44,021 nucleotides of DNA from a bacterium (GTDB lineage: Bacteria > SZUA-182 > DTGQ01 > JAFGSM01), in assembly GCA_049472355.1 (NCBI GenBank), contig JBLIRP010000022.1, positions 1 through 44,021 on the forward strand, written 5' to 3'. The position numbers and the translations under genes were made by a program. Each line of letters opens with the position of its first letter. Within the stretch, counting starts at the first letter, position 1. A model generated the notes under the pieces. That model searched no databases, was not told where the DNA came from, and saw only the letters and a list, made by a program, of their open reading frames with translations. Shown piece by piece: positions 1 to 44,021 of this stretch.

Positions 1-109
1 GGTACAAACGCACCAATTCCTTGGCGCTCAATCTTTTTTCCTTTAGCAGAGCAATCTGCCTGTGGATAGGCTGGGCACAGATCGCTTCCGTCATTTTCCC
101 CTCGTCCAT
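1..109 (-). CDS. gatA: 5' end of an amidase, probably Asp/Glu-tRNA amidotransferase subunit A (partial, runs off the window)
   Basis: Manual translation from ATG 109 (or 94) gives MDEGKMTEAICAQPIHRQIALLKEKRLSAKELVRLY, which resembles the GatA/amidase N-terminal helix pattern (LxxKxxSAxEL). Only 36 codons are visible. Confidence 0.55.
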   Translation of the reverse strand, partial: MDEGKMTEAICAQPIHRQIALLKEKRLSAKELVRLY

Positions 110-205
110 TCCTTCCACCCTGCGGCGATTGCCTCATCCTCTTCAACACACAGCGGCGGAGGAAGGATAGGCGTTCCCTCCAACGGGTAAAGGCATCTAC
201 GTGCC

Positions 206-261
206 AAAAAAGGAAGGGGGTAGGTCAAGAGATTGGATCGTCCGATCTATTGCTACCCCCT
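206..261 (-). terminator. Intrinsic terminator of hup
   Basis: Long interrupted hairpin (AGGGGGTAG 215-223 / CTACCCCCT 253-261, inner AGATTGGA/TCCGATCT), followed on the minus strand by TCCTTTTTT, just past the hup stop. Confidence 0.7.
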
Positions 262-274
262 GTATTGATCGATT

Positions 275-550
275 TTACAGAATGTCCTTTAACCCTTTAC
301 CCGGTTTGAATTTTACAACCTTTCTGGCAGGTATCTTCAACTCGGCACCTGTCTGAGGGTTACGACCCACTCTGGATTTACGGCTGGCAACCGAGAACGT
401 CCCAAAGCCGATAAGCGTAATATTTTCCCCCTTCTTCAGCGCACCCTTTACGCCATCGACGAACGCATTCAGTGACTTTTCAGCCGCCACCTTACTAATA
501 CCAGCCTCTCCAGCCATTCTTTCCACCAAATCCGCCTTATTCAACCCCAT
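275..550 (-). CDS. hup: HU family DNA-binding protein
   Basis: NKADLV start, GFGTFSV, GRNPQTG and KFKPGK motifs. AAAGGAGG RBS upstream. Confidence 0.97.
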   Translation of the reverse strand: MGLNKADLVERMAGEAGISKVAAEKSLNAFVDGVKGALKKGENITLIGFGTFSVASRKSRVGRNPQTGAELKIPARKVVKFKPGKGLKDIL

Positions 551-962
551 CCCTCCTTTCTCATGTTACTGTATGGTTAAATAGACCTGCAAAACAACAA
601 TAACATCCGGTACACGTTATTAGATACTATAACCCTCAACCGTTGTCAAGTCTTTAATTTCCCCAAAATGGTTTCTCTGTCTATTTCTACAGGCAAGATA
701 CGGCTATCTCTATGATTTTATTCAAGTAATATCTTTAGGCACAATATTCGATCCACGGGGAAAATGCCCCCTTGCGTTCCCCCCAATTCCAATTTTGAAT
801 CGTGAATCCGGGAACATGGGCAGACATGTCCGCCCACGACGACGGAAAGCCAAAAGTGGAAATCCCTTTTCCCTTGCCGACATCCCTTGCCGATTATTTT
901 GCATCCGGATGATTTCCTTGGTACACTATGATTTTTTTTCATAACAATGGTATTATTAACGT

Positions 963-1736
963 ATGGACATGAATAGAGACATCAGCAGTACCGTTATCCT
1001 GATCCTGCTCCTCGTTGTGATCTCGGGCCTGGTGTTCTATCTGTTTTTCTATCCCGGCTCCAAGCCGAATTCCCCTCCCTCGGTGGAGCCGGGTGACCAG
1101 AACGTCAATCTCTTCCTCCCCCCCACCCTTGATACCAGATACAAGGGAAAGGATGTGTATGTCATCGATCCACGGGCAAAGGTGCGGATGGAGCCTCGAT
1201 CGGATGCCACGGTCGTTGCGGAGAAAAAAAGGGGGGACCAACTCACCGTGATCGGCGCGAATGAGGGATGGTTCGAGGTGGAATTCGAGGATAAGAGGGG
1301 ATGGATACTCAGGGAGCAGGTTATCGACAGGCTCCCGTCCTCACGGAAGGCGGAAAAACCCGCCCATCCCGACACCGAGGTCCAGGAAAATATCCAGGTG
1401 CTCGATCAGCTCAGGGCGGATACGGATAATATCGCGGCCTTCATCAACCAGAGGGCAACGGAGCTGTTCGGGCAGGACATGGTCTCGGGATTCGAGATAC
1501 GAGACGGCGGAAAAAGACTTACCATGTATGTGACCAAGGCATGGTATGTCCTGCCGCCGTTTCAGAAGCAGGTCATGATAAACCTGGTGGCCATGCGATA
1601 CGGGAATCAAACATGTATTCACGGCGTCAGGACCGAATGCTCCCCGAATGATTTCCCCTTCATCAATTTTCTCAATCCCGACAACAAGGAGATTGCCCGG
1701 GTGGGACCGAATCAACCTATGCAGATATTCGAGTGA
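963..1736 (+). CDS. Membrane-anchored bacterial SH3 (SH3b) domain protein
   Basis: N-terminal TM helix, then an SH3b-like segment VRMEPRSDATVV...GDQLTVIGANEGWFEVEFEDKRGWI. C-terminal domain unrecognised. Confidence 0.8.
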   Translation: MDMNRDISSTVILILLLVVISGLVFYLFFYPGSKPNSPPSVEPGDQNVNLFLPPTLDTRYKGKDVYVIDPRAKVRMEPRSDATVVAEKKRGDQLTVIGANEGWFEVEFEDKRGWILREQVIDRLPSSRKAEKPAHPDTEVQENIQVLDQLRADTDNIAAFINQRATELFGQDMVSGFEIRDGGKRLTMYVTKAWYVLPPFQKQVMINLVAMRYGNQTCIHGVRTECSPNDFPFINFLNPDNKEIARVGPNQPMQIFE

Positions 1737-1801
1737 AACATTCATGAGCCTTCGGCTCACAAAGAAGCATGAAAATGCCCAAAGGGGATTTTCAGATGAA
1801 A
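1737..1801. repeat. Double-hairpin REP-like element (family B), copy 1
   Basis: TGAGCC-TTC-GGCTCA and TGAAAAT-N11-ATTTTCA hairpins. Aligns with 24365-24430. Confidence 0.7.
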
Positions 1802-1886
1802 CCTCCCCTTTAACGTATTGGCTTGAACCGCTGAGGCCCCTGGCAAGCTACCGGGTGCCCGTACCCCCGCCCGGGAGGGGGACAAG

Positions 1887-4049
1887 CTAAATCAGCGGCT
1901 TTCCACCCGGGGTCCCTCCCAGGCCGCCCCCAAAAAATCCACCGCCGGCCCCGGGGAAGCCTCCCCCAGGGAAACCGCCGCCCGGACCGATTCCGCCTCC
2001 CCCCGGACCCGCCATCACCGGCGGTATTGCCGGGGTAACCACCGGCGCGGGAACAGTAACCGGCGGGGTAACCGGTGCCGTCACCATTGGTGTCACCGGC
2101 GCAGCCGGCGGCATAATCTTCGGCACTGCACCGCCGATCCCTCCGCCGGCTCCGGGGAAGCCTCCCCCGGGTACACCACCGCCCAGACCAGGTCCGCCCG
2201 CCCCCGGCCCCGCCATTAACGGCGTCATTGCCGGAAAAACCACCGGCGCAGGAACAGTGACCGGAATGTTGACCGGCACCGTCACCGCAGGGATTACCGG
2301 TACAGGGGGCGGTGTAACCACCGGCACTGTCAACGCAGGGGCCAGGGCTACCGGAACGGGCACTACCGGCGTGGGCGTTACCGCTGCAGGGGGTGGTACA
2401 GCCACCGGCACTGTCAACGCAGGGGCCGGGGTAGCCGGGGTGGTAACCGCCGGTACCGGTGTTGCAGGCAGCGCAGCGGGCGGCACAACAACGGGAGTGC
2501 CCACAGGCGCTGGTGTGATTCCAACAGGCGCCGCCGCAGTGGGAAGGGTGATTGCAGCGGGTGGCACCACGGTCACGGTGGGGGCGGGAACAACGGTTGG
2601 GGCAACCACGGGAATCACACCCGGAACCTGCAAAACAGGAGCAGGGCTGGCAACGGCTACCGGCGTGGCAGGCAGTGGGATCCCGGGTGATGGTGCGGGT
2701 GACTGGGAAAAAGGGCCGAACAGGGCAAGCAGGAAATCGGGGATACCGCCGGGCAGGGGGATCTCCAGATCAGGGTTCTGAAGCAGCGCCATACCAAGGA
2801 GGATATCCCCCAGACCATACAGCCCTCCCAGGCCGCCGTAGAGCCCGAAGAGTCCTGTCCCGCCGTACAGGCCGTAGCCGCCCCCATATGTTCCCAATAA
2901 CCCCATTCCGCCGTAGAGGCCGTAGCCCCCGTATAGACCCATCCCACCGAATAATCCCATTCCCCCGTATAATCCCATTCCCCCATACAGCCCTCCCAGG
3001 CCGCCGTAGAGCCCGAAGAGTCCCATACCGCCGTACAGGCCGTAGCCGCCCCCATATGTTCCCAATAACCCCATTCCACCATAGAGGCCGTAGCCCCCGT
3101 ATAGACCTCCGATGCCCCCGTATAACCCATAACCTCCGTATAACCCCAATCCGCCGTAGTATCCCAGCCCCCCGCCGTATCTTCCCAGCGAAGCACCGTA
3201 GAGCCCCCCCATCCCTCCATAGATGCCGTAGGAACCGCCGTAATAGCCATATCCTCCGGCATATCCGCCGACTGAGCCGGCCGGATAGATGAGACCGGGA
3301 TAGGAAATAGGTACATATCCTCCGGCAGTGGTCACCTGCGCAGTGTTCGAGGAATCGTTCCCGGAATCTCCTGAGTCGGCATCGGTCTGCGTATCGTCGG
3401 GGGGAAGACTCGCCTCCTCTCCGGTAAGATGGATGAAGACCAATCCATAATCCTTCCCATCGATCTTTCTGGTAAGCCGGAACGATTCACGGGGATCATT
3501 GGAGGACCATCCCTGGTCAAACAAATGCACATTCGTATCGAGGTATATGTCATACGGGCCTGTCTTTTGCCCGGTAACAGGATCCTTCGACCATAACCAG
3601 ATATCTCCGACATAACAGTCGGCTCCTCTGATTCCGATCCGTGAAACGGCCTTGAAATCGACGATGTCTTCGGCGATATCATGCTCAAAAAAGACAGGGG
3701 TATCCTGCCCTGTTTCAAGCTCAGCAAGAGGCACCAGGTACAACGATCCCCGCTTGGATCCCGTATCACCCGTATACGGGCAATACCGAACCAGTATCCT
3801 CGGCATGCGCGGGTTGTATGTCTCGACAAACAGGATAATCTCAAAGGTTTCATTGACCACGTAGTAAAAGCTCAGCAGCGATTTCTCTTGAATCCACGCG
3901 GCATCGTCCCTCAAGTCGAGGCTCGCATATGATGTCAGGGGATCCGTTCCCAAACCATCCCTTGGAGCACCCAATATCATCGCATGGGATACCATGAGGA
4001 GGATCAAGAGCATCTGCCAAAGGCGAACACCCCTTTTATCAATCATCAT
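1887..4049 (-). CDS. Secreted multi-block low-complexity protein (globular N-domain, GLYGG-repeat block, Pro/Val/Thr/Ala block, GPGGG/GGFPG blocks)
   Basis: Long ORF. Start moved to ATG 4049 after AAGGAGAG. Hydrophobic signal peptide. Compositional blocks are directly visible. Confidence 0.8.
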   Translation of the reverse strand: MMIDKRGVRLWQMLLILLMVSHAMILGAPRDGLGTDPLTSYASLDLRDDAAWIQEKSLLSFYYVVNETFEIILFVETYNPRMPRILVRYCPYTGDTGSKRGSLYLVPLAELETGQDTPVFFEHDIAEDIVDFKAVSRIGIRGADCYVGDIWLWSKDPVTGQKTGPYDIYLDTNVHLFDQGWSSNDPRESFRLTRKIDGKDYGLVFIHLTGEEASLPPDDTQTDADSGDSGNDSSNTAQVTTAGGYVPISYPGLIYPAGSVGGYAGGYGYYGGSYGIYGGMGGLYGASLGRYGGGLGYYGGLGLYGGYGLYGGIGGLYGGYGLYGGMGLLGTYGGGYGLYGGMGLFGLYGGLGGLYGGMGLYGGMGLFGGMGLYGGYGLYGGMGLLGTYGGGYGLYGGTGLFGLYGGLGGLYGLGDILLGMALLQNPDLEIPLPGGIPDFLLALFGPFSQSPAPSPGIPLPATPVAVASPAPVLQVPGVIPVVAPTVVPAPTVTVVPPAAITLPTAAAPVGITPAPVGTPVVVPPAALPATPVPAVTTPATPAPALTVPVAVPPPAAVTPTPVVPVPVALAPALTVPVVTPPPVPVIPAVTVPVNIPVTVPAPVVFPAMTPLMAGPGAGGPGLGGGVPGGGFPGAGGGIGGAVPKIMPPAAPVTPMVTAPVTPPVTVPAPVVTPAIPPVMAGPGGGGIGPGGGFPGGGFPGAGGGFFGGGLGGTPGGKPLI
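2815..3107. repeat. Internal ~125-bp near-identical duplication (period 168 bp = 56 codons) in the Gly/Tyr block
   Basis: 2815-2939 and 2983-3107 match almost base for base. Confidence 0.85.
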
Positions 4050-4701
4050 AACTCTCCTTATGTAAGGACAAAACAAAACGGGCAATCGCACCCGCCGTGT
4101 CCGACCATTTTCCCCTTTCTCAGGTCTGCCCGCTCATGGAATATATCCGGTGCCACGGGCAACAGGACCTATGGACATCGATTCTTCACGGAACCCTTGC
4201 GTTGATTGAAAAACGAAGAGAGTTCTCCGCCTTACTGGTACTATAACGTGTTGTGAGAAATACGGTAATGGGGGAAACGTACCAAGATATAGTGTATGTG
4301 GAGTATATCGATGTTTATCCTATGTCCCTTCTTTACATAGTATGGGTCATGCCACCCTTGTTTGTCAAGCATCGGCACGGGAAAACCCCGAGTGGTATCG
4401 ACTCCCCTGTTGTGATAGTATCATTACATAATTCCGTTGAGAAATCCCTTTAAGGATCCCAGGGGTGTTCCTTACCCGTGCGGTCGATGCCCCCCGAGTC
4501 GACTGCCGGCGTGCATCACCGTTACCGGTGTTGATATGGGCCTTCCACTTGAAATAATAGGCCCTCCGGCGACAATGGCTGATCCCCTGCATGCACGGCA
4601 AGGCATTTTTCCCTGATGATTTCGCGGGTTTGTGATCATGAGATATATACTATCATACAAGCACCTAAATGGTCATCTTTCAGATACGGAGGTTTTTCAG
4701 G

Positions 4702-5622
4702 ATGCGTCTTCTCGTTGTCGGATCGATCGCCTTGGATACCATAACCACCCCATTCGGCACCATCAACGAGGGCCTCGGCGGCTCCGCCACCTATTTCTCC
4801 TTGGCCGCTCGACATTTGACGGATATCAACCTGGTTGCCGTGATCGGTGATGATTTCCCTCAGGAATATGTAACCCTTTTTCAGGGAAAGGGAATCGATA
4901 TTGAGGGGCTTCAGAGGTCTCCGGGGAAGACCTTTCGATGGACCGGCGAGTACGGATTCGACCTCAACGAGGCCCGAACCATCGATACGCAACTCAATGT
5001 ATTCCAGGACTTCACCCCGCAACTGCCCGAGGCCTATCGCAACAGTGACTGCGTCTTTCTTGCCAATATCGATCCGGACCTTCAGAGAAAGGTCCTGGAA
5101 CAGGTCGATTCACCGACTATTGTGGCATGCGATACCATGAATTACTGGATCCGACACAAGCCCCAATCCCTGAAAAAGACGATCGAACGAGTGGACATCG
5201 TCATCATCAACGAGTCGGAGGTGCGGCAGCTCACCGCAGAGCCTAATCTGGTGAAGGCCTCCCGAACCATTCTCTCCTGGGGACCCACGATCTTGATCAT
5301 CAAGCGGGGTGAGTACGGGGTGCTGATGTTCTCGGACCATTCGGTATTCTCGGCGCCTGCATATCCCCTGGAGGAGATGTTTGATCCTACGGGCGCCGGA
5401 GACAGCTTTGCCGGCGGTTTCATGGGATTCCTCGCCAACGTCGGCACAGTGGATGAAACCAATGTGCGAAGGGGGATCGTCATGGGAAGCGTCATGGCAT
5501 CCTTTTGTGTGGAGGCATTTACCCCCAGGCGGCTGATTGACCTGAATCCTCAGGAGATCAGGAATAGATATGGCGAATTCAAACAATTAACGTGTTTTGA
5601 AGATCTCTCCGAGATCATCTGA
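4702..5622 (+). CDS. PfkB/ribokinase family carbohydrate or nucleoside kinase
   Basis: LLVVGSIALD, GGSATY and DPTGAGDSFAGG signatures. Start placed at MRLLVVG. Confidence 0.93.
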   Translation: MRLLVVGSIALDTITTPFGTINEGLGGSATYFSLAARHLTDINLVAVIGDDFPQEYVTLFQGKGIDIEGLQRSPGKTFRWTGEYGFDLNEARTIDTQLNVFQDFTPQLPEAYRNSDCVFLANIDPDLQRKVLEQVDSPTIVACDTMNYWIRHKPQSLKKTIERVDIVIINESEVRQLTAEPNLVKASRTILSWGPTILIIKRGEYGVLMFSDHSVFSAPAYPLEEMFDPTGAGDSFAGGFMGFLANVGTVDETNVRRGIVMGSVMASFCVEAFTPRRLIDLNPQEIRNRYGEFKQLTCFEDLSEII

Positions 5623-5626
5623 TCCG

Positions 5627-8296
5627 ATGCAGGTTATCACCACGCATATAAACGCCGATTTCGATTCCTTCGCCTCGATGCTTGCAGCCAAGAAGCTCTA
5701 TCCCGATGCGCGGATCGTTTTTCCCGGTTCACAGGAGGGCAACCTTCGCTATCTGCTGAAAATCCCCGAGTATAAGGTGAGGTATCACAAACCCAAGGAA
5801 ATCGATCTGGACAGCATCGATCATCTGATACTGGTGGATACGCGGATGGCGGATCGTATCGGCGACCTGGCAAAGGTGCTCGATGCCCCCGGTCTCACCA
5901 TTCACATCTTCGATCACCATCCGAGCCATCCCAACGACATCCACGGGCAGGTCGAGGTGGTCAGGCCGGTGGGCGCCACCACCACGCTCTTTGTCAACAT
6001 CTTCCAGGAGAGGGGGATCGACATCACCCCCCACGAGGCGACCATCATGGCGCTGGGCATCTATGAGGATACGGGGTGCCTGACCTTCAGCTCGACCACT
6101 GCGGATGATCTGCATGCAGCGGGGTATCTGCTCGATCGCGGTGCAAACCTCAATATGGTTGCAGACCTGATCGACAGGGGATTGACCACCGGGCACATCA
6201 CCATCATGAACGATCTCCTCAACTCCCTGGAGGTTCACCTCATCAACGGCATCCCCATCCACGTGTCCACGGCATCCATCGACCGGTACATGGGGGATAT
6301 TGCAATTCTGGCCCACAAGATCCGGGATATCGAAAACATGGACACCCTCTTTCTTCTGGTGCGGATGGAAGACCGGGTTCACCTCGTTGCCAGGAGCCGC
6401 ATCAGCGAGGTGGACGCCGGCCTGATCGCACGCGAATTCAACGGCGGGGGGCACCATACCGCCGCCTCCGCCACGATCAAGGAGATGACCCTTGTTCAGG
6501 CAAAGGAAAAACTGCTCACGGTTCTCCAGCAGAACATCCATACGCCCAAGACCGCCCAGGAGATCATGACGGCCCCGGTCAAGACGGTGACCCAGCACCG
6601 GAACATGCTGGAGGCGAAGGACCTGCTGAATCAATACAGTATCAATACCATACCGGTCACGGGGGATACGGGTGAATTGATCGGCCTGATCACACGCCAG
6701 ACCATCGATAAGGCGATCGGACACGGCATGGGGACCGCCCCGGTCAAGGAGTTGATGGTGAGCGATCTCCTCACCGTCGCCCCTGAGACCTCCATCGACA
6801 AGGTCAGGGAACTCATGATCGAAAGCAACCAGCGTTTTTTGCCCGTGCTGCGGGGAGACACCCTGGTGGGGGTGATCACCAAGACCGACCTGTTGCGGGT
6901 CCTGCACGACGACCTCTCCCGGTTGCCCCGGCCCTTTCTGTACGAAGGGATGGTCGAAAAGGGGGACTACCAGTCCAAAAACCTCACCAGCCTCATCAAG
7001 GAGCGCCTTCCCGAGCGGGTGCAGGCCCTGCTCAAAACAGCCGGTGAGGTGGCCGAGGAACTGGGCTTCTCCGCGTATGTGGTGGGAGGGTTCGTCAGGG
7101 ACCTGATGCTGCGGGTGGAGAATCTGGATATCGACATCGTGGTGGAGGGGAACGGCATCCTCTTTGCCGAATACATGCACCATACACTGGGCGGGAGGCT
7201 CTGCTCCCACCAGAAGTTCGTCACCGCCGTACTCGTGCTCCATGATGGATTCAAAATGGACGTGGCAACTGCCCGATTGGAGTACTATCCGAAGCCGGTC
7301 GACCTTCCCAGCGTTGAGATGAGTTCGATAAAGCACGACCTGTTCAGGCGGGATTTCACCATCAACACCCTCGCCATCCAGTTGAATCCTCAAAGCTTCG
7401 GCAGGCTCATCGATTTCTTCGGCGGGCAGCGGGACCTCAAGGACAAAAAGATCCGCGTCCTGCACAGCCTCAGCTTCGTCGAGGACCCTACCCGCGTATT
7501 TCGCGCCATCCGCTTCGAGCAGCGGTACGGATTCCAGATAGGCAAATATACCAGGAACCTCATCATCTCCGCCATCAAACGGGGATTGCTTTCACGGCTT
7601 GACGGCAAAAGGCTCTTTGTGGAACTCGACCTGATTTTTCAGGAACCCGATCCCACAAAGGCCCTGACCCGCATGGGTGAATTCAAGGTGCTCGAGCACC
7701 TCACGCCATCCATCATCTATTCCCCGGAACTCGAAAAATTGATGATCAACGTGAGAAACGTGATCACCTGGTATGACCTGCTGTATCTCACCGAACAAGT
7801 CGAAAAATGGATCGTCTATTTTTGTGCGTTGACCGATTCCCTCACCGATCAGGAGATGATAACCCTCCTGGAGCGATTCAACATATCCGCCAAGGCGCGG
7901 GACAAGATCCTCTCCTGCCACCGCACCTCAGCTCAGGTGATCAAGAGGCTCTATCGCCTCAAGACGAGTCAATACAGCAAGATCTACCTCCTTCTTCGTC
8001 CGATCCCCACCGAAGGGCTGCTCTATCTCATGGCCAGGTGCGAGGCATCGAGGCTGAAACAGATGATCTCCCATTTTCTGACCTCCCTCAAGGGTGTTCA
8101 CGTCGCCATAACCGGTGAGAACCTCAAGAAAATGGGGTTCACCCCGGGCCCTTCATTCAGGGAAATCTTTGAAGATTTACTCAAGGCACGACTGGACGGT
8201 ATGGTCACCAATCTCGAGGAGGAGGCATCGTTCGTCGAGGGACGATTCGGTCACCTCCGCACCCGCACAACAAGGTCCAAACAGAAGGGTTTGTGA
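5627..8296 (+). CDS. DHH-DHHA1-CBS-CBS tRNA nucleotidyltransferase (likely A-adding type)
   Basis: HINADFDS, LVD and FDHH (DHH domain), GGGH (DHHA1), two CBS domains, then VGGFVRD..DIDIVV, RRDFTIN and EDPTRVFRAIRF (class II NTase). Confidence 0.92.
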   Translation: MQVITTHINADFDSFASMLAAKKLYPDARIVFPGSQEGNLRYLLKIPEYKVRYHKPKEIDLDSIDHLILVDTRMADRIGDLAKVLDAPGLTIHIFDHHPSHPNDIHGQVEVVRPVGATTTLFVNIFQERGIDITPHEATIMALGIYEDTGCLTFSSTTADDLHAAGYLLDRGANLNMVADLIDRGLTTGHITIMNDLLNSLEVHLINGIPIHVSTASIDRYMGDIAILAHKIRDIENMDTLFLLVRMEDRVHLVARSRISEVDAGLIAREFNGGGHHTAASATIKEMTLVQAKEKLLTVLQQNIHTPKTAQEIMTAPVKTVTQHRNMLEAKDLLNQYSINTIPVTGDTGELIGLITRQTIDKAIGHGMGTAPVKELMVSDLLTVAPETSIDKVRELMIESNQRFLPVLRGDTLVGVITKTDLLRVLHDDLSRLPRPFLYEGMVEKGDYQSKNLTSLIKERLPERVQALLKTAGEVAEELGFSAYVVGGFVRDLMLRVENLDIDIVVEGNGILFAEYMHHTLGGRLCSHQKFVTAVLVLHDGFKMDVATARLEYYPKPVDLPSVEMSSIKHDLFRRDFTINTLAIQLNPQSFGRLIDFFGGQRDLKDKKIRVLHSLSFVEDPTRVFRAIRFEQRYGFQIGKYTRNLIISAIKRGLLSRLDGKRLFVELDLIFQEPDPTKALTRMGEFKVLEHLTPSIIYSPELEKLMINVRNVITWYDLLYLTEQVEKWIVYFCALTDSLTDQEMITLLERFNISAKARDKILSCHRTSAQVIKRLYRLKTSQYSKIYLLLRPIPTEGLLYLMARCEASRLKQMISHFLTSLKGVHVAITGENLKKMGFTPGPSFREIFEDLLKARLDGMVTNLEEEASFVEGRFGHLRTRTTRSKQKGL

Positions 8297-9009
8297 TGAC
8301 TCCGCCCTCCACGCATGACTACACCATCAAGCTGCCTATATTCGAAGGTCCGATGGACCTCCTCCTCCATCTCATCAAAAAGGCACAAATAGACATCTGG
8401 GACATCCCCATCGCCCTGATTACCGAACAGTATCTCGACTACATCCGCATGATGCAGGACCTCAATCTGGATGTAGCCGGGGATTTTCTGGTGATGGCCT
8501 CATACCTGATGTATCTGAAGTCAAGGATACTCCTCGTTCCCGGGCCGCAAGACGACGAAGAGGACCCCGAGGAGACCCGGCTGCGGCTCGCTCAACGGCT
8601 GGTCGAATACCAGGCCTGCAAGAGGGGATCGGAAATCCTTGGCCAACTCGAAGAGGAGAGGAACAGGGTCATCCCTGCGCCGGGCATCCCCATCCCCTCC
8701 GAAGAGGAAATGATCGAGGCCGACCTCTTCGATCTCTTCAATGCCTACTACCTTTTATTCAAGGAACAGATAGATCCTGCCCGGCCCCATAGCGTTTCCA
8801 TTGATCCGATTGCCGTCAAGGACGAGATGGATGCAATTGAATCCACATTAAGAGTAAAGAAAAAAATATTTTTTCGTCTTATATATAGTAATTGCGACCC
8901 GGCGCGTTTTATTGCCGGTTTTTTGGCACTCTTGGAGCTGGCCCGGATACATAAGATCACCATCCTTCAAGGGCACACCTTTGGGGATATAGTGATCCAG
9001 GCGGCCTGA
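8293..9009 (+). CDS. scpA: Segregation and condensation protein A (kleisin)
   Basis: FEGPMDLLLHLI, ITEQYL, FLVMA..L..KSR.LL and FLALLEL motifs. Confidence 0.93.
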   Translation: MMTPPSTHDYTIKLPIFEGPMDLLLHLIKKAQIDIWDIPIALITEQYLDYIRMMQDLNLDVAGDFLVMASYLMYLKSRILLVPGPQDDEEDPEETRLRLAQRLVEYQACKRGSEILGQLEEERNRVIPAPGIPIPSEEEMIEADLFDLFNAYYLLFKEQIDPARPHSVSIDPIAVKDEMDAIESTLRVKKKIFFRLIYSNCDPARFIAGFLALLELARIHKITILQGHTFGDIVIQAA

Positions 9010-9299
9010 ACGTTCGTATCTCCGATTGTGCCTTTGAACATACCGATGCATCCGCTTCCGAGTTTCTGCAGCCGTACATCGGATATCACGGGGGACATAG
9101 GTCCCGCGTGGTATTTGTGCAAGAAAATTCATTCTTTATGAAAGGGAGGTTACAGTATATCTAAATTAAATTAAAAAAAATCAAAGAATTAATTGAAACT
9201 ATTAGATATGGCCCCCTGCCGGACTATTGATTATCTGGCAATATTATTGCATAATTAAGGAGCGGATTATTTTATGCAAAGTATGAGGAGGTTTAAGAG

Positions 9300-10634
9300 A
9301 TGGGCAACAATAAGAAAAGATTCCTTTGGAACATCCTTTTTTTGATCACTGTGTTATGTCTTTTTATGATGTACACTGCACCGTCGGTGTATGCGCAGTT
9401 TTTCCCGGTCGATCCCGCACTCGGCGGCTTCGGATTCGGCGGCTTCGGTGCCCCGTTCTCGGGGTTCTACGGTCCCCAGCAGGGCGCTGGATTCTTCGGT
9501 CTCCAGCAGGGAGGCGGATTCTTCGCCCCCCAGTTCCCCCAACAAGGAGGTCTCCCCTACCAGGGTACAGGATTCAATCAGGGCTATGCACCATACAATG
9601 CCGCCTTTCCCAATGTCCCCTATGCGCCGATCTCATCGAATAGCTCCGATTCATCGGACTCCGATACCAGAACGTACCAATCCTATAATCAAGGATACAA
9701 CCCCGGTTTCAATACCGGATACAACCCCGGTTTCCTGCCGGGCGGGTTGCCCACAACAGGTGTCTTCGGCCCGGCAGCAGCCATGAACGTGCAGCAGGCA
9801 GGAATCCAGCCATTCGGATACGCCGGTTTTGCACCCGCCGCTGCTGCGGGATTCGCCCCCTTCGGGCAGCCTGCGGGATTCGCCCCCTTCGGGCAGCCTG
9901 CGGGATTCGCCCCCTTCGGGCAGCCTGCGGGAGCAATGAATCCATTCATGGGCGGCATGGTAAACCCCTTTGCCACGCAAATGGGACCATTCATGCAGCC
10001 CGTCCAAATGGGTCCCTTCGGCCCTCAGGTAATGGCTCCCTGGAATCAAAATTTCATGCGGCAGCAGCAGGGCTTCAATCCATGGAATCCATATGCAGTG
10101 AATCCATACAACCCCTATCCCAATACCGGAGGCAATAGCAGCAATAATGACAACGGAGGCGGAGGCACTGAAGTCACCGACGACATCCCCGATATACGCG
10201 GCTACTGGTCCGGCACCTGGACGATCCTGGAATTCGAGACCGATCCGAACGGCAAGGATATTATCGTGGAAACGGGGGGAGGAGACATCCTCTTCCATAT
10301 CACCTATCAGAAAATGACCGGTGGCGACCTCAGCGGAACGGTGAAGATCACCGAATGGGAAGTCGAGGACTGTTCGGATTGGTACGGCGAATCGGATGAG
10401 ATAAAGCTCACCGGATGGGTCGACAAGTCCAGCAGATTGCTCTATGCGCACTACCTCAATTTCACCGGGGATGAGCTCCAGAGCGATCTGTCCAATCTCA
10501 TCTGCGATTATACCTGGAACTTCAATAACCTGAAGATAAAGGATACCGGTTTTTCCGGAAATTTCTCGATTCATGGGACCAACGAATACTATGTTATCGG
10601 TAGCTTCAATGTAGGGAAATATCAACCACAATAA
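9300..10634 (+). CDS. Secreted protein with F/G/P/Q/N-rich disordered region and C-terminal putative beta-barrel domain
   Basis: GAGGAGG RBS. Signal peptide ending VYA|Q. About 250 aa of low-complexity sequence. C-terminal domain starts IRGYWSGTW. Confidence 0.82.
   Translation: MGNNKKRFLWNILFLITVLCLFMMYTAPSVYAQFFPVDPALGGFGFGGFGAPFSGFYGPQQGAGFFGLQQGGGFFAPQFPQQGGLPYQGTGFNQGYAPYNAAFPNVPYAPISSNSSDSSDSDTRTYQSYNQGYNPGFNTGYNPGFLPGGLPTTGVFGPAAAMNVQQAGIQPFGYAGFAPAAAAGFAPFGQPAGFAPFGQPAGFAPFGQPAGAMNPFMGGMVNPFATQMGPFMQPVQMGPFGPQVMAPWNQNFMRQQQGFNPWNPYAVNPYNPYPNTGGNSSNNDNGGGGTEVTDDIPDIRGYWSGTWTILEFETDPNGKDIIVETGGGDILFHITYQKMTGGDLSGTVKITEWEVEDCSDWYGESDEIKLTGWVDKSSRLLYAHYLNFTGDELQSDLSNLICDYTWNFNNLKIKDTGFSGNFSIHGTNEYYVIGSFNVGKYQPQ
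9844..9932 (+). repeat. Perfect 27-bp coding tandem repeat x3.3 (AGFAPFGQP)
   Basis: CTGCGGGATTCGCCCCCTTCGGGCAGC at 9844, 9871 and 9898, partial at 9925. Confidence 0.95.
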
Positions 10635-10675
10635 CCCCGGCGCAGATTCTTTGCGGCGATAGAGAATGACGCGAA

Positions 10676-10712
10676 CGACGCCCGTCGATACCATTGACGG
10701 GCGTCGGTTTCT
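10676..10712 (+). terminator. Hairpin/terminator after the 9300 gene
   Basis: 11-bp perfect stem CGACGCCCGTC/GACGGGCGTCG followed by GTTTCT. Confidence 0.6.
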
Positions 10713-10861
10713 GCCCGAAGCGTAATTTTTTGGATTTTTTTTGCGTCTTTTATACCAGGAATACTCCAGTTTTTTTATCCATTTATCATGAAGGGGAGGT
10801 GAATTGATTCTGATTTTCTAACTATCTCTGTCTTTATACAAAGAAAGGAGATTGCAAGGTT

Positions 10862-12079
10862 ATGAGTGAGAAAAGGTTATCGAGAGTCTTGGTTATCGGT
10901 TTGATCGTGGGCCTTGGAATCATGCTGTCCGTTTGTTTCTCGGGGTATGCCCAGATATTGCCTCCTATTCCTATTAATTATTATATTCCTACTAGTTACG
11001 AAACCAATTATGTGCAAACGACCCCCTTCACCACTTCAGCAATGAATTCGTCCTACTATCGTGACATCTATACCACATACGGGACCCAAAACACGGCATT
11101 TTCCAACCCCTTCGCCACCTACGGCTCTTCCTCCATGCTTTATACCGATCCTTTTTCACAGGCGGCTTCCAATACCATGTCGTATCAAAATGTCTTTGGG
11201 CAACGCTTTGAAACAGGCCAGGAATTTTACAGGGACCCCTTCTATGCGGCCGGAGGGAAATATACGAATTATTCCTCTCTTATCGGAGGGTTCTCGTCTG
11301 AGATGGGGTATACCATGACCCCGTTTGGAGGCACCACCCACCTGGGGAGTTCATTGACCACACCGTGGACGCACATCGAGACGAATATCAATACGGCAGC
11401 GGGCATTGCAGGTGCCGGTACCAGCATCCAACACGCGGCATTCGGTATGCCTACCGTGTACAATATGATGGGATTTAATCCTGCGGTTGCAGGCCAATTG
11501 TCCCTCATAACCTATGGACACGAAACCGCAGCAATGGACAGGATGCTGAGCAATACATACGCCTATACCAAGGAAGGGATGGCGTATATCCCCGTTGCCA
11601 GCTACTATAATGCAAACAGCGTGGGCGGCACGAACTATTTCTTCGCCGGAGATATCAGCTATCAAGAGGCCGGGATGACCCCTGCCGGCAGCTATTCGGT
11701 AGTTCAGGAAGTACCGGATTCGATGGTTGGCTATGCAGGCGCCTCATTGGCAACCTCTGCGGCCCTTTATAATGCTGCCTTTCTGGGCAGCGCTACTGCT
11801 GGAGGCTTGGTCGGCGGCGCAACCGCTGCCTCAACAGGCGGCTCCGGCGCCGTGTTTGCCGGCTGGGGTGCGGCTCCTAGCGGTTCGTATGGTGGTTCGT
11901 TTGGCGTTGTATCCGGCGGATGGGGTGCACCTGCAGGCGGATTTGCAACCGGCGGCGGTGTCTTTGGCGGCGGGATAGGCGCAACCTCTGGTTTTGGTAT
12001 CGGGGGCGGCGGCGCTGTCGGCGGCGGATTTGTCAGCGCAGGCGGAGCCACTTACGGCGGCACCAATGTGGGCTGGTAA
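10862..12079 (+). CDS. Secreted protein with 14-aa tandem repeats and Gly/Ala/Phe-rich C-terminus
   Basis: AAAGGAG RBS. Signal peptide ending GYA|Q. T/S/Y/F repeat region and Gly-rich tail. Confidence 0.82.
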   Translation: MSEKRLSRVLVIGLIVGLGIMLSVCFSGYAQILPPIPINYYIPTSYETNYVQTTPFTTSAMNSSYYRDIYTTYGTQNTAFSNPFATYGSSSMLYTDPFSQAASNTMSYQNVFGQRFETGQEFYRDPFYAAGGKYTNYSSLIGGFSSEMGYTMTPFGGTTHLGSSLTTPWTHIETNINTAAGIAGAGTSIQHAAFGMPTVYNMMGFNPAVAGQLSLITYGHETAAMDRMLSNTYAYTKEGMAYIPVASYYNANSVGGTNYFFAGDISYQEAGMTPAGSYSVVQEVPDSMVGYAGASLATSAALYNAAFLGSATAGGLVGGATAASTGGSGAVFAGWGAAPSGSYGGSFGVVSGGWGAPAGGFATGGGVFGGGIGATSGFGIGGGGAVGGGFVSAGGATYGGTNVGW

Positions 12080-12143
12080 TGATAGTGACCTCTAAAAGGT
12101 AATTGACTTCGGTTTCACTGATTTTGATTTTTGCATGTTCGCG

Positions 12144-12183
12144 GGCCCGGTTGGAGGAAATGACCCTTCAAACGGGCCTTTTT
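12144..12183 (+). terminator. Intrinsic terminator
   Basis: GGCCCGGTTGGAGG...CCTTCAAACGGGCC followed by TTTTT. Confidence 0.7.
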
Positions 12184-12284
12184 GCGCATCGAGCACGTTC
12201 ATTTATAGTCAAGCTGCATGGTATCGCCCGACGATTCTCATTATTCCATGGGCGTGTTGTGGGCGGGTATATTTATGCTGCGTC

Positions 12285-12413
12285 GCTTCCCTCCGCATAG
12301 CAAGCTTGGTTGGTGAAGTCGCAGGCCTGTGAGGTAACCGGGAGGGGTTTATAGTGGCTCCGCTGCGCTCCGCCCTGGCAAGCTTGGGTGCTCCGCTCTG
12401 GCAAGCTTGGGTG
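12285..12413. repeat. Diverged copy of the 77-bp repeat (family A) plus a partial unit
   Basis: GCAAGCTTGGTTGG.GAAGTCG..GGCC...GGTAACCGGG...ATAGTGGCTCCGCT.CGCTCCGCCCTGGCAAGCTTGG matches 35398-35651. Confidence 0.85.
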
Positions 12414-12425
12414 GGCGTTACCCAT

Positions 12426-12454
12426 TTGACTCTTCGAAAACCTTAGGCTATCCT
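12426..12454 (+). promoter_or_regulatory. Putative sigma70 promoter of the pyrK operon
   Basis: TTGACT-17 nt-TATCCT, about 20 nt upstream of the pyrK start. Confidence 0.55.
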
Positions 12455-12475
12455 CTCAGGTAACAAGGAGGATAC

Positions 12476-13303
12476 ATGGGCGTCATCACCCGCAATCTTG
12501 AACAGGCATCCGGCCTGTATCTATTATCCGTTGAATTTCCCGAAAACAGGCAGCAACCCGAACCGGGTCAATTCTATATGCTCCGCTGCAGCCCCTGCAC
12601 CGATCCCCTTCTCAGACGACCGCTGAGCATCCATGGATATTGCGCAGAAGGCGAGAGAGGGAACCCTCGGTGTGATTTCCTCTACCGGGTGGCGGGAAAG
12701 GGGACCGCGCTCCTGTCGCGCATGGGACCGGCGGACCCTCTGGATGTCATGGGCCCCCTGGGCACGGGATTCGGTCTTCCCCCCTCCCTGGAATACGCAC
12801 TGCTCATTGCCGGTGGAATCGGCATCGCCCCCCTTCCCTATCTTGCCGAGATCCTTGCGGAGAAAAATACATCCGCCCATATACGTCTGCTCTTCGGTGC
12901 ACGGACCGCGGAACATATCATCGCCATGGAACGATTCAAACGGCCGGGGATCGAGATCTCCCTGTACACCGAGGACGGGACCATGGGGAGGAAGGGGTGC
13001 GTCACCGACGATCTGGGCACGGAACTCAATGCCTGTGATCAGGAACGGTCCAAGGTCTTCGCCTGCGGTCCAGACGGGATGCTCGCAGCGGTTGCGCGGC
13101 AATGCATCAGTGCGGGGATCCCCTGTCAGGTCTCCCTCGATCGGCATATGGCCTGTGGCGTTGGTGCATGCCAGGGGTGCGTGGTGAAGGGGACGCACCA
13201 GGGGCACCCCGAAGGGGGAGACTATGTGCGGGTATGCAGCGACGGCCCGGTGTTTGAAGCACGGGAAATCCTATGGTCAGGAGGGGAACAGTGCCCTCGT
13301 TAG
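12476..13303 (+). CDS. pyrK: Dihydroorotate dehydrogenase electron transfer subunit
   Basis: PGQF, LRRPLS, GPLG.GF, AGGIGIAP, ACGP, MACGVGACQGC and VCSDGPVF. Confidence 0.95.
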   Translation: MGVITRNLEQASGLYLLSVEFPENRQQPEPGQFYMLRCSPCTDPLLRRPLSIHGYCAEGERGNPRCDFLYRVAGKGTALLSRMGPADPLDVMGPLGTGFGLPPSLEYALLIAGGIGIAPLPYLAEILAEKNTSAHIRLLFGARTAEHIIAMERFKRPGIEISLYTEDGTMGRKGCVTDDLGTELNACDQERSKVFACGPDGMLAAVARQCISAGIPCQVSLDRHMACGVGACQGCVVKGTHQGHPEGGDYVRVCSDGPVFEAREILWSGGEQCPR

Positions 13304-14223
13304 CGGTTTCCTTTGCCGGACTCACCCTCAAGAATCCCGTCGTGCTCGCCTCAGGCACCTGCGGATACGGGGTGGAATATGCCCCGTTCCTCGACCTCAA
13401 CCGCCTCGGTGGGATCGTGGTCAAGGGGATCTCCCTCGCCCCCAGGCAGGGAAATCCCCCTCCCAGGATCATCGAGACACCCTCGGGCATGCTCAACGCC
13501 ATCGGGCTTCAAAACATAGGATGGCGCGCCTTTGTGACCGAGTATCTGCCCAGACTTTCCGCATTCGAGACCAAGGTCATCGTGAACATCTACGGTCACA
13601 CCGTCGGGGAGTACCGCGAGGTGGCGCAGCGACTCTCGGAGCATCCGGGGATCCATGCCCTGGAGATCAATGTCTCCTGCCCGAATGTAGACAAGGGAGG
13701 GCTCGCCTTTGGAACGGACCCTGCCTGCACCTTTCAGGTCACCGAGGCGGTCAAAAAGGCGACCCATCTGCCGGTCATCACCAAGCTCTCCCCGAACGTG
13801 ACGGATATCCGCCCCATTGCCAAGGCTGCGGAGGAGGCGGGTGCGGATGCCCTCTCCCTTATCAATACCCTCCTGGGAATGACCGTGGATGTCCGCTCAA
13901 GACGCCCGCACCTTGCCAACATCACCGGCGGTCTCTCAGGCCCGGCCATCCGGCCGGTGGCCCTGCGCATGGTGTGGGAGGCGGTCAGGGCCGTTGCCCT
14001 GCCGGTCATAGGGATGGGGGGGATCCTGAATCCCGAGGATGCGCTCGCATTCCTCATGGTGGGCGCCATCGCCGTTCAGATCGGCACCGGCCTCTTCGTG
14101 GATCCCTGCTGTCCGGTCAGGGTGCTGGAGGGGATGGAATCCTTCCTGCACGAGGGGGGGATCGAGGATATCCGGCACATCATAGGACGCCTTGACACCT
14201 CGACTGCGAGGGATGATCAATGA
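13291..14223 (+). CDS. pyrD: Dihydroorotate dehydrogenase family 1B catalytic subunit
   Basis: LKNPVVLASGT, NAIGLQN, EINVSCPN, KLSPNVTD and GGLSGPAI. GTG start after AGGAGGGG. Confidence 0.96.
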   Translation: MPSLAVSFAGLTLKNPVVLASGTCGYGVEYAPFLDLNRLGGIVVKGISLAPRQGNPPPRIIETPSGMLNAIGLQNIGWRAFVTEYLPRLSAFETKVIVNIYGHTVGEYREVAQRLSEHPGIHALEINVSCPNVDKGGLAFGTDPACTFQVTEAVKKATHLPVITKLSPNVTDIRPIAKAAEEAGADALSLINTLLGMTVDVRSRRPHLANITGGLSGPAIRPVALRMVWEAVRAVALPVIGMGGILNPEDALAFLMVGAIAVQIGTGLFVDPCCPVRVLEGMESFLHEGGIEDIRHIIGRLDTSTARDDQ

Positions 14224-15971
14224 TCCCCGCCCGGTGGACCTTCAGGGAGCCATCATCCATGGAAACGATCGACCGACTGGCCAGTGCCCTGGACCTGCAC
14301 CCGGTGGTGTGTCAAATCCTCGCCCAGCGCGGATTCGACACCCCCGAATCGATCACCGGGTTTCTCCGGCCCGACCTGGCCTCGATACACAACCCATTTC
14401 TTCTGAAAGACATGCACCAGGCGGTGGAACGGATCGATCGTGCCCTGAAAAAAGGCCGGCCCATGCTCGTATATGGCGACTACGATGTTGACGGCATCAC
14501 CGCATCGGCGATGCTGGCCGAGTGCCTCACCGGATACGGGGGGAAGGTGCAGGTCCGCCTCCCCAACCGGGTCACCGAGGGATACGGTCTTCACCCCCGG
14601 GTGATCGAAGAGGCCCACCGGAACGGCATCGCTTTGATCATCACCGTGGACTGCGGCGTATCGGATCATGCGGCTGCGACACGTGCACGCGATCTGGGGA
14701 TCGATCTCATCGTTACGGATCACCACCATCCTCCGGATATCCTGCCCGAGGCCGCCGCCATCATCAATCCCAAACAATTGGACTGCCCATATCCCTATAA
14801 GGACCTTGCCGGGGTCGGGGTGGCGCTCAAACTGGTGCAGGCCCTTGCCCTCTCCCGCCAGGGGCGGCAGATGAGCCTCCACCAGGTGGGATACTGGCCT
14901 GAGGCGCTCAACCGGTACCTGGACCTGGTGTGCCTGGGCACGATTGCGGACGTCATGCCCCTCACCGGGGAGAACAGGGTGCTGGTGAAATTCGGGCTGG
15001 AGGCACTGCGCGATACCATACGGCCCGGCCTGTGGGCGCTCAAGGAGGCATCCGGGATCAATGGAAAGGAGATGACCGCGGGAGCGGTGGGGTTCGTGCT
15101 CGCCCCCAGGATCAACGCCACCGGAAGGATGCAGGGACCCGAGGCGGGACTGCGGCTCCTCATGACGGACTCCGCCCAGGAGGGGGAGCACCTCGCCCGC
15201 CTTTTGAATCAACAGAATCAGAAACGACGCGAGGTCGAGGAGGGGATCCTTCGCACCGCACACCGCAAGATCAAGGAGGGATTCTATCTCGAGGAGGAGA
15301 TGGCGATCATCCTTGCCGATTCCGACTGGCATCCGGGGGTTATCGGAATCGTGGCCCAGAAGCTGGTGGAGGAGTTCTACCGGCCCGCCATCCTCATTTC
15401 CCTGCAATCCGGAATCGGAAAGGGATCGGCGCGCTCCATCCCCTGCATCCATCTCTATGCATTGCTCGAGCATTGCCGGCACCTGCTGAAGGACTTCGGG
15501 GGACATGCCCGCGCCGCCGGTCTCACCATAGACGAGGGGATGATCCCCGCCTTCAGGAAGCGGGCAAACGAGGTCCTGAACGAGCACTACATCAGGGAGG
15601 AACTGGTACCGGAGATGACCGTAGACGCAGTCATCGACGGGAATTCCCTCGACACCTCCCTCGTCGAGCAGTTGGAGATCCTCGCCCCCTTCGGAAGCGC
15701 AAACCCCGAGCCGGCCCTCTGCATGAAGGGATTGTGCCAGACCACACCTCCCCGCCTCCTGAAAGACGCGCACATCAAGGTCCGTTTCAGGGGCACATCG
15801 GGGATACATGAGGCCATCGGATTCAACATGCGGCATGTGTGGGAGCGGATGACCGGTTCCCTGGGGGAGCATGCCTGGGATGTGGTCTTTTACCCCCAAA
15901 TCAACAATTGGCAGGGAGCGCGCACCATTCAGCTCCGGCTCAAGGACATAAAGGCCCATGCTTCGCATTGA
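14220..15971 (+). CDS. recJ: Single-stranded-DNA exonuclease RecJ
   Basis: YGDYDVDG, TVDCG, TDHH, GTIADVMPL, PRINA.GR, GSARS, GGHA.AAG and PFG..NP. Confidence 0.97.
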   Translation: MIPARWTFREPSSMETIDRLASALDLHPVVCQILAQRGFDTPESITGFLRPDLASIHNPFLLKDMHQAVERIDRALKKGRPMLVYGDYDVDGITASAMLAECLTGYGGKVQVRLPNRVTEGYGLHPRVIEEAHRNGIALIITVDCGVSDHAAATRARDLGIDLIVTDHHHPPDILPEAAAIINPKQLDCPYPYKDLAGVGVALKLVQALALSRQGRQMSLHQVGYWPEALNRYLDLVCLGTIADVMPLTGENRVLVKFGLEALRDTIRPGLWALKEASGINGKEMTAGAVGFVLAPRINATGRMQGPEAGLRLLMTDSAQEGEHLARLLNQQNQKRREVEEGILRTAHRKIKEGFYLEEEMAIILADSDWHPGVIGIVAQKLVEEFYRPAILISLQSGIGKGSARSIPCIHLYALLEHCRHLLKDFGGHARAAGLTIDEGMIPAFRKRANEVLNEHYIREELVPEMTVDAVIDGNSLDTSLVEQLEILAPFGSANPEPALCMKGLCQTTPPRLLKDAHIKVRFRGTSGIHEAIGFNMRHVWERMTGSLGEHAWDVVFYPQINNWQGARTIQLRLKDIKAHASH

Positions 15972-18105
15972 GGACATCACGGATCGGGTTCGATTGTATA
16001 TCCCCGATCCGGATATCGATATCATAAACCGCGCCTATATCTTTTCGGCAAAGGTCCACAAGGGGCAGACCCGGGCATCGGGCGGTCCCTACCTCGAACA
16101 CCCCCTCGAGGTATCGGGCATTCTCGCGGGGATGAAACTGGACGAGGTGACGGTTTCCGCAGGGCTGCTGCACGATACCGTCGAGGACACCCTGACCGGC
16201 ATCGACGAGATCAAGGACCTCTTCGGTGAGGAAATCGCCTTCATCGTTGACGGTTTGAGCAAAATCGGTCAGATATCCTTCGAAAGCCAGGCAGCCGAGC
16301 AGGCGGAAAATTATCGAAAGATGATCCTGGCGATTGCCAAGGACATCCGGGTCATCTTGATAAAACTTGCCGACCGCCTCCACAATATGAGGACCCTGCA
16401 CTTTTTGGGCGAAGCGAGCAGGAGGCGTATCGCCCAGGAGACCATGGATATCTATGCCCCCTTTGCCAATCGGCTGGGTATGGCACGCATCAAGTCAGAG
16501 CTCGAGGACCTCTCCTTCAGGTACCTGGAACCGGAGATCTACGAGGAATTGGTCAAAAACATCGAAAGCACCAAGAAGGAGACCATGCGTCTGATCGAGG
16601 AGGCCATCGGGATCATCACCAAGGAACTGGAGACATTCGGCATATCCTGCACCGTTTACGGCAGGCCAAAGCACATCTACAGCATCTATCAAAAGATGGT
16701 CAGGAAGGAGATCTCCTTCGAACAGGTGTTCGATCAGCGCGGCATCAGGATCATCACCCAGTCGGTGAGGGACTGCTACGCGGTCCTGGGGGTCATCCAT
16801 TCCCTGTGGAAACCGGTGCCCGGGGAATTCGACGACTACATCGCCATGCCCAAGCCCAACATGTATCAATCCCTGCATACGGTGGTCATCGGCCCCGGCG
16901 TGCAACCACTGGAGATCCAGATACGCACCGACGATATGAACAAAACCGCGGAGGAGGGAATCGCGGCTCACTGGCGTTACAAGGAAAAGGGAAAAATCGA
17001 CGACAAATATGACCAAAAGCTTTTCTGGTTGCGACAGTTGATGGAGTGGGTGCAGGAGCTGAAGGACCCCAACGAATTTCTCCGCATGATGAAGGTGGAC
17101 CTCTTCCAGGACGAGGTCTTCGTATTCACCCCAAAGGGAGAGGTCAAGGGGCTTCCCAAGGATGCCACCCCCGTTGATTTTGCCTACAGCATCCACACGG
17201 ACGTCGGGGACCACTGTGTGGGCGCCATTGTCAATGGAAAGATCGTTCCGTTGAATTCCACACTCAAGACAGGGGATGTGGTCAAGATCAACACCTCAGC
17301 GAACCATAAACCGAACAGGGATTGGCTCAAATTCGTGAAATCGCCGAAGGCGATACAGAAGATCAAGCACTGGATCAAGGTGGAGGAGCGGCAGAGGAGC
17401 ATATCCATGGGAAGGGACATCCTGGACAAGGTGGCGCGAAAATACGACCTCACCTACAACAAGCTTCTCCACGAGGGGATGCTCACCCAGGCGGCCAAGA
17501 GGTTTTCCTACCAGGGGATCGAGGAATTCCTCGCAGACATCGGATACGGGAAGATCTCGGCAAAGCAGGTCATCCAATATATCGCCCCCCACGAACAGCC
17601 GAAGGAGAAGAAGGAGGCCTCTGCGGTGCAAAAGGCGGTGCGCCGCATCACCAGGAAAAAGAAGGAAGGGGTCAGCATAAAGGGGCTGGATGACGTATTG
17701 GTGCGTTTTGCAAAATGCTGCAACCCTGTGCCCGGGGACCCGATATGCGGCTTCATCACCCGGGGAAAGGGGATCACCGTGCACCGGGTGGACTGCCCCA
17801 ACAGTCAGTCCCTCGGTCTCGGCTCGGACCGCCAGATCGAGGTGGCATGGGATGTAAAGGACCACCGGCCCTTTCCCGTAGGGCTCAATGTCCTCTCACT
17901 TGATCGCAGGGGACTGCTCGCGGATGTCACCACCGCCATTTCCAATCAAAAGGGGAACATTATCTCGGCGAGCGTGAAGACCACGGAACATCAGTCGGCA
18001 ATCAGCAACTTCATGATCGAGATCACCGATCTGGATCATCTGAAAAGGATCATAAACGCCGTACGCAGGATTTCCGGGGTGCTCCAGGTGGAACGTACCC
18101 GGTAA
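15958..18105 (+). CDS. rel: Bifunctional (p)ppGpp synthetase/hydrolase (long RSH, RelA/SpoT family)
   Basis: HD hydrolase (LLHDTVED), KLADRLHNMRT, RPKH, YQSLHT, TGS, CC and ACT domains. Confidence 0.97.
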   Translation: MLRIEDITDRVRLYIPDPDIDIINRAYIFSAKVHKGQTRASGGPYLEHPLEVSGILAGMKLDEVTVSAGLLHDTVEDTLTGIDEIKDLFGEEIAFIVDGLSKIGQISFESQAAEQAENYRKMILAIAKDIRVILIKLADRLHNMRTLHFLGEASRRRIAQETMDIYAPFANRLGMARIKSELEDLSFRYLEPEIYEELVKNIESTKKETMRLIEEAIGIITKELETFGISCTVYGRPKHIYSIYQKMVRKEISFEQVFDQRGIRIITQSVRDCYAVLGVIHSLWKPVPGEFDDYIAMPKPNMYQSLHTVVIGPGVQPLEIQIRTDDMNKTAEEGIAAHWRYKEKGKIDDKYDQKLFWLRQLMEWVQELKDPNEFLRMMKVDLFQDEVFVFTPKGEVKGLPKDATPVDFAYSIHTDVGDHCVGAIVNGKIVPLNSTLKTGDVVKINTSANHKPNRDWLKFVKSPKAIQKIKHWIKVEERQRSISMGRDILDKVARKYDLTYNKLLHEGMLTQAAKRFSYQGIEEFLADIGYGKISAKQVIQYIAPHEQPKEKKEASAVQKAVRRITRKKKEGVSIKGLDDVLVRFAKCCNPVPGDPICGFITRGKGITVHRVDCPNSQSLGLGSDRQIEVAWDVKDHRPFPVGLNVLSLDRRGLLADVTTAISNQKGNIISASVKTTEHQSAISNFMIEITDLDHLKRIINAVRRISGVLQVERTR

Positions 18106-18121
18106 ACCGCATAGGGCTTCC

Positions 18122-18313
18122 CTATATGGCCTTTACCACCTTCCGGGCCTTGATGCATCGAGTACACACCTTCATGCGCCGAACGGTCCCCCCTTGCAGG
18201 ACCTTTATCGACTGGATATTGGGAAGCCATCTGCGCTTTGTCTTATTGTGTGCGTGGCTCACACTGAACCCGATGCCAGGTCCCTTACCACAGATATCAC
18301 ATCGTCTGGACAT
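18122..18313 (-). CDS. rpmB: 50S ribosomal protein L28
   Basis: [10 protein letters not shown]...[15 protein letters not shown]...VCTRC. Start trimmed to ATG 18313 with GGAGG upstream. Confidence 0.96.
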
Positions 18314-18607
18314 GCTCATTCCCCTCCAACACCATACTGAATTTCGCCTCAGGGCCCATCCGGTTTTCACCAGGAACCCTCTTCGCGCACAAGTGCCTGG
18401 ATGTTTTGACATAACAAAGTTTAATATGATAGCATTCTTTTTCTCATGTTGCAAACAAGCCCTGGGGGTTTCGGCGATTCCAATTTTGGCGGTGCGTCGT
18501 TGTGGGCTGACGATTCAAAATTGGGGTTGCCTGAGGGAGACAATGAGAGAAACACCCTTGAACACTTCATGCACTATGCGTGATCAAAGGGATCGGAATT
18601 ATTCCCA

Positions 18608-19483
18608 ATGAGGGGCACCATACACACAAAACGGATCCTTCTTCTTTCGGCGTATACCGTTATCGCGTTTCTCATCTTCACGGTACTCTTGTTTCCCTCC
18701 GAGATGATCACCAGAAAAACCGAGTGGGCCCTCTCACGGCATTTTCCCGGCACGATCCGGATCAAGGATGTCTCCTTCATCCTCCCTGCACGGGTGCGGA
18801 TTCGGGGACTGGAGATGATCGTCCCCGCAGACGAGAAGCCCTTTTCCATCGTGATAGACCGAGCCGAAGCAGGGATCGATTTCCTCTCGCTGGTGAAGGG
18901 AAAGATCGGGATCAAGGGGAAACTGACCAAAGGAGAAGGAAGGATTCAGGTCTCCGTGAATCATAGGCTATGGGGGGCGCCTGCGCGACACCTCTCCGCC
19001 GCCTTAACCAATCTGGCCATTCAGGATTTCCCCGTGCTCTCCCAGCAGTTTGGAATCCATGTCACCGGCATCCTGCAGGGCGATCTGGACGTTGACTGGG
19101 TGGGAAAAGACATAATCAACAGCAACGGAACGTGGTCGTTCACCATCGACGAGGGACGAATGATCCCCAGGCAATTCCCTGCGTTCAGCTATACGTCGAT
19201 CACGGGAGAGGGTTCCATCACCGACCAGCACGTGGTGATCGACCGCGTCGAGGTCCAGGGGGATGATCTTTCCCTTAACGCCACCGGACGTGTGCGGCTC
19301 GCCTACCAGTTACAACAGATTTTTGTGGATACCCAGGTGGGCCTAAAGGTATTCCCCGGGCTGCGGCAGAGACTGGGCGGGTTTGCCACCCTCCTGCCCA
19401 CGCCGGATACCCACGGATTCATCAATCTCTTCATATCCGGTCCGCCGGGAGATCTCAGATTTTCATCACGGCGCCATCGTTGA
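18608..19483 (+). CDS. Type II secretion GspN-like / AsmA-like membrane-anchored beta protein
   Basis: N-terminal TM ending ..LLFP, beta-strand-rich body, C-terminal G.DL.L...G...L....and ISGP motifs typical of deltaproteobacterial GspN. Confidence 0.6.
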   Translation: MRGTIHTKRILLLSAYTVIAFLIFTVLLFPSEMITRKTEWALSRHFPGTIRIKDVSFILPARVRIRGLEMIVPADEKPFSIVIDRAEAGIDFLSLVKGKIGIKGKLTKGEGRIQVSVNHRLWGAPARHLSAALTNLAIQDFPVLSQQFGIHVTGILQGDLDVDWVGKDIINSNGTWSFTIDEGRMIPRQFPAFSYTSITGEGSITDQHVVIDRVEVQGDDLSLNATGRVRLAYQLQQIFVDTQVGLKVFPGLRQRLGGFATLLPTPDTHGFINLFISGPPGDLRFSSRRHR

Positions 19484-19544
19484 CTCCTCCCTATATTCCG
19501 GAATGAATTCAGCATGAAATGGGAGGGAAATCACCGGTGAATTA

Positions 19545-19573
19545 TTGACTTATACCAAAAAAGTTGCTATTTT
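19545..19573 (+). promoter_or_regulatory. Putative sigma70 promoter of the aminotransferase-serA operon
   Basis: TTGACT-17 nt-TATTTT with an extended -10 TG. Confidence 0.5.
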
Positions 19574-19639
19574 TTAATAATATTCCATCTGATCATACCT
19601 ACATCCCGAATCGTATCAATCCAGAAGGAGGTCATTACA

Positions 19640-20782
19640 ATGCAAAAAAAACTGCTCCTGTCGCCAGGTCCCACACCCGTTCCGTCCGAGGCCCTGCTTG
19701 CCATGGCACAGCCGATCGTCCACCACCGGACTCCGGAATTCACCGAAATACTCAATCAGGTCCAGGAGGGATTGAAATATCTGTTCCAGACGGAGCAGGA
19801 TGTCCTCGTCATCGCCGGCTCGGGCACTGCTGCGATGGAGGCCGCGGTCTCCAACATCCTCTCCCCGGGAGACACAGCCATCTGTATTCGGGGGGGGAAA
19901 TTCGGCGAGCGCTGGGCGGAGCTGTGCACCGCCTATGGCGTCAACACGATCAACATCGACGTGGAGTGGGGAAAGGCCCTTGATCCCAAGGTCCTGGAGG
20001 ACCACCTTTCCAAAAACACGGATGTCAAGGCCGTGTACACAACCATGAGCGAGACCTCCACCGGGGTAAGATTCGACATCGAGGCATTCGCCAGGATCGT
20101 TTCCCGGCACCCGGGGACCGTCCTGGTGGTGGATGCCATCACCGCGGTCGGTGTCATGGATGTGCCCATGGACAGATGGGGTGTCGACGTCCTGGTGTGC
20201 GGTTCCCAGAAGGCATTGATGCTCCCTCCGGGACTCGCCTTCATCAGCCTCAGTGAAAAGGCATGGAAGGCTGCCGAATCCTCCACCTGCCCCAAATACT
20301 ACCTCAATCTCAAAAAGGAGAAGAAGAACCTGGCCAAGGGGCAGACCGCATATACCCCTGCCGTATCCCTGATCGTGGGGCTGAATGAGACCCTCACCAT
20401 GATCAGGGAAGAGGGGCTCACCAATGTGTTCAAGCGCCACGCCACCCTGGCCGCGGCAACCCGTGCCGCATGCCAGGCCCTCGGCCTGAAGCTCCTGGCA
20501 AAGGACTCCCCTTCCGATGCGGTCACCGCGGTACTCGCCCCCGAAGGCACCGATGCCTCCCAGATCATCAAAAAGATGAAGGGGAAGTATGGGATGATCA
20601 TCGCCGGAGGCCAGGAGCACCTCAAGGGGAAGATCTTCCGCATCGCCCATCTGGGCTACTTTGACAAGAGCGACATATTCTCGGCCATCGCCCACCTGGA
20701 GCTCTCCCTGAAGGAGCTGGGAATCCCGGCAAAACCGGGAGCAGGCATCGCTGCTGCGGAACAGGTGTTTCTGGCCGAATAG
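19640..20782 (+). CDS. Class V PLP aminotransferase (alanine-glyoxylate/serine-pyruvate type, probable phosphoserine aminotransferase)
   Basis: PGPT, HHRT.EF, SGT.AME, ETSTG, VDA, GSQKALMLPPG and FRIAHLG. Directly upstream of serA. Confidence 0.92.
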   Translation: MQKKLLLSPGPTPVPSEALLAMAQPIVHHRTPEFTEILNQVQEGLKYLFQTEQDVLVIAGSGTAAMEAAVSNILSPGDTAICIRGGKFGERWAELCTAYGVNTINIDVEWGKALDPKVLEDHLSKNTDVKAVYTTMSETSTGVRFDIEAFARIVSRHPGTVLVVDAITAVGVMDVPMDRWGVDVLVCGSQKALMLPPGLAFISLSEKAWKAAESSTCPKYYLNLKKEKKNLAKGQTAYTPAVSLIVGLNETLTMIREEGLTNVFKRHATLAAATRAACQALGLKLLAKDSPSDAVTAVLAPEGTDASQIIKKMKGKYGMIIAGGQEHLKGKIFRIAHLGYFDKSDIFSAIAHLELSLKELGIPAKPGAGIAAAEQVFLAE

Positions 20783-20808
20783 ATTGATAAAAACAGGAGG
20801 AACGAGCA

Positions 20809-22392
20809 ATGAAGGTCCTTGTCAGTGACAAGCTTTCGCCCAAGGGCGTAAAGGTGTTCGAGGAAACGGAGGGCATCCAGGTGGATGTCAAAACCGGCAT
20901 GACCCCTGAGGAGTTGATCGCCTGCATTCCGGAATACGATGCGCTGGTGGTGCGCAGCGCCACCAAGGTCACCCCCCAGGTGATCGAGGCGGCAAAAAAC
21001 CTGAAGGTGATCGGCCGGGCAGGAAGCGGGGTGGACAATATCGACCTGCCGGCTGCCACAAAACATGGGATTGTGGTTATGAACACGCCCGGCGGGAACA
21101 CCATCACCACCGCAGAGCATGCCGTCTCCATGCTCCTTGCCCTGTGCCGTCATATACCACAGGCGGACGCCTCCATGAAGCAGAAGAAATGGGAGAAGAA
21201 GAAGTTCATGGGCACCGAATACTTCGGCAAGACCCTCGGTGTCCTCGGGCTCGGCAAGATCGGCACCGAGGTGGCCAAACGGGCACGGGGATTGATGATG
21301 AAGGTGATCGCTTACGACCCCTTTATCTCCGCCGATGCCGCCCAGAGGCTGGAGGTGGAGCTGGTCGGCATGGAGGACCTCTTCAGGCGCGCCGATTTCA
21401 TTACCGTCCATACCCCGAAGAGCCCGGAGACCATGAACCTCATCAATGCCAAGACCATTGCCTTGATGAAGGACGGGGTGAAGATCGTCAACTGCGCACG
21501 CGGGGGTATTGTGAACGAGCAGGATCTGGCTGACGCCGTCAAGAAGGGAAAGGTCTCAGGGGCCGCTCTGGACGTCTTTTCCCAGGAGCCACCCGCTGAG
21601 GACAACCCCCTCCTCGGCCTCCCCCAGGTCATCATGACCCCCCACCTCGGGGCATCAACGGAAGAGGCCCAGGACAAGGTTGCGGTGGACATCGCCTATC
21701 AGATCGTTGACATGCTCAAGAACAGCACCGTGTGCAATGCGGTGAACGCCCCCTGCGTGGCCAAGGAGGTCCTTGCAAACATCAAGCCCTATATCACCCT
21801 CGCGGAGAGGATGGGAAGCATCGCGTGCCAGATCGCCGAGGGACGGATGAACGAGTTCCTGGTAAGCTACAGCGGGGAGGTGCTCAACAATGACCTGGCA
21901 CCGATCACCATGGCGGCGATCAAGGGGCTTTTGAGCCCCATTCTCCACGAGGAGGTGAATGATGTCAACGCCATGCTCGTTGCCAAGGACAGGGGGATAA
22001 AGGTCGATGAGATAAAGGAGAGCGTCACCGGGGCGTATTCGAGTCTCGTATCCATCACGCTCGTCACCGACAAGGGTAAGGCCTCCATCGCCGGCACCCT
22101 TTTCAACCGCATCGAGCCACGGATCGTGGAGATGAACGGCTTCGACATCGAGATCGTGCCCGCCGAGAATATGCTCGTCTTTTCAAACATCGACAAGCCG
22201 GGATTGATCGGGAGCATCGGCATGACCCTGGGGGAGTACCATGTCAACATTGCAGGGATGCAGTTCGGCAGGGCGAAACCGGGCGGCGATGCAGTATCCG
22301 TCCTGAGCGTGGACAGCCGGGTGAGCGAGGAGTTGCTCACCGTACTGGGCAAACTCCCCAACGTGGTGAGCGTCAAATCGGTGCGGCTCTAA
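20809..22392 (+). CDS. serA: D-3-phosphoglycerate dehydrogenase
   Basis: VRSATKV, RAGSGVDNID, GLGKIG, NCARGG, TPHLGAST.EAQ, plus ASB and ACT domains. Confidence 0.97.
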   Translation: MKVLVSDKLSPKGVKVFEETEGIQVDVKTGMTPEELIACIPEYDALVVRSATKVTPQVIEAAKNLKVIGRAGSGVDNIDLPAATKHGIVVMNTPGGNTITTAEHAVSMLLALCRHIPQADASMKQKKWEKKKFMGTEYFGKTLGVLGLGKIGTEVAKRARGLMMKVIAYDPFISADAAQRLEVELVGMEDLFRRADFITVHTPKSPETMNLINAKTIALMKDGVKIVNCARGGIVNEQDLADAVKKGKVSGAALDVFSQEPPAEDNPLLGLPQVIMTPHLGASTEEAQDKVAVDIAYQIVDMLKNSTVCNAVNAPCVAKEVLANIKPYITLAERMGSIACQIAEGRMNEFLVSYSGEVLNNDLAPITMAAIKGLLSPILHEEVNDVNAMLVAKDRGIKVDEIKESVTGAYSSLVSITLVTDKGKASIAGTLFNRIEPRIVEMNGFDIEIVPAENMLVFSNIDKPGLIGSIGMTLGEYHVNIAGMQFGRAKPGGDAVSVLSVDSRVSEELLTVLGKLPNVVSVKSVRL

Positions 22393-24263
22393 GGGCGTTT
22401 TCCGGCAGATCTGCCTTTGAGGAACACCATAAGGATGGAGAGCCCTGCAGGGGTCATGCCCGGTATGCGTGATGCCTGGGCAAGAGAGAGGGGCTGGATG
22501 CGCGCAAGCTTCTCCCGCACCTCGTGAGACAATCCGGGGACTTCACTGTATTCAATCCCCTGGGGGATCCGTATTCGGTCCAACTCCTTGAAGTGTTTGA
22601 TATCCTGGAGCTGCTTTTTGATATAGCCGTCGTACTTGAGCTGGATCTCCACCTGGCGTGACACCCGGGGCTCGGACGAAGGCCACTCCGGGTCCAACCG
22701 CTCCATGGTACGGGCATCCACACCCGGTCTTTTGAGGATACCGGCGAGGGTGCACGCCTCGTCGATGGGGGTGGTGTCGGCCTCCGCCAGCACCCGGTTG
22801 ACCGCATCCGAGGGCTTCAGCACGGTGCGTTCGAGGCGGCTGATATGCGCGTCGATCCGCCGTTTTTCATCGCAGAGCCCATGGTAGGTCACATCGTCCA
22901 TGAGGCCCAACTCCCTGGCCCTGTCCATGAGCCGGTATACAGCATTGTCCTCCCGCAGGAGGAGCCTGTACTCCGCCCGCGAGGTGAACATCCGATAGGG
23001 TTCGTCCGTTCCCCTCGTGATCAGGTCATCCACCATCACCCCCATGTATGCCTCGGAACGATCCAGCACAAAGGGAGGCCTCCCCTGCACCTTCAGGGCC
23101 GCATTGATTCCCGCCCACAGGCCCTGTGCCGCTGCCTCCTCATATCCGGACGTGCCGTTTACCTGTCCTGCCAGATAGAGGCCGGAGACCGGCCGCGTTT
23201 CCAGGGTGGGCAGGAGCTGATTCGGCTGGGCATAGTCGTACTCGATGGCATAGGAATGGCGCATGATCTCCGCCTCCTCCAGTCCCTTCACCGACCTCAC
23301 GAGCTTCCACTGGATATCGGGGGGCAGGCTGTTTCCCAGGCCGCTCGCATACATCTCCTCCGTATCCAGCCCCTCCGGTTGCAGGATTACCTGGTGGGAC
23401 TCGCGTTCGGGGAACTTCATCACCTTGTCCTCCAGGGAGGGACAATACCGGGCAGGGGTGCCTGTAATCGCCCCGCTGTACAGGGGTGACAGGTGGATAT
23501 GCCCCCTGATCAGCGCGTGGGTCCGCTCGTTCGTGGCGGTTATGGCGCAGGAAAGCTGTGGGAGGACGAGCCCGCCCGTCCGTGATGAGAAAAACCGCGG
23601 GACCTCATCACCATCCTGCCTTTGCATGGAGTCAAAATCGATGGTGGAGCGTTTCAGCCGCGCAGGGGTCCCGGTCTTGAGGCGTCCCATGCGGAAGCCC
23701 AGGCCCCTCAGGTCGTCTGCAAGCGACTCGGAGGAGAATTCCCCGGCCCTTCCCGCAGGAAACCTTCGATTCCCCACGTGAATCAAACCGTGTAAAAAGG
23801 TTCCTGTGGCGATCACCACGGCACCGGCCTTGTACTGATTGCCCAGATTGTCCTCCAGGCCGCACACCCTCCCCTCCTCCACCACCAGCCTTTCCACCAT
23901 GGCCTGCCTGACATCCAGATTGGCCTGCCCCTCCAGAATCCCCTTGACAGCGGTATGGTAGCCGAGCTTGTCGTTCTGGGTGCGCGTCCCCTGTACCGCA
24001 GGGCCCTTGCTGGTATTGAGAACCCGAAACTGCAAAGCGGTGCTGTCGGCGACCATTCCCATTACCCCACCCAGCGCGTCGATCTCCTTTACCAGGTGGC
24101 CTTTACCCAGGCCGCCGATGGAGGGACTGCAGGGCATGGCGGCGATGGTATCCAAATTGATGGTGAGCAGGAGGGTCCTGCATCCCAGGCGGGCGGAGGC
24201 CAGGGATGCCTCCACCCCTGCATGCCCGCCTCCGACCACGATGACATCATAGTTATACATCAT
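22389..24263 (-). CDS. mnmG: tRNA uridine-5-carboxymethylaminomethyl(34) synthesis enzyme MnmG (GidA)
   Basis: VVGGGHAG.EA, SKGPAV, RLKTGT, RYCPSLE, AGQVNGTSGYEEAAAQG and PYRMFTSRAE. Start trimmed to MMYNYDV. Confidence 0.97.
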   Translation of the reverse strand: MMYNYDVIVVGGGHAGVEASLASARLGCRTLLLTINLDTIAAMPCSPSIGGLGKGHLVKEIDALGGVMGMVADSTALQFRVLNTSKGPAVQGTRTQNDKLGYHTAVKGILEGQANLDVRQAMVERLVVEEGRVCGLEDNLGNQYKAGAVVIATGTFLHGLIHVGNRRFPAGRAGEFSSESLADDLRGLGFRMGRLKTGTPARLKRSTIDFDSMQRQDGDEVPRFFSSRTGGLVLPQLSCAITATNERTHALIRGHIHLSPLYSGAITGTPARYCPSLEDKVMKFPERESHQVILQPEGLDTEEMYASGLGNSLPPDIQWKLVRSVKGLEEAEIMRHSYAIEYDYAQPNQLLPTLETRPVSGLYLAGQVNGTSGYEEAAAQGLWAGINAALKVQGRPPFVLDRSEAYMGVMVDDLITRGTDEPYRMFTSRAEYRLLLREDNAVYRLMDRARELGLMDDVTYHGLCDEKRRIDAHISRLERTVLKPSDAVNRVLAEADTTPIDEACTLAGILKRPGVDARTMERLDPEWPSSEPRVSRQVEIQLKYDGYIKKQLQDIKHFKELDRIRIPQGIEYSEVPGLSHEVREKLARIQPLSLAQASRIPGMTPAGLSILMVFLKGRSAGKRP

Positions 24264-24301
24264 AGATCTCACGCACTCATCGAGGATTTGCTGTACGATG
24301 G

Positions 24302-24430
24302 AACACCCATGGGCCCTCGGTCCACCAAGAGACATGAAAACGAACCATAGGAATCTTCACACATAACATCCATGAATCTCATGATTCACAAGGGATTATG
24401 AAAATACCCACGATGGATTTTCACATGAAA
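24302..24430. repeat. Family B REP-like element, two tandem copies (first more degenerate)
   Basis: 24365-24430 has TGAATC-TCAT-GATTCA and TGAAAAT-N11-ATTTTCA. 24302-24364 has CATGGGCCCTCGGTCCACCAAGAGACATGAAAA. Both align to 1737-1801. Confidence 0.65.
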
Positions 24431-24693
24431 GGGTGAAACCGTAATCATTGAAACAACTTAGTCAATAATACCATGCCCCTGCAACAGCCGTCAAAGATCC
24501 GTTTGCATCGACCGATTCCGATTTTGAAACGTTTAAACAGTTGCACATCTTTTAGGCTCGCTCCGCTTCGATTGCAAAATCAATAAAAAGCCTCTCCATA
24601 CCACTCCGTAACCATGCCTGCCCAAAGGATTGCACCACCAAAAATGAATTGCGGCCGTTATCCCGTATCCCCTGATTGTTGTATAATAGGTGC

Positions 24694-25632
24694 ATGCCCG
24701 GCATGAGGAATCCCTTTGAGGGAAAACGGAAACGATATAACGATTTCAACGGCTTTCTGAGGAGGACCTTCGGGGGCAGGGTCCACAAGATCGCCCTCGA
24801 TGCCGGATTGGGATGCCCCAACCGCGACGGGACCGTTTCCTCAACAGGGTGCATATACTGCAACGATCGGGGATCGGGCACCGGGGCATGGCAACAGGGG
24901 CTTTCCGTCAGGGAACAGATTTTACAGGCACAGACATACCTGAGAAAGCGTTTCAAGGCGGAGAAATTTCTCGCCTATTTTCAATCGTTTTCAAACACCT
25001 ATGCGCCTCACGAAAGGCTTGAGGCACTGTACCGGGAGGCGTTGAAACCCGATGACATGGTCGGGCTCTGCATCGGCACGAGACCCGACTGTGTCCCCGA
25101 GGACACCCTCAGCATGATTCAGGGCTTTACCGGGGCATACATGGTCTGGCTGGAATACGGACTCCAGTCCTTCCATGATCGCACCCTTGCCCTCATCAAC
25201 AGGGGGCACACGGTGGATGCATTCCTGGATGCGGTCCGGAGGACGAGAACCAGGGGGATCAATGTGTGCGTGCATGTCATACTCGGGCTCCCCGGAGAGG
25301 ACAGAGGGGATATGCTCGAAACCGCGAATCGCCTCTCCATGCTCGACATCCAGGGGATCAAGATCCACCTGCTCTATGTGGTCAAAGGCACCCCCCTCGC
25401 ACGCCTCTATGAGAGGGGGGAATATACCTGTCTCACCAGGGAGGAATACGTGGATATCCTCGTCTCCTTCCTCGCCCGTCTTCGCCCTGACATCGTCATC
25501 CAGAGGTTGACCGGCGATCCCCATCCGGAGGAGCTCCTGGCGCCCTCCTGGGCACTTGACAAGGGGAAGGTCCTCGCCCTCATCCACGATAGAATGGAAC
25601 AAGAGGATACGTGGCAGGGAAAGAACCATTAA
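24694..25632 (+). CDS. TIGR01212 (YhcC/YtqA) family radical SAM protein
   Basis: DAG..CPNRDG.....GCIYC, YFQSFSNTY, IGTRPDC, LEYGLQS, HVILGLPGE and QRLTGD. Exact start uncertain. Confidence 0.93.
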   Translation: MPGMRNPFEGKRKRYNDFNGFLRRTFGGRVHKIALDAGLGCPNRDGTVSSTGCIYCNDRGSGTGAWQQGLSVREQILQAQTYLRKRFKAEKFLAYFQSFSNTYAPHERLEALYREALKPDDMVGLCIGTRPDCVPEDTLSMIQGFTGAYMVWLEYGLQSFHDRTLALINRGHTVDAFLDAVRRTRTRGINVCVHVILGLPGEDRGDMLETANRLSMLDIQGIKIHLLYVVKGTPLARLYERGEYTCLTREEYVDILVSFLARLRPDIVIQRLTGDPHPEELLAPSWALDKGKVLALIHDRMEQEDTWQGKNH

Positions 25633-25639
25633 GTACCCG

Positions 25640-26404
25640 TCAGATGAGGGTCAGGCTGAACACCCCTCTATCCACGACAGGGCCGCCGAATCCTATCGAT
25701 TCCGAATACGTTCCGGTCATGGTGGTGGGGGAGGTAAGGGTACAGCTCATGACAACGGTGAATCCCCCGGCCCCGATAACCCCCTGCAATTCGAAAAGGG
25801 GCGTGCCGGTCAGCGCCCCCTGCACATCAAAGAGGGTGTTCGCAAAACGGCTCCCCTCCAGGATACAGGTGCCGCTGATGGTATTGAGGGTAGGATTTTC
25901 AACGAGGGTCATCGTCATGGTGCCGGAATTAAACAGGATGATAAAGGCAACGAAGGTGCTCTGCCATGTGCCGATCCAGGTCCCCGCCTGTGCCGCCATG
26001 CGCATGGGCAGAGGCGCGGCGAGGGACAAAGAGGCCTGGCTCAGCGACACCGGGGACAGCATGGGTAGCGAGAAGGGGACCTGTGGCAGCGTTAACGACG
26101 TGAGCCCGGAGAAGCCTCCTGGAAAAGAGAACGGCAGGCTGAATCGTGCAGCAAGCGGATTGAACGAGGAATACAGGGAACCGGTATTGAAGCCGTAGCC
26201 AAAGGGATTGAACCGGAACAGCGGAGAACCCGGTCCCCACGATTGATACCCCCATGAAGTCAGCGGTGCAAGCGTGGAGACGAGCGGATTAAAGGTGATG
26301 CCGGAAAGCTGGGCCGCCCCCGGAGACGGGCTGAGGACGGTGAGGAACACGAGGACTGAAAAAATGATACAAACGATGAGAATTTCTTGAACTTTCTTAT
26401 ACAT
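25640..26404 (-). CDS. Secreted protein with F/P/L/S-rich region and C-terminal putative beta-barrel domain
   Basis: GAGGTGA RBS. Signal peptide ending GAA|Q. Low-complexity linker, then a domain starting AGTWIGTWQS. Confidence 0.8.
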   Translation of the reverse strand: MYKKVQEILIVCIIFSVLVFLTVLSPSPGAAQLSGITFNPLVSTLAPLTSWGYQSWGPGSPLFRFNPFGYGFNTGSLYSSFNPLAARFSLPFSFPGGFSGLTSLTLPQVPFSLPMLSPVSLSQASLSLAAPLPMRMAAQAGTWIGTWQSTFVAFIILFNSGTMTMTLVENPTLNTISGTCILEGSRFANTLFDVQGALTGTPLFELQGVIGAGGFTVVMSCTLTSPTTMTGTYSESIGFGGPVVDRGVFSLTLI

Positions 26405-26829
26405 GGTGAACTCACCTCTCTACTGAGCTGTTGATCCTCTTATGACCATCCTCCTCCACCATTATCCTCCATAACGAACAGGCCTATGAGAGCACAGTGG
26501 GACGACCGAACAGGGCAGTATCGACGCGTCCCTGCATTGAAGGAGATGTCAGGTGAAGGGATTGCCGGAAAACTGCTTTTATATGCCGATGCCGTTCAGC
26601 AGGTGAATCGCATGGTAAACGGCGCTGCTAAGTACAAAAAAATCCGCCGATACTACTCCTATTTCAATAATTGTTCATACTCAAAACACTTTATATTAAT
26701 TTTACAATAGCGTATAATTTTTTTCAACCGCCCTGCCAAAACGTATCCGCAGAAGCAACCCTGTCCGCCGGATTAACAGTTCAAAAAAAAGAATTACTGC
26801 TGCCGTGCCGGCCGGATTAACAGACCGGG

Positions 26830-26858
26830 TTGACAGCAATCGTTAAAAAATGGATAAT
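26830..26858 (+). promoter_or_regulatory. Near-consensus sigma70 promoter with no convincing downstream CDS
   Basis: TTGACA-17 nt-GATAAT, preceded by two GCCGGATTAACAG direct repeats (26767, 26811). Confidence 0.5.
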
Positions 26859-27139
26859 GGGTATACTTTTATTTTTTTGTTTTATGTGTGTTTGTTCTCA
26901 CGAACCACGGTTGTCTTGAAAATGCCGAAGTTATGATGGATACGATTCCTGCCTTATGCACCGGTGTTTTTCACAGGAACGGAAAGGCCTTTCAGGTAGG
27001 GACTGTTTGGCACGAAGGGAATGAGGGAAACAATACCCTTTTTGTTTACCCCGATTCCGTGTACACACCATAAATAGGGAGGGCCCCTATGTCCAGTGCA
27101 GAAGACGCTTCGTTGCTCTCGTTCTACTATAGCTCCCAG

Positions 27140-29662
27140 TCATCTCAGAAGATACCCTATCAGGAGGGAATAGAGGATCATCAAGACGGCGTGACCAAGC
27201 CAAAAAAACCAACGGGGACGGGTCTCGGGATTGAATTTATCCTGAACGATTCGAAATATGGCGTAGCAGGAAAAGAGAATCCCAAGGCACAGGGTGATCG
27301 CCTGTAATACATGCAGCCCTGAAACCACCCGGACCAGATCCCTGCCCTTTACAAGAATCGCATATCCCATATCCTTGACCCCCGGGATATACCTCAACTG
27401 ATACGCGATATGGGCTGCGAGAGCAAGGGGCACATATCCGTAAGCGGTCTTCCAGAATCCTTCGGATACCGTCACTCCGCCGGGAAACGACATGAGGGAT
27501 ATGGCCATCATAAGACCGATCATGGCGGCAGGGACCAGCACAAAGCCCAGCGTGGTAAGCAGTAGTGAATCGAACGGCCTGATTACCGGCACCAATACCC
27601 CCATGAGCGCGCAAACAAGGATCGCCATTCCCGGCCTCACATGGTTCGATGACCATATCTCCCATCCGGGTGCCCTCAGATTCAAAGACACGGACTGGTG
27701 AGGGCACGTCCTGATACACTTCAAGCAGAGCTTGCAGGTCTGATTGTTGTCCACGAACATCAGGTGCTGGAACATGGGGCACCCTGATGTTTCCGCGGTG
27801 CCGTGATAGCACTCATCGGTGGTGCACTGGTGGGCGCAGATGTCCGGATTCGATCGCACCTCCACGATAGAGGTCATTGCAAATACCCCGATCAGGTTCC
27901 CCATGGGGCACACATACCTGCACCAGGTATCCCGGGGGAACAGGATGCTGAAGGAAATCTCCAGGCCCAGTATCGAGAGGAGGAGCATGCCGGTATACAG
28001 GGGGCGTGAACGCATCCCTGTTGCCTCTTCCACCCACACGATAAACAAAAACAATATGGTAGTGACCGCAAAGTCATAGTCCTTGAAAAATTTCGGGAAC
28101 TGTTTGTCAAGATGCACCCTTCGCTGGACGGCGTTCCCCATCGTTGCATACGCACAGAAGGAGCACCATGTCCTGCCGATCCAGAAGGCCGCCGCGCACA
28201 ACCATGGCCACCAGATCCACCATACCAGGATGGTCCCCCAGTTTCTCGACGGGTCCCGGGGCCCGAAGAAGCAGGAGGCCATGATAAAGAAGAAAAAGGC
28301 AACGGCGATCCACCGGAAAAGCCCCGGATAGATCCCCTTCCGGATCATGGTTTCAAACGCCTTGATCCTTCCCAGATTAAACCAGGTGTGTGCCCGTCCG
28401 GCAGGGGGACCGATGAAGAGCTGTTCGGAATGGATCGTATCGGCAGCGGCCAGCACCACCCCCCGTTCGATGATCTCCTCCAGTTCGTGGATATTTCCCC
28501 TGCGAAAGTCATACCCCAGGAGTTGTTCCCGTGCGCGGGGGCTGAGTTTTCCAACCTCCTTGTTGTATCTGCGCGAATGCCGCTCCATGAAGTGTACGGC
28601 AAGCTCCAGGATATCCTGCTTCCGTTCCCTGAGGGGAGGAAGATGGATAACCTTCCTGGAAAGCAGGTCATAGAGGGGGGCAAAGAATGTCCCCTCATTC
28701 ATCCGAAGGCGCAGATCGCTATGGGAGGTGAAGATCATCCTGACCGGGGATCGTCCAGGGGAATGCTTCCCGTGATTCGAATCCCCCGCGCAGCTTAGGG
28801 CGGAGTCCCCGTTCAGAAAACATGTCAATCGCTCCTGTGCAACGGGGGTAAGGGCGTCCACATTTTTTATAAGGAGCGTGCCGCCGCGGGCAAGGCCGAA
28901 AGGGCTGAAACGCGCCCCAGGCACCGGATCGGCCGATGGTGGTCCCTCCCGAAACTGCTCCCCCCATTCCTCGTCGGAGATCTCCGAGGCATCCAGGATG
29001 ATGAAAGGCCCGTTCCGTGCCGGTCCCCTGCAGTGAATGATCTCGGCCACAAGCTCCTTTCCCACTCCGAATTCACCTACCACAAGTACAGGGTGGGAAT
29101 CCGCAGCAAGCTCGGGAATGCGCTGCCAGATCACGTTCATCGGCGGGGTGCTTCCCACCAGAAAAGGGGCCTCCTCCTCGATCATCTTCATTATTCTCCG
29201 CAGGTACTCCTGTTTCCTCGTGATCTCGTATAATGCGGAGGCGATCGTGGCCATCCTTTCCGTGGTTTTCCTGAACAGTCGTTCACGAAGGGGGGCGGAA
29301 ACGGCAAGCGTGGTGAACAGGCCGGCGCCGGGCACAACAACGACATCGGAGTCCTCAATGGCCTGAAACCCCATTTGACTCGGCATTCCGGTCATACAGG
29401 AGAGATCGCCGAAATAATCCCCCGGCCGAACCGTCACCAGTGGCGTTGCACACTGCTGATTGCAGTAAATGCCCTCCACCGCACCTCTCACCAGAATGTA
29501 GAGTCCGGGGGCGGTGTCTCCCTGTCCAATGATCTCGCCACCGGCGGGAAACATCTCCATCCTGGCATCTCCTGCCATCTGCTCAAGGGTGTGCAGGGGA
29601 AGGTCGCGGAAGGGATCGATGGTCCCGAGGAAGGAGAGAATGTGATTGTAATCCGAATTCAT
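27140..29662 (-). CDS. Fusion of a cNMP-binding domain, a degenerate sigma54-activator-type AAA+ domain and a polytopic membrane 4Fe-4S (NapH/MauN-like) domain
   Basis: PGDYFGD (cNMP). GEFGVGKE, LPPLRERKQDI and GNIHELEEIIER (AAA+). WWIWWP, GRTWCSFC, WCRYVCPMG, GCPMF and CKLCLKCIRTCP with several TM helices. Confidence 0.88.
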   Translation of the reverse strand: MNSDYNHILSFLGTIDPFRDLPLHTLEQMAGDARMEMFPAGGEIIGQGDTAPGLYILVRGAVEGIYCNQQCATPLVTVRPGDYFGDLSCMTGMPSQMGFQAIEDSDVVVVPGAGLFTTLAVSAPLRERLFRKTTERMATIASALYEITRKQEYLRRIMKMIEEEAPFLVGSTPPMNVIWQRIPELAADSHPVLVVGEFGVGKELVAEIIHCRGPARNGPFIILDASEISDEEWGEQFREGPPSADPVPGARFSPFGLARGGTLLIKNVDALTPVAQERLTCFLNGDSALSCAGDSNHGKHSPGRSPVRMIFTSHSDLRLRMNEGTFFAPLYDLLSRKVIHLPPLRERKQDILELAVHFMERHSRRYNKEVGKLSPRAREQLLGYDFRRGNIHELEEIIERGVVLAAADTIHSEQLFIGPPAGRAHTWFNLGRIKAFETMIRKGIYPGLFRWIAVAFFFFIMASCFFGPRDPSRNWGTILVWWIWWPWLCAAAFWIGRTWCSFCAYATMGNAVQRRVHLDKQFPKFFKDYDFAVTTILFLFIVWVEEATGMRSRPLYTGMLLLSILGLEISFSILFPRDTWCRYVCPMGNLIGVFAMTSIVEVRSNPDICAHQCTTDECYHGTAETSGCPMFQHLMFVDNNQTCKLCLKCIRTCPHQSVSLNLRAPGWEIWSSNHVRPGMAILVCALMGVLVPVIRPFDSLLLTTLGFVLVPAAMIGLMMAISLMSFPGGVTVSEGFWKTAYGYVPLALAAHIAYQLRYIPGVKDMGYAILVKGRDLVRVVSGLHVLQAITLCLGILFSCYAIFRIVQDKFNPETRPRWFFWLGHAVLMILYSLLIGYLLR

Positions 29663-29695
29663 AGGGCATCACCACTATATCAGACTATCCCGTTA

Positions 29696-29724
29696 TTGAC
29701 AACATAATGCATTTCGTTTACAAT
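29696..29724 (+). promoter_or_regulatory. Sigma70 promoter of the DUF1573 selenoprotein gene
   Basis: TTGACA-17 nt-TACAAT, about 55 nt upstream of ATG 29780. Confidence 0.65.
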
Positions 29725-29779
29725 TTTCAATTAACATGGTTAATAGTTTTCTTTATAATTGAGAATGTTAGGAGATGAA

Positions 29780-30667
29780 ATGAAAGGCCGTTTTTTGCAA
29801 TCCCTCATTGTATTCGGGGTCTTCCTCTGCCTTTTTTTCTGGGCCAACGAAGGCATTTGGGCCGCACCGCAGATACGGTTTGATCACACCACCTTCGATT
29901 TCGGCAAGGTGATTCAGGGCCAAAAGGTCACCCATGTCTTCGAATTCCAAAACATCGGCGATGAGACCCTGAGCATCAAAAATGTGAGGGCCGGGTGAGG
30001 CTGCACCGCAGTCAATCTCTCGGAGAGAGATTTGGCCCCCAAGGCGACGGGACAGATCAAGGCCACCCTGCATACGACCGGCAGGAAGGGGACGTTAAAA
30101 AAGACCATCTCCGTGGAAACAGCGGATCCCAATCAGCCCGTGATAAGGCTTTCACTGGTGGCCACGGTGGATGTCGAGCTCGACCCCCAACCAATGACCG
30201 TCTATTTTAAGGATATGCAACGAGGAGAGCAAAAAAACCAAAAGGTATCGGTCAGGAATACCGCTTCGCATCCACTTCGGATAACCGCGATAAATACCTA
30301 TGATACGCTGATCAAGGTCGATCTTGTGAACCGTTCGTTGCACCTGCCAGTGGAGTTACAACCGGATGAAGCCCTGGAACTGCTGGTCAACCTTCACTAT
30401 CAATCAAGAGGTTCCAGGTTCTCAAAACAGGTCGAGATAAATTACGCAGGGGGGAAGGCAGACGCCGCCTTTTTGAGGGTCTACGCAACATTGAAGCCCG
30501 AACCGAAGACACCGCCTCAACAAGATGCACCGTCGGATGCCCCCCCTTCATCGGGGAGGGTCATTCAAGACGCACCCTCGCAATCCCCTGATCAGGGCCA
30601 AATACAGCAGAAAGGGCCCGAATCGCATGAAGATGCACCAGCACGGCCCGCGCTCCCGCAGGAGTGA
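29780..30667 (+). CDS. Secreted DUF1573 / Ig-like domain selenoprotein (Sec at TGA 29996-29998), 295 aa
   Basis: ORFs 29759..29998 and 30032..30667 are in one frame separated only by TGA. Read-through gives FDFGKV..GQKVTHVFEFQNIGDETLSIKNVRAG-U-GCTAVNLSERDLAPKATGQIKATL, matching the DUF1573 pattern (F.F.N.G...L.I..V..SCGCT......PG..G.I). A SECIS-like hairpin follows. Confidence 0.85.
30011..30036 (+). promoter_or_regulatory. Bacterial SECIS-like hairpin
   Basis: GUC-AAUCUCUC-[GGA]-GAGAGAUU-(U bulge)-GGC. The G-led apical loop lies 23 nt after the UGA. Confidence 0.75.
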
Positions 30668-30857
30668 TGCTGTACGTTTCAGTCGAACAAAGGACAGTCG
30701 GCGCAGTACATCCTAATATCGTTTAAGGGCTTATACCCTGTGCACGGTTGAAAAGCGGAAGGCACATCTGGATGAAGATGCTTCCGGAGAATGCCCCTGC
30801 TATTCCAACATAATTGCCCTGACAGCTCGCAATGCAGGCAGAAAGGAGGCATTGTCG

Positions 30858-32342
30858 ATGGGAGGAGAAAGGTTGAAGATCCTGTATGTGTCGTCAGAAG
30901 TGGCTCCTCTTTCCAAGACCGGTGGCTTGGCCGATGTTTCAGGTTCTCTCCCCAAAGCTATAAAGGCACTCGGACATGATGTAAGGGTGGTGACACCCTA
31001 CTATAAAATGGTGAAGAAGCATGTGAAATCCACCCAAAAGGTCCTGAATCGACTGGACGTCCCCGTTTCCGACAAAGAGGTGAGAGGCTCCGTGGAGATG
31101 ACCCAGATAGACGGCGGGGTGCCCGTCTACCTCATCAAAAAGGAGTCCTACTTCGGCCGGGATGATCTCTATACCACAAAACAGGGTGATTACAAGGATA
31201 ACGCAGAACGCTTTGTATTCTTCTCCCGGGGAGTCCTCGAAATGCTCAGGCACATCGACTTCAAACCGGACATCATCCACTGTAACGACTGGCAAGCAGG
31301 ATTGATCCCCACCTACCTGAAGACCCTCTATCGAAAAAAGGATCTCTACAAGGATATATGCTCCATTTTTACCATACACAACCTTGGCTACCAGGGGATC
31401 TTCTGGTCACTGGATATGCATCTCACCAATCTTCCCTGGGATATCTTCACCATCAACGGGGTTGAATATTACGGCAATATAAGCTTCCTCAAGGCGGGCA
31501 TGGTCTATGCGGACATCCTTACCACCGTGAGCAAGGGATACAGCAAGGAGATCCAGACCCCAGAGTACGGCTTGGGCATGGACGGCATTCTGCGCACCAG
31601 GCAGAAGGACCTGTACGGCATACTGAACGGTGCGGATTACGACCACTGGAGCCCCGACAAGGACCCTTACATCGTGGCGCCCTACGACAAGAGCAACCTG
31701 GAGAACAAGACCAAGTGCAAACTCGACCTTCTTCAGGAATTCGGCCTCAAGTGCAGGGCAACCACACCGATCATCGGCATGATCTCCCGACTGGCGGACC
31801 AGAAGGGATTCGATATCCTCGCCGAGTCCATTGATGAACTCATGAAAATGGATATCATCTTCATCCTTCTCGGCACCGGGGATCAAAAATACGAGGAGAT
31901 GTTCACCCATATCGGCGACAAGTACCCCAAAAAAACCGGGATCAGAATCGGCTTCGATAATGCACTCGCCCACAAGATTGAAGCGGGGAGCGACATCTAT
32001 CTCATGCCCTCCAAATACGAACCCTGCGGTCTCAACCAGATCTATAGCCTTCGCTATGGAACCATCCCCGTGGTGCGGGCCACCGGAGGGCTCGACGACA
32101 CCATCATCGATATCCACGCGGACCCCCGGAAGGGGAACGGGTTCAAGTTCACCGACTACACCAGCAAGGGACTCTTGGCCACCATCAAGCGGGCCTGCGA
32201 CTACTATTCCCACAAGGAGGCCTGGGCCCAATTGGTGTGGAGGGCGATGTCCCTGGAGTATTCGTGGGAAAAATCGGCAAGGGAATACCTGAAGCTCTAT
32301 CAGGATACCTTGAAGAAAAAGGCGATGGCGCCGGTCGGATAA
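30858..32342 (+). CDS. glgA: Glycogen synthase
   Basis: SEVAP.SKTGGLADV, HCNDWQ, TIHNLGYQG, GILNG.D, SRLADQKG, EPCGLNQ and RATGGL.D. Confidence 0.97.
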   Translation: MGGERLKILYVSSEVAPLSKTGGLADVSGSLPKAIKALGHDVRVVTPYYKMVKKHVKSTQKVLNRLDVPVSDKEVRGSVEMTQIDGGVPVYLIKKESYFGRDDLYTTKQGDYKDNAERFVFFSRGVLEMLRHIDFKPDIIHCNDWQAGLIPTYLKTLYRKKDLYKDICSIFTIHNLGYQGIFWSLDMHLTNLPWDIFTINGVEYYGNISFLKAGMVYADILTTVSKGYSKEIQTPEYGLGMDGILRTRQKDLYGILNGADYDHWSPDKDPYIVAPYDKSNLENKTKCKLDLLQEFGLKCRATTPIIGMISRLADQKGFDILAESIDELMKMDIIFILLGTGDQKYEEMFTHIGDKYPKKTGIRIGFDNALAHKIEAGSDIYLMPSKYEPCGLNQIYSLRYGTIPVVRATGGLDDTIIDIHADPRKGNGFKFTDYTSKGLLATIKRACDYYSHKEAWAQLVWRAMSLEYSWEKSAREYLKLYQDTLKKKAMAPVG

Positions 32343-32376
32343 GGAGAAGGCGCAAAGGGCGCGGGCGTGTGACAAC

Positions 32377-33537
32377 CTATTGCCCGATCTTCGGGGGTTC
32401 CTTTATCGGGATCAGGAAGTGAAAGGCGGTACCCTGGTCCTTTTTTGAATCAAACCAGAATTTCCCTTGGTGGTTATTCTCTATTATCTGCTTACACGAG
32501 AGCAATCCGAGTCCATTGCCATCCTTTTTGGTGGTAATGGGGTACTTGAAGAGAAAGGGCCTGATGCTCTCCGGAATACCGCATCCCTCGTCAATGATGC
32601 TCACGATGATGCTCCCCTGATACCTCTTCACGATGATATCGATCGTTCCCTGCTCCCTGGTTACGTACCCCGCATTGATGAGGAGATTCTGAAGAACCCT
32701 CTTGATGTCAAGGGCGTTGAAGAGGGCGGCAGGTATTCTCCCCGACGACTTCACCGTAACCCTTTTCCCCCTGAGACTATCGTGGTGCTGGAGTTCCTGA
32801 ATCGTCTCCCGGATCAGGGGAAGAATCCTCTCCTGGTTCTTATGGTACACGGAATCGCCGCGTTTCGCCTGCTGTAAACTCTTGGCTATGAGATCCTTGA
32901 GGCCGTCTCTGCAGCCGATGAAGAGTTTGCAGGCCTTTTCGATCTTCTCCCATGATTTCTGCCGGCGGGGGTCCCCGGACTCCTCCATCACGTCCTGCAG
33001 GTAAATCAGTCCCAGGTCCAGGAGCGCAAGAAAGTTATTCATATCGTGGACAAATATGTTCAACTTCTGCATATCATTGGAGATGAGATCGAGGTCGCTC
33101 CTGATTCTCGAGGACAATGTCTTTACCATCTCGACCAATGCCTTTGATTCGGAAGCGAGATACTTGTTGAAATGGCATTCGTCGATTTCCATGAGAAGTG
33201 ACTGGGTGAGTGCCTTGATGGTCGCCGAACGCGGCTTCGATTCGATCAGCGACATCTCCCCCAGAAACGCACCGGGGCCAAGTACGGCGATGTTTCTTAT
33301 CCCCTTATATACCAACAATTCCCCGGAAAGGATCAGGTACATCGCATTATCCATCGATCCTTCCTGAATGAGTATCTCTTCAGGATCGAGAAAGCGCTCT
33401 GCGCAATTTTCGCACAATTCTCTCAGGGTCGATTCTTCAAAAAAACTGAATAAACCCACCTTTTTGAGCATCCGGATCTTTTTTGCGTTATCAATAGCGG
33501 GCAAATAATCCTGTTTGCCTTGTTGCATGTCCGACAC
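32377..33537 (-). CDS. Cytoplasmic cNMP-binding-domain sensor histidine kinase
   Basis: LGPGAFLGEMSLI...RSATI (cNMP), H-box FVHDMNN, N-box QNLLINA, DEGCGI and GNGLGL. Confidence 0.9.
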   Translation of the reverse strand: MSDMQQGKQDYLPAIDNAKKIRMLKKVGLFSFFEESTLRELCENCAERFLDPEEILIQEGSMDNAMYLILSGELLVYKGIRNIAVLGPGAFLGEMSLIESKPRSATIKALTQSLLMEIDECHFNKYLASESKALVEMVKTLSSRIRSDLDLISNDMQKLNIFVHDMNNFLALLDLGLIYLQDVMEESGDPRRQKSWEKIEKACKLFIGCRDGLKDLIAKSLQQAKRGDSVYHKNQERILPLIRETIQELQHHDSLRGKRVTVKSSGRIPAALFNALDIKRVLQNLLINAGYVTREQGTIDIIVKRYQGSIIVSIIDEGCGIPESIRPFLFKYPITTKKDGNGLGLLSCKQIIENNHQGKFWFDSKKDQGTAFHFLIPIKEPPKIGQ

Positions 33538-33832
33538 CGCTCCCGGATTGATAGATTATTAAACAATAAATACAATTAGTTGCTGGGTATGTCCTGGGCG
33601 CTGACCGAGACGGCCGGCCGTTGCTGCTCCCGGTCAACGCACCCATTCCCATAATCCCGGTACGTATCACCATCCTGAAGACACAGCAAAACGCTATTTA
33701 AGATACAAGTTACATGCCACTTCATAGAAACAACGATTACGCAGTGAAGGCTGGCTGGAATCAGGGCATATGGGTAACGGTCAGGGATGCCGGAGCGGTT
33801 ATCGGAACCTTATAGACCACCGTATGCCCGGT

Positions 33833-34537
33833 TCATTCGGAAGGCTTATCTCCCCAATGAATGGCTGCGATGCCATAGGTGAGAAGTTGATAGCGCACCC
33901 GTATGAACCCGGCCTCCTCCATCATGGCGGCGAGATCATCCTTCCGGGGGAAGGCCAACACGGAATCCCTGAGATGATTGAAGGGCATAAGCCTTCCGGA
34001 GAACAAATTCCCCAGCGGGGTGAGGATATGGCAGAAGTAGCAATAATAGAGCTGACGGAACAAGGGGGATACCGGATCGGAGAACTCGAGGACCACCAGC
34101 CTCCCCCCCGGCTTGAGCACCCTCCAAAGCTCCCTCAGGCCGGCCTCGCGATCGGTGAGATTACGCAGGCCGAATCCAATCATTGCCCCCTGGAAGCATT
34201 CTCCTTTCAAGGGGATATGCTCACCGTCACCCGCAAGGATCGCTATCCGTTCCCTCAAGGGGCGCCCTGCCCCCAATTTCCTTCTCCCCTGCAGGAGCAT
34301 GTCCGGGCAGAAATCCACCGCAGCGACCCACCCCTTTCGTGCCTCCTGCCCCAGGAGGGCAAGACTGAGTTCGAGGGTGCCCGCACATAGGTCCAGGAAC
34401 GGACCCTGGCCGGGCATCCTGGCAGCCGCCATCTCCCGCCAGAACCGGTCCACCCCGAGGCTGAACAGGGTATCGAAGAGGTCATAGTTGGGGGAGAGCC
34501 CGGAAAAAAGCCGTTGAATCTGACCCTTTTTTTCCAT
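33833..34537 (-). CDS. ubiE: UbiE/MenG family quinone biosynthesis C-methyltransferase
   Basis: YD.F..LFSLGVD..WR, LDLCAGT, DF...ML, GFGLRN and RVLKPGG.LVVLEFS. Start trimmed to MEKKGQ. Confidence 0.9.
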   Translation of the reverse strand: MEKKGQIQRLFSGLSPNYDLFDTLFSLGVDRFWREMAAARMPGQGPFLDLCAGTLELSLALLGQEARKGWVAAVDFCPDMLLQGRRKLGAGRPLRERIAILAGDGEHIPLKGECFQGAMIGFGLRNLTDREAGLRELWRVLKPGGRLVVLEFSDPVSPLFRQLYYCYFCHILTPLGNLFSGRLMPFNHLRDSVLAFPRKDDLAAMMEEAGFIRVRYQLLTYGIAAIHWGDKPSE

Positions 34538-34568
34538 CCGTCCATCGGATTCATGTGAGGGGGGATTC

Positions 34569-35348
34569 TTAGCCATCGGACATGTAAATCCCGTATGCAT
34601 CCTCCACAGAGGCATTCTCGTGGACGATCGCCCTCACCGCCTTGATCATTCCCACGGGCCTTTCCGATTGAAAGATATTCCTTCCCATGTCAACGCCCAC
34701 CGCACCCTCCTGGATGGCTCGATACGCAAGGGTAAGTGCATCCCGTTCCTCGATCTTTTTCCCTCCGGCTATGACGACAGGCACTGGGCAGGTCGACACC
34801 ACCTTGTCGAAGTCCTTGCAAAAATAGGTCTTTACTATACCGGCTCCCAGTTCTGCAGCGATCCTGCAGCAGAGTCTCAAATAGCGGGCGTCCCGTTCCA
34901 TCTCCTTCCCTACGGCGGTAACCGCGAGAACGGGGATACCATACTCCTGACACTCGTCGACAAGGCGCGCGAGGCCCATGAGGGTTTGGTGCTCGTACGC
35001 TGAACCCACGTAAATGGAAAATGCACAGGCGGCGACATTCAGCCTGATCGCATCCCTCACCGAGACCGTCTGCCCCTCGTTGGAGAGATCCTTATCGATG
35101 ATACTATTCCCTCCCGATACCCTCAAGACAATGGGAACCGAGACATCGGGATCGATGGCGTTCCTCAATACGCCCCTGGTAAGCATGAGTGAATCCGCAC
35201 AGGGTACAAGGGGCATGATAGCCCCCCTGGGGTCTTCCAGACCCGAGGTAGGCCCCTGGAAATATCCATGGTCCACGGCAAGCATCACCGTGCGCCCGGT
35301 ATCGGGCTTCATAATACGGCTGAGACGATTTCTCATACCCCAATCCAT
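34569..35348 (-). CDS. lsrF: LsrF-type thiolase / class I aldolase
   Basis: MDWGM.NRL, AVDHGYFQGPT, LTRG, VLAVTAVG, AELGA..VKTY, IAGGKK and GVDMGRNIFQ. Confidence 0.9.
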   Translation of the reverse strand: MDWGMRNRLSRIMKPDTGRTVMLAVDHGYFQGPTSGLEDPRGAIMPLVPCADSLMLTRGVLRNAIDPDVSVPIVLRVSGGNSIIDKDLSNEGQTVSVRDAIRLNVAACAFSIYVGSAYEHQTLMGLARLVDECQEYGIPVLAVTAVGKEMERDARYLRLCCRIAAELGAGIVKTYFCKDFDKVVSTCPVPVVIAGGKKIEERDALTLAYRAIQEGAVGVDMGRNIFQSERPVGMIKAVRAIVHENASVEDAYGIYMSDG

Positions 35349-35397
35349 GTGATCGGCCTCCTTTCACACCACGTAATACCTAATACGCCTTCCCTTT

Positions 35398-35651
35398 GCT
35401 CCGCCCCGGCAAGCTTGGTTGGCGAAGTTGGGGGCCTTTGGGTAACCGGGTGCGGTTCATAGTGGCTCCGCTTCGCTCCGCCCTGGCAAGCTTGGTTGGC
35501 GAAGTCGGGGGCCCTTGGGTAACCGGGTGCGGTTCATAGTGGCTCCGCTTCGCTCCGCCCTGGCAAGCTTGGATGACGAAGTCGGGGGCCTTTGGGTAAC
35601 CGGGTGCGGTTCATAGTGGCTCCGCTTCGCTCCGCCCTGGCAAGCTTGGTT
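35398..35651. repeat. 77-bp tandem repeat x3.3 (family A, REP/BIME-like)
   Basis: AAGCTT anchors at 35411, 35488, 35565 and 35642. Units differ by only a few substitutions and there are no unique spacers. Confidence 0.95.
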
Positions 35652-35853
35652 AAAGGGTTTACTCTACCCGAAATGATCCCCGTTTTCAAATGGACACATG
35701 GATCTTCGCAATTTTCCTTTTCGACCCTTGGCCCGGGATCGTGGACGGACATTCCGCCTATGATGACAAAAGGCTGCAATCAGCATTGCCGCAGGGATAC
35801 AACGGAACAGCCCAAGGCATATCCCGAAAAATCCGATTAGACTGATAGAGGCA

Positions 35854-37893
35854 TTGAGCATGCTCGGGGGGGATGGGGTGTCAGAGATCATAGACTTCAA
35901 CAAGGAAACCGCAGTTCGAAAATCTCCGAAGGGTGCACTGTATGCAGGGCATGATTTCATCATCAACCTTGTCCAGGCGTCGCCCACCTTTATTGTCGCC
36001 ATAGATCCGGAGGGAAAGACCCTCTTCATGAACGACTCCCTGTTGAGGGTGCTGGGACATACCATCGAGGAGGTGGTCGGCACCCCCTGCTTCACCACAT
36101 TCGTGTCCGAGTCCCCCGGCCTGAGTATATACACGGATCCGGAACAGACAGTATCGCCCAAGGGGCCCATGTTTTTCGAATATTGTCTCGCGGCCCATGA
36201 TGGACGGAGCCTGTTTGTGGAATGGAACGTCCACCCGGTTTTCAAGGAAAACGGAGAGATCGAATATTTCATCGGGGTGGGGATCGATGTCACTCAAAAA
36301 AGGCGCGTCGAAAAGGCCCTGCAGGAAAATGAGGCACGCTATCGGATACTGGCGGAAAATGTCATTGACGTCATCTGGACCATGGATCTCGACATGCATT
36401 TTACCTATCTCAGTCCCTCGGTCACCCGCCTTCTCGGCTACCATCTCAACCAGATATCATCCCTGAGCCTGGAGCACCTCCTTTCATCATCCTCCCTGGA
36501 GGCGGCCATGAAAATCCTGGCAGAGGAGATGGCCATAGAACAATCACCTCAGAAGGACATCTTCAGGACACGGATGTTCGAACTCGAGCTTGTCTGCAAG
36601 GACGGCTCAACGGTATGGACCGAGAACAAGGTGAGGTTTCTTTACGATTCGAACAGCCGGGCCATGGGCATCCTGGGGGTCACCCGAGACATCACCGAAC
36701 GGAAAAGGTCGGAACAGGAGAAGGAGATCATTCAGACACAGCTCCTCCAGGCAAAAAAGATGGAGGCAGTAGGGATACTTGCAGGCGGCATTGCGCACGA
36801 TTTCAATAATCTGTTGATGGTCATCCTTGGGTACAGCGAACTGCTCGCTTCACGGCTCCCCCCCGGCACCCCCCTTATCAATGATATCGACGCAATCAAA
36901 AAGGCGGTGGATCGTGGTTCCGCCCTCACCAGACAGTTGCTGACCGTGAGCAGAAAAGGGATCATGCAATCAACGGTGTTCGATGTCAACGCCATTGTCG
37001 GAGACATGGAAAAGCTGCTGAGACGACTCATCGGTGAGGACATCCATCTGGTAAGCAGCCTGGTACCAGGGCCCACCTGCGTGAAGGGTGATCCCGGCCA
37101 GCTTGGCCAGGTGATCATGAATCTTGCTGCAAACGCCAGGGACAGCATGCCCTATGGCGGCACCCTTACCATCACCACCGGCACCGTAACCCTGGATGCC
37201 GACCAGTGCAGGTGCATACCCGATTCCCGGCCCGGGACATTCGTGCACCTTACGGTCAGGGACACCGGCACAGGCATGGACGAGGAGACCCTCCAGCATA
37301 TCTTCGATCCCTTCTTTACCACAAAGGGACACGGTAAGGGCACCGGGCTCGGCCTTTCCATCGTGTATGGTATCGTAAAACAGCACGACGGATGGATCAA
37401 CGTCTCCAGCGAGACGGGACAGGGGACCACCTTCAGCATCCATCTCCCCGGCTTTTCCGAAGAATTCCAGGAAAAATCAGGCAGCAAGGTCCCGGCCTGC
37501 CCGCTCCGGGGCAACAGGGAGGGGATCCTCCTGGTGGAGGATGAAGACGAGGTCCGGGAATTCATCGAAAAGGCCCTTCACCTCAACGGGTATGAGGTCT
37601 TTGCTACCTCGAATGTCCAGGAGGCACTGAATGTCTTCCAAAGGCAGGGGAAACGGATCGATCTGCTCCTGAGCGACGTGGTGCTGCCCGACGGCACCGG
37701 CATCCAGCTTGCCGATCGGCTGGCAGCCCGCAATCCCGCGCTCCAGGTACTCCTGAGCAGCGGGTATACCGAACAGAAGTCCCAATGGGATACCATATCC
37801 ACGAAGGGATACGGCTTCCTTCAAAAGCCCTACCAACTGTCGGCGCTCCTCAATGCGCTCCAGAGGGCGCTCGCCCCTCAATCAATAACGTAA
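35854..37893 (+). CDS. Hybrid PAS-PAS histidine kinase with receiver domain
   Basis: Two PAS/PAC domains, LAGGIAHDFNNLL, MNLAANARD, DTGTGM, FDPFFTTK..GKGTGLGL and receiver LLVEDE/LLSDVVLP. Start uncertain. Confidence 0.94.
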   Translation: MSMLGGDGVSEIIDFNKETAVRKSPKGALYAGHDFIINLVQASPTFIVAIDPEGKTLFMNDSLLRVLGHTIEEVVGTPCFTTFVSESPGLSIYTDPEQTVSPKGPMFFEYCLAAHDGRSLFVEWNVHPVFKENGEIEYFIGVGIDVTQKRRVEKALQENEARYRILAENVIDVIWTMDLDMHFTYLSPSVTRLLGYHLNQISSLSLEHLLSSSSLEAAMKILAEEMAIEQSPQKDIFRTRMFELELVCKDGSTVWTENKVRFLYDSNSRAMGILGVTRDITERKRSEQEKEIIQTQLLQAKKMEAVGILAGGIAHDFNNLLMVILGYSELLASRLPPGTPLINDIDAIKKAVDRGSALTRQLLTVSRKGIMQSTVFDVNAIVGDMEKLLRRLIGEDIHLVSSLVPGPTCVKGDPGQLGQVIMNLAANARDSMPYGGTLTITTGTVTLDADQCRCIPDSRPGTFVHLTVRDTGTGMDEETLQHIFDPFFTTKGHGKGTGLGLSIVYGIVKQHDGWINVSSETGQGTTFSIHLPGFSEEFQEKSGSKVPACPLRGNREGILLVEDEDEVREFIEKALHLNGYEVFATSNVQEALNVFQRQGKRIDLLLSDVVLPDGTGIQLADRLAARNPALQVLLSSGYTEQKSQWDTISTKGYGFLQKPYQLSALLNALQRALAPQSIT

Positions 37894-37954
37894 GGCGTCC
37901 GGCACCGAACGAGAATGGATATGCCCGAACATCCCCGCCCCGGGACCGGGACAA

Positions 37955-38995
37955 TCAGGTATCCTCCATGTGATGGGGCCGAATAACCACCTTGAGGGAG
38001 TCATGCGCCTCAGCAACGACCCTGAACGCATCGCCGATACGGTCAAGCGGGAACCGGTGGGTAATCATCTCCCCCACATTCACCTTTTTGAGATGGATCA
38101 ATGCAAGGGCCGCTGCATAATCCTCCTGTGACCCCGCATACGAGCTGGTAAGGGTGATCTCCGTTCGCCAGAAGATCTCATTGGGACGGAGGGGTATCTC
38201 CACATCCCTGTCGGTAACGGCGAAAAACATGATGGTTCCCCCGCGGTCAATGGACTGGAGCGCCTGGTGCACCGCGGCTGCGGCACCGGTGCACAGGATG
38301 ATCACATCCGCGCCGCGCCCCTCGTTCGCCTTCCTGACCAGTGCCGGGATGTCATCGTCTGCGGCAAAGGTGACGTCCGCCCCGAAATGGTGTGCCTGCT
38401 CGAGCCGGAATGGATTCACATCCGTGGCAATGATCCTCCCTGCCCCGAGCATTCGGGCGACCTGGATGTGGAGAAGGCCCGCCATGCCGCTTCCCGCTAC
38501 CATGAGGGTCCTTCCCGCATAGTTCCCGATGATCCTGTGGGCACGCCAGACACAGGCGAGAGGCTCGACAAAGGTGGCCTCATCGAAGCCCACATCCCCG
38601 GGGAGCAGGAATGTGCCCCGCTCCACATTGATCCGGGGAACGCGGACATACTCGCTGAACCCGCCCGGATCAAAGGTGGTGGTGAGGAGTGTCTTGCACA
38701 CGGTGTGATGACCGCCTATGCAGTAGTGGCACCTCCCGCAGGGGACATGATGTGCAACGCACACCCGGTCGCCTTGTGCGAACCTGGTCTCCCCCTCCCC
38801 TGCGTCAACGACCTGCCCCGCGATCTCATGTCCGAGCACCAGGGGGACCCTGTCCAGGCGGTACCATTCGAGCAGGTCGCTCCCGCATATTCCGCTCGCC
38901 ATGACCTTTACGAGCAGCTCACCCGGGCCGACGGCCGGTACCGGCACATCTTCGATCCGCACGTCACTGTTGCTGTAATACATCCCGACCTTCAT
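37955..38995 (-). CDS. Zinc-dependent (MDR) alcohol/polyol dehydrogenase
   Basis: GICGSD, GHE, CGRCHYC......C, EPLAC and GSGMAG. Start trimmed to MKVGMYY. Confidence 0.93.
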   Translation of the reverse strand: MKVGMYYSNSDVRIEDVPVPAVGPGELLVKVMASGICGSDLLEWYRLDRVPLVLGHEIAGQVVDAGEGETRFAQGDRVCVAHHVPCGRCHYCIGGHHTVCKTLLTTTFDPGGFSEYVRVPRINVERGTFLLPGDVGFDEATFVEPLACVWRAHRIIGNYAGRTLMVAGSGMAGLLHIQVARMLGAGRIIATDVNPFRLEQAHHFGADVTFAADDDIPALVRKANEGRGADVIILCTGAAAAVHQALQSIDRGGTIMFFAVTDRDVEIPLRPNEIFWRTEITLTSSYAGSQEDYAAALALIHLKKVNVGEMITHRFPLDRIGDAFRVVAEAHDSLKVVIRPHHMEDT

Positions 38996-39233
38996 GGGGC
39001 TATTGTATGCCCTTTCATCCGCCTGTTGCAAGCATCAATCCGCCGTATCTGCCAAATACATTCTGTGGAATACGGCATTGTAGCCGCTGCCCCTCGATGA
39101 TTTTTTACCGGACCATGACATTCTGATATACTGCACATGGCAAAAAGGGATTCACAGCGACGCATCTCAACGCGAGGAGACAGCAGAACTGGAAGCACTC
39201 GAGGCAATCCCATAAGGGGAGGAGAGGTTTTGT

Positions 39234-40379
39234 ATGCCGCGACATAGCGCTCACTGCCTCACCAGGCATGGAGCAGGAAGCAGTGTACAATGGGATGACT
39301 GGGAATGGCAGTTCTCCCAAAGGATTACCGATGTAGAACAGTTATCCCTCCCGTGGCTGACCCAGGATAAACGGTCCGCCCTCATGGAGGTATGCGCACG
39401 GTTTCCTATGGCCGTTACACCCTACTACCTTTCGTTGGCGGACCCTGACGACCCCGAGGATCCGATCATACGGCAGGTCCTCCCCTCGATCCATGAACTC
39501 GTCCCTGCATCTGCCGCATCCGTCGACCCCTTGCGCGAGGAGGAAAACACGCCGGTGAAAGGGCTGACCCACCGGTACCCGGACCGGGCATTGTTCGTTG
39601 TCACCAACGTATGCGCGGCATATTGCCGGCACTGCACACGTAAACGAAAATGGAACAGGGGATTCGGTGGGACCTTGACCGCACCCGAGGTCACGCGTGC
39701 CGTCGCATACCTGCGCGGCCATCCCGAAATCAGGGATGTGCTTGTCTCCGGCGGGGATCCCCTCTGCCTGCCCCTCCCCCTCCTTGCACTCATCCTCGAG
39801 CAGGTCCGCGTGATATCCCACGTTGAGATCATCCGCATTGGGACACGCATTCCGGTGGTGCTCCCTCAGCGGATCACCCCCTCCCTTCTGGATGTCCTGG
39901 AGAGAAACGGACCCCTCTGGGTGAACACGCAGTTCAACCACCCCCGGGAGGTCACCGAAGAGTCCGCCCGTGCGTGTGACATGCTGCTGCGCAGGGGAAT
40001 ACCGGTGAGCAATCAAACCGTACTCCTGAGGGGGATCAACGACCGCCCCGACATCATCGAGGAGTTGAACCGGGCGCTGCTCCGGATCAAGGTCAGGCCG
40101 TACTACCTTTTCCAGTGCGATCCGGTTGCCGGGACGGATCATTTCAGGACCAGCATATGGACCGGGGTGACAATCATGGAGCATCTCAGGGGAAGGGTAT
40201 CGGGGCTTGCCATACCCCACTTCGTGATCGACCTGCCCGGGGGAGGCGGAAAGGTGCCGTTGCTGCCCGACTACATCGTCTCACAGGACGATCAGCAGAT
40301 CACCTTCCGGAACTATGAAGGGAGATTGTTCGCGCATCGCGAGCCTCGAGCCTCCGAAGGGGGGAACCCGTCCTTATAA
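39234..40379 (+). CDS. KamA family radical SAM/PLP aminomutase (lysine 2,3-aminomutase-like)
   Basis: W.DW.WQ, LTHRYPDR, CAAYCRHCTRKR, SGGDP, RIGTR, FNHP.E, PYYLFQCD and GGGGK. Confidence 0.92.
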   Translation: MPRHSAHCLTRHGAGSSVQWDDWEWQFSQRITDVEQLSLPWLTQDKRSALMEVCARFPMAVTPYYLSLADPDDPEDPIIRQVLPSIHELVPASAASVDPLREEENTPVKGLTHRYPDRALFVVTNVCAAYCRHCTRKRKWNRGFGGTLTAPEVTRAVAYLRGHPEIRDVLVSGGDPLCLPLPLLALILEQVRVISHVEIIRIGTRIPVVLPQRITPSLLDVLERNGPLWVNTQFNHPREVTEESARACDMLLRRGIPVSNQTVLLRGINDRPDIIEELNRALLRIKVRPYYLFQCDPVAGTDHFRTSIWTGVTIMEHLRGRVSGLAIPHFVIDLPGGGGKVPLLPDYIVSQDDQQITFRNYEGRLFAHREPRASEGGNPSL

Positions 40380-40579
40380 ACGAACCACTGCGTACTCATA
40401 TGACTGAAGCCACGCATCCTGTTCGGGCACAGACCGATGTATCGACCTCATCCCCCTTTAACTTTCTAAGATGTTTTAGGATACCCTGTGAACCGGTTTT
40501 CTTGACAGGGAGAATGTAATGTAGCACTGTATATTTACAAAGTGAATGTTAAAAAGGTAAAGCAAAAAGGGATTATGCC

Positions 40580-40915
40580 ATGAGAACGAAGGTTTCTTCA
40601 AAGGCACAGGTTTCAATACCGGCAGCTATTCGTAAGGAATTTAAAATCAAGCCAAATTCACAGTTGGAATGGATCGTAGAAAACGGCCTTATCACCGTTA
40701 TTCCTATAGGGGAAGAGCCGGTTGCCGTATTTCGAGGTCGTGGCAAAGGATCTTATTCTACCGCTCGACTCATAGCTGAAAGAAAGGAAGAGCGTAAGGA
40801 AGAAGATGAGGGAAACTTCCGTATGGTTACACAACCTTCCATTCAAGCAGCTATGAGAAGCCCTTGCGCAGTATATCATCAAGGCCCCTGTCAGCCGGAA
40901 GCGGATGATAAATGA
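40580..40915 (+). CDS. AbrB/MazE/SpoVT family antitoxin-like DNA-binding protein with an aberrant C-terminal tail
   Basis: KVSSKAQVSIPAAIRKEFKIKPNSQLEW...ITVIP, then FRG....ST..LI.ER.EE typical of VapB-type antitoxins. The last ~30 aa look foreign. Confidence 0.75.
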   Translation: MRTKVSSKAQVSIPAAIRKEFKIKPNSQLEWIVENGLITVIPIGEEPVAVFRGRGKGSYSTARLIAERKEERKEEDEGNFRMVTQPSIQAAMRSPCAVYHQGPCQPEADDK

Positions 40916-41175
40916 CAGTGAAAACCAAAAGGTGGTTTACAACATCATTGCCATCCATAGTCTTGTCTAAATCCCTATTTCTTACATGCATGCCTTAGGA
41001 AGGCTCCTGCATAACCAATTAAAATATTCTTCGTCAATTTATATTATATATTTATTTTTGTGTCTACTGCATCAAAAGGAGATAGAGAAAGGCAGGTGGT
41101 TCAAAGGGAACAAAAAATGCAAAATAAATTGCAGGATTCTCCCCAAGTCTAAATGCGTACGAGGGAGGTTAGGCG

Positions 41176-42984
41176 ATGAAAAAGGTTTTCAAATTTGTTC
41201 TCTTGACCTTTACACTGAGTTTTTGTCTATTGGTCTTTAGTTCCCTGTCACAATGCCAATCGTGGTATCCACCATATATGCAAAACCCATATTCTCAATC
41301 AGGATATTATTTGTCACCCCCGATCTACAGTAATATTAATAGCGGCGTATATTACGGAGGCTCTTCCACGGGATATTATCCCTATCCCTCAAACTATATG
41401 CCGAATCTGACGTCCGGTTCAGCCTATCTTCCTGCAGAGCTCCACTTGGCTTATTCGGTGGCGGACGGAGACTACATCTACGTATTGTATCAGAACATGA
41501 CCACAAGCACCGGCACTGGTGGGATTGCGGGTGAAGCCGGATTGGCGATTTTTGAGGCATCCGGATCCGACGACTATGACTATGTTTCCCATATTGCCCT
41601 TTACAAAGGGGGTTCGGCATCCGGCATTGTCCCAATCCCTCTTGGAATCGTCATTCAAGATGATCTGGCCGTAATCGGTGCTGCCAAAGGGACAATCTAT
41701 TTCGTGGATATATCCGATAAGGATGATCCCGAGCTTATCAACGAGTTGGTTATCATTGACATTGACGATGACTATTACTCCAGCCTGAGTGATGCGTATC
41801 CTTTAGCCATGAAAGACGATGTGCTTTTTGTAGTAACGAGTGAAGGTGTAATGGGTGAAGGCGCCGAGACCACCATCCATGCCTATGACATTTCCAATCC
41901 TGATGACACTGATGAAGACGACGATTTGGATTCCTACACCATAGATGATTTCGACATTCACACGATGGTTATTGATTCCGGATATCTTTATGTCGCAGGC
42001 AATGAGGCAAATGATGAGCCCTCGATCCTTGTGTTCGATATATCGGATCCGGAACATCTCTCTTTGGAAAAGACCTTTACCGATTTGGACGGAGATGACT
42101 ATTCACATGTGAGTCTGGCAGTGAACGGGGACTACCTCTTTGCAACAGTCGGCCTTGATGAAGATTCCTCGGATTATGAAGACCATGGTTTCAAATTCAA
42201 GATAATCAATATCAGCAATCCGGAAAACCCAGCCCTGGTGTATTCTTCCGGCAGGCTGGAGGGGGTTCCCCTGCCCGATCAAAAAAACATTGCCTGTTCC
42301 GGCAACCATGTCTTTTTATTGACCACGATCGGGGATTATGGGGCTTGGATATCAGGGGCGACCTGGTGGTTGAATGCAGGTTCATTTGAGTCCAAGGTCC
42401 ATGTCTTTGATGTAACCGATCCGCCAAACGCAGACCAGGTGGAGACAAGCAGCAAATATGATGGCGCCGGAAGGGGGCTGTATGTTGTTGCGACCGATAG
42501 ATTGTGCCTTCATACCGACACCGAATTGATAATTTTTGATATTTCAGATCCCACGGACCTGTCTTTAGAGGGAACGGTGAACATTTATAGCATCATGGAC
42601 GGCAAGCTCGATGATTCTTACCAATATTATTATGGCATGGCATCCACTCCTTCTTATGGCTATTACGGCTCACCGTATATCTACAACAACGGCTATAGAA
42701 ATGCCGCCTTTAGTGGATACAATACCTATCCCCTTCCCTATACTAATTATTTCAACTACCCTTCGTATCCCGTCAATGCCAGTTATAGATATGGAAATTA
42801 TATGGGTGGTATTTATCCAGGTGGTTATGGTTACAACAGGGGATATTACAACTATGGTCCGGGATATGGGCCATCATTCAATGTCGGCTATCCCAATTAT
42901 GGCACTGGTAATCTCCGCCCCTATGGCGGGTTTTATAACTATCCCTCAGGTTATGGCTATCAACGACCCTATGGCATTTGGTAA
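41176..42984 (+). CDS. Secreted acidic LVIVD-repeat (beta-propeller) protein with Tyr/Gly/Pro/Asn-rich termini
   Basis: GGAGGT RBS. Signal peptide ending SQC|Q. Repeated (F/Y)DIS(D/N)P blades (YFVDISDK, AYDISNP, VFDISDP, IINISNP, VFDVTDP, IFDISDP). Tyr-rich ends. Confidence 0.85.
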   Translation: MKKVFKFVLLTFTLSFCLLVFSSLSQCQSWYPPYMQNPYSQSGYYLSPPIYSNINSGVYYGGSSTGYYPYPSNYMPNLTSGSAYLPAELHLAYSVADGDYIYVLYQNMTTSTGTGGIAGEAGLAIFEASGSDDYDYVSHIALYKGGSASGIVPIPLGIVIQDDLAVIGAAKGTIYFVDISDKDDPELINELVIIDIDDDYYSSLSDAYPLAMKDDVLFVVTSEGVMGEGAETTIHAYDISNPDDTDEDDDLDSYTIDDFDIHTMVIDSGYLYVAGNEANDEPSILVFDISDPEHLSLEKTFTDLDGDDYSHVSLAVNGDYLFATVGLDEDSSDYEDHGFKFKIINISNPENPALVYSSGRLEGVPLPDQKNIACSGNHVFLLTTIGDYGAWISGATWWLNAGSFESKVHVFDVTDPPNADQVETSSKYDGAGRGLYVVATDRLCLHTDTELIIFDISDPTDLSLEGTVNIYSIMDGKLDDSYQYYYGMASTPSYGYYGSPYIYNNGYRNAAFSGYNTYPLPYTNYFNYPSYPVNASYRYGNYMGGIYPGGYGYNRGYYNYGPGYGPSFNVGYPNYGTGNLRPYGGFYNYPSGYGYQRPYGIW

Positions 42985-43061
42985 TAAGGCCGATTACTCG
43001 TAGGCATGCAATTATTGATGACTGATATTTTTTCATATTGATTCATTGGCATGAAATCGAC

Positions 43062-43157
43062 TGAAGCTCCCTGAAGCAAGCTGCAGGGAGCTTCAAATGT
43101 AAGGTGGTCATTATTTGATTGTAATTCGCGTGCTAACCCCGCAGCAAGCTGCGGGGT
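43062..43157. repeat. Twin-palindrome element (family C)
   Basis: TGAAGCTCCCTG-AAGCAAGCTG-CAGGGAGCTTCA (43062-43095) and ACCCCGCAGC-AA-GCTGCGGGGT (43136-43157). Confidence 0.75.
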
Positions 43158-43356
43158 ATCTCGTGTGAAAATATCTTTATATCAAAGCAAGCTTCGGGTA
43201 ATTAAAAACAAAGAGATTAAGAAACTGACCTTCTCTGCGCCTGCAGACAGAAAAAGGGAAACAGTGAGTGTCTCATTCCATCTGAAGGCGTAAATATAAT
43301 GGAAGTTAAGGTCCTCGGGGCTTTTTCCGGCGGATTCAGATCGCTGCCGAAGGCAC

Positions 43357-44021
43357 TTATTGAAAAGCACTTATAGAAATGAAGCAACCTGCGTCATTGA
43401 CAACTCCTAAGTCTTCCGGTGCGGATACTATTATGAGCTTCGTAAGAAATATGTCGGAAGCACCGGCTGATGTATGCCTATCCGTGCCTGCGCTCGGGTC
43501 TAAATCAACGGTGCCGGTAAAAAAACCCGTCAAATAGATGTTCCCGATGCTGTCAACAGTGACAAACTCTACTAGATCATCGCCTGTCCCACCCATGGTC
43601 TTCGTCCACCCGTACGTGCCGTCCGAATTGATCTTTGTAAGGAAGATATCCGCACTACCGGCCGATGAATGGTGGTCCGTGGTGTTTGGGTCCGGATCGA
43701 AATCAGTATGCTCATAAAAGAATCCTGCAAAATAGATGCTCCCGCTACTGTCCACGGTAACGGAGTTGGACATATTTCTGTGAGCCCCGCCCATGGTCTT
43801 CGTCCATCCGTAGGTGCCATCGAAATTGATCCTTGTAAGGAAGATGTCTGAAAGACCGGCTGATGTATGGCTGTCCACGGTGTTTGGGTCAGGGTCAAAA
43901 TCAGTGGTGTCATAAAAACAACCCGTCAAATAGATATTACCGATGCTGTCAACAGTGCCAGACGAAGCATAATCAATGCCTGGCCCGCCCATGGTCTTCG
44001 TCCACCCATAGGTGCCGTCGG
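43357..44021 (-). CDS. 3' part of an SBBP-like beta-propeller repeat protein with C-terminal GCFI motif (partial)
   Basis: 66-aa repeats (W.KTMGG...D....VTVDS.G.IY.TG.F....DFDP.P....HTSAG..DIFLTKI) with a DNA period of 198 bp (anchors 43593, 43791, 43989). Ends DAGCFISISAFQ. Confidence 0.85.
   Translation of the reverse strand, partial: DGTYGWTKTMGGPGIDYASSGTVDSIGNIYLTGCFYDTTDFDPDPNTVDSHTSAGLSDIFLTRINFDGTYGWTKTMGGAHRNMSNSVTVDSSGSIYFAGFFYEHTDFDPDPNTTDHHSSAGSADIFLTKINSDGTYGWTKTMGGTGDDLVEFVTVDSIGNIYLTGFFTGTVDLDPSAGTDRHTSAGASDIFLTKLIIVSAPEDLGVVNDAGCFISISAFQ

Follow-up and report, generated by a model that had tools for sequence, protein, structure and literature searches.

An in-frame UGA, predicted to encode selenocysteine, in an exported DUF1573-domain protein of the OS_HP2 family

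The window analysed here, i.e., the whole stretch of 44,021 nucleotides, contains a gene that, judged by its sequence, is a member of the known DUF1573/OS_HP2 selenoprotein family as the literature defines it. The UGA at codon 73 of this gene is almost certainly read as selenocysteine (Sec, U) in an exported protein. The best explanation, to which we give somewhat more than an even chance, is an exported 295-aa protein in which Sec73-Gly-Cys75 would form a redox exchange site on an Ig-like domain.

A single reading frame with one internal UGA

Positions 29780–30667 of the forward strand form a single frame of 295 codons, in which the sole internal TGA (codon 73) is flanked as A-G-U-G-C-T. Once this codon is read as U, a protein of 295 aa results, confirming the original prediction that two open reading frames were one frame split by a TGA. 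The mechanical listing of open reading frames gives just the downstream piece (211 aa, with a TTG start). The expected splitting by gene callers was also seen, as protein databases carry this branch as fragments: seven of nine matches in a protein collection are 182–233 aa long, both of the two inspected among these seven start after the TGA, and the remaining two of the nine are full-length Cys forms. The parts of the gene are as follows.

29780–30667, + strand: full gene, 295 aa with U73; the terminal TGA ends the frame
29780–29863, + strand: probable signal peptide, residues 1–28; cleavage after IWA placed by eye
29864–30175, + strand: Ig-like domain 1 (DUF1573/PF07610) with U73-G-C75; Pfam E 9e-32 and structure model
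29996–29998, + strand: putative Sec codon 73, in-frame TGA; in 13 of 13 genomes of the order, Cys in homologues, covering contigs in agreement
30002–30004, + strand: Cys75, the UxC partner; only Cys of the mature chain
30011–30036, + strand: predicted bacterial SECIS; conserved 7-bp core at 30015–30031, GGA loop at 30022–30024, 23 nt past the UGA
30176–30499, + strand: Ig-like domain 2 (ASH/Cep192-like, no Cys); weak Pfam matches under the cut-off, all-beta in the model
30500–30664, + strand: Pro/Gln-rich low-complexity tail of 55 aa, by composition, taken to be disordered; divergent among relatives

The TGA had been placed at the first Cys of the CGC motif of DUF1573 domains, and U73 indeed aligns with the Cys of CGC or CSC in eight Cys homologues (alignment A3). 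Both the U/C positions of the UxC/CxC motif were invariant in all 21 aligned sequences. Two Cys codons come after the terminal TGA, which raised the question of a second Sec site there; we discarded this reading, as the fold (-4.6 kcal/mol) is not SECIS-like and the sequence after this TGA differs in the relative G001.

The UGA is conserved across the order

An orthologue search spanning 61 genomes found a TGA-bearing orthologue in all 12 other genomes of the order. The TGA thus occupies the same column in 13 of 13 genomes, which are kin and not independent samples, at protein identities down to 37–43%, and is never replaced by TAA or TAG. Covering contigs from three DNA runs of three studies, one of which may be the source sample, showed no letter but TGA. 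An assembly error (TGC or TGT in place of TGA) and a private nonsense mutation had both been named beforehand as possible refutations. Since the contigs of the three studies agree and all 13 genomes share the TGA (and the hairpin described below), both are excluded in practice.

A genuine stop at codon 73 would make the locus a pseudogene, an assembly artefact or two small genes. The absence of selA and selC from the host assembly, databases that carry only the downstream piece, and a copy with a premature TAG later in the gene than the TGA column (G003) could all be taken in that sense. Set against these are the exclusive use of TGA in the 13 genomes, the frozen codons of the hairpin and the identical letters in three studies; moreover, a stop would halve what the structure model presents as a single beta-sandwich, and all 123 matches of the pattern scan reported below (120 loci) run on in frame as DUF1573-like sequence. 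We regard this reading as extremely improbable, and it is already largely refuted.

Two copies carry a premature TAG within the gene (G003, L015; G018, L030), for which decay and assembly error are both possible. A Cys (CGC) paralogue is kept beside the Sec copy in four kin (G011, G008, G006 and G009; L174, L177, L178 and L179), and none of the same kind was found in the host assembly (G000).

Upstream signals and predicted export

Three elements precede the start codon.

29696–29724, + strand: candidate sigma-70-type promoter, TTGACA-17-TACAAT, 11 of 12 matches
29731–29759, + strand: second candidate sigma-70-type promoter, TTAACA-17-TATAAT, 11 of 12 matches
29770–29774, + strand: ribosome-binding site AGGAG, 5 nt ahead of the ATG, by sequence

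The promoter proposed for the gene in the original prediction is present as the first of these sites, and the second, equally good one had been overlooked; a TTGACA-like element is also visible upstream of the gene in several relatives. The ribosome-binding site was located as predicted. In an RNA run, contigs cover the 3′ half of the gene and none of the host strain spans the TGA; such contigs cannot show transcription.

The proposed signal peptide stands as probable, on the basis that the N-terminus is the only hydrophobic segment of the protein by Kyte–Doolittle hydropathy (15-residue mean of 2.5 starting at residue 8, and no more than 1.3 beyond residue 30). The N-termini of relatives resemble that of the 295-aa protein. 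The protein would in all likelihood be exported by way of this signal peptide.

A putative SECIS hairpin downstream of the UGA

The minimum free energy (MFE) folds contain the hairpin of the original prediction, i.e., an 8-bp stem with a G-led GGA loop 23 nt after the UGA and a 3-bp GUC/GGC-type extension across a bulged U. The bacterial SECIS consensus, in the accessible part of its source, has a loop of 3–9 nt, an upper stem of 4–16 bp, a G in the first two loop positions, a spacing of 16–37 nt and an MFE of at most -7.5 (PMC13188914); the present hairpin falls within it (loop GGA, 8 bp plus 3, 23 nt, -11.3 kcal/mol). Its folding energy against dinucleotide shuffles is not above chance (z from -0.8 to -1.8) and does not single the hairpin out, and was rejected as proof of it. 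A loose genome-wide filter for host selenoproteins, combining SECIS and motif, was likewise rejected (307 of 10,306 read-through candidates passed).

Conservation was more telling on the order level. All 13 genomes preserve the 7-bp core, in which one U-A pair is changed to U-G, and the outer eighth pair (A-U) is broken in eight of them. Where a residue is shared by at least 11 of the 13 genomes, four of five codons inside the hairpin are monomorphic versus none of 30 outside: the hairpin codons for N, L, S and D are each a single codon in all 13 genomes, and that for R in 12. No covarying pairs were found in the stem among these genomes; the stem is frozen instead. The expectation of a conserved hairpin with synonymous covariation held for conservation. 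In G013, from another order, a hairpin with the GGA loop lies 29 nt from the UGA, and two of its pairs differ by compensatory changes. These changes rest on one sequence, and 40 of 500 shuffles score as high.

When genes were compared with their synonymous re-encodings, 11 of 13 from kin gave z below -1.64, as did 52 of 121 distant Sec genes (of 123, two being too short) and 1 of 23 Cys genes. The class labelled 'SecKin' in this test numbers 15, i.e., the 13 kin plus two non-kin genes (z = -0.08 and -2.89). Only 39 of the 121 distant Sec genes have a G at position one or two of the MFE loop, so the loop-G test is not sensitive family-wide. In the host selD gene, too, a GGA loop occurs, on an 11-bp stem that lies 20 nt beyond the TGA of that gene.

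Selenocysteine machinery of the host

The host assembly (87.5% complete) encodes SelB (295 bits) and SelD (382 bits), both over their cut-offs, and selD is itself TGA-bearing; selA was not found in it, nor was a tRNA-Sec (selC) over the cut-off. The search for sel genes proposed beforehand succeeded for selB and selD and missed selA and selC, whose syntenic positions lie at contig ends; a genome without the Sec genes, the third refutation named beforehand, was thus not borne out. In the relative G001, the flanks of selA map to two host contigs, C144 at its start and C83 at its end, which truncates selB, and those of selC to the ends of C38 and C39. Because the flanks in this nearest relative match contig ends, we place host selA and selC, in all probability, in assembly gaps. 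Counting marker genes alone would then misjudge the host as lacking both. Three 'SeC' calls made by ARAGORN at lowered stringency in the host were rejected, their sequences being unlike the selC of kin.

All five closest kin have selA, as do G013 and 11 of the 12 other genomes of the order; in the remaining one, which is 76% complete, it was not found. In G014–G019 selA was not found (0 of 6), and the DUF1573 matches there are without the TGA. selC scored over the tRNA-Sec cut-off in three of the five closest kin.

Reading of the UGA as Cys or another residue, or a reassignment of TGA in the lineage, finds nothing specific to this gene in its favour. Against it stand the use of TGA as terminator of this and other genes in the window, the kin selC genes over the cut-off and the tracking of selA by the TGA form across the phylum; this reading is highly improbable as well. 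All readings without Sec, taken together, are very unlikely. In the proposed mechanism, SelB with Sec-tRNA would bind the GGA-loop hairpin 23 nt downstream and UGA73 would be read as Sec, which we hold to be very probable on strong comparative grounds; the SelB step itself is established for bacterial Sec insertion.

Membership and breadth of the family

The PF07610 search suggested in the original prediction returned a match to DUF1573 over residues 32–126 (E 9e-32; 109.4 bits vs a cut-off of 26.1). The implied novelty of the Sec family did not hold up: it has been catalogued since 2007 as OS_HP2/DUF1573, motif UGC. In the accessible portions of the papers concerned, OS_HP2 was introduced in 2007 as a new selenoprotein family with two sequences (PMC1976440), was linked to pfam07610 and the motif UxC, its counts being 2 Sec and 354 Cys sequences (PMC2398784), and appears in selenoprotein tables as 'DUF1573 domain-containing protein', motif UGC (PMC9312934; PMC13188914). 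The points of this definition are found here, i.e., a PF07610 domain, a TGA at the first position of UGC, and TGA in at least two different sequences. No functional study or experiment on the DUF1573/PF07610 selenoprotein family was found in the portions of the literature searched. The present gene may already have an entry in BSepDB (PMC13326102).

The present gene resembles OS_HP2 in its Pfam domain, Sec at UGC, a downstream SECIS-like stem-loop and the existence of Cys homologues. It differs in belonging to another lineage branch, in its near-frozen SECIS with a GGA/GGC loop, and in that four of its kin have a C-terminal extension (DsbA-like in the two scanned). The best NCBIfam match is NF041425 (OS_HP2_seleno; E 1.6e-25, 95 of 98 model positions), with a score of 89.3 bits (C for U) that falls below the 100-bit cut-off. 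None of 20 genomes of the phylum passes this cut-off, whereas all four Desulfobacterales-type controls do (116–149 bits); two other distant Sec members also fail.

A pattern scan of species genomes yielded at least 122 further UGC-type DUF1573 stretches across many phyla, with record titles including Desulfobacterales, Nitrospirota, Acidobacteriota, Planctomycetota, Zixiibacteriota, Fibrobacterota, Spirochaetota and Bacteroidales. In a quick tree, the kin Sec genes stand beside Cys paralogues of their own phylum (SH-aLRT 88, not starred) and away from the Desulfobacterales copies. This tree is of low resolution (103 columns, 158 rows, quick search only, Sec rows selected by pattern) and for these reasons cannot count the origins of Sec. 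UGC genes also occur in tandem, three in a row in one locus (L102:1687-4477) and two in another (L108:3495-5299), and in L032:1354-3594 a Cys copy is directly followed by a Sec copy.

Predicted fold

Residues 29–240 were modelled with a pLDDT of 95 as two all-beta domains, in which U73 lies in a three-residue turn between two strands and C75 opens the next strand. The best structural matches are ASH/Hydin-type scaffold proteins of cilia and PDB 2QSV, an uncharacterised protein from P. gingivalis, with Foldseek E values of 1e-11 to 1e-9; 2QSV also gave a profile match over domain 1 (E 0.008), and a single-sequence search of the PDB gave no match. The all-beta model and its Ig-like matches place the protein outside the thioredoxin fold. 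The ASH/Hydin/PapD-like Ig domains and 2QSV thus share the fold of the present protein and are themselves scaffold or uncharacterised proteins.

The N-terminal domain of DsbD is likewise Ig-like and periplasmic; its Cys pair is redox-active, acts together with thioredoxin folds and has a spacing that differs from CxC. We found no sequence match to DsbD and no DsbD chain among the structural matches listed, and the likeness to UxC-DUF1573 is a functional analogy only.

These scaffold matches bear on whether a Se-S bond at the UxC motif could be structural or assist folding, in a Sec-containing protein that acts as an Ig-like adaptor or as a scaffold at the surface. The protein passes the choice-of-anchor D cut-off (50.9 vs 45 bits), and the domain is found joined to unrelated modules, e.g., sulfatase and HEAT, both of which fit such a role. 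A CxC ring is strained, however, and a purely structural task is rare for Sec; in the present protein the motif is confined to the first Ig domain, and Sec is kept across many phyla. We consider a purely structural role unlikely.

Proposed function and genomic context

An envelope selenol/thiol redox site on the Ig-like domain is the most likely function. The UxC pair, on its strand-to-strand turn, would cycle between selenol/thiol and selenenylsulfide and would exchange with partners of the thioredoxin-fold or heme type, for which the Ig domains would offer a place to dock; the two steps jointly seem slightly favoured. Fusions of the domain are consistent with this. Four same-order Sec orthologues are 506–513 aa long with a C-terminal extension, and the two scanned match DsbA/thioredoxin families; two Cys homologues (L194 and L196) are fused to cytochrome c by Pfam. 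Non-redox fusions of the DUF1573 domain (sulfatase-TPR, HEAT) exist as well, and these, like the scaffold-type fold, speak against a redox role.

The long orthologues (G011, L017:1444-2961; G008, G007 and G009, L020, L021 and L022) additionally contain a CxxxxC segment, and their DsbA-like domain at the C-terminus bears a single-Cys SYCPF motif; the copy of G010 (L023) stops at 377 aa, ahead of the DsbA-like domain. The Cys-form DUF1573-cytochrome c loci (L194 and L196, on which Pfam was run, also L195 and L198) belong to selA-negative members of the phylum. Looking for longer fusions turned up three matches and no new architecture, which is weak evidence. Two further domain assignments were dropped: a CcdA-like membrane domain in two Cys homologues was unconfirmed by Pfam and NCBIfam, with only a weak glutaredoxin-like match (E 0.005), and a CcmH-like segment in the long kin forms had no Pfam match.

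Genes for ArsR/ArsP, thioredoxin, DsbD-TM, rhodanese or MauE surround the UGC gene in at least 5 of 76 distant Sec loci (11 loci were inspected in detail). Across 91 loci there is no universal operon, and most distant loci show lineage-specific housekeeping synteny. In the window the neighbours are unrelated, i.e., a divergent sigma-54-type regulator and a glycogen synthase, the latter also downstream in six kin. The divergent gene (27140–29662, - strand) encodes an 840-aa protein with a cNMP-binding domain, a sigma-54 activator and a membrane 4Fe-4S region; beyond it lies a 254-aa open reading frame (25640–26404, - strand) whose N-terminus is hydrophobic and whose middle is of low complexity, and which has no Pfam match. 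An aminotransferase-serA-like pair, named by inspection, lies about 7 kb upstream of the gene (19640–22392), and in six Nitrospirota loci the UGC gene directly precedes similar aminotransferase-serA-like genes, which may be coincidence.

The arsenic-type clusters raise the possibility that the inserted Sec and its Cys partner bind soft metals or metalloids (Cu, Hg, As), the protein being an exported carrier or sensor and not a redox catalyst. CxC motifs bind soft metals, and three distant Sec loci lie in ArsR/ArsP clusters, one of them beside a cation-efflux protein. The same clusters are, however, rich in thioredoxin and DsbD-TM genes, no metal-handling gene flanks the present copy, and its mature chain has no further Cys; a metal site appears rather improbable to us.

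If the redox reading is extended to the whole family, UxC-DUF1573 might be a widespread exported redox module on an ASH-type Ig fold that carries electrons within the envelope in the manner of the DsbD N-terminal domain, with proteins of the thioredoxin fold or cytochrome c as docking partners. In this order, DsbA-like fusions would then keep the native redox pair together in a single chain, and the family would extend far beyond the NCBIfam model, with several switches between Cys and Sec. This wider picture, drawn by analogy, is conceivable but doubtful.

Significance

The gene is a sound but ordinary find, its selenoprotein family having been on published lists since 2007. The present branch extends a known, predicted-only family, and the new points, i.e., the NF041425 miss and the database splitting, are minor. 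Its practical value is an annotation fix, because the branch is split in protein databases and scores under the NCBIfam cut-off. As a test case it is clean, with a SECIS frozen across the order, the same loop on the host selD and Cys paralogues in four kin as controls. The DsbA-like fusions suggest a first biochemical assay for the predicted-only DUF1573 selenoprotein family.
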